This document shows positions 1-64,000 of a stretch of 64,000 nucleotides of DNA, in pieces. A model generated the notes under the pieces. It was not told the origin of the DNA. It worked only from the letters and a program-made list of their open reading frames with translations, and made no database searches. The position numbers and the translations under genes are program-made. The stretch is from NCBI RefSeq assembly GCF_006345805.1, contig NC_043009.1:37634001-37698000 (forward strand). Reading direction: 5' to 3'. Source of the stretch: Octopus sinensis (Eukaryota). Position 1 is the first letter of the stretch. Every line of letters begins with the position of its first letter.

Positions 1-1648
1 CATGGAGCTTACAAAAATAATTTCAAGTGCAGACTTTGTCTATTAGAAAAAATGTACATCTTATTCAAAGACAATAATTCTTTGAATCAAAGAAGTGAGT
101 TAATGAACTTATGTAGGCACGCGGCTAAATTTAAAATGTCGAATATAAATATACCATATGGATAGAGTATATATTTTGTATTTTGATTTTGATTTTGACT
201 CTTAAACGATGAGCGCTACGATGGATTTTGTTTCCAAGGAATGCGGATCTTAATCCGTATAGCAAAGTCTTATGTTTCTACATATATATTAGGAAAAACC
301 TACAAACTTTGTTTTCATGTTATTGTATTGCATAGGATTACCTTGATTATTATATTACCTTGATTATTTATAAATGACCCAAAATAGGATGTTATATTTT
401 ATTTTATATGTCTTTCGTATATATTTTTATTAATGCACCCATTTTTTAAAAGCAATGTTTTTTAAAAAAAAGCAATGTTGTCAAAATTAGAATGTTTATA
501 TAAGTATGTGTATAGCAAAGCATATGTATTTGTAAGCATGCGTATCTGTGTATGTGTAAGTGAAAGTATGTTTGTGCTTAAGCACACGTATACACGACGG
601 TATGTATATGTATCCATTCAAACTTGTGTATGTATACTGGTCTCTATAGATGCCAATAGCATCGTTACACTGCTTGTATACATAAGTTTTTTTCCCCACC
701 CCTCCTTCGTTCCTTTTTCTCTCTTTCCCTTTCTTTCGTTCCCCCTCCTTGCTCAGTATATGAGAATTGCTACATAGATGAATTTTAGCTTGCGTGCGAG
801 ACGGTTTGCGTGAATATATGTACACATGCTTTTATGTGTATATTTAGATTCATATTCATACGTCTGTATATGTATGTATGGCGTTTATGCGCATCCTTTT
901 GTGTATGCTGATATATATATGTAGATTTTAATATAAATATGTATTGCAGTATTTATAACAGGTTTAATTTCTATGCATTAATTTGCACTGTCTTCATTAA
1001 CGTCAATAGGTTTTTTCCTCGGATTTTATAATTTTTATAAGTTTTTTTATATATATATACATATATTTTTGACCTTTTTGTTTATCGCTCGAAGATTGAC
1101 CGTTTTTTCTAAAGGGCCAATCAAACAAGTCCATTTCTTTTTAAAGGTGTAGCGTTTGTAAGAGTATAGATTGAATTGATATATCAGTTCCATTCTAGCA
1201 AAAACTGTCTGATGAACGGCAACGAGAAACTCAGAGTAACAGATTTTGTTGAATTTTCTGCTGCTTAAAATAAAGTATATATATATATATATATATATAT
1301 ATGGTAAAATGATTAATGATAGAAGGAGGAGGCATCTAGCAGTAAAAATCATGTCAAAAACATGAGAAACACCTGTTTTCTCTTGTGTATGGTAGATGAA
1401 GCACCACAATGAATAAGAATACAACATTGTGAGACTTGTTCAACCCAAGCTGGTATGACAAAGTGGTTATTCAAAAGTGATGACATACATTATTAGGTCT
1501 CAAATGTTATGGTCGCCATCTACTGTGCCTTAATGCAAGATTTATAACTCTATTTGCATTAGTTTACCTGACTGATAAAAGCAGGTTCTGTTTTTATGTT
1601 ACAGTTGAGTAAAAAGGTGCTAAGAAAGGTGTCAATTTATTATTATAT

Positions 1649-1945
1649 GCTGGTGGCACATAAAAAGCACCATCCGATCGTGGCCGTTTGCCAGCCTCGC
1701 CTGGCGGCACGTAAAAAGCACCATCCGACCGTGGCCGTTTGCCAGACTTGTCTGGCACCTGTGCAGGTGGCACGTAAAAAGCACCCACTACACTCATGGA
1801 GTGGTTGGGGTTAGGAAGGGCATCCAGCCGTAGAAACATTGCCAGATCAGACTGGGCCTGGTGCAGCCTTCTGGCTTCCCAGACCCCAGTTGCACCATCC
1901 AGCCCGTGCCAGCATGGAAAGCGGACGCTAAACGATGATGATGAT
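1649..1945 (+). mobile_element. RTE LINE 3'-end fragment (3 GGTGGCACGTAAAAAGCACC units, (GAT)n tail)
   Basis: Closely matches the 3' UTR of the ORF-bearing RTE copy at 36322-37753. Confidence 0.9.
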
Positions 1946-2263
1946 GCCATGCTTATATGGATGTATAATCAAAGTGGCTGAAAGAATTTAACTGTTCATC
2001 ACTAAGGGTTTATAACATACTAAATCTAATGAAGGAGACCTATAATTAAGTGTTTCAGCTTTCTCTTTCTCTCAGACATTGCATATCTAGGACTGACCAA
2101 TATCTCCTTCCTGGAAAGTGCAGTTTGAGGATTAATTAGAAGCTTCCTCATATTGGTGTGGTAGTTATCTTACATGTGTGTCACCTTCATAATATCATAT
2201 GCGAATCTGTTTGCTAAGTACAGTTCTTTTGTTTTTATACATTCTACCAATTCCATTTTTCAG

Positions 2264-2410
2264 GCTGATTCCACAGCCCCAGTGTCTTCCACTGCTGCAA
2301 ACACAGCTTCAGATCACCGAATGCCAGTAAAAGCAAGGTTGGGTATTCCAGCCCCTAACTTGCTCAGTCTTGATAATACAGGACCAAAGAAAACTGAATC
2401 TGGAGAGAAG
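2264..2410 (+). CDS. RBM26: RBM26/27 homologue, internal coding exon (ADSTAP...MPVKARLG...SGEK), 147 nt
   Basis: ttttcag|GCT acceptor and AAG|gtaaat donor. PVKARLG resembles the SVKERLG/SVKDRLG motifs of vertebrate RBM26. Splices in frame to the next exon. Confidence 0.85.
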
Positions 2411-2747
2411 GTAAATACAATTATTTTAAAATTGTTTTTATTTCAATGTTTTATTTGTTATTTGCTTTTATGTGTTTGGCTTGGTGAAACCCTTATTGTC
2501 ACCTTTGCTAGATTGACTGTTTCCCTCCATAGAGTCCTATATTTTCATATGCATGGAAAAAAATGTAAAACAACAATAGAAAAGAACTAATTAAATAATA
2601 TAACTAATTCATTAATCTGCTACCTTCATAAACCATTATATATCATATACTAATGTGCTGCCAATATTGTTAAAACATGACAAGTCATTTAAATGACACT
2701 TGCATTGTGTCGCATATTTGTCAAAGTTTCCTTCCAACTGTTTGCAG

Positions 2748-2960
2748 GCAGTTGTCTACACGTCCTCAGTGGGCCACTTAACAAAAACAGTATTCAATCC
2801 TGCAGCTATTAAGACAAAAACCACGTCTGTAACATCTACGACAACCACTACTACAACTACCACTACACCTTCTGTCTTGTCAAAAGTAAACTCTTCAGAA
2901 TCTCCTGCTAGCAAGACAGCAGAGCCAGCTGCAGTGAAAAAGGCTGGGGTACCCAAAATG
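2748..2960 (+). CDS. RBM26: RBM26/27 exon (AVVYTSSVGHLTKTVFNPAA...poly-Thr...GVPKM), 213 nt
   Basis: tttgcag|GCA acceptor and ATG|gtaagg donor. LTKTVFNPAA matches RBM26 LTKTVYNPAA. Confidence 0.93.
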
Positions 2961-3342
2961 GTAAGGATTTTTTTCTTTTTGTTTTGGTCTAAATGATTCA
3001 ATAATACATTTGAATAGACTGAGTAAACAATGTTTGTTGTTTTTTGTACAGCTTTCCTTGTTTATTGTGGATGTTTGGTTCCAAAAATGGACACCATGTT
3101 TAAAGAATTGGTGATAAAGGAATAGTAGTAGAACATATTGGGAAAATAGGTTTCATTCCAAGACCCCCACCCCCAATGTTAAGCACCCATATTGATATCA
3201 TTTCATGTTTGAAAAAATATTTGGAGCAAAATTTAATAGCTTATGATCAGTAGATAAAGTAACTGAAAAATATAACGAACAGAATCTTTGATTGTCACTT
3301 GTGTTATCACTGATCAATTTGTGAGTATCATAATCATAACAC

Positions 3343-3665
3343 CATCATCATCATCATCGTCATCAAGCATCTGTTTTCCATGCTGGCATAAATAGGGTGG
3401 TTTGACAAGAGCTGGCTGATCAGAGTTGTATGAGGCTCCAGTTGTCTGTTTTGGCATGGTTTTTATGGCTGGATGCCCTTTCTAATGGCAACCCGGAGTG
3501 TACTGGGTGCTTTTTATGTGACACCAGCATGGGAGCTTTTTACATGGTGCCAGCATGAGTGCTTTTTACATGGCGCTAGCATGGGTGCTTTTTATGTGAC
3601 ACCAGCATGAGTGCTTTTTGTGTGGAACCAGTATGGGTGCTTTTTACATAGCACCAGCACCCATG
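3343..3665 (-). mobile_element. Degenerate RTE 3' tail with a ~26-bp tandem array (about 6 units) of the UTR core motif
   Basis: (CAT)n start. Repeated GGGTGCTTTTTATGTGACACCAGCAT at about 3504-3660. Confidence 0.8.
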
Positions 3666-4139
3666 GGGTTACCAAGTAGCTTACAAGATAAGGATCTCTC
3701 AGCTGTGGGAGGGAGTGGAACTGAGAAAAGTGGCTGTGTGCCAGGTGAGAGTTTGGAGTATGATAGAGGGATAGAAGAGATACTTGGCAACCTCAGTTGG
3801 ATAAGGAAGCAGACGGAGGTGGGAAAGAGAGAAACAAGTCAGAGAGAGAGAGAGAGTGGTTCGGCGTACCCACAGGGAATTGTGGTGGGGAGTATTACAG
3901 AGGGGATAGAGAGGATGTTCTATAAGAATGTAAGGGAAGATATTTAGAGATAGCAAGTGATGGGGAGAGAAATTGGAGTGGCTAGCTGGCGGGTATGGTA
4001 GATATGTAAAAGCATGAAGAGTGGAAGGGCTTGTGGTGGATGGTGTGGGTTGTTGCGAAGTTTTGTCTGAGGAAAAGATTCTGTGTGAGGGGAAGAGGGG
4101 TATGGCCGTAAAGGACATGCCTGTATATATAGATGGCCA

Positions 4140-4900
4140 TGATTTTGCTTAGCTTGACGTGTCTTCTCAAACCCAGCAAATCACCTGAAGTCTTGGTCCC
4201 TTGTCATCTTGTATGAGGCTCAACATCCAAAGATAATTTCTCACCACTTCATCCCATGTTTTCCTGAGTTAGCCCTTCTACAGGTTCTCTCAGCAATAAG
4301 AGATCAGCACTTCTTTATGCAGTTGTCCTTTATCCATATGCATCACATGAACAGGTGACTGGCTGGTTTCCTGAAGTTAGTGATGCAGATCATAAGGTCA
4401 TTTGCATCACAGAACTTGAACAGCCTAGTACACTCCCCATTGCAGGAACCAACTCCATAACCTCCATGCTCCAATGGAAGTCACCTGGATGCTACCCAAC
4501 ATGCCCTTTGAAGTTACCATCCACAAGGAGGTTACTATCATTTGTTGATGGAGTTGTCTACAAAAGAGTGTCATAAAATTGATCTTTCTGTACAAATGGC
4601 AGTCCCAGTTGAGGAACATAGGCAGAAATAATAGTTTTTGTTCCACTTTGCAAAACTAGTCTAAGCTTAAGTATGCTATCACACACTCTGACTATCTTGA
4701 TTGTCTTATCAACTCATTTCTCATCAAGAAGCATGCCCGTTCCACCAACCCCATTGTTATTGCTTACCCAGAAGATTTTATATCTATATTCTTTGTCTGA
4801 GGAACCTGGTAGAAGCTCCCCTCCACCTTGAATGCATCGTTCTAGCATCTCAACAATCTCACCAGACCTACTTTTTGATGTGCCAACTATAAGGGTGAGG
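4140..4900 (-). mobile_element. Decayed RTE LINE: APE endonuclease remnant joined to ORF2 C-terminal remnant (large internal deletion)
   Basis: Minus-strand peptides AYVPQLGLPFVQKDQFYDTLL, GNFKGHVG and SGEIVEMLER resemble RTE APE. 4140-4350 resembles the RTE 3' ORF end. Confidence 0.75.
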
Positions 4901-6194
4901 AAGGGCTAGCAAGGAGGAACAGGAGAATAGCATTCTGCATCTAAAAAGAAAGTTTGCATGGACCTTTGCCAGACATATAAATTTCATATAAGTTATCCTT
5001 CATTTAATTTAACATCAATCATTCGTCTCAAACTTGCCACATCTACCAGTAAAAAGGGGCGTGGCATACACTGTTAATTATACAAAGATAAAATGGATAA
5101 AATAGCATCAATAATTAACCCACTGGCAAGCATACTTGTCACTTGACATATTTTCCATGCAAGCAAGCTAGCTATGCTGTTTTTATCTTGTACTACTGTT
5201 GCTGTGTGTGATCTGATGTTGGCAGGATAGAGCTTTTCATACAAGTTTCTGGTATAGAAGAGAGGTTCCAAGAGAAAGACTTCTGCTATAGGTGGTGGGA
5301 TGAGAGGGTGCAATTAAGCTGCATGGCAGAAACACTGATGAAGGAGGCCAGATAAGATATTCAACAAGCTAAAAGAGAAAAACTGAAACTTCTAAAATGA
5401 AAAAAACAAACATCAAACAAAATAGCATGAGAGGACAGGGTATACACATTCAGAATACTATAGAAGCAGTGATAAGATAATTGTCTCCAGTCAACATCAT
5501 TGACATTTTAATCCCTTTTTGTCAATGTCATCAGGCACTCAAAAGAATTTACTACATGGTTGCTCAACCTGCTCAAAATAGCAGTCAAATCTCCTAAAAA
5601 TCACATCTTAGTGTCATAGCTAAAGAAAAGATGTATTAGATAATATAGTCCTATTTGGGGATGATATATTTGGAATGCTATGGTTATGCTGGAACTGAGT
5701 TTCTAAACATAGATGTCTCACTCAGTGTCACAGTTTTCTCTAGAGTGGGTATTGAGGAAATGAGATGCCCTAATGATAAAGATACTGGCATGTTTAATCT
5801 CTCTCTCTCTCTCAATGCATCTCCCTCTAAATAATTTTTATTTAGAGGGAGAATGAATTTTATTGTTTGTACCTTAGCCTCTTTTTAAGGAATAAGTCAA
5901 ATTAGGCTGTGGAGTGGGGTGTGTGTAAATGATCCAAAAACATTTGTTATACAAATAATGGTCATCTATTAGTGAATTTTCCACTCTCTTTCGGAAGTGG
6001 GTTTATATATTGAAATAGTTGCAGAGCACATGATAATTGGAATTTTAGCTTAGAGAGTGGGTAATTCTAAAACTTAATTAGAGCTTGAGAAGCAGGTGCT
6101 TCATTTTTAATGGAACTTAAGCTTTTAGACATAAACTTGGACGAGAAACTTCTCTAAAATCTAGTGACTCGGTAGTATTATTAAATGTTGCTTG

Positions 6195-6600
6195 AGGCAC
6201 TGAGCTTGCAGAATTGTTTCCACATCAGACAAAATGCTTAGCAGCATTTCTATCAGCTCTTTACATTCTGAGGTCAGCTTTGCCTTTCATCCTTTCAGAA
6301 TCAAGAAAGTAAATACCAGTTGAACATTAGAGTGGATCTAATAGACTTCTCCCTCTCCTCAAAATTGCTGGTGCTTTTGCTAAAATTTTAAATAATTATT
6401 GAATATAATAGCATTGGAGAAAATGCTTTGTATTTGTTCTGGCTCCTTATGCTCCAAGTTCCAACCTTGTTGATGTTAAGTTTGTCTTTCATCCCTTTGG
6501 GGTTGATAAAGTTGCAGTCAAGTACTGGGATCCATTTTATCGATTAACTTCCTTCCCTAATAAATTTTAGGCCTTGTGCCTGTTGTTAGAATCCATTATT
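6195..6600 (+). mobile_element. Head-to-tail pair of tRNA-derived SINEs (family C: GAGCTGGCAGAA...GCCTTTCATCCTTT...AAGTACCAG...(ATT)n)
   Basis: Homologous to the copies at 10083-10540, 24472-24708 and 51312-51520. Confidence 0.8.
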
Positions 6601-6832
6601 TACTGTTGCGGCTCTTATTAAGTTAAATGAAGCCAGCTGACCAAGATATATATAATTTCACCTGTTTATTGGTAATATTAGGTGATGCATTAGCAGCAAA
6701 TCTTTCTCTTCAACATATCTGATTGTTGTAAAAAAAATTTTTTTCTCTTCTTTACTCTCAAACACACACACACATTCTCTCTCTCTCTCTCTCTCTCTCA
6801 CTCACTTTTGTTTTTTCTTTTACTCATTGTAG

Positions 6833-6901
6833 GACTCTATTTTGAAAAAAGTTCAGAAACAGAAGCGTGATCTGTTGTTAAGCTATGTCCAGCAGCAGCA
6901 T
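6833..6901 (+). CDS. RBM26: RBM26/27 exon, coiled-coil region (DSILKKVQKQKRDLLLSYVQQQH), 69 nt
   Basis: Pyrimidine tract, ttgtag|GAC acceptor, CAT|gtaagt donor. Phase 0-0. Aligns loosely with RBM26 LQQDVRKRKQEILEKHIETQK. Confidence 0.85.
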
Positions 6902-7353
6902 GTAAGTTCACTTGTTTATTTATCATCAACGTTGTTTGACATTATAAGTAATTTATAAATTGCACTTTTAAAAAAAAAAAAAATTTTCTTTTTGATCTGA
7001 GAATGGCTAATTAAACGAGACACCTGCTTCCCGATGATATAATCTTGGGTTCAGTCCCACTGTGTGACTACCTTGAGCAAGTATTTTATACTGTAGCCCA
7101 CGGCTGACCAAAGCCTTGTGAGTGAATTTGGTTGATGGAAAATGTGTGGAAGGCTGTCTTATATATTTGTGTGTGTACCCTTGTCTCGGCACCATTTGAT
7201 GGTTGTAAATGAGCGTCAGTGTTGTACAAGCGGTGTTGTTCATTTCCAGTCTTCCATTGGAAATATTACTTCTAAGATTGGTGAAGTTCATATGAGAGGT
7301 TCTCACATGGTAAATAACACAATATTCTGTGATCTTACAACATTCACTTTTAA

Positions 7354-7570
7354 CCCGTTAGCATTTAAACCGGCCATATCTGGCCAAAATATTTTACCTA
7401 TTTTATGTTCAATCTGGCCAGATCAGGCTTCTCCTACCCACCCTTAAATGTCATTCCAAAGATATACTATCACATCAAAATTTCAAAGCTACAATATAGT
7501 ACGTGATCAATTCGAAACAATGTGAATAAATAAATCTTGCATTTGACAAAGTAATCTGAATGCTAAAGGG
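7354..7570. mobile_element. piggyBac-like MITE (TTAA-CCCGTTAGCATT...AATGCTAAAGGG-TTAT)
   Basis: Terminal inverted repeats with TTAA-type flanks. A second, partial copy ends at about 12214. Confidence 0.75.
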
Positions 7571-8165
7571 TTATATATTACTTTTTGGTATTAATACTGT
7601 TTCTGTGGCTATTAATTATTTTTTAATAAGCCCACTGGCTATTTGCAACACCAGTGCCTGAATAGACACAGATTCTGTGTATATATATCACTGATAGAGG
7701 AATTGCTACTATCTCTAGTTGTAGACATCTACCATTGACAAGGCCAAAGAAGGCTGAAATCACATGAACTGGTAGTTCTGATGGCAGTAGCAGATGATTA
7801 TCTCCCTGCTAGCAATATAAATATGAGTGCCTATACTCACACTCATGGTAAATTATGCAGTATTCTGCGTTTTAAGTGGGGATAAATATTTATTAATGTT
7901 TTTGTAAATAGCACTTCTTTTCAAGACGTTAATACTCATGCCTTCCTTATGTCAAACATACTCAACAGAAATTTCCAAGATTATCAATTGATTTTTGTCC
8001 CTTACTACAACAGACATTTAAATTTACCATTTAAACTATGTGGTTCTTATTCAGTGGTTTTCTACATGCAGTCCCTAGATTTTGTTTTTATTATAAATAC
8101 ACTGTGAATGACCTCTGTCCAGTATATATATATATTTTTGACAAACTTCTTTTTTTTTCCGTCAG

Positions 8166-8228
8166 TTATTGAAAAAACGGTTGACAGACAAAAATATTTC
8201 AGCTGATACTAAGGGGAAAATTCTTAAG
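8166..8228 (+). CDS. RBM26: RBM26/27 exon (LLKKRLTDKNISADTKGKILK), 63 nt
   Basis: ttttccgtcag|TTA acceptor and AAG|gtaagt donor. Phase 0-0. Aligns with RBM26 MLISKLEKNKTMKSEDKAEIMK. Confidence 0.85.
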
Positions 8229-8439
8229 GTAAGTATATTTGATGTTTGTTGGTTGTTGTTAAACCTGATTTGAGCAAAGGTATGATCAGAGACATCTAGC
8301 AATGACAGCCCTCTATTTCAGATGTATATTTTTGACTATTTTTCACTATGTTTACAAACTTTTTTTGCTTTCTAAATAGATGTTAAATTCAAGCATTAGG
8401 TTGTGTAGGTAGCAGAAGCTGTCTACTACTTCTAGAGAT

Positions 8440-8960
8440 TGCCCACCTCTATTGGAGATGGTAGGAAGGGCAGATTGTTTGATCTTTGTGTATGAAGCAT
8501 GATGTTGCATAGTAGCAAAACATGAGCATTGGATGTGGAAGATATACTAAAGGCTGCAATGAAATAGGATGAGCATGTTCTGCTGGATGTGTACTATTTA
8601 GTGCGCATGAATGATGGAAGACTATGAACTGAAACAAAAACTGACTATAAGAGGAATAAAATATAGTGCACAAGAAAGAAAACTGCATTGGTATGGACGT
8701 GTAATGCATGTAGAGGATAAAAGGTAAAGAAATGTCAGGTAGTCTGAGTGGAAGGTATCTGGAAGAAGAAGACGACCAAGGTAGGTATACAAAGAAGTAG
8801 TTGGTGATAATCTCTGCATGTTCTGAAGGAGATGATGACAAAATGTAACAAGAGGCAAAAACGCTGTACTGGAGAAGATTTACCCTCCTTATCCAAGTAT
8901 GGAAAAACTACTGTAAAAATGATACTGATGAGAGCAATGGATGGCTATGTTGATTAGCAT
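8440..8960 (+). mobile_element. Decayed RTE ORF2 3' remnant
   Basis: LHWYGRVMHV-like motif at about 8685. Heavily disrupted. Confidence 0.55.
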
Positions 8961-9317
8961 ATCAGAGAACTGTCTAAGATGTCACCAATACTGTGCTTTA
9001 TCTGTGATCAAGATATGTCAGTGGGTGCTATAAAATAGCTATTATATATATACATATTCATTACTGTTAGCACTGTAAAGCTAATGAGTGAGATTTGTTC
9101 TTAGTACACGTCAGCAAAAGGGACTGATAGAATAAGTACTAGACTTGAAAATAATATAGTACTAGGGTTAGTGTGTTCAACTAAAACCCTTCAGTTCAGA
9201 GCCCAAGCATGGCCCACAGTCCAGTGAGTGAAACAAATGATAAAAGATTTCATAAATGTTTAATAGTCTGAAAAATCCTAACCGAAGTTACATTTGTGTT
9301 TTTGTTTGTAATGACAG

Positions 9318-9407
9318 GAAATTGACGATCTCCGAAATATCATCAAGAAGTTCCAAGAGGATCTTTTCCCAAAGAAAAAGTCAGAGGTTACCAAAACGAA
9401 GCCAGCA
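9318..9407 (+). CDS. RBM26: RBM26/27 exon (EIDDLRNIIKKFQEDLFPKKKSEVTKTKPA), 90 nt
   Basis: atgacag|GAA acceptor and GCA|gtaagt donor. Phase 0-0 with an open frame. Confidence 0.85.
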
Positions 9408-10082
9408 GTAAGTACTCTGCATATCATTTCTCTTTAATTTTTATTTACAAATTGCCACCAGAATCAATTCACCCTCACTCCTTGTAATTGTGGCGCAATA
9501 AAATAAAATATCAGTAAGACACTGGAGTTGATTCCCTTGTTTATAGCACTTGCTTTCTATCCTATCCACCATAAAACAGTTTTCTCCCATGTTGAAAGAA
9601 TGAATTATTAAAGAACAGGAGATTGGTAAAAACCGTAGAGCATTGAACAAAATGTCTTTCAGCATTTCGTTGAGACACTTCTTCACATTCTCAGTTTAGT
9701 TCATGTCAGGGTTAATATTGTCTTTCATTACTTTAAGGATTGGTAAAATAAATGTCACTCATGTACTGTGGCTGATTTTACTGACTGCTCCATTTACCAA
9801 ATTTGCGGCCTTGTACCAATGTTAGAAATCTTCAGTATTTGTTCCAGTTTTTTACATTCTGAGTTCAAATCCTACTGATGTTAATTTTGCCCATCCTTCC
9901 TCCAGCTTCAGTAACATAAAGTAAAAACGTGCTAATGAATCCATGGCCAACAGGCTGCTCTGCACAGTGGAAATGTGTGCATAAGCCTCAAAAGTGAAAG
10001 TAAAAAAAAAACGGTTGATATTAACTAAGCACCTCTTCTCAGAATTATTTGACTTGTGCCTAAATTAGAAACCATTATTATT

Positions 10083-10540
10083 AAGGTGGCATGCTGGCGG
10101 AATCATTAGCATGTTGGACAAAATGCTTAACAGCATTTCTTCCAGCTCTTTATGTTCCGATTTCAAATTCTGCCAAGATCAACTTTGCCTTTCATACTTT
10201 TGGGGTCTGTAAAATTAATACCAGTTCAGCACTGGGGTTGATGTAATTGACTTACTCTCTCCCCTAAGATTGCTTGCCTTGTGCCAAAATTCAAAACAGT
10301 TATTAATAAGATGGTGAACTGGCATAATCATCAGAATATCAAAAGAAATGCTTTGAGGTATTTTTTCTGGCTCTTTATGTTGTGAGTTCAAATCTGTGTC
10401 CAGGCCAACTTTGCATTTTATCTCTTGGGGGTCAGCAAAATAAAGTACCATTCAAGTACTGGGATTGATTTTAATTGACTTATCCCTCCCCATAAAATTG
10501 CTAGCCTTGTCCCTAAATTAGAAACAATTATTATTATTAA
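10083..10540 (+). mobile_element. Tandem pair of family-C SINEs
   Basis: Two consecutive copies, each ending in (ATT)n. Confidence 0.85.
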
Positions 10541-11280
10541 GATAAGCACAGGTGTAATTTAGCAGTTCAGGAAAAGAGTACTAGGTTAAAAAAAGTAAGT
10601 CGTGGGATCAATTTGTTTGACTAAAACCCTTTAAGGCAGTGCTCCAGCATGGCCATAGTCAAATGACTGAAGCAAGTAAAAGCGTAATATAGTGGAAATG
10701 ACCAAAACTCTGGAGTAAATCAAAATGAATTTATTTAGTGTCATCCTCAGTTTACATTTTATAAACCCTAATGCAGACTCTACTTTTCGTCCTTCTTCCA
10801 AAATAAATATCACTAATATTTTTATGACAGTCCAGTATACAAAGCTCTTACCTTAAGGTGGGAAGAATTAGTGGCATATTCATGAAAAAGAATTAAGTAT
10901 ATATAATTGGTTAACTTATACCAGCTGTTTTAATTAAACCTGAATGTTTTATCAAATTTGTTTATCATTAAGTATTGTTTTTCCTTTTTCTTTAGAACTC
11001 TGTTGCTTCTTTATACTCTCTAGAGGCTTACTCTGTTCTTTGGTTTTATTTTAAGAAAATCTGTAATTTGTTCTAAATCTGAAGAAGCCCATTTCTAATT
11101 AAAACGAATTGTTAAGTTATTGTTCAAGCAACTTTTTAAAATTACATGTCAAAACTTTTAAAGTTTACTCTGATTGTTTCCATTGAATAATTTACAAAAA
11201 AAATCAGCTGGCGTTGCTTGTTGAATTGAAAACTCTTGCTTTGACACTGATCGATTTGCTATGTTGTGGTGTTGTTACAG

Positions 11281-11418
11281 GTAACAATCCCGGGACCATC
11301 GAGTAGTCAGAAAACCCAAAAGGAAATCTTAGACACTGAGTTGGAATTAATCTCCAAGCAGAACAGTGGTGAAGACACGACTGACTTACGTAAAAAACTC
11401 ATAGAACTTACACAAGAG
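11281..11418 (+). CDS. RBM26: RBM26/27 exon (VTIPGPSSSQKTQKEILDTELELISKQNSGEDTTDLRKKLIELTQE), 138 nt
   Basis: gttacag|GTA acceptor and GAG|gtgggc donor. Matches RBM26 QKELLDTELDLYKKMQAGEEVTELRRKYTELQLE. Confidence 0.95.
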
Positions 11419-12590
11419 GTGGGCAGTTGTTGTCCTTTCCAATCCTAGAATTGTCTGTAAGAATGAAGAGTGATCAAGAGGCTTGCCAAAAATTGTTTTT
11501 ATTAATGCATGCTGCTATAATTCTTGCAGCCAGTGTGTATTTTTATTGGTTGTTATTTGTGCAGTGTCACTAGATGGGATAGAAGGTGGTGTTTGTTTGT
11601 TTTTTGTGGGGATGTTTTGTTGTTGTTTTTAGGGTAGGTTATTGCCTTTGATGTTTAGCATTTTGTTGATCCAGAAAAGCTAGCTAAGTAATTGGATGGT
11701 GTACTGAATTTGTTATCCTATTTAATGATTTAATGCCATCATCTGGCCCTTGAGTGCCTTTTACAGACTTCATTCTATTGCAAACATTCGGACCATATCT
11801 TTTGTCTGAAGATAACTCAGTATCTTGATGCACCACGTCCTACTGAAGCAATCCATGAATTGAGGTATCTTCTCCTCACCCTCCCCACCCGGCCCTGCCA
11901 AAAGGTCATTAGCACTGTCCTTCTTCTGACAAAGCCTTGAAGAAAATAACTTCTTTGTCAATTACTCCACTGTAAAGTTTTATGCTATTGTTATATTGTC
12001 AGAGCCAGATACCTCAGAATCTCTGTTAGGCCCAAATTATTCTACGTGTTTTATGTCCAAACCTGGCCGGATTCGACCTCTCACACCTACCCTACAATGT
12101 CATTCAAAAATATACAACCATATTGAAATGTCAAAGCTATGAGATAATGCATGATTAATTCGAAGCAATGTGAATGAATAAGCATTACATTTTACTAATC
12201 TGAATGCTAAAGGGTTAATATCACCAGCCAACGATCACTGGGGATGTTATCAGTGATATACTCCCAAAGCCCTATGTTTAAGGAACTTGGCAACACCCTC
12301 ATGATTGCAGAAAGAACCATAGCAATGGAGCAGTGTATTTGTACAGAAGTACCTAGTGAGCACAGTATGTTTTCAAAAATGTACAAGTATATTGGAGACA
12401 CACTTGTGATAGAACTTAAGAGATTTTTTTTTTTTTAATTCCTCTTGAAATTTTTTCTGTAAATTTGTTTTTTGTAAATAACAAAAATATCATAAAGTGT
12501 TGTTGGTACATATATAATTAATGTTTAATTTCTTTAATACTGGCTTTGTTTAAAAAAAAAAAATTTTTTAAATTCCCTGTTGTTTTTCAG

Positions 12591-12794
12591 GCCGCCTCTT
12601 TAGGTCTTTTATCAAGAGGAAGGGGTAGGGGAGTGATCCGTGGGAGTATGCGATCGCGAGGCAGTTCTTGGAGCCGGGGACAGAGGAGTCTGAAAATGAC
12701 AGCTTCAAACAGGTCGCTTGACAATCGGCCAAAGCAAATTCACGTGTCTGGGTTCGATGCTGAACCTCTGAAAAATATTTTAGCCCATTTTTCT
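12591..12794 (+). CDS. RBM26: RBM26/27 exon: RG box and start of C-terminal RRM (AASLGLLSRGRGRG...LDNRPKQIHVSGF...LAHFS), 204 nt
   Basis: tttttcag|GCC acceptor and TCT|gtaagt donor. Matches RBM26 AAKRGILSSGRGRG and VDHRPRALEISAF...LLPHFA. Confidence 0.95.
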
Positions 12795-14399
12795 GTAAGT
12801 ATCTCATTTTCTTTTCAATGTTTAATTGAAGTTAGAATAACTCATGTTACTGTGTCTTTCCTCCTCCTCATCATCATCATGAGTTTCCTTTCATTTTTTT
12901 CTCCCATGTTGATACATGAGCTGGTTGTGTATGCATTACATCTCCCTCCTTGTATTTTAATTCTACAGTATCTTACCTATGATGGTTGACATTTTCCAAT
13001 CTTCCTTAATTCTTAAATATCCCTTAGTTTTGCTGCTATCATGATATTTCTTCTACCATCCGTTTTTGACAACATTTTTTAAAACCCTTTTATTATGATA
13101 TTTCTAACTAAAAATACCTCTTATGTGTTTCAATTAAATTCTAAAATAATTGTGAATTTAAACTGATTTCATAAAATATCTCTAACTTGTTTTATTTATC
13201 ATCATAAGGTTCTTAACCAAATCTGCTTCATAATATTTGTTTCAGAGCAAATCTACTTAGAGGTAAATTCAACAAAATATAACATTATTAAAATTTTGTT
13301 TAAATGAGTTATTAGCTAATATTTGATGAGTATGCAACAAAATTTTCATAGATAATTGTGCAAATTACTGGATTATATATCAGTTGAACTTAATGCACAT
13401 AAAATAGGCATATCAGTAAAGGTAAAACAGATTGAAATACTGGAAATTGTCTTCAAAGAAAACTAGGAAATGAAATAAACACCTACAATTCACAATCCAA
13501 ATTAAAATAAAAATGAAATAAATTCGAAAAAAATATTTATAAATAAAATTTATATATGCCAGATGAATCAACTTCGTGGCAGGAGGTGCAGATGAGGGCA
13601 GCTGCATTAAAGTCTCTAATGCACCAAATGTCAATTCCTAAAAAGCATTCGTGAAGTAAAATTATGTTGCAACACTAGCATGGCCACAGCTTATGAGCTA
13701 AAACTAGATAAAATAATAAAAATAATGCGTGCACACATGCACAATGTTCCTAAAAATGCTTGGATTTCTAACTTTAATCTAAGTATGTAGGAAACCTCAA
13801 AATATCATTTTTTTTTTCCCTCAATGTTCTGTATAACAGTTCGTTTCCGCAGTAATCACTTCAAAGGAAAAAGTAAAAAAAAGTATTCTAACAGTTGCAT
13901 TTCCTTGGAAAGACTGATTAAATCTAATATCTTCTAAAAATAATTAAGATACAGGTTGTCGTTAACTTAGGACCTATCTGACTTCTGACCAATCAACTTT
14001 GCAATGATTGGTGTGCCAGCTCCTGGCAGCAATAATAAATAGTCCAGCTGAAATCTAATGGGTTTAATTTCTTAGAAATTAACCTGTCTATGGATAATAT
14101 CAGCTAGAAAATACTTCTCCTAGGTTCGGTTATCAATCACCACTGTGTTGGATGACTGTTCTGTCATGGAGGCATCGAGGCAACCTTGTATTTGTTTATA
14201 AGACGACCAAAATTTTTGACTAACGCCAGTATAATAGTATAATACAGAATGCTGTGTGCGACTTTAACCTGAGAATGTACCTTATGAATGTAAAAATATA
14301 AAACCAAGCTATGTAGGCCTATAGACCAACTTACAACCAATTGTGGTTGTAAGTTGATGATGACCTGTAAATGGGTTTTAAACCCTTACTATATTCAGT

Positions 14400-15112
14400 G
14401 GAAATAATCCGTGGTAGAGGGAGACCCAGGAAGACATGGGATGAGGTGGGGAAGCTTAACCTTCGAACGTTGGGCTTCACAGAGGCAATGACGGAAGACC
14501 AAGACTTCTGGAGATATGCTGTGACTGAGAAAACCTGGCAAGTAAAGTGAGATCACAACTGTAACCTACACCAGTGTTGCATAACCAGCCCACTTAAAAA
14601 AACGTACCTTTGGATCGTCGGGCGACATGCCGTGCTTGAGGAGACCTATTGAGTCAAGCACATCAAAATCAAATCAAACCACAATCAAATGGAAATTGTA
14701 CTTCTGGCTGATGCCAGTGCCGCCCGACTGGCTCCTTGTGCCAGTGGAACATAAGCACCATCTGAATGCAGTTAATGCCAGCCCCTTCACCCCGACTGGT
14801 TCCTATGCCAATGCCATGTAAAAAGCACCATCCGAATGTGGCTGGTCCCAGCGCCCCGGTGGCACGTAAAACACACCACCTGAACGCAGTCGATGCCCCC
14901 CCCCACATACACACGTCTGGCTCCTGTGTCAGTGGGACGTAAAAAGCACCCACTACACTATCAGAGTGCTTGGCATTAGGAAGGGCATCCAGCAGTAAAA
15001 ACTTTGCCAGATCAGATTGGAGCCTGGTGCGGCCTCCTGGCTTGCCAGACCCCAGTCAAGCTGTCAAACCCATGCCAGCATGGGAAATGGACGTTAAACG
15101 ATGATGATGACA
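14400..15112 (+). mobile_element. 5'-truncated RTE LINE (end of ORF2 plus 3' UTR with 4 core units)
   Basis: GRGRPRKTWDEV motif, RTE UTR and (GAT)n tail. Confidence 0.88.
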
Positions 15113-15289
15113 TGTTGCCACACTGAGAATGAACCTGAAATCATGTTGGGAAACAAATTTAACGACACAGTCACACCTGCACCTATTATAAATATGAATA
15201 TATGTAGTATATACATATTAACCTTTCCACTAAGATGTATTATTAATGATCACGTGATATATATATATATTTTTTTTTGCTTCTGTCAG

Positions 15290-15376
15290 TTATTTTGTGA
15301 ATTGGTGAAATCAGAACCAGATCCTACAGAGAGTAATGTTATCTTGACGTTCAAATCTAGACAGGATGCTGAGAAG
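15290..15376 (+). CDS. RBM26: RBM26/27 exon, RRM middle (LFCELVKSEPDPTESNVILTFKSRQDAEK), 87 nt
   Basis: ttctgtcag|TTA acceptor and AAG|gtaaat donor. ILTFKSRQDAEK matches RBM26 VITFKTRAEAEA. Confidence 0.93.
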
Positions 15377-15894
15377 GTAAATATTTTTTTGTTGTTGTAT
15401 TTTATGTCATTTTTTAATAAAAAGGTGTAATAACCTTGTGGAGATTATGCATGCTCTCTATCTCCCCTTTCACATTTTTTCTCATATGGAACACACTCTT
15501 GTCATCCTATACACCTACACATTCATCATACACTCTCTCTTATTGTTTTTGTCACTCAGTTTTGAAACCAGTTTCATCTGACCCAGTCACAAAATGAGTG
15601 ATGGGGCACTACAGGGAATTCAACAGTCAATTACATTGTACATAGTGTATTACTGATACTTATTTTTAATTCAACAAACTTTGGAGACTTGAAAAGTCAA
15701 ATTGATATGTGGAAATATTTGAACACTGGGGAAAGAGACAGACTGACAGGGAGAGGAAAGATTTGTGCTGTTTTGGACCTGTGGAATGTATGACGGATGA
15801 GTTGGTTGAAGAATGCTAAGTAATCCTACTGAAAGCAACACTGAATTCAGGGTGGACTTGACAAGGGACCACAAGTGTAGAGATTCTTGGAATA

Positions 15895-16800
15895 TCATTC
15901 TGATGGATGTACATCTTTTGTCTTGAAAACCAAAGACGGTCATTTTTCTTCTGGCATTGACTTCAGCCGCTCATGCTGCTCGCAGTTGCTCTTCTTTGTT
16001 ATCGTTTGGTTTGGGTTTAAAAGTTGAAAGTGGACTAAACCTTTCATATCCCACCAAACAGATGATAACAGCTTATGTAGGTGAAGACCTTCTTTAGCCT
16101 GTAGTGCTGTTGTTTCTCCTTTCCCTACCCACTGTCTTCGGCACTCGACATTTTAATAGGGAACCCATTTCTCGTCACCAGTCTCTATTCAGTCCAAAAA
16201 CGGTTCATTCATGAGACGAGACAGCAAAGAAGAGCACACATTCATTCTCTGTATTTGATTGAACTTGGAGAGTTTGTTAGGAACCCATTTACCCAATTTG
16301 CTGACTTTTCCAATGGCACGCAGGTGTCAATAAATGGTTGAATGACCGAATCCAAGCTTGTCTGCTAGTTCCTCAACAGTTATGATGGGATTTTCTTCCA
16401 GGTTTTGCAGGACATCCTCGTTGAGCTCTACAGATCTTCCAGGACAGAGCTTGTCTTCTAGGCTGTAGTTTCCAGTTTGGAATTTCTGGAACCACTGCTG
16501 ACACTGGCTTCTGCTTATTGTTCAATCCCCATATATTGCATTAATATTCCTTACACTTTCCATTGTGTTGTTGCTTTTATTGAACTCATAAACCAAAATA
16601 TGCTGAATGTACTTCCAGTATAGCTTTGAAAAAATAACTGTTAAAGTTGAACTGCACTCTTCAAAACTTGCACTAAGAATAAGGACAGGGTAAAATTACT
16701 ACCTGCTTTTATAGCAAGTTGATGCAGGTAGTTTATCCGACCCTCCTCTGACTTTTAGTTCATGCAATTGAAAATCTTCGTTTTTAAGGGGTGACCCAAT
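15895..16800 (-). mobile_element. Defective mariner-like element, copy 1
   Basis: TGDEKW motif on the minus strand. TIR GGGGTGACCCAATA at about 16788-16801. Homologous to 43157-44260. Confidence 0.85.
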
Positions 16801-17002
16801 ATATACACGTACATATATATGTGTAATTTTGTTATATACTCAGAAGTATAATTAACACTGTGTCTATGTACACACACACCCATGTATCTGTATCATGTAT
16901 GCATGTATATATATATTTTTTTATATTATGTTTATACATTTATATGCGTGTACAAGCATACATTGTCACCATTTGTATTATTATTGTTTCATTTCTTATT
17001 AG

Positions 17003-17119
17003 GCTATATTGAAGTGTCGTCGATACAAGAACAAAGAATTAAAGATCAAATGGTACACACCAGCTGCTCCTACAGTTACTAATAGCATTGATACATCATC
17101 TGCTGACCTTGATGATTCT
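17003..17119 (+). CDS. RBM26: RBM26/27 exon, RRM end (AILKCRRYKNKELKIKWYTP...DLDDS), 117 nt
   Basis: ttcttattag|GCT acceptor and TCT|gtaagg donor. YKNKELKIKW matches FKGQDLKLAW. Confidence 0.92.
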
Positions 17120-17697
17120 GTAAGGCCTGTTTTCTCTCTTTCTTATTTGTTGTGATTACTTAAGCATTTAGTCCTCACATATTCAATGCATATTCTCTTG
17201 TTCAGCAGAATCTTCTATTGATGGTAAAATGAAATGGTTGTAATCCTTTAGCAATCAAACTGGTCAAATCTAGCTTCTGTAAGCTTGTTTGAGTTGACCC
17301 AAGGTTGAAGGTAGTGTTTCTATGAACAGCCCATGTAATTTTTTCTTTCAATTTGTTTGGGACTACATTGTATAAAGTCTATTATTTTTTAAAGACAGCA
17401 GTGTGTGATTTGAAGGAGATTTGGCTGTTTTTCCTTGCATATCAAATAACTGTGCAGAGCCTCTCTTGTTGGTTGAGGACAGCATCATTTGGTGTTGCTT
17501 GTTCATGTGTGATGCTGTAGGTACATCTTTTTTCATAAGAAAATAATCACCACTCACTCATACCTAAATCATTTTACAAATATTAAAGCCATGTGACCTC
17601 CAGTATCGATCTTTTACAGATGTACAAGGCCTTGTCAGTTAACAATAATTAAAATTAAAATATTAGTATTATATGCCCCTTCCCTCATACATCAACC

Positions 17698-17915
17698 CAG
17701 TGGTTCTCAACCATTTTTTGCCTATGGCCCTTTTGATTCCTATTTTACTCACTGTATATAAAAGAAAAAAATCCTACCGCATTTTTATAATTAAATATTA
17801 TTAGGAATTGTGTAAAATAACTAAAATATTTTATGCATTGTAGAAGTATAAGAAATTTATTGCACATAAATTTTAATAACAAAACTATGTTGTCCCCCCC
17901 AGTCGAGAGCCACTG
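17698..17915. mobile_element. hAT-type MITE (CAGTGGTTCTCAAC...GTCGAGAGCCACTG)
   Basis: 14-bp TIRs (12/14 match). The 8-bp TSD is only partly conserved. Confidence 0.6.
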
Positions 17916-17989
17916 TGTGAACCCATCATCTCCAAGCAGGAATCTGAAAGCTCCCTCCATTTGTTGTCTTGCGAGTGGCAAGGTCACCT

Positions 17990-19250
17990 CACAAGTATCT
18001 GTGGCATGTAAAAATCACCAAGTACAAGGTGTAAAGTGGTTGGCATTAGGAAGGGCATCCAGCCATAGAAATTATGCCACAGCAGACACTGGAGCATGAT
18101 GTTATCCTTGGACTCATTGAATCCTATCAAACCATCCAATTCATGCCAGCATGGAACGTGGATGTTAAATAAGGATGATGATATTGTATATATCAGCATG
18201 ATTATTTGATATGCTCAATATTTTGACTTCTTAAGAGTAAAATTATTGACAAGTTAGTATCTACACTGCATATGAATACATCAAAAATAAAGTGGGAATT
18301 CAACTGGATGAAGCATGAAATGTTCTAGATTGCAGGACATCAGAGAAAACAGAGATATTGTGGAAGAAAAGTGTGTAAGGATTGATAATGGTACACTTGA
18401 ATTTAGTGGTTCTGAAAAGAAGCATGGAAGTGCTGTTATGAAATGCTACTAAAATTGGATAATGTAATGGAAAAGGAAAGTATTCTTAATGTAAACCTGA
18501 CAGAGGGGTCAGCCTTTGTAGATGATAGCAGTATGCTAGTTAAAGCAATCGAGGATATGAAGACAAGGAAAGCCCCTGGTCCGTCAGGAATTTCATTGTG
18601 GTGCTTAAAACATCTGGTAAAGTGGGATACGGCCTAGATAGCCTGTAGTTAATCAGGTTGTTTAATAAGTTGTTATATCCAACAACTGGTATAGCAGCAT
18701 TATTGGTCAACTGTTTGATGAGTAAAGGAGATGCTTTAGAGAGAAATAATTACAGAGGTATCAAATTAATGGACCAGCTTTTGACTTACAGAAAGAGTTG
18801 TGTTCCAGCTAAAAGTTAGACTAGATGGGATGCAGTTCCATTTTTTGCCAGAGAAAAGTACTTTGCTTTAGTTGACCTGGAGAAATCCTTTGGCATTTGC
18901 TCCTTGATCTGGTGGTCGCTACAGAAGTTAAGAGTAAACAAATGACAGATCTTTTCCATCTCAAGCACAGATTTTTAAATTAATTTTTTTTAACTAAACA
19001 CTTAGAAACTTCGGATACTGGTTGAATGTGTCATGTAGAACAGAGTTTACCCTTCACGTTTTTGACAAAATTTTGTATTTTAGAAGTTATTTCATGTTAA
19101 AGTTGTCGTATTTGGGTAATTTTAACCAATCAATGACTTGTGAGGTGAGAGCTGTTCAAGCTAGGCATGGGGATGCTGTCAGTAAAGTGAGTTAACAATG
19201 AGTACAGCAGTGAATTTAGTGTGCTGGTAGGAGTTCATCATTACAAAGTT
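17990..19250 (+). mobile_element. RTE tail followed by a decayed RTE reverse-transcriptase fragment, interrupted by a MITE fragment (~18955-19140)
   Basis: KAIEDMKTRKAPGPSGI, KGDALERNNYRGIKL and LVDLEKSF motifs. Confidence 0.75.
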
Positions 19251-19319
19251 TGGGTGAATTTTCCTCAATTATTGTGACAAAGGAATTTAATATGAGTTGT
19301 CGTGTCTTCAATTTTTCAG

Positions 19320-19433
19320 TTTACCCAGTCTCCGCTGGAGTGTACAGAGTTCACTGACCTGGAAGTTGGAGCCCTGTTGGGTGCTGATGACGAAGATGAT
19401 GAAGATGAAGAGAGTCGCTCTTGGAGAAGATAA
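19320..19433 (+). CDS. RBM26: RBM26/27 terminal coding exon (FTQSPLE...ADDEDDEDEESRSWRR*)
   Basis: atttttcag|TTT acceptor. The acidic tract and terminal ESRSWRR-stop are the RBM26/27 C-terminal signature. TAA at 19431-19433. Confidence 0.96.
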   Translation, partial: FTQSPLECTEFTDLEVGALLGADDEDDEDEESRSWRR

Positions 19434-19437
19434 TAAA
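19432..19437 (+). promoter_or_regulatory. AATAAA overlapping the stop codon (TAA TAA AC)
   Basis: Seen in sequence. Use as a poly(A) signal is unproven. Confidence 0.3.
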
Positions 19438-21633
19438 CAAACATATGGATGATGGAATTTTCATTTCTCCCCCATCCCCTACACCACCACCTCTACCACT
19501 ATTGCCTATATCTATGGCACCAGTTTTTTTTTCATGTACAGTTGTAATATTCTTAAAAAAAAGAAGAGAACAATATATATAAGAAAATTCTTATTCTTTC
19601 TCGCTTTCATAACAAAAACTAAATTCTATTTTTTCCCCTTCCCCTTTTAATTTGCTCGTTGTTCCCATTAAGGCAGGCTAATGTGTCATTTGATTCCAAC
19701 TGAACAAACACGAAAAGTTTGTTGATAATTTTTTTTCTCCTTTTAGTTTGAGGAAATTTTTTTTCTTTATTTGTTTATTTCTGGAACAGTAAATCTGGGT
19801 TGATTTACTCTTGCCTTCATTTTTTTTTAAAACCCTTCTGAGCTGACCACTTCATGCAAGACAATAATGAGTGTATAATACAAAAAAAATATATATATAT
19901 ATATACATATTTGTATATGTATACACATATATACACCCACTGAACTAGTCAGAAATGCTGTTATTGATTGAAGTAGATAGCAGCTTTTTGTAAATAGATT
20001 TTATGACACACATACACATATCTTACCTTCGTTTTATTTGCCCTCTCCCTCTCAGCCCCCTTCAGTATTGTATTTTCCACCCTCTTCTAAAACCAAACTG
20101 AAATGACTGCTGTGACCCTTTAATTTGTTTTTTATTTTTATTTATTTATTCACTTTTTTTTTTTTTTTTGCAAAGTGGGTTGGTGGGTCTCTGTGTAATT
20201 TTGTTGGTCAGTCAAGAAAATAATCAACATGTATGCACACACACACACACTTAAACATTGGGCTTTAATAATAATGTTTAAACATCACAGAAATGTATAA
20301 AAAAAAAACCTGAATTCAGAAAATATAGTTTGACCATCAAAATAATTTCCTCTGGTTTAGTATAGATTGAGCAAGATTCTTTGGTGACATTGTATGTGTA
20401 TGAATGTATGTGTACACACACACATATATATATATATATATAATGCAAGGATGTGATAGTATTCATTGTGAATGATATAATTTACTGAAATATTTATTTA
20501 TGCAAGCAAAAGATTTACATGTAATCCATTTGTCCCCATAGCAGCCACCTTTCATCTCGAATTAACATCTTGTTTATAGTATATCCTGCGTTTGTGTTCA
20601 AATCTGTTCAAGGGCACTCTATGAAACTAATGTAATGCATAGCTATATTGACATAAGAAGACTATTGTTGGTATTTCTCTTCTCACATACCCATATCTGC
20701 AGCTCATTCACCTTTCATCATCATCAACATCATCATCATCACCTAGTTGTTGTTATCAGACTGTGATGAATGGCAGAATGTCTTGGTGTCATTTCTAGTG
20801 ACTATCTTGTGCCTTATTTCCTGTATACATCCGATACATAAATCTCTTTCTCAGATACACATACGCACTCAGATATTTAGATAATGTATACATTTATATA
20901 ATGTTCTCATATAATATGTAGTTAAACTGTATCAGTGTACAGTAATATATATATATATACACACACATGTGCATACATGTATATATGTATACTATATACA
21001 AACGTATAACTTGTATGTATATGTGTACATACACTTGTATATTGTACTCATGCATACATGTATGTGTGTATATCTCACTTCATCCCACTTAGTTATTTTA
21101 TCAACCAACCAACCCAGCCTGAATTATACCACTTGTTGTGTATGAGTTCAACTTCTGCGTTTCATCATATTTTTTTCTTTAGTTAAGTAGCTAGCTTGAG
21201 CAGTTTAAGTTCAAATTCATGGTGAAAGTGTTTCTTTTCCATGTATTTAAAATATTCCGTTATGTTACATTCACTTAATTTCGGTGGGATATTTAAGTTT
21301 CTGTCAGTTTTTAGCTTGTGCCAGTGGTTATAAATGACATGGCCCTTTATAGCTGACCCCGTCTCATGAGTACATAACTTCATTTTAAGTAACTATTTTA
21401 AAAAGGATTTAGGCAAAAGTTATTTCAGATATATATGTGGACAATGGACTTTAAATGATGTTAATATATAATATAGGTTTGATGATAAAAACAAGAAAGA
21501 AATGAAAACTTGAACATATATATATAATTTCAGCAAAACAATTAAGATTCACATGAATTCAAATGAATATGGTACTTAACTTAGATGCACCAGAATTCTT
21601 TATGGTATTAACCATAAAAATATGTGGGGTGAT

Positions 21634-21980
21634 TATAACCAAGAAAAAAGTAACAAGAATGGATCAGTAATTTAGCACAATAGTTTCATACTAAGAACAT
21701 TTTATTTAAAGCTGCAAATATTACAGCAAATATAATGTCAAGTATTCATCAGCTAAATCACATATATGTTTTCCACACATCCCAGAGAGTGTAAATATCC
21801 TTATGAAGTATTCAGATATTTACACTCTCTAGGATGTGTGGAACACATATATGTGATTTAGCTGATAAATACTTGACATTATATTTGCTGTAATATTTGC
21901 AGCTTTAAATAAAGTGTTCTTAGTATGAAACTATTGTGCTAAATTACTGATCCATTCTTGTTACTTTTTTCTTGGTTATA
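21634..21980. repeat. Long inverted repeat: 166-bp arms (21634-21799 and 21815-21980), 15-nt loop, 4 mismatches
   Basis: Base-by-base reverse-complement comparison gives 162/166 identity. Confidence 0.98.
21908..21913 (+). promoter_or_regulatory. AATAAA candidate poly(A) signal inside the right arm of the hairpin
   Basis: By eye, this is the first canonical AATAAA after the one at the stop codon. Confidence 0.35.
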
Positions 21981-24471
21981 TATTTATATATATATATATC
22001 TTTTTATTAATCAGAAGTTACAAAGTAACTCAAGGGTTGAGGGTTTCATGCACTGGCATGTTTGATAAGTGTTAGTTCATGAGACTCTCAGCCCTTGTGT
22101 TAGTCTCTAATTTCTGTCAGTTAATTGATATAATTTTATGATCTATTTTGTTGCAAAGAAAATTTTTTAAATGTACCATTATTTTTCATAACTATTAATT
22201 ATCTACAATGCTAGGCACCATACTTACTGTTTGCGAATTTCTTTGGGCAGATCTACTTTCATTTTCATTTTTTCTCTTTGGTCTTTTAATCGACAGTCTT
22301 CTTCCTAAAAGTCAAAATTTCATGGCAAACATTGTCTTACACTGGCTTCTCTGGTAGCATTCAGTCTCTTTGTTTTATATTTCTAACCATAGTTATAATA
22401 TTTATCTGCCATCGTTCATCCTAACAACAACATGGGGTTCTGTCGTGAATAAAAACAAACTAAATATCGAACATATTTGTATTAGTAATAAGCAAGGTAA
22501 TGAATTGGCAGGCCAGGTTGTGTTTAGTTATGTCCCTATATAATCTTTATATCCTATTGAAGTTAATTTTGCCATTCAACCTTGAAAGCGTAGTGTGTGT
22601 GCTCTAATATAAGCACCACCAATCAAATACTGGAGTTGGATTGGTCAACTACTGCCCCATCACACACAAAAATATTCTGGTGTGAAATTATACTTATTTA
22701 TCTTAGAAAAAAATATTATTGTATTAATAATAGTACCTTGTATACTGTGCTGCTATTCCTAATAATGTTGTTATTTTACAATTCATATTAGGGCAGTGGT
22801 TAGTAGAAACTGTATGAAGCCAGTTAAAATGCTTTTCTGTATTTAGTAACATCCCTTTATGATTAGTGTTCAAAATTCAGGATTAATAAAATAAGTACCA
22901 ATCAAGTAGGGGCTCAGTAAGAGTGACTCTATCCTTTGATCTTGTTATTAAAGAAATTATTATCATTATTTAAATGAATGTTTTAGGAAAGTCATAGCAT
23001 TTACAAAAGAGCTGTCTAAATACTTAGTTTCTTAATTAAGTCTTCATTACTTTTTTTTGTTATTTTTTATGTCACTGTCTTAGGTTTGTGCATTGATGAT
23101 TTTATAATTCCTAGCCACCTAATTTAGAAATGGGATCATCCAGTATAATCTTTTATTTTGTTTTAGTATAATCATTCATCTCCCTAATCTTGAGCTTTTC
23201 TCTGTTAAATGTCCGCATATACTTCATTCACCATTCCAAACATATACAGACCCTTGAAATTGTAAATTTTTTTAAAGCGCTCCATCTATGTATTTTATTA
23301 ATTTTAATTTCAATTTTGCTATCACTGTTTAGAATAGGAGTAAAGTGAGGGATCCAGATCAGTCTCTGCTTGCAATTGCTGGGTCTATAGAGAGTAATAC
23401 TGAAGAGCCAGTGGGAGTGGGTGGGGCTTATAATCTTAATACTGCAGTCTCTCTCTCTCTCTTTCTGGTTATCACACTGCATTTGAGCCCTGATGTTGTC
23501 AGTAGATAATATCATCTGCAGTGGGAAGACTGTGAACATGCAGTGTGCAGTGCTGCTGGAGAGAAAGATAGTGACTTGCTGTAGATTGGTATCTCTTGCT
23601 GAATGAAAGAGAATAGATTGGGTGGGGATCTTTTGTGTCTCCTTCATAGCACAAACACCAAAGATAAACTTTGGCCCAATGCGGTCTTGTCATTCTTGGA
23701 CAATCAGTAGCCCAGTCCAATTTTGGTTATCTCTTACTGTTGATATATATATACATGTGTGTGTGTGTAGATATGGTGACATGACTGCTTGAAGTGCTGC
23801 ATGAATTGGAAGTGGGAGAGAGAATAATTTTAATTAGCGTAAGTTCTAAGCAAGTTATTTTCTTGGCTCATCAACCCACGTCTTAATTTTTTTTTTTTAT
23901 TATTTTTTTTTGTGTGTGTATGTGTGGAGTTGGGGTTGGTATCTCTGTTTTACTTTTTCTCTCTTCTTTTTCTCTCCCAATTCACAAATTCTTACATCCT
24001 ATCTTGATTTGACCCGGTTGAAGAAAAAAAACAAAACAAGAGATATAACGATATTGACGTTTTAAAATATGAAAGATACCTTCATTTGAAAATAAATGGA
24101 ACACAGGTGAATAAAAAGAAAAAAAAAATTATTTAAATTCCACATTCTGCTGGGATTTGTTCCATACTTATTCTTCGAAGTTTTTTTTTTCCTTCTTTCT
24201 ACCCCCTCTATTATATTTTAGTGAAACATATAACAACAGCAACGGTAGCAACTACAAAAGGCGGCAAAAGAAAATATCAGTTTTAATAAAACTGCAAGAA
24301 GTTTGGTTTTGTTACCTAACTCTTTTCTTTTAAATTAAATTTTTTTTTTTAACAAAAATTTTGTTTTCTCCATGTGAAGGAAGTAGTTGATTAAATATTC
24401 TGGACTTCACACTGTTTTTAACTATTATTATTATTATTTTTATTTTTTTTTTTATTATTGTTACCATTATA

Positions 24472-24708
24472 GTAGCAAACTGGCAGAATCGTTACCACAC
24501 CGGACAAAATGCTCCGCTGCATTTCTTTCGGTTTTACCTTTCTGAGTTCAAATGCTGCTGAGGTCGACTTTACCTTTCATCCTTGTGGGATTGATAAATT
24601 AAGTACCAGTGAAACACTGGGGTCAATGTGATTGATTATCCCCCTCTCCTAAATTTCAGGCACTGTGCCTATAGTAGTAAGAATTATTATTATTATTATT
24701 ATTATTAT
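24472..24708 (+). mobile_element. Family-C SINE, near full length
   Basis: tRNA-like head with a GAGTTCAAAT B-box and an (ATT)n tail. Confidence 0.85.
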
Positions 24709-26681
24709 GAACAGTGTAGAACAAGGGCTATAATAAACTCTTCGTGGGCTGAATCTCACAGTGCAGCTCTGATTTCCCACTTGTAGCCTATTGACTTTTA
24801 TTTATGATGTTGATGCTTTTTGGAAAAGCACACTCATCATACAGTCTCATTTCCTTCTATAAATTTATGGTCTTGTGCCTCAGTAAGAAATCATCATCAT
24901 CATCATCATTATATTATTTTTATTATTATGATTATTATTATTATTATTATTATTGTTATAATTATGATTATAATTATTATTGCTATTGCTATTTCATTAC
25001 TGATATCTTGTTCCGTTTGCCAATTTCTCTCTCTCAAATGTATTTAAAAATCAGATTTTATTGTAAAAAAAAAAAAAAGAAAAAAAGAAAAAATTCCAAA
25101 TGTTCCCTTTGGCTGTATATTCACATGAATTAAAAACCTGATTTACTTTACAAAAAAAAAAAAGAAAGAAAAAGAAAAAAAGAAAAATATTTAAAAAATG
25201 GCAAAAAAAAACTCATCCTGCTCTCAATAAAAAAATTAAAAAAATTTTGAAGAGAAAAAATATCTTTAAAAAAGTGTTTTTTTAAAATAAATATATTTAA
25301 AAAAAGAAAAACAAGAAAAAATGCTATGAAAAAATTTGAAAATATTGAGAGTGTGGATTGATTTGTTTTTATTTGTTTGTATTATCAGGTATGAAGAAAA
25401 ATATGGTTTTTTTTTTTTTTTTGAAAAATATGAAGAAAAAAAAAATATTCAAAAAAAAATTTGAAAAGGGAAATAAAACTGTTGCAATAAAACTGATTGT
25501 ATAAAAAAACACAAAAAAATGCTGTGAAAGTATCTCAAATACTATCGATGATATGCGATCATCTGTGTATTTCATATATCTATTATGTGTATTGTTTAGT
25601 TCTGTTAGTCGATTGATTGATTAATTGATGGGTAATTGTAACTGTGATCAATTTTGAGTCAGTAATCTGGCAGCTAAATGACTCTAGAATATATATTGTC
25701 CTTCAGTATTTCAGAAATTTTTACTGTTGAGAAGTAAAAATGTGATATTAGGTTAAGGAACATGTGAAGTTGTGTCTGGAGAGAGTCATCCTCTTTTAGT
25801 GCCTTATTATTTAACACACTCACCAGTAAAAGTTTCCATTCATTTATTTTTTCCTCAAAAAAAAAAAAAGAAAAAGAAAACTTTAGCATTCTTGAATGTA
25901 GGTAGCATCATATTAGTTTGGGCTTGTCAACATTTCATTTTTGTCATCAGACATTCTTGTAGATTTAGGATTTTATTAACTGACAGGCAGTGGTGTTAGT
26001 AATCTGGCTCATTTGACAGCTAAAGGACAGATATTCCAGATCTTTTTACTGAAAAAGGAAGAGTGATTTATGTGTTTCGCAATGTGTGGATTCATTGCAT
26101 TAAAAAAAAAAAAGAAATTGTATCATGTTAGACTGAACTAGTGAATATTGGTACTGTTATATTAGTTTGGGCTATCAGGCATGTCTTCTTGAAGATTTAG
26201 GATTTAAAATATATTGTTCCATCATAATCAAAGACAAGATGAGTAGACATCTTCATTTTGAACATGGTGGGGATTTTCATGGAGAATTGTCTTTTATGAT
26301 TAAACCAAGCAGTTCCTAAGGCTTCATAGAAAACCACTTCAGTGGCCGAAGTTGGTTTCATTTTAATGATGGCTTATAATTTGTTTGATAATTTGAGATT
26401 TGGCTATTACACTGAGAAAGTTAGATGATTATAGAATAGGCTTATCCAGGGATTTGTGTTATTTAAAAATGATATAGACAATTTGATGATCCTAGCATCA
26501 CTTGAATGTTTCATTATCCTCTAGAATGGTAATTTAGTTAGGATTAAGGATTAATTTTATGTTCATAACAACTGGCACTGTCAATTACTACTAGAAATTT
26601 CCAGTTCTGATCAACAGAACAGCTTGCTCATGAAATAAACATGCAAGTGGCTGAGCACTTCACAGGCGTGTACGCTTAATG

Positions 26682-27340
26682 TACACCGTGTGATCAAAAG
26701 TATCCAGACGCCCACCTGATAATGAAGTACAAGTTTGGGCCATCCTCCATCAGGAACACTGGCAGTCAATATGGCCCACCCTTAGCTTTGATGACAGCCT
26801 CCACTCTCACTAGCATACTTTCAATCAGGTGGTGGAAGGTTTCTTGGAGAATGGTAGCCCATTCTTCACAGAGCGTCGATTTTGAGCAAGGGTATTGGTT
26901 AGGTCTAGTACGAAGTCAGCATTCCAAAATATTCCAGTGATGTTCCATGGGGTTTAACTTGGGATTCTGTGCAGGTCAGTCCATTAGTGAGACATTGTTG
27001 TTGAACCACTTTCCTACAAACCCTGCATTATGAATAGGTGCTTGGTTGTGCTGAAAGACACTGGTCATTCCCGAACTGGTTTTCAACAGTAGGCAATATG
27101 AAAGTGGCTAAGATGTCAGTGTAAGCTTGTACCATGACAATGCCATGTAAAATAACAAGGGGACCAAACCCTCTCCAGGAGAAACATGGCCACATCATGA
27201 CCCCCACCACTGCTGAATTTCACACTTGATACTATACAAGCTGGTACATATCGTTCACCAGGCATTTGCCACATTGTGTACTGTGATACATTGTACAACA
27301 GTTTTCCACTGTTCAATAGTCCAGTTTCAATGCTTTTTGC
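26682..27340 (-). mobile_element. Tc1-family transposase 3' fragment with terminal TIR (TA-CACCGTGTGATCAAAAGTATCCAGAC)
   Basis: Minus-strand peptides VMMWPCFSWRGFGPLV and KAKGGPY. Tc1-like terminus. Confidence 0.8.
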
Positions 27341-27855
27341 ACCACACAATAAGCTTTGGCCAGCCTGGGTCTACAGTAGAAAACATTTGTCCAAGGTGCC
27401 ATAAAGTGTGACTGAACCTGAGACGACATGGTTAAGGAGCAAGCTTCTAAACAACACAACCACACTTGCACATACTGAGATCTCATATCATTTCTAAAGG
27501 CTCTTACTTTCAGCTGCCTACACTGAAAGTAAGAAATAGAAACTCTTAAGATAGAGTGAGAAGGAGAATTGTTCATTGGAGGAGTTTATTAAAACAGGAT
27601 ATGCGTTTATGATTACTTAGCCTGTGAAGAGCAGTGGGTTATGTCATGTCATCTGAGATAAACAATAGAGTTCCTGATTAAAGCTTTTTTTTCATAACTG
27701 ATACAGGAAACCACACTCACAAAGAAATTTACTTCAAGCTAATGAGAGAAAGCTTGTATGTGGACACTACTTGGTAGATATAATAGATAAATTTCCTTCA
27801 AACCACACTCTACCATCTTAAACTGGGGAATAATGAATTGGAAAATGTCTTGTAT

Positions 27856-28212
27856 AGGAGTGGCTGTGTGATAAGTAGCTTGCTTACCAACCACATGGTT
27901 TCAGGTTTTGTCCCACTGCATGGCACCTTGGGCAAGTGCCTTCTACTATAGCCTCGGGCCAACCAAAGCCTTGTGTTTGGATTTGGTATACAGAAACTGA
28001 AAGAAGCCTGTCATGTTTGTGTCTGTGTTTGTCCCTCCAACATCACTTGACAACCGATGCTGGTGTGTTTACGTCCCTGTTACTTAGCAGTTTGGCAAAA
28101 GAGGCCGATAGAATAAGTACTAGGCTTACAAAGAATAAGTCCTAGGGTTGATTTGCTCGACTAAAAGGCGGTGCTTCAGCATGGCCACAGTCAAATGACT
28201 GGTACAAGTAAA
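27856..28212 (+). mobile_element. Family-A tRNA-derived SINE (GGCGTAGGAGTGGCTGTGTGG...GGTTCAGTCCC...GACTGAAACAAGTAAAA), full length
   Basis: A-box and B-box-like head. More than 20 copies or fragments occur in the window. Confidence 0.9.
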
Positions 28213-28874
28213 ATAATATATATATCATAATCATTGTTTAATGTTTGCTTTTGATGCTGGCATGGGTTGGGCAGTTTGGCAGGGAGCTGTCCAGATTCCA
28301 ACTGTCTGTTGTGGCATGGTTTCTACGGCTGGATGCCCTTCCTAATGCCAACCAATTAACAGTATGCTGGGTGCTTTTTAAGTGGCATTGGCAGCTGAAC
28401 AATATGGTATGATTTGATTAAGGACTTGCTTGTTATTTCTAGTAGTTTTATTTTCATATTTGATGGTGATGGTCATTAGTGAATACAGAGGATATACTTT
28501 TTAAGTTATTTTTCTTTCAATAGTCTTTTGTTATTTTTCAAGTGTTAATAAAGTTGAGGGTTCCCTTAGTGTTAGAACTGATATTGGTACTTAGTATCAG
28601 CATTTGTTGGTGACTAGCTTGGTAATGTATCTGTTGACTTACAAAGTAAGTTTATGGATCTTTTTGCTAGATTTTATCTTTTACTTATTTTCAATGTGAA
28701 AATCTAAAAGAGTCAAGTTTTAAATTATGAAGAAGCTCTTAACCAAAATCCAAGAACTTGGTCCTTTTTTTACAGATACTACTAAATTATATTCTGGACA
28801 TTCTTAGTGACAAGTAGTATCAACTTCCCAAATATAGTAATTTAATCTCCCTCAAAGCAGACTACCTTCCAGAA

Positions 28875-29212
28875 ATAGGTGTGGCTGTGTGGTAAGAAGC
28901 TTGCTTCCCAACCACATAATTCCGGGTTGAGTCCCACTGCACTGCACCTTGGGCAAGTGTCTTTCTTTTACTTTAGCCTCAGGCTAAGCTTTGTGAGTAG
29001 ATTTGGTAGATGGAAACTGAAAGAAGCCCATTGTATTTGTATATATCTATGAGTCTGTGTTTGTCCCTTACCACTGCTTAACAATCAGTGTGTTTACATT
29101 CTCGTAACTTAGCAGTTTGGCAAAAAGTACCGGGGTCAGTTCATTTAATTAAAAATTCTTGAAGGCAGTGCCCCAGCATACCTGCAATCTAATGACTGAA
29201 ACAAGTAAAAAA
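28875..29212 (+). mobile_element. Family-A SINE, diverged
   Basis: Homology to the other family-A copies. Confidence 0.85.
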
Positions 29213-29526
29213 GATTGGTCTGGGGTACTCAGTTAAATATATACTCAATGTATACTTAATGTGTATCATTATCCTTCATTTTTTGAAACAAAAATGTCGA
29301 TGGGCTATTTTCATTCAAAAGCTATTAGCGTGGTTCACCAAAAAACTGGAGAAGCAAATAAAAAAGAAAGGACGTTACACAAAATAATGAAAACTTAGCA
29401 ATAAAGTTGCCATAATGTGCAAACCAGGTGGGAAAATTTTTATCAAAATCGATTCACAGGAAACTGAGAAATCCTAAATTTCACTCCTAAGCTATTAGCA
29501 CAGTTCTGGGTATGTGTGTATATGTA

Positions 29527-29880
29527 TATCATCATCATCATCGTTTAACGTCTGTTTTCCGCGCTAGCATGGGTTGGACAGTTCAACCGGGGTCTGGGAA
29601 GCCAGGGGCTGCACCAGGCTCCAGTCTGATCTGGCAGTGTTTCTACAGCTGGATGCCCTTCCTAACGCCAACCACTCCGCGAGTGTAGTGGGTGCTTTTT
29701 ATGTGCCACCGGTACAGGTGCCAGGGGAGTCTGGCATCGACCACGATCAGTTGGTGCTTTTAACGTGCCACCGGCACGGAAGCCAGCCAAGGCGGCACTG
29801 GATTCGGCCACGTTCGGATGGTGCTTTTTATGTGCCACCGGCACAGAAGCCAGTCGAGGTGGCGCTGGCAACGATGAGAC
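29527..29880 (-). mobile_element. RTE 3'-end fragment (3 core units)
   Basis: Reverse complement of the 1649-1945 type. Confidence 0.9.
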
Positions 29881-30719
29881 AGCGCCAGTGGTTTCAAGGT
29901 AGGAAGAATTCACAGAGTTCGGTTTAATGAAGTGACCACACGGCTAAGCCCACACGCACGACATACTTATGTGGGTATATGTGTATAAGTACAAAGGTAA
30001 GAACTAATCTGGGAGACTGAAATTATAAAAATTTTGGTACTTCAATTGTTAAGCTGTTGCTATGTTTAGAGTTAGACCTTTGGGAATTTTATCGTAAAGC
30101 TGTTTACATTTTATTGATCCAGTTATGACCTTCCCATTATTTTGTATGTGCAAGGCTACATTGTCCAGTGTGTTCTTTGTTTTCTCTTTTTCAAGATGGT
30201 TATGAAGTATTTGAGGAAAATTTAGCTATTGTTTCTAGTAGATTAAGTTACTGTAGAGTTTCTTCTTGGTTTGAATATGATTTTATTTTCTAACCATGTG
30301 TACTGTTTTTTCTGAAATGAGATGATCAGACATAACTGTTTGGATGTTGATGATTTGACACAACTGACTAAACATCCCACCTGTTTTGGCACTGGAGGAA
30401 AATGCACCCATGTGCAGAAATATACATGGATAGATATTACAGATATCTAAAAGGCATAAATAGTTGCTCATACACATAAACAAAGCGAGTGGGGGAATTA
30501 AAATGCCTGATGTCAAATGAGTCGGTATTGAATCAGCAACACCAAAACAGCTGTGTCAAAACGTCTCATAGCCTGTTCGCTCAGAAACTTTTCTGTTCAG
30601 TTAAACATGCTACAATGTATAATTTCTCTTTCTTTTTCAGCCATTCTGAAGATTCTGCCACAACAGTGAAGTAAAGTGCAATTCAAAAAGGAAGGAAATT
30701 AATTGGGTTCTAGGATTTT

Positions 30720-31520
30720 TTTTTTTTTTTGTTTTCTAAGATTGATGCTCTTTAAACAGTTGCAAGTCAACAACTGTAGGAATGAGATATGCTGGTAGAG
30801 AATTCCAGAGGGACAACATTCTGGGGGAAAAAAGACGAGGTATATGTTGGTCTCATACCACTTGAAAAGAGATGGCGAGAGACCAACCATCTTTGAGGGG
30901 CAAAGGGTTTCTGTGAGTAACTTTATGCCAATCATTTGAGTGGTCTTTCTCTAGGAGCAGTCTAAAATGTCTTTGTGCAGCAATAGCACCATCCCCAGAT
31001 GTGATCACAGTACTCCATTGTGGTTTTTTCCCTTAAAATTTTCAGAGGGTCAGTAAGGGATCTAAAGTATTTTCTGGCTCTGATGTTACAGGCCAGTCTT
31101 TGAAATATAGTCCTAGCTATGTTAAGATGTGGGTTTATCATGAGATCTGTGAAAGTAAAGTCTGGCATTTAGAGTAATCACAAAGGTTCCAGTGGTGCTC
31201 CATATTAGGGGTGGGTTTGCAATGCTTCCTTGATATGAGAAGTGCCTGGAGTTTCTTGCTGTTGAAGGTGACAAGGTTGGCATGATTTTATTAGATGCTT
31301 CTCTTCATGGAGTTGGTGGTCATTAAGGAGAGAGATTTGAGCTGTTGTAGGACGCAGATGATAATTGGCTATCTCCATTACCCTTGAGATATTGGAAGTG
31401 TGATAGTTGACAGGGTATGAGAGGCAGCCCATGTTGGGAATGGGATACTTGAGCATGTTTCCAGAGATCATGGTATATTCCTTTAAGGAGAGAAAGAATG
31501 AAGAATTTGGTGAGTATAAG
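30720..31520 (-). mobile_element. Decayed CR1/Jockey-group LINE RT C-terminal remnant
   Basis: NLVTFNSKKLQ, TMEYCDHIWG and a WNSLPA-like segment on the minus strand, with frameshifts. Confidence 0.65.
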
Positions 31521-32070
31521 GATTAGCTCTGGGACACATTGTCTGAGAGAAATGGAAGAGGCCAGCAGCCTTATTAATAATTAAGTATATAAACTTTTAA
31601 AACATTTAATTTAACAAATTAAAATAGCCATTTACGTATCACACTTTATCTAAGTACATTGTTACTGCAGTATTTGTCTTGAGGTAGCATCATTTATGGA
31701 CATGCTGTGTTTAAAAAGCACAATAGATATCAGAAGGAGATGAAAAAAATCATTCTCAGTAACAGCTGGTGAAACTGACAGATGCATGTCTGGGAAGAGA
31801 TTTTACAAAATATGCATACCTTGAACGTAAAATACAATAGCCTGATTATATAATACACAATATACTACCCTGAGTATATAATAATCAATATATATATTTA
31901 TATCCTGAATGTATATTGCACAATATACAGTCTTGTGTGTGAACCCTCATGTATATATAATGGATACAGGTGTGGTTCTGAGTGAAGTTTCGTGGCATGC
32001 TTCTTCAGCCCTGGGTTGATTAAAGATTTGTGAATAGATTTGGCACACAGAAACTGAAAGAAGCCTACCT

Positions 32071-32107
<37 letters not shown>

Positions 32108-32410
32108 GTACATATATCTTCATTTAATATATGTTTTCTAAGCTAGACACAACATGCACACATGTAGGTGTGCAATGCTAAGTGTCTCCTTGTTTTGGTG
32201 TCATGTGATAATTGTTAATGAGTGTCACTGTCATACAAGCAGTGCCATTCATTTCCAGTATTCTGCAGCAACATTTCTGGTAATGGGGAAATTTACCTTT
32301 CTAACCCAGTAAGGTTTAGCAAAGAAAAGGGAATCTGGCTGTAGAAAATCTGCTTCAGTAAACTCCATCTAACACATGCAATATTAAATGATGTTAAGAT
32401 TATTTCTATA

Positions 32411-32772
32411 GGCGTAGGAGTGGCTGTGTGGTAAGTAGCTTGCTTACGATCCACATGGTTCCGGGTTCAGTCCCACTGCGTGGCACCTTGGGCGACTGTC
32501 TTCTACTATAGTCTCAGGCCAACCAATGCCTTGTGAGTAAATTTGGTAGATGGAAACTGAAAGAAGCCCGTCGTATATGTATGTTTGTCCCCCCAACATC
32601 GCTTGACAACTGATGCTGGTGTGTTTACGTCCCCGTAACTTAGTGGTTCGGCAAAAGAGACCGATAGAATAAGTACTAGGCTTACAAAGAATAAGTCCTG
32701 GGGTCGATTTGCTTGACTAAAGGTGGTGCTCCAGCATGGCCACAGTCAAATGACTGAAACAAGTAAAAGAGA
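32411..32772 (+). mobile_element. Family-A SINE, young full-length copy
   Basis: Near-consensus sequence. Confidence 0.92.
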
Positions 32773-33014
32773 GAGTAGATATTCTATAGAAATTATAGGC
32801 AGCACTGACTTTTTGCTCCAGATGTCAGATGTAAACAAACAATGAGATCGAAGATGAAAAATGGTCAATAGGTGTATATGCCATATTTTGGGGGTTTTTG
32901 CCTCATCATCAGCACCTATCTAGCCCATTAATTGTCCTCGAAAGCATTGCTTAAATCTACATATTAAATGCATTCCTGGAATGATTATATATATATATAT
33001 ATATGTGTGTTTAA

Positions 33015-33373
33015 TCTTTACTTGTTTCAGTCATTTGACTGCGGCCATGCTGGAGCACCGCCTTTAGTCGAGCAACTCGACCCTGGGACTTATTCTTTGT
33101 AAGCCCAGTACTTATTCTATCGGTCTCTTTTGCCGAACCACTAAGTGACGGGGACATAAACACACCAGCATCGGTTGTCAAGTAATGCTAGGGGGACAAA
33201 CATATATATACGATGGGTTTCTTTCAGTTTCCATCTACCAAATCCACTCACAAGGCTTTGGTCGGCCCTAGGCTATAGTAGAAGACACTTTCCCAAGGTG
33301 CCACGCAGTGGGACTGAACCCATGACCATGTGGTTGGTAAGCAAGCTATTTACCACACAGCCACTCCTGCGCC
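33015..33373 (-). mobile_element. Family-A SINE, young full-length copy (convergent with 32411-32772)
   Basis: Reverse complement of the family-A consensus. Confidence 0.92.
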
Positions 33374-33781
33374 TATGTGTGTGTGTGTCTGTTTATAATT
33401 TGTGCTCTACAAAAGCCACTTGCTATGAGCAGTGTTGTCACATCCTTCATTTCATGCCTTAAAACAAGATAAATTATCTAGCTGTATAACACAAATCCTG
33501 AGTATATAATACACAATGTACACACCCTCACTATAATACATAATATATGTATCCTAATTGTGTAATTCATGATATATAGATATCTTGGTTGTATATTACA
33601 CCAATATACATTATATGTTATACAATGGTTGTGTGGTTAAGAAGCTCACTGCAACCATGAGGTTTTGGGTTCAGACCTTGGACAGGTGTCTTCTATAGTC
33701 CTGAGCTGACCAATGCTTTGTGAGTGAATTTGGTTAATAGAAACGGTATGGAATTAGTAGACAGAAACTGAAAGAAGCCTA

Positions 33782-33816
<35 letters not shown>

Positions 33817-34647
33817 TATAAATGTGTTGTTGTGTGTTTACAGCCCCCATAACTTAGCATTTCAGCAAAAGAGACCTATAGAAAAAGTAACAGGCCTTAA
33901 GAAAATAAGTACAGGGGTTGATTAGTTTGAGAAAACTTCCTTGAGGCAATATCCCAGCATGGCTGCAGTCTAATGACTGAAACAAGTAAAAGATACAGGA
34001 TATTCTCAATATATCTTAAGTGAGATTAAATTACAGCTTGGCCAGGCCAGTACTTCAGTCAAGAGGGAAAAGAGATCTTCAAATAAGGATAGGTTTTAAA
34101 TTAACAAACCAACGAATAAATAAACTTCTTTAACTGTATATTTGTGTTTGTGCCCCACTACTTGACAACTAGTGTCAGTTTGTTTTTGTCCCAGTAACTT
34201 AGCAGTTTGGCAAAAAAGACCAATAGAATAAATGTCAGACTTAAAAGATAGGTACCGGGGTCAATTTGTTTCACTAAACCCTTCAAGGCAGTGCCCCAGC
34301 ATGGCCACAGCTCGATGACTGAAACAAGTAAATGATGAGATATACATATCCTGACAGTATAATAATAAACACTATACAAATTTTTATGGTATAATGACAT
34401 GTTTTTATAGAATTTTCACTTTATTGAGACTTTAAATCTAAAAATTAGGAGTGTGTATGATACACAAAAGCTATTATTCATTTTTCAGTCATGTGAGTGT
34501 TGGCATGGTCAGGATGACTTAACCAGATGTCAACTAAATCTATTGTTCAAGCTAAGAGTTTAAATTATTATACTAATGTTATGGTTCTTTTGTATGATAG
34601 TAACACATTAAATGTTCATTATACTTCACAAATATGCTCATACCATA

Positions 34648-35024
34648 GACGTAGGAATGGCTGTGTGGTAAGTAGCTTGCTTACGAATCACATGGTTCTG
34701 GGTTCAGTCCCACTGCATGGCACCTTGGGCAAGTGTCTTCTACTATAGCTTCGGGCTGACCAAAGCCTTGTGAGTGGATTTGGTAGATGGAAACTGAAAG
34801 AAGCCCGTCGTATATGTATGTTTGTGTGTCTGTGTTGTCCCCCCCCCCAACATCGCTTGACAACCAACGCTGGTGTGTTTACGTCCCTGTAACTTAGCGG
34901 TTCGGCTAAAGAGATCGATAGAATAAGTACTGGGCTTACAAAGAATAAGTCCTGGCGTCGATTTGCTCGACTAAAGGCGGTGCCCCAGCATGGCCACAGT
35001 CAAATGACTGCAACAAGTAAAAGA
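34648..35024 (+). mobile_element. Family-A SINE, young full-length copy
   Basis: Near-consensus sequence. Confidence 0.92.
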
Positions 35025-35322
35025 GATACCAGATATTGTATTGATCAAAGTTGTTTAACAGAAGTAAAATATAAAGCAGAAACAGTGACAGCAAAGTGAC
35101 TCAATGAACCAAGTTTCTGTTTATATGCTACTGTGTCTTGATCTGAGTATATATACACTGCTATAAGAACACATCATCATCATCATTTAATGTCCACCTT
35201 TCCATGCCTCCATGGGTCAGGTGGAATTTGTTGAAGCAAGTTTTCTCTCACCAAATGCCCTTCCTATTGCCAATCCTTACCTGCTTCCTAGCAGGTTAAT
35301 ATTTCCCATAGCTAGGTTTTTT

Positions 35323-35784
35323 GGATCTTTTCGGTTTGAACGGCAGTTTTTAACATAATTTCTAGGTAACTAAAAAATTTTAAACTTCGTATACTGGTAG
35401 AATGTGTTTATAAAACATCGTTTTCTCTTGGCTTTATTGAGAAAATTCTATAGTTTGTAAGATATTTGTTGTTTTTTTTCTGCAATTTCAACCAATCAGT
35501 GACATCTATTGAGGTAAAAAACATTCTGTGCCGTATGAATATGTCCCTCGTTTAAGAAACAGATTGGGTTTTTTTTTTGTTTTTTTTTTGTACTTGTTTC
35601 AGTCATTTGACTGCGGCCATGCTGGAGCTTACATTTGTGAAGAAAAAAAGATACCCTTCCCCCCACCCTAACCCTAACCCTAAAACAGATTGAAATGCAA
35701 TAGATCGATACTAGGATAATATTTATGGGTGACAATTTCATATGACACTGCTAGAAAAAACTGCTGTTCAAACCGAAAAGATCC
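35323..35784. mobile_element. MITE with 28-bp TIRs (GGATCTTTTCGGTTTGAACGGCAGTTTT) and 9-bp TSD (A/G)GGTTTTTT, Mutator-like
   Basis: TIRs and an 8/9 TSD are read directly. Contains (CCCTAA)3 and an inserted SINE tail. Confidence 0.8.
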
Positions 35785-36265
35785 GGGTTTTTTTTCACAG
35801 AAGACTGAACATGAACCATATCACTTGTATGACAGATGGCTACTTTAATTTAATTAATGGCATATACTAGGTTTTTATTCAGCCTGATAGCTATTTGCAC
35901 TATCTATGAATGCATTCTCTGTATCCTATATTGGAAGTGACAAATCTTGCATGACCGTGTTAAAGAAGTTTATTTATTTGTCGGTTTGTTAATTTAAAAC
36001 ATATCCTTATTTGAAGATCTCGTTTCCCTCTTGACTGAAGTACTGGCCATGCCAAGCTGTAATTTAATCTCACATAAGATATATTGAGAATATCCTGTAT
36101 CTTTTACTTGTTTCAGTCATCAGTCTGTGGCCATGCTGGGATACCACCTCAAAGAAGTTTTGTCAAACTAATCAACCCCTGTACTTATTTTCTTTTTAAG
36201 GCCTGTTACTTTTTCTATAGGTCTCTTTTGCTGAAATGCTAAGTTATGGGGACTGTAAACACAAT

Positions 36266-36321
<56 letters not shown>

Positions 36322-36324
<3 letters not shown>

Positions 36325-37753
36325 GTGCAGCAATGTCAAAGGAAGGCTAACTAGGTTTTTATTCAGCCTGATAGCTATTTGCACTATCTATGAATGCATT
36401 CTCTGTGTCCTATATTGGAAGTGACAAATCTTGCATGACCGTGTTAAAGAAGTTTATTTATTTGTCGGTTTGTTAATTTAAAACATATCCTTATTTGAAT
36501 ATAGGACACAGGAAAATAGTTTTTGTCTGTGGCAGATGCTCAGGAGCAATAAACACTGAAAATGTGCAGAGACCAACTTCTACCACGTTCCAGGGAGAAA
36601 AACTAGAAGTAGTTGATAGCTTCCGCTACCTAGGTGACCAAGTCAGTAGCGGGGGTGGGTGTGCTGAAAGTGTAACTGCTAGAGTAAGAATAGCCTGGGC
36701 AAAGTTTAGAGAGCTCTTACCCCTGCTGGTGACAAAAGGCCTCTCGCTCAGAGTAAAAGGCAGACTGTATGATGCATGTGTACGTACAGCCATGCTACAT
36801 GGTAGTGAAACATGGGCTGTGACTGCTAAGGATATGCGTAAGCTCGCAAGAAATGAAGCCAGTATGCTCCGATGAATGTGTAATGTCAGTGTTCATAATC
36901 GACAGAGTGTAAGTACCTTGAGAGAAAAGTTGGACCCAAGAAGCATCAGTTGTGGTGTGCAAGAGAGACGTTTGCGCTGGTATGGTCATGTGACGAGAAT
37001 GGCTGAAGATAGTTGTGTGCAAAAGTGCCACACCCTAGCAGTTGAGGGAACCTGTGGAAGAGGTAGACCCAGGAAAACCTGGGACGAGGTGGTGAAGCAC
37101 GACCTTCGAACTTTAGGTCTCACTAAGGAAATGACTAGAGACCGAGACCTATGGAAGTATGCTGTGCATGAGAAGACCCAGCAAGACTAGTGAGACCATA
37201 ACCCGTGGCCTCTACCTGGTATGTAGCCAGTCGACTTATACATACCTTTCCTTCTTGGGACACAAAACTCCACTTGTGAAGACCCGTTGAGGCAAGTGAA
37301 AATCAAAATCAAATCAGATATCAGAAAGCAGAACCAAAATCGAAGTCGATCAACATCAATGGAAATTGCAGCTGTGATACCAGTGCCGGTGACAAGTAAG
37401 CAAACCATCTGATCGTGGCTGTTGCCAGCGCCGCCCTGACTGGCCTCCGTGCCAGTGGCACGTAAAAAGCACCATCCGTTTGTGGCCGTTGCCAGCCTTG
37501 CCTGGCCCCCGTGCCAGTGGCACATAAAAAGCACCATCCGTCCGTGGCCGTTTGCCAGCTCCGTCTGGCACATGTGCAGGTGGCACGTAAAAAGCACCCA
37601 CTACACTCACGGAGTGGTTAGCGTTAGGAAGGGCATCCAGCCGTAGAAACACTGCCAGATCAGACGGCCTGATGCAGCCTTCTGGCTTCACAGACCCCAG
37701 TTGAACCGTCCAACCCATGCTAGCTTGGAAAGCGGACACTAAATGATGATGAT
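36322..37753 (+). mobile_element. 5'-truncated RTE LINE (ORF2 C-terminus plus 3' UTR), interrupted by a 150-bp templated insertion
   Basis: ORFs 36495-36875 and 36876-37190 (FRYLGD, GSETW, RRLRWYGH, GRGRPRKTW). One in-frame TGA. (GAT)n tail. Confidence 0.95.
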
Positions 37754-38599
37754 ATATATATACTGTAGGCTTTTTTCAGTTTCTGTCTACTAAATCCACT
37801 CAAAGCTTTGGTTGGCATGAGGCTATAGTAGATGTCACTTGCAGTGGGAGTGAACTCAGGACCATGTGGTTGGGAAACAAACTTTTTAGCACACAACCAT
37901 GCTTGCACCTATATAATAAAAAAATTAAACTCAATTTTGATAGAAATTTAAAATTTAGATTTCTTTAAAATAGGAAGTTTATATTGTATAACTAGAGGTT
38001 ATACATAATTGAGATTTTGAACATTACTTTTTCTTTTTGATTTGTATTTTTCAATATGTCAGGAAGAGATAAAGGGTAAGAGTGGCAGATTTAATCAGGT
38101 GATAAGAAAAGTCAAGTTATGTGACAACCAAAATAATATCCTGATTATTTTGGTCATGTGACCACAGTAGTATGAGGAGAAACCAAGAGGTTTACAATGT
38201 ACCGTCTATATTTCTTCATGCATAAAGTCCTGGGAGTTGCAAATAAGCATATAACAGCAGTAAAAAATGCATGAGTAGAGATACTATCGTCATCATCTAC
38301 TTCGCTATTTCCACAAACATTTGTGCTATTGAGCCATCAACAGTGGATGTTCTGGGCAGGCACTCAACCTTTTTGAAATATCAGCTAAATTTCTTGTAAA
38401 TCCTACCTTCCTGTCTTTAAAAAGCAAAGATACACAGGATAATGTAATATAAAAGAGGAGACAAATTGATCATAGTTGTAACACTTTTGATCATATGTCT
38501 GACAACAGGTGTGATATTAGCAATAAAAAATGATTTTCTCTGGACACAGAGCAAGTTTCTGAGGGACACATACCCTACGCTGCTACTTTTATACTGTGA

Positions 38600-39839
38600 T
38601 GTCTTACAGTGCTGAATTCAAATTCTTTCATGGGAAACTTTATTACACCTTCAACTCTTGACATCAATCTGCTTGAAACCACCTTTGGTTCAATGACGCT
38701 GTTGGTACATGGAGTGCATGAGGCGGTTCACAAAAGTCATTGGTACCCCTGCCCACACCCTGAGGAAAGCTGCCTCCAGTTCCACATGAGTTTTCAGCCT
38801 TGGGACCACCTGGTTTAGCCATCTCTGGATTTTATTCCACAGGTGTTCAAATGGGTTCAAATCCAGGCTGAGAGCCAGCCACGGCAAAGCTCTGATGTTG
38901 TACTGATGCAGGAAGTCCATGATGACTCTGTCCATGTGGGAGAGAGCATTGTCCTGCTGGAGCATGTAGCTATGGTGACACATGAAGAAGGGCACAATGT
39001 GAGGTCTTAGGATCTGGTCAATGTAGCACTGTGCTGTGATGCCATTCCCTCTGCCTGCACCAACATTTTGGAATACATAGGGGCCAATTTTCTGATTCAG
39101 GCCTATGGTACGCCCAAACCATGATGCTTTGGCCACCCCACGTGTCTCTCCTTGATACATGTGTCTGTAGCATTCACCCCTCCTGTGTCACATCCCCACT
39201 CTGCCATCCAAGGTGGAAACACAGTACTGGCTCTCATCAGAGAAGACTATCGACCTCCATTGTGGATGCCACTAATGTCGGTGTTGTGGGCGATGAGGAC
39301 ATGCCCTTGTGCAGGACAACAGCAACGCAGGTTTTTGTTGGTCAGTAGATGTCATACCGTGTTATCGCTGTCCAGTGCCATTGGTCTCGCAACCAATTGT
39401 ATTGCTATTGCAGGTGATAGATGGTGCTGACATGGACATTATAATCTTTCGCAACAACCAGGGCACACTGTCCTGCTTGCAATCGACTGATTGCTTGTTC
39501 TCTCTGCACTGCTGACAATTGGGTCGTACATGATGCGTCCAAATTACGAATGTCAGGAATGCAGTTCAAGTTGATTTTTATACCCATGACCTCTATGTGA
39601 TGCATGTGCATTTTGGTTTCCATAACAATTGTTTTCAACTGTCACCCATGGCATTCAAAGCAGCTGCATTTTGGCATCTTGTTTCAGGGAAGGTTGAAAG
39701 TTTACCTTCAATTTGGGTCTCAGCCATAAACCAGCATGTCTTGGAATATTTACGCTTACATCCCTGAAATAAATTTTCAGAATTTACCCATAGAAAAACA
39801 ACATATGAAAAAATCGTGTTCCTTTTGTGGTTCAGTGTA
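38600..39839 (-). mobile_element. Decayed Tc1 (DD34E) element
   Basis: QQDN..(34 aa)..DLNPFEHLW catalytic segment, an N-terminal HTH remnant (39405-39638) and TIR-like CACTGAACCACAAAAGG plus TA at 39821-39839. The other TIR was not recognised. Confidence 0.85.
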
Positions 39840-40409
39840 GATATGCAATAACAAAGTCAGCAATGAATGTTAAAATACCAGTTTCTTTTGACAAGGCCTG
39901 GAACCTTGCATTTTTAGGGCCAATGAAATGGTATGATATTTATAATTTTTTTCCTAAGGGTGTTAGCCGTGTAAGTAATTGAAACTGCTTTCCAGTGTTC
40001 AAATGATGTTAGCTCTATGGTATCAAGTCCGCATCAATGTATTCAATTTATTCATTTTACATCTGTTTTATTTTCACACTACTATAGGGTTTGAGTAAGT
40101 AGTTATTATCAAGGCATTATTTCACAATCTGATGTCCTTCCTGTTATTAACCCTTACTTGTTTTTCAAATGGATTTCTTTTTATTCCATGTGGTATAATA
40201 GATATAGGAGTGGCTGTGTGGTTAAGCAGTTTGCTTCCCAACCATAGGGTTTCTGCTTCAGTTCAACTGTGTGACATTTGGGGGAAACTGTTTTCTACTG
40301 TAGCCCTAGGCCAACAAAAGCCTTGTGAATAGATTTGCTAGGTGGAAACTGAAAAAAACCCATTGTATATATGTATAAATACATATGCAGAAATATATAT
40401 ATATGTATA

Positions 40410-40947
40410 TGGACGTGGACAGCTGCGTAAAGAAGTGCTGATCTCTAACTGGAAGAAACCTGTGATGGGACAAGGTGGTGAAGCATGATTTTCGTACTTT
40501 GAGCTTCACAGAGGCAATGATTAGTGACCAAGATAGTTGGCACTGTGCTTGAGAGGACCCATTAGGTAAAGTGCACCCATGCTGGTGGCATGTAAAGAAT
40601 ACCTTTTTAAGCATTGGGTCTCACAGAGGCAAAGTGGTTGAGTTCCTTTCAAGTGTTGGTCCTCACAGAAGCAATGACCAAGAGATTTGGCATTATGTTG
40701 TGCTTGAGAAGAAGACCCATCAAGCTGAGCAAAACTGCAGTTGTGGCAGATACCAGTGTCACATAAATTGGCACCCATTCCATGGCACATGAAAGCACTA
40801 GTGTCATGCAAAATAGCACATAAAAGCACCCATTACACTCTCGGCATGGTTGATGTTAGGAAGGGCATCAAGCTGTAGAAAACCACGCCAAATCAGACAA
40901 GTCTGGTGCAATGTGCCAGCCCGGTCAAACAGTCTAACCCATGCTAG
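40410..40947 (+). mobile_element. Degenerate RTE 3' fragment with an internally duplicated ORF end
   Basis: GRNL*WDKVVKHD-like and RTE tail motifs. Confidence 0.7.
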
Positions 40948-41792
40948 CAGGGAAGGCCATAGTGATGGACATATTTTAAAAGCTAGTATCTTGGATTATA
41001 AAAATAACATAGAGTGCCAAATATATTTATTACATAACTGATATACAGGGGTTCAATATATTATCTAAGATTTGAATATTATATCCTGGAGATGGTCACC
41101 ACCATGAAGAGAACATTCATGAGCTCGTTTACTCCTATCAAGCACATTGCTGCAATGTCTCTACAGATGCTTTGCGTTAGTTCCACTGCTGTGTGGGGCC
41201 ATCTTGCGTATACCCTATCCTTGAGGTGACTGCACAGAAAGTAGTCCACTGGGGTTAGGTCCGATGATCTGGATGGCTAGTGGATATCAAATCTCGAAAT
41301 GAAATGTTTAGGGAAGTGTTCTCAAAGAGTTGTCATCAAGAGTTATGCTGTATGATTAGTGGCACCATCTTGTTGCATCTATATCTGTGTCGAAGCAAGT
41401 CTTTGTAACTCGGGGAAAGAAGGTCTTCAGCATATGGTTGTAGTGATCAGCAGTTACTATTACAGCTGCATCAGGTTCGTGCTGTCTCATGGCAGTTTGC
41501 AACAGCACACAGGATCACCTTTCAGGATGGTGCTTGTTGCTTTCCAAAATGCTGTCAGAAATTTCTTTGGGCTGGTGAAGTATAATTTGGCCATGTATGC
41601 AATTTCTTTGGGAATCAGTGGCATTATGAGGGTCACCAACATGAACTACCTGTAAAAAATAGTAAAACCTTTGGTAATATGTTGAACTCCTGTAATATCA
41701 GTTATGTAATAAAATATATTGGTACTCTACTTAATTTTTATAATCCAAGATACTAGCATTTAAAATGTGTCCCATCATTATGGCCCACCTTG
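40948..41792 (-). mobile_element. Internally deleted rosa/DD41D-like Tc1-mariner element with ~125-bp TIRs
   Basis: Long TIRs aligned by eye. Minus-strand QQDGAT...SRSSDLTPVDYFL..LKDRVY motif with 40 residues between the two D residues. Confidence 0.8.
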
Positions 41793-42732
41793 CATATATA
41801 TATATATAATGAGAAATTATGATAAACACCAGTTTATATCAATTGTTCTGAAACCCTGTGTTGGATGTTCCAAGTGCAACTGGATGCTTAACCACAATGG
41901 ATCATCAGGGAACACTTTATTGAATTATCTTAGAAAGAACTAATGTTTTTCCCTTTCTCTTTATATACTTATATAGGTGTGTGTGCTTGTGTCTTGTCTT
42001 GAATTTGCATAACAGTTGTACATGGGAGTCACGGTCAGACATTCAGTTCCATTATTTTGTGAAAACATATCTGGTCATTGGGAAATATCTTACTTGAATA
42101 CAGGTGAGGGTTGGTGACAGGAAGGGCATCCAGTTGTAGAAAATTTGCCTCCATAAACTCCATCCACACCATGCAAATATGGAGAAGTGGATTTTAAAGT
42201 GGTGGTGAAGATGATGATGATGCATCTTCGAAAACAGAGTTATAGGATTATTTGTTAGCAGGGAATGTCAATATAATGTCACCATTTTTGCTCAAATGGT
42301 TTCTCACATACACATGATAGACTTCCACAAGTTCTGTCCACTATCCACTCAATGCATTGGTTGATATGAGTTTACAAAAGAATACACTTGCCCAAAGAGC
42401 CACGCAGTGAGATAGAACTTGAGACCAGCTAGTTACAAAGCAAACTCTGTATCCACGCAACCACGCCTGCATCTGTGTTTAGTTATTATCATTAAATGCT
42501 TGCGATAACAAATAAGGTTGATTGTGGTTTTGTTTTACACTTAAAACATTACCGAACATTTAATCTAATCAGCTGAAGATCAAAGATCACTGTCTATGTG
42601 GCGTGAATATAGTACTTAACCAAATTTCTCTAGAGGAACCAAAGTTCATGATCTCCACCAAAAGAAAAAGTAGAAGGTGATAGTCTATTAGCATGTATAG
42701 CAGAACAATAAAAGTAAAATTATTGATGTTAA

Positions 42733-42957
42733 CCCTTTTGATACCATATTTCTGTGAAAATAGAATATTTTTGTTTCAATTGATTTTGAAAATAATGAAA
42801 AATTACTAAAATACCGCTGTCCTTATTATTAATCTAGTGTTTGGAACATAAATTAACATAAAATATTTATGGAAGGTTTGCATTTATTTGACTTTAAAAA
42901 AATAAGAAGTTTATACCTCAGAAACAAGTGATCTTGAGCAGGTTGGTATCAAAAGGG
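42733..42957. mobile_element. piggyBac-like MITE (TTAA-CCCTTTTGATACC...GGTATCAAAAGGG-TTAA)
   Basis: Perfect 13-bp TIR with TTAA on both sides. Relatives at 50710-50887 and 61705-61924. Confidence 0.85.
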
Positions 42958-42968
42958 TTAAACTGAAC

Positions 42969-43112
42969 TGTGAAGGGTTTTGTTTGTTCCTTCTCGAGCC
43001 ATGCCTGGCTCATAAGGGCCGGTTTCCTTGGCGTATAGGTTCCCCACCTGGATGGGACGCCGGTCCGTTGCAGGTGAGCTGCAAGATGCAGGAGGAAAGA
43101 GTGAGAGAAAGT
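42969..43112 (-). mobile_element. 3' half of the SINE family seen at 60962-61250
   Basis: Shared core GGAC(C/T)GGC(G/A)TCC..TCCAG..GGGGAAC..GAAACCGG and tail. Confidence 0.75.
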
Positions 43113-43156
43113 TGTGGTGAATGATATATATATATATATATACACACATATATATA

Positions 43157-44260
43157 TATTGGGTTATCCCGTAAATAATGCGAGTTTTTTTATACTTCTT
43201 TTATTTTTCAAAATTAAGAGAAAGTTCTTTTTTAATCTAAAATATACTCTCCTTCATTTTCTACAATGCGGTTCCACCTATCTGGTAGACTTGCAAGGCC
43301 CCGCTTCCAAAATTCATTTGTCTGTGACAAATAATACTCTTCCAGTACTGTTCTGACCTCATCAAGCATTTTCTTGTTGGAAGAACACCTATCATCTTCA
43401 AACCAAAGATGGCCATTTTTCTTCTAGTGCTGACTTAAGCCACTCAAGCTGCTTGAGTGGCTTAAGTCTCCTTTGTTATCATTTGGTTTGGGTTTAAAAG
43501 TTCAAAGTGGACAAAACCTTTCACATCCCACCAAACGGATAACAATACCTTATGTGGGTGAAGACCTTCTTTAGCCCGGGTGCTGGTGTTTCTCCTTTCC
43601 CTACCCACTGTCTTTGGCACTTGACATTTTTATAGAGAACCCATTTCTCATCACCAGTCATTATTTGATCCAAATTTGGATCATTTGTGAGATGTGACAG
43701 CTAAGAAGAGCGTTCACTCTTTGCACACGATTAGACTCAGAAAGTTTGTGAGAAATCCACTGACCTAATTTACTGACTATTCCAATGTCATGCAGATGTC
43801 GATGCATGGTAAATCCAAGCTTCTCTGCTACTTCCTCAACAGTTACAATGGGATTTTCATGCACCAGGGTTTGCAGGTTGTCCTCGTCAAGCTCTACAAT
43901 TCTTCCAGGACAGGGCTTGTCTTCTAGGCTGTATTTTCCATATTTTCTCGAACCACCATTGACACTAGTTTATGCTTATTGTCCAATCCTCATGTATTGC
44001 ATTAATATTCCTCACACTTTCTGTTGCATTGTTGCCTTTATTGAACTCATAAAGCAAAATATGCTGAATATGCTCCTTTATCACTTCCATTATAGCTTTG
44101 AAAAAAATAACTGTTAAAATCGAACTGCATTCTTCAAAACTTGCACTAAAAATAAGAAAAAGGTAAAATTACTACCTGCTTTTATAGCAAGTTGATGCAG
44201 GTAGTTTATCCTACCCCACTCCGACTTTTAGTTCATGCAATTGAAAAGATTGCATTATTT
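43157..44260 (-). mobile_element. Defective mariner-like element, copy 2 (internal deletion removes the third catalytic Asp region)
   Basis: TIR TATTGGGTTATCCCGTAAATAATGCG. Peptides VSKLGQWISHKL, TGDEKW and LPDRWNRIVENEGEYILD*. Confidence 0.88.
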
Positions 44261-44283
44261 ATGTGTGTGCATATGTATGTATT

Positions 44284-44315
<32 letters not shown>

Positions 44316-44880
44316 TTATACACACATACATACGCAACAGACTTCTTTCAGTTTCTGTCCACCAAATTCATTCACAAGGCTTACGTCAGGCCAAGTCTAT
44401 AGCAGAAGACACTTGCTTGAGGTGTCATATAGTGGGACTGAACCCGGAACCATGGTGGTTGGGAAGCATACTTAACACAGCCATACCTGCACTTATATAT
44501 ATATTCAAACGTGCGTGTGTGTGCATACATACACTATTTTATTGAAGCTGAAAAAACTTCTGCCACCCATATAGACATCCATGCCAACAATCTGTCCTAG
44601 TATCACCAAACCTGGTTACTCCCACAGAAAAGCTGTTGCTACTGATGTGTTAGTTCTCCACTAACTGGAGACAACACTCTACTTTGCCATGTGTTACAGC
44701 AAATGCAACAAACTGATGTCACCAGGTAAACCATAAAATAGTGGTGACAGCTGCCTACCTACATCCATGTGGGCCTAAGAATAAAGAATATAACAGATGT
44801 CACTTCCAAACCAGTAATAAGACATGTCCTGAGTTGAGGCCTAATACCTACTATAGCCCTTTTGAATTTGTTTTATAACA

Positions 44881-46250
44881 TCATCATCATCGTTTAACGT
44901 CCGCTTTCCATGCTAGCATGGGTTGGACGATTTGACTGAGGACTGATGTACCAGGTGGCTGCACCAGGCTCCAATCAGATCTGACAGTTTCTACAGCTGG
45001 ATACCCTTCCTAACGCCAACCACTCTGAGGGTGTAGTGGATGCTTTTATGTGCTACCAGCACAAGGGCCAGTCAAGCAGTACTGGCAATGGCCACGCTCA
45101 AATGGTTGTTATTTACGTGCCACCTTCACAGGAGCCAGTCCAGCGGCACTGGCAACGACCTCACTTGAATGTTGTTTTTCATGTGTCACCGGCACAAGTG
45201 CTAGTAAGGCGATGCTGGTAACGATCATGCTCGAATGGTGCTTTTTATGTGCCACCGGTATGGAAGCCAGTCAGCTGCTCTGGAAACGATCATGCTCAGA
45301 TGGTGCTCTTAGCGCTCCACTAGCAAGCATGCCAGTCATCAAATTTGATTTTGATTTTGATTTCACTTGCCTCAACAGGTCTTTGCAACCAGAGTTTAGT
45401 GTCCAATGAAGGAAAGATACACATAAGTGGGCTGGTTACACCCCTGGCATAGGCCATGGGTTAAGGTCTCACTTGGCTTGCCGGGTCTTCTCAACCACAG
45501 CATATTTCCAAAGGTCTCAGTCACTAGTCATTGCCCCGGTGAAGCCTAATGTTCAAAGGTTGTGCTTCACCACCTCATCCCAAGTCTTCCTGGGTCTACC
45601 TCTTCCACAGATTCCCCCAACCGCTAGGGTGAGGCACTTTTTCACACAGCTATCCTCATCCATTCTTGCCACATGACCATACCAGCGCAATTGTCTCTCT
45701 TGCACACCACATCTGATGCTTCTTAGGTCCAACTTTTCTTTCAAGGTATTTACACTCTGTCAAGTGTGCACACTAACATTACACATCCAGTGGAGCATAC
45801 TGGCTTCATTCCTTGCGAGCTTACGCATGTCCTCAGCAGTCACAGCCCATGTTTCACTGCATGCGTCATACAGTCTACCTTTTATTCTGAGCGAGAGGCC
45901 CTTTGTCACCAGCAGAGGTAAGAGCTTTCTGAACTTTGCCCAGGCTATTCTTATTCTAGCAGCTACACTTTCAGCACACCCTCCACTGCTACTGACTTGG
46001 TCACCTAGGTAATGGAAGCTATCAACTACTTCTAGTTTTTCTCCTTGGAATGTGGTGGAAGTTGTTCCCTGCACATTTTCAGTGTTTATTGCTCCTGAGC
46101 TTCTGCCACATACAAAAACTATCTTCCCAGTTAGCCTTCCTTTGATATTGCTGCACCTCTTATGTGTCCATAGCTTACATTGGGTACACCTTACAGAGTT
46201 TCTACCCATGCCTTTTCAAGCAGGGCCATCTACCTGAAGGGATTTGTGGT
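44881..46250 (-). mobile_element. 5'-truncated RTE LINE (Cys-rich region, ORF2 end, 3' UTR with 5 core units)
   Basis: ORFs 45760-46209 and 45553-45744. Same family as 36322-37753. Confidence 0.95.
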
Positions 46251-46251
46251 T

Positions 46252-46298
<47 letters not shown>

Positions 46299-46301
<3 letters not shown>

Positions 46302-47008
46302 TGGCTTTGTGGTTGGGGTGTTGGCCTGTCATGATCATATGGTTGTTAGTTCAATTCCTGAACCAAGCAACATGTGTTCTTGAGCAAGGCATTCATTTCA
46401 TGTTGCTTCCGTCTATTTAGCTAAAACCAGGTACCAGCTGAGTGCTAGTGCAGTGTTCTTTGTTTCTCCAGCTGTTACGTCTTTGATGTTCCAGCTCTCT
46501 GGTTTGCCAATTCAGGTCAAACCATCTAACCCATGCCAGCATAGAAGATGGATGTTAAAGAATGATGATGATGTACTTATTCTATTGAGCTTAGAGGGAT
46601 AAAAAAAAACAACAAAAAAGCAAAGCAAACCTAATCAGGATGTGAACTTATTTTGTTGCCATTATGTGACGTTAACTACTTTACTGCTACAGGTTGTAAA
46701 CCAATACTCTTCAATGACAACAGAAACAATTAGCATGGACAGTTAACACACACACACACACACAATTAGGTTAACTGTTTTTGTGTTGGGGGGGGGACTA
46801 TAATGTAAAGTTTATGCACTATTTATCAACAAATTTCTATTTCAATTACCATAGGCGCAGGAGTGGCTGTGTGGTAAGTAGCTTGCTTACCAACCACATG
46901 GCTCCGGGTTCAGTGGCACCTTGGGCAAGTGTCTTCTACTATAGCCTCGGGCTGACCAAAGCCTTGTGAGTGGATTTGGAAAACGGAAACTGAAAGAAGC
47001 CTGTCGTA

Positions 47009-47046
<38 letters not shown>

Positions 47047-47757
47047 TGGCTTTGTGGTTGGGGTGTTGGCCTGTCATGATCATATGGTTGTTAGTTCAAT
47101 TCCTGAACCAAGCAACATGTGTTCTTGAGCAAGGCATTCATTTCATGTTGCTTCCGTCTATTTAGCTAAAACCAGGTACCAGCTGAGTGCTAGTGCAGTG
47201 TTCTTTGTTTCTCCAGCTGTTACGTCTTTGATGTTCCAGCTCTCTGGTTTGCCAATTCAGGTCAAACCATCTAACCCATGCCAGCATAGAAGATGGATGT
47301 TAAAGAATGATGATGATGTACTTATTCTATTGAGCTTAGAGGGATAAAAAAAAAACAACAAAAAAGCAAAGCAAACCTAATCAGGATGTGAACTTATTTT
47401 GTTGCCATTATGTGACATTAACTACTTTACTGCTACAGGTTGTAAACCAATACTCTTCAATGACAACAGAAACAATTAGCATGGACAGTTAACACACACA
47501 CACACACACACAATTAGGTTAACTGTTTTTGTGTTGGGGGGGGGGACTATAATGTAAAGTTTATGCACTATTTATCAACAAATTTCTATTTCAATTACCA
47601 TAGGCGCAGGAGTGGCTGTGTGGTAAGTAGCTTGCTTACCAACCACATGGCTCCGGGTTCAGTGGCACCTTGGGCAAGTGTCTTCTACTATAGCCTCGGG
47701 CTGACCAAAGCCTTGTGAGTGGATTTGGAAAACGGAAACTGAAAGAAGCCTGTCGTA

Positions 47758-47765
<8 letters not shown>
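46299..47765 (+). repeat. ~745-bp near-perfect tandem duplication bounded by (TA)n tracts
   Basis: 46299-47014 is repeated at 47044-47763. One SNV and three homopolymer/dinucleotide length differences. Confidence 0.95.
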
Positions 47766-47804
<39 letters not shown>

Positions 47805-48010
47805 ATATGTTTGTGTGTCTGTGTTTGTCCCCCAACATCACTTGACAACTGATGCTGGTGTGTTTGTGTCCCCGTAACTTAGCAGTTCGGCAAAAGAGAC
47901 CGATAGAATAAGTACTGGGCTTATAAATCCTGGGGTCGATTTGCTCGACTAAAGGCGGTGCTCAGCACGGCCGCAGTCAAATGACTGAAACAAGTAAAAG
48001 AGTAAAGAGA
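47603..48010 (+). mobile_element. Family-A SINE, full length (its 5' half is duplicated at 46854-47010)
   Basis: Near-consensus sequence. Confidence 0.9.
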
Positions 48011-48396
48011 GTATATCTTTAACATCCTGTCATTAATATCATTATACACATTTCAATAATCAAGAAACAAGTAACAAACACCATATATATACATATACAG
48101 AGAGAGAGAGATGAACTGGTAATATTAGATCCTAAATGCATTGCATTGTATGACTGAAGTTTTAAAAGGAACTTGAACTACATTGTAAGAAGGTATGAAA
48201 TTTGCAGGAATAAAAAAACAAAATTTTTTAAATCACCCACGTACACACACTTCCTTTTGTTAAATGTTAGGATGAACAGGCACCTTTCATTTAAATCTAC
48301 TAATCTCAATGATCCATAGAATGGAACTTAACCTTGCTTTTCATACTGTTACATGATACATGGCAAACCTGAGCTAGGCTAGGATGTAAACATATA

Positions 48397-48783
48397 GGTG
48401 TAGGAATGGCTGTCTGGTAAGTAGCTTGCTTACCAACCACATGGTTCAGGGTTCATTCCCACTGCGTGGCACCTTGGGCAAGTGTCTTCTACTATAGCCT
48501 CGGGCCGACCAAAGCCTTGTGAGTGGATTTGGTAGACAGAGACTGAAAGAAGCCCGTCGTATATATGTATGTATGTGTATATGTTTGAGTCTGTGCTTGT
48601 CCCCCCAACATCGCTTGACAACCGATGGTGGTGTGTTTACGTCCACATAACCTAGCAGTTCGGCAAAAGAGACCAATAGAATAAGTACTAGGCTTACAAA
48701 GAATAAGTCCTGGGGTCGATTTGCTCGACTAAAGGTGGTGTTCCATCATGGCCACAGTTAAATGACTGAAACAAGTAAAAGAG
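48397..48783 (+). mobile_element. Family-A SINE, full length
   Basis: Near-consensus sequence. Confidence 0.92.
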
Positions 48784-49254
48784 TATATATATAATTTCCT
48801 CAGAATAGTTTTGTACCCATTTCTCCCATTAAATGAACAGAGGTAATGTAGAGGGAACTCTCAGGTTGAAATACAATTATAACTAGTTTGAACTAAAATC
48901 GTGTTATGCAGTAGTTTATACCTCATCCAATTGACCATGTTTTGCCTCTATTAAATTTTATAAGTGGCCACATACATATAACTGTCTTGTTTCAGGTGAA
49001 TGTTTACCAGTTGTCACTTTCTAATCAATGGCACTCACTTCACATTTTGTTATTTTCAAAACTATGTGTGTCTCCTACATCTTGCTCATTAAGTCAGCTT
49101 ATTGATTATATCTACAACTTATAACAAATTGTATTCCACATGTGACAAATCTAATAGCTAAATGGGTGTGACCTTACTATCCCCTTAGGTAAGCTTCTCC
49201 ACATCTCTCACACAACTAAAACTTTCAATCCTCAAATCTCTAAGTAGTTCACTT

Positions 49255-49472
49255 GCAGCTGTACTGGCAAAAACGAGGCAATTTCTACTCTTCTCCTCTG
49301 GAAGCCATCTACTCGCGATACCAGAGGGAACACACTCTCCTACCCTGATGTAATCTCCAGGGATACAGGCATCCAGCAACAAGACCTCCATAATGCTATG
49401 ATGGACCGTGAAGTCTGGCGTAGCATGGTAAATTCCATTGTCTCGATCATGGTCGAACAATGATGATGATGA
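49255..49472 (+). mobile_element. 3' end of a second RTE-type LINE family
   Basis: ISTLLLWKPS...YPDVISRDTG...AMMDREVWRSMV...EQ* followed by (ATG)n. Confidence 0.75.
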
Positions 49473-49828
49473 CAGGTAAAAAATACTGGAAGAAGGTCTC
49501 CATGAATAACAACTCTTGGGAAGTAAGACAGTTCATAATGTCATGAAATGCATGAAAATATCCTTTGGTTTCTTGATATTCCTCTTGCAGGGATTATGAT
49601 GGTGGGCTCGGCAATTGAATGAGAGTAAGATAACAAGCAGCATCTGCAACTGTACAATACAAGGCAACTTGCACATGCAGACAATTGTTTATTTGGAAGA
49701 CAACCCCACCACCCGAAATGCAAAGAAAACAACAACAAAAAACTCAATTTTCTTTACTCTTCAGTACTGTATAATCTTTCTCCAACTTCTTCATTTTTTT
49801 TTTATTGCCAGATGCCTGATGACTGATG

Positions 49829-49888
<60 letters not shown>

Positions 49889-50069
49889 TGAGGGAGATAA
49901 ATTGAATATTAATTTAATTAATATCATATGGCCGACCACATAGTGGTTTGCCCTTCAAATATACATACATATATATATATATAAAATTTAATAACAGTTT
50001 CACTTAGCTCCATGGCAACTTATCTGTGTGCGTTTAAATATGTGTATACATGATATATATATATATAAG

Positions 50070-50372
50070 TGAAGGTTCATGGCTCAGTAGTTAGAGTGTT
50101 GGGCTCACAATCATGAAGTAGTGAGTTTGATTCCTGGACCAGGCTGTATGTCATGTTCTTGAACAAGACAATTTTCACATTGCTCCAATTCACTCAGTTG
50201 TAGAAATGAAAGTTGTATTGACCTTTGTATTTCCCTTCGATAATATCAGTAGCATGGAGAGGGGAGGCATGGGTGACTGCTGGTGTTCCATAAACAAGCT
50301 TGCCTGGACTTGTGTCCAGAAGAACTTTCTAGGTGCAATCCTATGGTCATTCATGACCGAAGGGGGTCTTAT
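50070..50372 (+). mobile_element. Family-D tRNA-derived SINE
   Basis: Head TGGCTCAGTAGTTAGAG...GAGTTTGATTCC. The tail is shared with the minus-strand copy at 55145-55335. Confidence 0.7.
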
Positions 50373-50431
50373 ATATGTATAAATATATATACATGTATAT
50401 ATGTGTATATATATATTTACACATATATAAT

Positions 50432-50467
<36 letters not shown>

Positions 50468-50526
50468 CATATATATATATATATTATATATATATATATA
50501 TAATTACATATATATATATATATAAT

Positions 50527-50570
<44 letters not shown>

Positions 50571-50582
50571 CATATATATACA
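50370..50582. repeat. Compound (TA)n / TATAATTACA microsatellite
   Basis: Read directly. One of many (TA)n, (CA)n and (CT)n tracts in the window. Confidence 0.9.
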
Positions 50583-51289
50583 CACAAACTTCCATGAACA
50601 AAAACTATATGTTAAATACATAAAAAAACGCCCCATATTATATGTATTATATTTGAGGCTGGGTAATGTGCCATAACTTATTACAAAAATAAGAAAGTTT
50701 TCAGATTAACCTTTTCATTATCTTTTTTATCTTTATATTATCTTTTTTCAATTAGTTTTGAAAATAACAAAAAGAAAATGATTAAATGGAACATGAATTA
50801 ACATGAAATTTTAATTTAGATTACTTTAAGATGGGAAGTTTGTTTCATAGGGCCAAGGCGGTTTCAGGCAGGTTGGTATCTAAAAGGTTAATCCTTTGTC
50901 TGTGCATGTATATTTTTAGTAGGGGTAGGAGAGCTCTTGGTCCACCTTGAAATTGTGGACCTTCCGGTGACAAAGCCTCTAAAGACCTATCCCAAACAAA
51001 CAAATGAAGAAAAAAAAAATGGCTTGCATTCTTATGACCAGAACAATAATTTAATTTAGTAACTTCATTGCACACTAATGAATTTACAAAATTTTAAAAT
51101 AAAGGCATTGGCATAACTGTGTGGTCACAGACACAGGCATGGCTGTGTGGTAAAGAAACTTACTTTGCAACCACGTGGTTTCAGATTCAGTCTCACACTG
51201 CAGCATCTTGTTTCTTCTACTGTAGCCCTAAGCCAACTAATGTCTTGTGAGTTAAATATATATATACATATATGTGTGTGTGTGTTTGT

Positions 51290-51875
51290 GGCTGTGAGGT
51301 AAGAAGCTTGCAGAAACGTTAACACGCCGGGTGTAATGCTTAGCGGTATTTCGTCTGCCCTTATGTTCAAATTCCGCTGAGGTCGACTTTGCCTTTCATC
51401 CTTTCAGGGTCGATAAATTAAGTATCAGTTACGCACTGGGATTGATGTAATCGACTTAGTCCCTTTGTCTGTCCTTGTTTGTCCCCTCTATGTTTAGCCC
51501 TTTGTGGGCAGTAAAGAAATAAGAAGGTTGCTTCCCAACCACTTGGTTCAGGGTTCAGTTCTACTGCAGGGTACCTTGAGCAAGTGTCTTCTACTATAGT
51601 GTTGGGCCAACCAAAGCCTTGTGGGTGGATTTGGCAGACAGAAACTGAAAGAAGCTCATTGTATATATGTATGTATTTATGTGTGTGTGTTTCTTTCCCA
51701 CTGCCATTGCTTGACAACCAATGCTGGTGTGTTTATGTCCCTGTAACTTAGCAATTTGGCAAAGAGATCAATAGAATAAGTACTAGGCTTACAAAGAATA
51801 AGTCCTGGGGGCGATTTCTTCGACTTTAAGGCAGTGCTCTAGCATGGCTGCAGTCAAATGACAAACAAATAAAAG
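51290..51875 (+). mobile_element. Family-A SINE with a family-C SINE inserted in its head (51312-51519)
   Basis: TSD TAAGAAG(C/G)TTGC at 51300-51311 and 51520-51531. Confidence 0.85.
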
Positions 51876-54061
51876 AATATATATATATACATATATATAT
51901 ATCCAGGGAATGGCATTGGACATTTTGGAGATCTTTTGCTTGTGCTTGACATCATTGCATTCTCACATTCCTGAGCCCGAAACCCATACTGGTACTAGAT
52001 ATCTTGTATTGGCTTGTGTCTGGATCATGCCAATAGGTTGGAGAGGGTCTCTGAGAAATCCTAAGCCTTATTGGACCTAAAATTTTGCACAGGCTTTGCT
52101 GACATCTTGTATGAGTATTGCTGCTTGAGTACACAATGATCCTCCTGAGTCATGAGAGTGGACAGTCATCGTGTATATCATCGTGTCTTTGTGTTTCTAT
52201 GTGTTCCTTCACCACCATCTGGTGTTGGCCTGTTTATATCCCTGTCACTTAGCAATTTGGCAAAAGCCTACTAGAATAAGTATCAGGCATAAAACAATAA
52301 GCACTGTTCAACTAAATCTTTCAAGGCAGCACTCCAGCATGGTCACAGCCCAATGACTGAAACAACTAAAAGATCTTATGCACATACAACACACCTCTGG
52401 TAATTAAAAAGGTATTCACCCCTAGTAGAAGGCTCTTTATTATTGCATTGATTCTTTAGATTCTAACTGGGCAGTTTACAAGCTCAACAAGCTGTGACAC
52501 ATTTTATTACACACAGAGAAAACAGAATTTATTAACATACAGCAACAACAGAAACAATTCTATACCTGTCTCTTGCTCGTTAAATATTTATAAGACAGAA
52601 ATGATAGATGACAGAATAGCATTTTGTCTATGTATATATATGTCCCTCGTTGTGGATTTGATGGAATTTGGTTGCTATATCTAGTAGGTCAAGAGACTTA
52701 TTCCTTAGCATGAAGTGTACCTGTGGATATTGTTCAAAGAACAATTAGAGAAATTTTTATCTGATATACCAAATGAACCTACATCATGGAAAGAAATGTA
52801 AAGAAAGGCAGCTGTGTCCACCTCATTACATTGCCAGCACCGATTCTGGAGATAGGGTTGAGAAGTGACTCTAAAATAAGCAAGCATTAGCGCTCATGAT
52901 GGTGCCCCAGCAAGACACAGCCTCTGGCTGAAATTGATAAAATAACAATATATATGGAGAGAGAGATGCACATGTTGGATGTTTGTATTATCTGTGCTGT
53001 GTCTGATTGATTGTTCATTAACTTTATGATTAAAAACAGTCCAGCTGTGATCATCCCACCTTTTCCAGACTAACCAGATATAACTTTTCTTTAAGTTGAT
53101 AGAATATGATTTGGAAGAGATAATTACTATTATTTCTAATAGGTCTAAGCTTCCTCGTTGCCCCATCCTGTATGCTGTGTAATTGTATCTGTATGTTGTA
53201 TGTGTGTATGCATCGTGTCTATACATATATATATATACAGTGTGTTTAGTTAAGACAACCACACACACTATGATGGGTTAGCTGGCCAAAACTTCAAAGT
53301 TACTGTCAACAAGATTCTTGTTTAGGAATAATAAAATTTGTACTGGTAGTCTGAAAATGGCTTAGCTGGCCAAAACTTTGAAGTCGTTGTCACGAGTTCA
53401 GTCCCACTGCGTGGCACCTTGGGCAAGTGCCTTCTACTATAGCCTCAGGCTGACCAAAGCCTTGTGAGTGGATTTGGTAGATAGAAACTAAAAGAAGCCC
53501 ATCGTATATGTGTGTTTGTGTGTCTGTGTTTGTCCCTACACTATCACTTGACAACCAATGCTGGCATGTTTATGTCCCCATAACTTAGCAGTTCAGCAAA
53601 AAGACACCGATAGAATAAGTACTAGGCTTACAAAGAATAAGTCCTGGGGTCGATTTGTTCGACTAGAGGATTGAAACAAATAAAAAAATAATAAAGATAG
53701 ATAGATGTATTGTTTGCCTTACTGTATATATGATGAGCGTATATGTGTCTGTGTGTGCATCTGCGTAGCTAATAAGTAGTGCAATTTCAATAGGAAACTG
53801 TTTATATTTACTTGTAACTATGTCTTATCAATATTCTATTCTTCCTTGACACTCTGAGATTCTCGGCAGGAAATAAATTTATCATTAATGGTTGTCAGGA
53901 AATGTTGTTTTGTCTGTGTGTTGTCTAGAAGCTTGTTTAGATAGATAGATAGATATGTGTATCCTGTCAACTATGGTAACAGCAAACACACACACACAAA
54001 AAAAAAACACATGTAAACATGACACATACAAAGACAACACAAATACATAGAAACACATAAT

Positions 54062-54122
<61 letters not shown>

Positions 54123-54140
54123 ATATAGATATATATATAG

Positions 54141-54175
<35 letters not shown>

Positions 54176-54673
54176 TATGCATATGCATGCACACACACAC
54201 ACTTGATGGGTTTCTTTCCGTTTCTGCTTATGAAATCCACTCACAAGTCTTTGGTGAGCCTAGGGCAAAAGTAAAAGACTTTGCCCAAAATGCCATATAG
54301 TGGGACTGAACCTGAGAACACATGGTTAGGAAACAAGTTCCTTAACCACACGATCATACCTACCCTTATTAAGAAATATTTATACACAAGTTTAGTATGC
54401 ATCAAAAACGATGGGGTTTATTTGGGAGTGGAATATATTATGCAAACATACATTTTTGGTTATGGTTTGTACGGTGCAGGCATGGCTGTGAGGTAAGAAG
54501 CTTGTTTCCCAACCACACGGTTCTGGGTTCAGTACCACTGCATAGCACTTTGAGCAAGTGTTTCCTACTATAATCTTTGGGCCCGCCAAAGCCTTGTGAG
54601 TGGATTTGGTAGATGGAAGCTGAAAAAAAACCTGTTGTGTATGTGTGTGTGTATATATCCATATATAAACAAA

Positions 54674-55057
54674 CTAGCAGTATTGCCCGGCGTTGCTCGG
54701 GTTTGTAAGGGAAATAACTATATAAGCATTTTTAGAGATGTAAAGTATAATAGCCATCTCAATATGGCTAACCACAAAGGGGGGGGGGGTTACTGCAGCT
54801 TTTTACGTTCTGAGATTTAATGAATTTTTAGAGAGTTACTTCCCTTATATATGCCAAAAATGGGAAAAATTGATGGTAAATTTTTTTTTTAATCGTAGAC
54901 TCTTCATAAACGCGCGCTAATACCCAGAAGGGCTCGATATGAATCACGACTATAAGATACCCGGTTTTGGTTAAACTGCACTGTAAAATGTGGGAGTAGT
55001 TAGGAATCTAAATCGTAGGAGACAGACAGCACACAACCTTACTTTTATATATAAAGA
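54674..55057 (-). mobile_element. Non-autonomous Helitron-like element (384 bp)
   Basis: On the minus strand: 5' TC-TTTATATATAAA and 3' CCCGAGCAACGCCGGG hairpin plus CAATACTGCTAG. Inserted between A and T. Confidence 0.85.
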
Positions 55058-55098
55058 TATATGCACTTATATCCGTAGATACATATGTATATACATAC

Positions 55099-55146
<48 letters not shown>

Positions 55147-55334
55147 GTGACCCCTTCGGTTATGAATGACCAAGAGATTGCACCTAGAAAGTTACATTCC
55201 GAGGCACGAGTCTGGGCAAGGTTGTTTATGGAAGACCAGCAGTCGCCTATGCATACCAGCCTCCCCTCTCCCTGCCACCGATGTTATCCAAGGGAAAGGC
55301 AAAGGCTGATACAGCTTGACACCAGTGACGTCGC

Positions 55335-55632
55335 AGCTCATTTATCAATATGCAAGTGGCTGAGCATTTCAAAGACACAAGTACCCTTAACGTAGTTCTC
55401 GGGGAGATTCAGCGTGGCCCTTTGAAATACAGGTACAGCAGAAACAGGAAGAAAGAGAGAAAGTTGTGGTGAAAGAGTACAGCAAGGTTCACCACCACTC
55501 CTTGCTGGAGCCTCTTGGTGCTTTAAGGTGTTTTTGCTCAATAAACACTAACAATGCCCAGTCTGGGAATCGAAACCGCGATCCTACGAGCGCAAGTTTG
55601 CTGCCCTAACCACTGGGTCATTGCACCTCCAC
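55335..55632 (-). mobile_element. tRNA-head SINE sharing its head with 60962-61250 but with a different body
   Basis: Head GTGGAGGTGCAATGACCCAGTGGTTAGG...GGTTTCGATTCCCAG. Confidence 0.75.
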
Positions 55633-56744
55633 TATATATATATAATTTTTTTTATATATTATTATATTAATATAAAAAAAAATTTTTGTATAAGTTTTTA
55701 CAGAATATTGTTCTTTTCCATACTGAAACTACTTATCTTTTATTAAACTTTTAATACCTTTGATATATATTTAAAATAATATAAATTAATTAATTTTATG
55801 TATTGGCTTTTTTCATTGTTTGATTTGCCTAATAGTGGTTTTATCTCTAATTTAATATAATATAATATTTTACTATAAAATTGGATTCAATCCTAAATCT
55901 GATTTTTCCCTGTAAGTTTGGATTTATTCCCTAATATTTTATTATATATATATATACACACACGCACACACACAAATATTTGTATATATGGTGAGTGCAA
56001 AACTTCATCAAGCTGGAATTAGTGAACCTTAGGTGCCTAGTATGCTTTCAATTAATTCTGGCTTGACAAACCTTAGTACATGCCAGCAAATTTATTTTTT
56101 GCTGTTTACTCATAAGAACAGCAGTTCTTAGCAGGTTATGAACAAGTGATTCATAATCCTGCTTGGTGTGTTTTCACAATTTACAAGGTAAAATTCTCCT
56201 CCATGGCAGTGAAGGTCTTTCTATGTTTTGAGTGAACATGCATGGACATTTTACTGTGAATTTCAGACTGCAAGACAGGGGCTTCCTCTGTATTGTCTTG
56301 ATATGACTTAGTTTCTATCTGTTCTCATTTTAGAATGACCTTATATTCTCTGCCTTTTCTCCTTTTAACATTCCTCTACACTCCACAATAATTGCAAATC
56401 CAAGTTTTCTACAAAGGTTCTATCTCATTCTCCCTCTGACAATGGAACAGATCACTGCTATATCTCGTTTTCCTTCCGATGATGGAATGAATCACTGATA
56501 AATGGATAGCTACCACTTGTTTTGTACAAGGTGCACCGTCTGTGCACCTTTTCGTAAAACATGCACACTTGTTTGCTTCCTCCTTATGATCTATACTCAT
56601 GTAGCAACTCAACCATTATCTTTAAAGATATGAATGCCAAATGCCATAATTTAAACTGATGCCAGTTGTTTTGCCTGGTTATACTTTTATCCTATTAGTA
56701 ATCTATCTATACATACATATATATATATATAGATAGATAGATAG

Positions 56745-56782
<38 letters not shown>

Positions 56783-57426
56783 CATACACACGCACGTGTG
56801 TGTTTATGTATATGTACAAGTATATTTATTTTGGTTGTTTATGTCTAAATATGTTCTACACAAAATATAAGGTCATGACCCATTTATTTGTTTGTGTTCT
56901 TGGATGTGTATATCTGTTTCATAACTTAATTCCTAAGACAGTTACAAGATAGATACCTTAATATCCAAAGCTCACATGACCATTGTTCTCAACAATCTTT
57001 TTCTGTATTGCTTCTCTTTCTTTTCCTCCTGTTTTCTTTAATTCCTTTTCTTTTCTCTCTCTCATTTATCTCAATATACTTATAAAAGATTCTTGTCCTC
57101 TATTCTACTATAAGCATTTTCTTCTATGAGTGTTAATGTAATAAAGTATTCTCTTGAAGAAATGCTGTGGATCAGCATCCCACTGCACTATTAACACTGC
57201 TTGCAGAAGATGTAAATAGTGAGAATGGTGAAACTTGTGTAGGAATCAAATGTTATAAACTGATGGTTGTGTTTAACCTATTTTGTCCAATATTTGCTCT
57301 ATATCTAATAACTAGTAATACTGCTAGATGATACTGTGTGACACCGTAGGCGTCTTCTGCTATAGCCTCAGATCGACCAAAGCCTTGTGAGTGGATTTGG
57401 TAGATGGAAACTGAGAGAAGTCTGTC

Positions 57427-57478
<52 letters not shown>

Positions 57479-57759
57479 ACATCATCGTTTAACATCTGGT
57501 TTGATGGTTTGACTGAGGTCTGGAGAACCAGTGGCTGTACCTGGCTCCAATCTGATCTGGCATTTCTACAGATGGATACCCTTCCTAAAGCCAACCACTC
57601 TGAGAATGTGGTGAGTGCTTTTTACATGCCACTGGCACAGGAGCCAGTCAGGTGGTCCTAGCATCGACCACGTTCAGATAGTGTTTTTTACGTGGCACCA
57701 TAAGTATTTAAACATGTGCACTTCATTCACTGCTATGCCCATAAATTTAATTTAGTCTT

Positions 57760-59150
57760 GAGTAAAAGTGCTGAGAAGGTGTGCATTTACATCTTCCGGT
57801 ACCAAGTGGAAAAATGTTTTTAGGCAGTTTAATGTCAGGTATTCAATCACTGTGTGAAACAAAATGGAAGAACTGTGTAATCCATAATACATGAAAACTT
57901 GAAAAATGCCTTTACGAGTATTCTAGGCTCTACTGAAGATACACTTTGTCAAACAGAGAATCTATTGGCAAAGTTGAATAATTTTACATTCGTGTTTTTT
58001 CATCAATTGTTTTCCTAAGATACTTTCTCAGGCTGGAAAAGTCTTTGATATTCTACAGTGTAAGCTACTCGGCATAAAGCATGGTCAGAGTAAACTAAAT
58101 GACCTCATTCATTGTGTTGAAGGTTATTGTAAGGACAAACATTATGTAAACATTCTGCATAATACAGCTGCTGTCACTCAACAGGCAGATGAGTCTGATC
58201 CTCCTTCTAGAAAAAGAGTCAGAGGTGCATAAATTACAAAACTGCCTATTTTGAAATCTCTCTATATATAAAGCTGAAGTTGTCTGTGTATGGCAGGTTT
58301 GGTAGCCTTCAACTAACACTATCTCCTTCGAGACCCTGCGGCACAATTTGACCAAAATTGAGAGTATGATAGAAGGCTTGTTCTTCCTTCCAAAGAAGAA
58401 AAAATTCAAATCGGACCATGTTAACACCAAAAATTATTTACATCAAAAAGGTATTTTTTTTCTATGAAAATCCCTATTTTTTATGATTTTTTGACTGCCG
58501 TGTCGCCATTTTTCAGTGTCTTTCAACCAGAAAAATGTTCACTTAAAGAGAATAACAAGCTACATAATGCAAAATTTTTACTTTTCAAAAATTCCTATTC
58601 TAAAGGGTCAAACTCGAGCAACGCCGGGCAATACTGCTAGTAATTGATAACATTCTAATGTCCTTATGAGAGAGATTTTCTGGCATTCAGGAATATGCAT
58701 TTTTTTAATTACTAGATATGAATAAGTTTAAAGAGTTTGCTAACTCATTTCCCATGCAACATATGGACTCTCTAGAAAACAAGTATCCATGTATTATTGA
58801 CTGTAAGAGCTTAGTGAATGAGCTAAAATATATATATATTGACAGTAATTTCAAAAAGTGCAAGTCAACCAACTCCTTTTTAGAATTACTGTATAAATTG
58901 GAATAGACTTCCGCTATGCCGGAATCCATTAAACTAATTAGGTTAGTGCTGACCATCCCCTTAACATCAGCTGCTAATGAGAGAAGCTTCTCAACGTTGG
59001 ATAGAATCTGCTCATATCTGAAAAGCACAATGGCCCAAAAATCACTGTCTTCACTGGCTTGTCTTTCCATTGAGAAAAGCATTTTGAAGGACTTGGACAA
59101 CAAGGAGTTGCATGGCAAAATATTACACTAGTTCACCATCAAACCATGAT
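57760..59150 (+). mobile_element. Decayed hAT transposase (core remnant plus C-terminal dimerisation domain)
   Basis: LTIPLTSAANERSFSTL...LKSTMAQKSLSSLACLSIEK (58916-59131). AYFEIIDNILMSL*ERFS is restored once the Helitron is removed. Confidence 0.85.
58257..58640 (+). mobile_element. Non-autonomous Helitron-like element (384 bp) nested in the hAT ORF
   Basis: A|TC start, CTCGAGCAACGCCGGGCAATACTGCTAG|T end, no TSD. Confidence 0.88.
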
Positions 59151-59243
59151 GACTGGAGTTCATGTATAATTGGAGTAATTTTTATATTAAAACTATATTT
59201 CCGCATGGAGGGTATTTATAAGTCATTTAAAAACACACTTTAT

Positions 59244-59510
59244 AAGGTGTTTATAAGCCATTTAAAAATTCACTTCAATATTTAAATTGTCAAAATATCT
59301 TCGTCGCTTTGAGACTATGATCTGTTCACTGACAAAATTCCGTGCTGCAGCATGGGATTTTGTCAGTGAACAGGTTGTGTTGCAGCACAGAATTTTGTCA
59401 GTGAACAGGTCGCAGTCTCAAAGCGACGAAAATATTTTGACAAATTAAATTTAAATGTTGAAGTGAATCTAACGGTTTTTGTGTGTTTTTAAATGGCTTA
59501 TAAACACCTT
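59244..59510. repeat. Fold-back (palindromic) MITE-like element with an internal duplication
   Basis: Arms AAGGTGTTTATAAGCCATTTAAAAA...GACAAAATTCCGTGCTGCA and its reverse complement. Confidence 0.8.
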
Positions 59511-60179
59511 CCACACTGCACTTGTTTTTGTTTCAGCACATGATCTCAGATCAGGTCACTTGCTGTGCAAGTACATCTCCGTAATAACTATATTTCTGTC
59601 TTGTTAGATTATCAGCACACATATAAATCTGGGTGTGCATTACGTCTCTTACCTTCTTTTATACATGTATCTTATGCAAAATCTGTGATAAGCCCAAGTG
59701 ACATTGATGACCTGGAGTCACCTCTGATGTATATATGTGTATATATATGTACACACACATATAAATAAAAAGAGAGAGATATATAAATAAAAACAAAGGA
59801 ACACTGAACACATGTTATGGAAGTTAAACATTTATATTAATCTCAGTTGATTAAAAAATTTCCCCTTGCAATATTACATATCAGAAGGTTTCATCAAGGT
59901 TCTTCCCCTCTACCCAACCTATATACACATACACACACATTCAAATCGACCTTGGTGGAATTTTGAACTCAGAACATAAGGGGTCAGAATAAATGTCACT
60001 GTGTATCTTTGTCTGATGTGCTAAGGATTCTGCTAGTTCGTTCCCTTATATGTACATATTAAATAAATACAGTAATATAAAAATTTATGCACATATATGT
60101 TAAACAGTTGAGATAAACACACAGACCTACAAATATATACACACACAGATGTTTAAATGCACAAGCATAAGACTCATTG

Positions 60180-60615
60180 TTGGAGACAAAGTGATGCCAC
60201 TGGACATGAAGTATGCGGCGTAGACAGAGGTGATTGAAGGATTCTAGTCGCTTAATATCTTCCACCCTTATCAGCCAACGCAGACGTCTGCGTTGGCTGG
60301 GTCATGCCCTCCGTTGTCAACCAGGAGAATTCATCTACGAAGCAATTGCCCCAGCTCCCCTTCAGGGTTGGCAAAAGCGATGTGGTGGACAACGAAAATC
60401 CTGGCTGATGACAGTCAAGGCTGATCTGGAACCCAACCTAGGCCCCCATATCTACGGTGTTCATGGCTGGAATAGGGAGTGGTTGGAGATCATGCGGTTG
60501 TTAGCCTCAAATCACGAGGTCTGGTCTGCGTTTGTGAGCGATGCAGCATTGAGGATTAATGAAGCCAGCTCCACCCACCCTGGGTGAATGCTGTCTAAAG
60601 ACAAGACAAGAAGAC
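60180..60615 (+). mobile_element. RTE-type LINE 3' fragment with an inverted 5' segment, 11-bp TSD and (ACAAG)n tail
   Basis: Minus strand EDIKRLESFNHLCLRRILHVQWHHFVSN. Plus strand RLRWLGHALR...GGQRKSW...*. TSD AAGACTCATTG at 60169-60179 and 60616-60626. Confidence 0.88.
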
Positions 60616-60961
60616 AAGACTCATTGGGAATGCTGGACTCATAAATAATTTATTATCATTTTGATTTTGATATTCCATTAGCGAATATAGATTAAGAGTC
60701 ACTGCCCAGGGCACACAAACATGCAGCTTCAAAGGATGACAAAGACAGACATATGAGATAAAAGAAGTGCATAATATGTTGAGAAGTGACAAAGAAAATG
60801 AATGTGTTGGGTGGAGAAATTAAAGATAAGTTTTCATACTGCTTGATATAGAGAATCCTAGATTGAAAACAAGCCATTGTTGCCTAAGTAATGCTTGGGA
60901 TGTTATTATTATCATCAAAGAAATGTTTCTGGATTCAATTAGCATACAATATAATATATTA

Positions 60962-61250
60962 GGTGGAGGCGCAATGGCCCGGTGGTTAGGGTAGCAGACT
61001 CACGGTTGGAGAATCATGGTTTCGATTCCCAGACCGGGCATTGTGCGTGTTTATTGAGCGAGAACACCTAAAAGCTCCACGAGGCTCCGGCAGGGGGTGG
61101 TGGCGATCCCTGTTGTACTCTTTCGCCTGTTGTACTCTCTCTTCTTGAGTAACGCTGCGATGGACTGGCATCCTGTTCAGCTGGGGGGAACACATATGTT
61201 ACAGAAACCGGGCCCATGAGCCTGGCTAGGCTTGAGAAGGGAGAAAAAAA
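60962..61250 (+). mobile_element. Full-length tRNA-derived SINE with a V/Meta-domain-like core
   Basis: A-box TGGCCCGGTGG, B-box GGTTTCGATTCC, core GTAACGCTGCGATGGACTGGCATCCTGTTCAG...ACAGAAACCGG and an A-rich end. The superfamily assignment is from memory of consensus sequences. Confidence 0.7.
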
Positions 61251-61704
61251 ATATTAGAGGGTATGAGATTTTTTTTGGCACTGCTTATTTCGTGTTACTG
61301 ATCCGATGCTGATTTATTTGACATAGGATGTTTTAATGTTTCTCTCTCTGTTTATGTGTGTGAGTGACCACATTACTCTATGTGTATGAAGAGAGGTAAA
61401 TTTTAATGTCAGCTGTGTTCAGTTAATAAATTGTACTCTCTCTCTCTCTCTCTCCCTATCTCACTCTCTATCTATATGTGTATATTTTTATACTTTCATG
61501 TGTGTGTGTGTGTTTGCCTCCAGTGCCAAAAAGCAGTGTCACCAAAACCAGTTCAAAGTCCAGTCGATTATGTTAAATCACCAGTATCTAAACAGCCATA
61601 CCTAATCCTCTTATTCTGTATATTAAATTAGCAGGTGCTGTCAAAATGTTGGAAACTTTTAACACTGGACTTGGTGCTACTTAGAAATAGGCATTTGGAG
61701 TTAA

Positions 61705-61924
61705 CCCTTTCGTTACCAACCCGTCTGAAACCGGCTCTGGCTCTGAGTACAAATGTCTTGCTTTCATAAGTTTTCAATTAAAATCTTCCACCATACCTTA
61801 GTCACTATTAATGTTCCTAACACTAGCTGAATGATAACAAAGTTATTTTACTAAATTCGTTCTTATATTTAAAGTAATTGAAAGAAACACAGAGCATCTC
61901 AAAATAAATACAGTAATGCAAGGG
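61705..61924. mobile_element. piggyBac-like MITE, same family as 42733-42957 in opposite orientation
   Basis: TTAA flanks at 61701-61704 and 61925-61928, with CCCTT termini. Confidence 0.8.
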
Positions 61925-61929
61925 TTAAG

Positions 61930-62480
61930 GGGCAAATACTGCATCAATTGTAGGTGCAAGGGAAGGCTCCAGATTGGGTGTGATAGCGAATCATAGAGTT
62001 CTTGACCAGAATACATAGACTTTTGTCATGCTTGAAGGAGAGGAAATGAAGGCTCAGTGGAAATGAAGTGGAAGCAGTGGCAAGGTTGGACTGGAAAAGA
62101 TGGAAGCAGGCAGGTTCAGTGGTAGAAGTGTAAGTGAATGGGTGTAGAGCATTAGGGCAGCTGATAGCCTTAACTTGGTGGTGGTGGGCTGAGTCCACAG
62201 CAGTTTGTGGGTACTCCTTCACAGGGCAAAAGAAGCACATTGGAAGGACTTAGTCCTTCTTGGAGAGGTAACAGAGATTGAATGGGGATGTAAAATTTAG
62301 TGTGAGTGGAATGGGGGAGGGGAAGTGGAATAAAGTTTGGTAAAAGATGGAGATGGAGAAGTGGGTATGTATGCATCAGTGGAGATGTTTAAGAAACTGA
62401 CAGAAATGTCTGAGAGGGAAGTGAATTCTAGTGTTGAAGAGAAAAGGGCTACTAAAATAAGTGAAGGAAGTGAAGTGGTG
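61930..62480 (-). mobile_element. Highly decayed Penelope-like element remnant
   Basis: KEYPQTAVDSA and SFKHDKSLCILVKNS...GAFPCTYN*CSIC resemble the region between PLE RT and GIY-YIG. Confidence 0.45.
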
Positions 62481-62734
62481 TGATACATTCATTGATATAA
62501 CTGAACAAAAAATTTGTGTTGCAAATTAGTCAAGAAAAATTGGTATAGAAGGCGGCCAATCATGGTTCCATGGCCACTCCAGTGAACTGGTAAAAGAAAC
62601 TCACTGGAAGCAAAGCAGTTTAAGGTGAGAAGTTTTAAGAAGGCTGCTAAGTCTCTTTGCCATCTTTCGTTGATTAGTTACCTGGAAGAAAAAAAAAAAA
62701 CTGAGTGAAATATTTGTACATGAAAAAAAAAATG

Positions 62735-63145
62735 CATGGCTGTGTGGTTAAGAAGCTTGCTTTGCAAACATGTAGTTTTAAGTTCAGTCCTACGCATGGT
62801 ACCCAGGGTAGGCGTCTTTTACTATAGCCCTGGGCTGACCAATGACTTGTGAGTAAATTTAGTAGGCAGAGACTGTGCGGAAACCCATTGCATGTATATG
62901 TGTGTGACTGTGTGTGTGTGTTTTTGTGTCTGTCAGACACTCCCACCCCACTCACCGCTTGACAACCAGTGTTGTGTTGGTTTGTTTCCATCCCTCTAAC
63001 TTAAAGGTCCAGCAAAAGAGACCAAGAGAATGAGTACCAGACTTAAAAACAAACAAGTATAAGTATTAGGAGCGATTTCAGTTAAAACCTTTCAAGGTGG
63101 TGTCCCAGTATGTCCACCATCCAATGAATGAAACAAATAAAAGAT
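62735..63145 (+). mobile_element. Family-A SINE, diverged
   Basis: Homology to the family-A copies. Confidence 0.8.
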
Positions 63146-63774
63146 TACAGATACAAAGCTGAGAATTTTGAAGTGGATGTATGCTAAGATGGTGAAAGGG
63201 GGTCACAGCCATGTATCAAATGTTGGGATCAATGCATTTTAGAAGCAACATGTTTTCATATATCTTCTTAAAAATATCTCATACACAGGAAAGATGACAG
63301 TTAAGTGAAGAAATATCAGACAAATCAAATGAAAAGAGTAAGAATTGGTATGGTTTGATGCCAGGGTGCTGGATCTTACAAAGGAGATGACAAAGGACTG
63401 TGATTAGATGCTATGCTGAAACAAACCTGTCCAATAGTGGAGAAGAATATATGTAAAATGATGATAATTACGATAATTTCTAATATAGACACAAGGATAC
63501 AAACCATCTACCACAAGATCTACTCTGTGTTGTGGTATGGTGACTTGTGTTGTTCAATGACCCTGGGAGCAGAAGCTCCCAATATTGTCTCCTATGCTGG
63601 ACTGGTCAATATATTGAAGCCAAGCTAATATAGAAACCTCTTGCAAGAGGTAGATATAGGTTTGCATAGGGCCAACACGATATAGGTTTGCATAGGGCCT
63701 ACCTAGAACAAAGTAAAGTCACAGAAGTATTGACGATAATTCAAAACCAAGATCTAGGACAGGATTCTTTTAGA

Positions 63775-64000
63775 CAGAGTATGGAGTGGAAACATCTGGA
63801 ATTGCCAGCAAAAAAGTAATTCAAGACTCAGCCTTCCACAGAAAAAGTGATGCTAACTGTTTTGGGGGATGCAAAAAGAGGGAACATTATCTGGAAAAGG
63901 AGTCTACAGTAACCAGTGCAGGCTACAGTGAAATGCTGGCCAACAAACTGAAGTCAGCAATTTGCACCAAACACTGAGGTCTATTGTCAAAGAAAGTGTT
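63775..64000 (+). mobile_element. Mariner transposase fragment running off the window
   Basis: QSMEWKH, FKTQPSTEKVML and HYLEKESTVTSAGYSEML...LKSAI motifs. Confidence 0.8.

Follow-up and report, generated by a model that had tools for sequence, protein, structure and literature searches.

A near-perfect palindrome of 347 bp, by far the most perfect duplex of the window (the whole 64-kb stretch of octopus DNA analysed here), was found at positions 21634-21980, probably inside a long 3'UTR of an RBM26/27-type gene. With moderate confidence, it is interpreted as a young, apparently low-copy, AT-rich fold-back palindrome that would be hyper-edited by default if transcribed, and as a neutral by-product. 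It is made up of the following parts:

21634-21799, left arm, 166 nt, 28% G+C, complementary to 21815-21980 at 162 of 166 positions
21800-21814, spacer CTTATGAAGTATTCA, 15 nt, between the arms
21815-21980, right arm, 166 nt, pairing with the left arm

Renewed comparison of the two arms reproduced the coordinates and the 162/166 complementarity reported in the initial annotation, together with the four mismatches listed there (T21700/G21914, C21747/A21867, T21770/C21844, and C21783/A21831). These differences correspond to an arm divergence of 2.4% (three transitions and one transversion), the lowest among the repeat pairs of the 64-kb window. Such low divergence points to a recent event, although the same appearance could result from selection or from gene conversion between the arms. 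The spacer itself holds a 4-bp mini-stem (TGAA/TTCA), the remainder being a 3-nt apex (GTA) and a 4-nt bulge (CTTA), and therefore the palindrome effectively continues to the apex, with the bulge as an interruption. At the opposite extremity, pairing ends sharply at 21633/21981, where T faces T, and the arm termini are complementary to their very ends (TATAACCAAG...CTTGGTTATA), thus forming terminal inverted repeats. The element is small, AT-rich (28% G+C over the 347 bp), and non-coding, the longest open frame comprising 44 codons and running into the flank.

The palindrome folds far more strongly than expected by chance on both strands. The minimum free energy (MFE) of the + strand RNA was -262.3 kcal/mol, compared with -68.9 +/- 4.4 kcal/mol in shuffled sequences (z = -44), while that of the - strand RNA was -263.8 kcal/mol (z = -40). 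The 166-bp stem provides an intramolecular duplex well over 100 bp in length.

No second copy of the arms was detected within the 64-kb window or in an unrelated O. vulgaris chromosome locus of 20.9 kb (L003), i.e., in approximately 85 kb of octopus DNA in all, a result that excludes merely an extreme copy number, roughly 10^5 or more. As expected, exact-pattern scans for arm segments gave no match in the JGI metagenome collection (two segments) or in GTDB genomes (one segment). Neither the SINEs nor the LINEs of the window or of the O. vulgaris locus match the arms, which are separated by just 15 nt; hence, the arms do not represent two inverted copies of a dispersed retroelement. The earlier observation that they are unlike any SINE, LINE, or MITE elsewhere in the window was borne out, no resemblance to the window's families being found. 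Searches against Rfam 15, including miRNA precursors, remained below gathering scores, the best hit being MIR4371 with 82.2 bits (threshold 110) and the others not exceeding 40 bits; the models that scored on the palindrome were just generic TE-type or perfect-hairpin miRNA models.

The dinucleotide TA, or TATA, occurs at both ends of the palindrome, which lies directly beside a (TA)n tract; neither flank recurs within the window. Under an insertion model, the empty site would read as follows:

Palindrome flanks, putative empty site: ...GGGGTGATTA joined to TATTTATATA..., with one TA

As target-site duplications, TA, AT, and TATA alone fit, and all three are themselves palindromic and so uninformative, whereas no non-palindromic duplication of 3-10 bp fits at the palindrome. 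The terminal TTA...AAAAGTAA may resemble the Hsmar1/MADE1 inverted repeat, and no similarity was observed to the termini of any autonomous element in the window. Two candidates were discarded: an empty-site paralogue proposed through a 22-nt match at 48056-48077, attributable to low-complexity chance, and an apparent hairpin at 50370-50578, which is a TA microsatellite.

Two origins are envisaged. A TA-flanked non-autonomous fold-back DNA transposon (palindromic MITE) may have inserted beside the (TA)n tract, or an inverted duplication may have been generated by replication snap-back (template switch). Because the target-site duplication is indistinguishable and no extra copies occur in approximately 85 kb, snap-back is nearly as likely as transposition; judging from the sequence, we would place the palindromic MITE slightly above even chance and snap-back slightly below it.

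The window contains other fold-back structures. A second, unrelated self-palindrome occupies 59206-59513, with arms of about 150 nt carrying indels, a loop of approximately 25 nt, and an RNA MFE of -178 kcal/mol; it is older than the palindrome at 21634-21980 and has no other copies in the window or in the O. vulgaris locus. A SINE-like family of approximately 375 bp, with at least seven copies in the window and present also in the O. vulgaris locus, forms an inverted repeat pair at 32408-32767 and 33017-33376, with 360-nt arms that are 91% complementary and lie 250 nt apart. Together with several further inverted repeat pairs, these examples show that fold-backs are common in this stretch.

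Several further features were recorded among the repeats of the window. The palindrome at 59206-59513 adjoins a 137-codon ORF on the - strand (58705-59118) that has no Pfam match, and additional inverted pairs of the SINE-like family occur at 33-36 kb, with arms of up to 236 nt, constituting potential long dsRNA if transcribed. A LINE ORF at 36495-37190 shares 73-91% identity with O. bimaculoides and O. vulgaris proteins, and the O. vulgaris locus harbours the SINE-like and LINE families of the window at 70-89%; both results mark the window as octopod. A G+C-rich repeat unit with the ORF motif GAFYVPPAQ recurs at 1594-1950, 3434-3607, 14669-14953, 29574-29927, and 37356-37739; it apparently forms the tail of the LINE family located at 36.5-37.7 kb and 44.9-46.3 kb, and its folds are strongly strand-asymmetric, e.g., at 14876-14965 (- strand). 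A fragment of a Tc1/mariner-type DDE transposase at 38690-39160 (- strand) scored 21.8 bits on Pfam DDE_3, below the threshold; no terminal repeats like the palindrome ends were seen there, and the fragment would show only that this TA-targeting superfamily occurs, or occurred, in the genome. Finally, a full-length match to the Rfam vault RNA model at 29868-29955 (- strand), with 35.4 bits against a gathering score of 34, occurs once in the window, immediately next to a dispersed repeat (29530-29875), and may represent either a true vault RNA gene or a marginal match.

The position of the palindrome relative to the upstream gene depends on the following features:

19431-19433, + strand, TAA stop of the RBM26/27-type gene, preceded by the C-terminus ...EESRSWRR, i.e., ...DDEDDEDEESRSWRR
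19432-19437, + strand, AATAAA overlapping the stop codon (TAATAAA)
19438-21633, + strand, putative long 3'UTR, 2,196 nt without AATAAA or ATTAAA, where 4.7 were expected
21908-21913, + strand, AATAAA in the right arm, the first canonical poly(A) hexamer after the stop-overlapping one, pairing with UUUAUU 21701-21706 in RNA
22031-22097, + strand, pre-miRNA-like hairpin, 67 nt, 50 nt downstream of the palindrome, with a basal stem out to about 22006-22125
22448-22453, + strand, AATAAA, the first downstream of the palindrome, candidate distal poly(A) signal, from which + strand hexamer density is back to expectation

The 3' half of the RBM26/27-type gene lies on the + strand, its exons being visible in the translations of the window. 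A cephalopod RBM26/27 transcript (P0124/L002; Logan, SRR27666078 contig, 2,118 nt) with a complete ORF of 401 aa and 76% amino-acid identity confirmed the exon chain and the C-terminus, and nucleotide similarity stopped exactly at the TAA. Since coding similarity ends at 19431-19433, the palindromic hairpin begins 2,201 nt past the stop codon, in agreement with the distance of approximately 2.2 kb initially estimated. The 3'UTR of this transcript (at least 809 nt) presented no nucleotide similarity to the window past the stop codon, which suggests that the RBM26/27 3'UTR evolves quickly between cephalopod lineages. The transcript stems from a more distant cephalopod; protein searches with the RBM26/27 exons of the window yielded no Octopus orthologue, the matches consisting of the transcript itself, a fish RBM27, and an unrelated animal contig (L001). 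Exact look-ups of the ORFs at 21183-21383, 21766-21861, 23228-23647, 38690-39160, and 2174-2590 returned no matching record.

Canonical poly(A) hexamers are depleted in the region separating the gene from the palindrome. In 19438-21633, AATAAA and ATTAAA are absent from the + strand, while the - strand holds 11, compared with 8.5 expected. Dinucleotide shuffles gave a probability of 0.004 for zero + strand hexamers between the stop codon and the second arm, a post hoc statistic to be weighed against the fact that 4.9% of all 2.2-kb windows taken across the sequence likewise lack + strand hexamers; non-canonical poly(A) variants do occur in the desert region. The desert spans 2.5 kb, or 2.66 kb of non-palindrome sequence once the palindrome is excised, in which case it reaches 22448 with no + strand hexamers against 5.3 expected and 13 on the - strand. 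Past 22448, the + strand count is normal (15 versus 13.1 expected in 3.55 kb). The desert has the appearance of a long 3'UTR from which premature poly(A) signals have been eliminated and, with the AATAAA at the stop codon, suggests two 3'UTR isoforms of the RBM26/27-type gene, an ultra-short one and another of about 3 kb. Against a long 3'UTR stand that stop-overlapping AATAAA and the median octopus 3'UTR length of 350-380 nt (PMC9699675).

The 67-nt hairpin that follows the palindrome is the third-best 90-nt fold of the window and is single-copy within it. In a 91-nt context, it reaches -47.3 kcal/mol (z = -7.8) as + strand RNA versus -26.9 kcal/mol as - strand RNA, a strand difference among the largest for the strong folds of the window. 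This difference arises because the 28 upper-stem pairs include 6 G:U but no A:C pairs, within a stem of approximately 33 bp including the basal part. Rfam scores were below gathering thresholds, with 31 bits for mir-12 (55 required) and 33 bits for MIR1513 (95 required). The hairpin sequence strings and 22 candidate seed-match 8-mers were not among the O. vulgaris miRNA seeds in the accessible part of the lists in PMC9699675, where four of the 22 8-mers figure as "non-seed kmer" controls. The poly(A) desert and this hairpin may jointly mark the true 3' end of the RBM26/27-type gene.

Transcription of the palindrome on the + strand is plausible because of the hexamer desert and the adjoining + strand-specific hairpin, and we consider it somewhat more likely than not that some isoform includes it. 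The proposal in the initial annotation that the palindrome belongs to a 3'UTR appears plausible on the same grounds, namely the zero hexamers against 4.7 expected and the strand-specific hairpin downstream.

The arm mismatches had been described as ADAR-optimal A:C pairs, the adenosine at 21831 sitting in a TAG triplet. This triplet was confirmed, and the second mismatched adenosine, at 21867, was found in TAA. The 119 arm adenosines, however, include 35% with a 5' U and five in UAG, and the contexts of the mismatched ones (UAG and UAA) are not significant. Moreover, the + strand carries one G:U and two A:C pairs, the - strand two G:U and one A:C. Wherever a transition appears as G:U on one strand, the opposite strand has A:C, so that the A:C pairs amount to ordinary C/T differences. 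The mismatch pattern is strand-neutral, as neutral decay predicts, without sign of ADAR-tailored design, and the designation as ADAR-optimal is thus not supported. The 67-nt hairpin, with six G:U and no A:C pairs, provides the internal contrast: the palindrome displays no such strand-specific keeping of RNA pairing. A perfect duplex of 166 bp is edited promiscuously by ADAR whatever its mismatches, and therefore a tailored mismatch would contribute nothing. Octopus A-to-I editing is found mostly in intron and 3'UTR hairpins (PMC9699675), so hyper-editing would be the default expectation for the palindrome if transcribed.

Taken as a neutral fold-back, the palindrome would have the following consequences. 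A long 3'UTR isoform of the RBM26/27-type gene, or read-through from it, would carry the palindrome on the + strand, and the arms would snap into a duplex of approximately 166 bp once the right arm is transcribed, burying AAUAAA 21908 against UUUAUU 21701. The duplex would then undergo promiscuous ADAR hyper-editing, like many octopus intron and 3'UTR hairpins, with possible incidental effects such as reduced expression of the long isoform or masking of the AAUAAA in the 3' arm. The arm mismatches would be ordinary post-duplication substitutions following a neutral structural mutation. A recent inverted duplication or TA-flanked fold-back had been mentioned as the neutral alternative in the initial annotation; given the strand-neutral mismatches, the sharp ends, and the local fold-backs, it is now the better-supported reading. 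If correct, it adds a further example of fold-back repeats seeding long dsRNA in cephalopod 3'UTRs, and the palindrome could be useful as a positive-control ADAR substrate.

The initial annotation proposed instead a possible dedicated element. On this reading, selection would keep the hairpin in the RBM26/27 3'UTR as a binding platform for ADAR, Staufen, or further dsRNA-binding proteins, through which the stability, nuclear retention, or localisation of the mRNA of a nuclear RNA-decay (PAXT) adaptor would be controlled. This explanation draws on the probable inclusion of the palindrome in a + strand transcript (hexamer desert and adjacent + strand-specific hairpin), on its perfection, unequalled in the window, on its position outside the abundant repeat families, and on the extensive editing of 3'UTR hairpins in coleoids (PMC9699675). 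The sequence bears no sign of selection, however: wobbles and mismatches show no strand bias, the contexts of the mismatched adenosines are statistically ordinary, the 2.4% arm divergence fits a recent origin, and another palindrome and inverted pairs lie within the same 64 kb. A perfect 166-bp duplex would, furthermore, be editable without any "optimal" mismatch. We therefore regard a selected dsRNA as unlikely. Were the palindrome conserved and site-selectively edited, it would represent a gene-specific dsRNA switch of a rare, non-repeat type, located in an mRNA that encodes an RNA-decay factor.

A more elaborate version of selection, which we judge improbable, would treat the palindrome and the 67-nt hairpin as one selected module at the distal end of an approximately 3-kb RBM26/27 3'UTR, setting 3'-end choice and mRNA stability via ADAR binding or editing, AAUAAA occlusion, and/or Drosha cleavage of the small hairpin. 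If true, dsRNA sensing and PAXT-type decay would be coupled in an autoregulatory loop, in an animal that edits heavily.

It is highly improbable that the palindrome is a small-RNA hairpin locus, either an hpRNA of the Drosophila type that yields endo-siRNAs or a miRNA-like gene derived from a MITE, perhaps transcribed together with the 67-nt hairpin. The hpRNA architecture is indeed that of a long, perfect inverted repeat closed by a short loop, the TE-derived MIR4371 model gave a sub-threshold score (82 bits, with 110 required), and a pre-miRNA-like hairpin lies 50 nt away; yet no Rfam family reached its gathering score, and 347 nt far exceeds the length of a pre-miRNA. When 32 species were surveyed, O. 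bimaculoides among them, neither a dedicated molluscan siRNA pathway nor convincing Dicer products of long dsRNA came to light (PMC12479628), which also disfavours the endo-siRNA production suggested in the initial annotation. Least probable of all is an assembly artefact, in which a fold-back or chimeric long read was taken into the assembly and the palindrome is absent from the genome, for although long-read library preparation is known to produce perfect palindromes as artefacts, four arm differences and an asymmetric spacer are unexpected from a same-molecule fold-back after polishing, and the element is short, internal, and bounded on both sides by unique flanks without Ns.

Four known systems offer terms of comparison for the neutral fold-back. 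The Drosophila hpRNA loci hp-CG4068 and hp-CG18854 produce Dcr-2/AGO2-dependent endo-siRNAs against a homologous target gene. Unlike them, the palindrome belongs to a lineage, the molluscs, that appears to lack this siRNA pathway (PMC12479628). The likeness lies in the long inverted-repeat arms, the short loop, and the non-coding, here putatively transcribed, DNA.

Palindromic AT-rich repeats, namely the human PATRR8, 11, 17, and 22, are defined by cruciform-mediated instability and size polymorphism. The octopus palindrome is similarly near-perfect and AT-rich, with a length of a few hundred bp, a spacer of few nt, nearly identical arms, and no recognisable transposon, and with no second copy in approximately 85 kb of octopus DNA. 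To our knowledge, PATRRs have not been described in molluscs.

Palindromic MITEs are fold-back non-autonomous DNA transposons, exemplified by the Hsmar1-derived human MADE1 and by the palindromic TA-flanked elements of C. elegans. The palindrome shares with them a modest size (347 bp), AT-richness, lack of coding capacity, arms that span nearly the whole element, and a short spacer, as well as TA at both ends beside a TA-rich target, a location in the 3' region of a gene, and RNA scores on TE-derived miRNA models. It departs from them in having no second copy in the window or in the 20.9-kb O. vulgaris locus, no similarity to autonomous-element ends in the window, and a target-site duplication inseparable from the palindrome itself.

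Inverted repeats hyper-edited by ADAR in 3'UTRs include human inverted Alu pairs and the mouse CTN-RNA, and ADAR-hyper-edited 3'UTR hairpins were reportedly described in C. elegans by Morse, Aruscavage and Bass. Whereas inverted Alu-type substrates consist of two retroelement copies hundreds of nt apart, an arrangement that exists elsewhere in the window (e.g., 32408/33017), the element studied here is one self-contained palindrome with a 15-nt loop. As in those substrates, its duplex exceeds 100 bp and probably lies in a 3'UTR, so that promiscuous A-to-I editing would be expected, with possible nuclear retention or reduced expression. In this respect, the palindrome belongs to a known kind, that of fold-back repeats which seed dsRNA in 3'UTRs.
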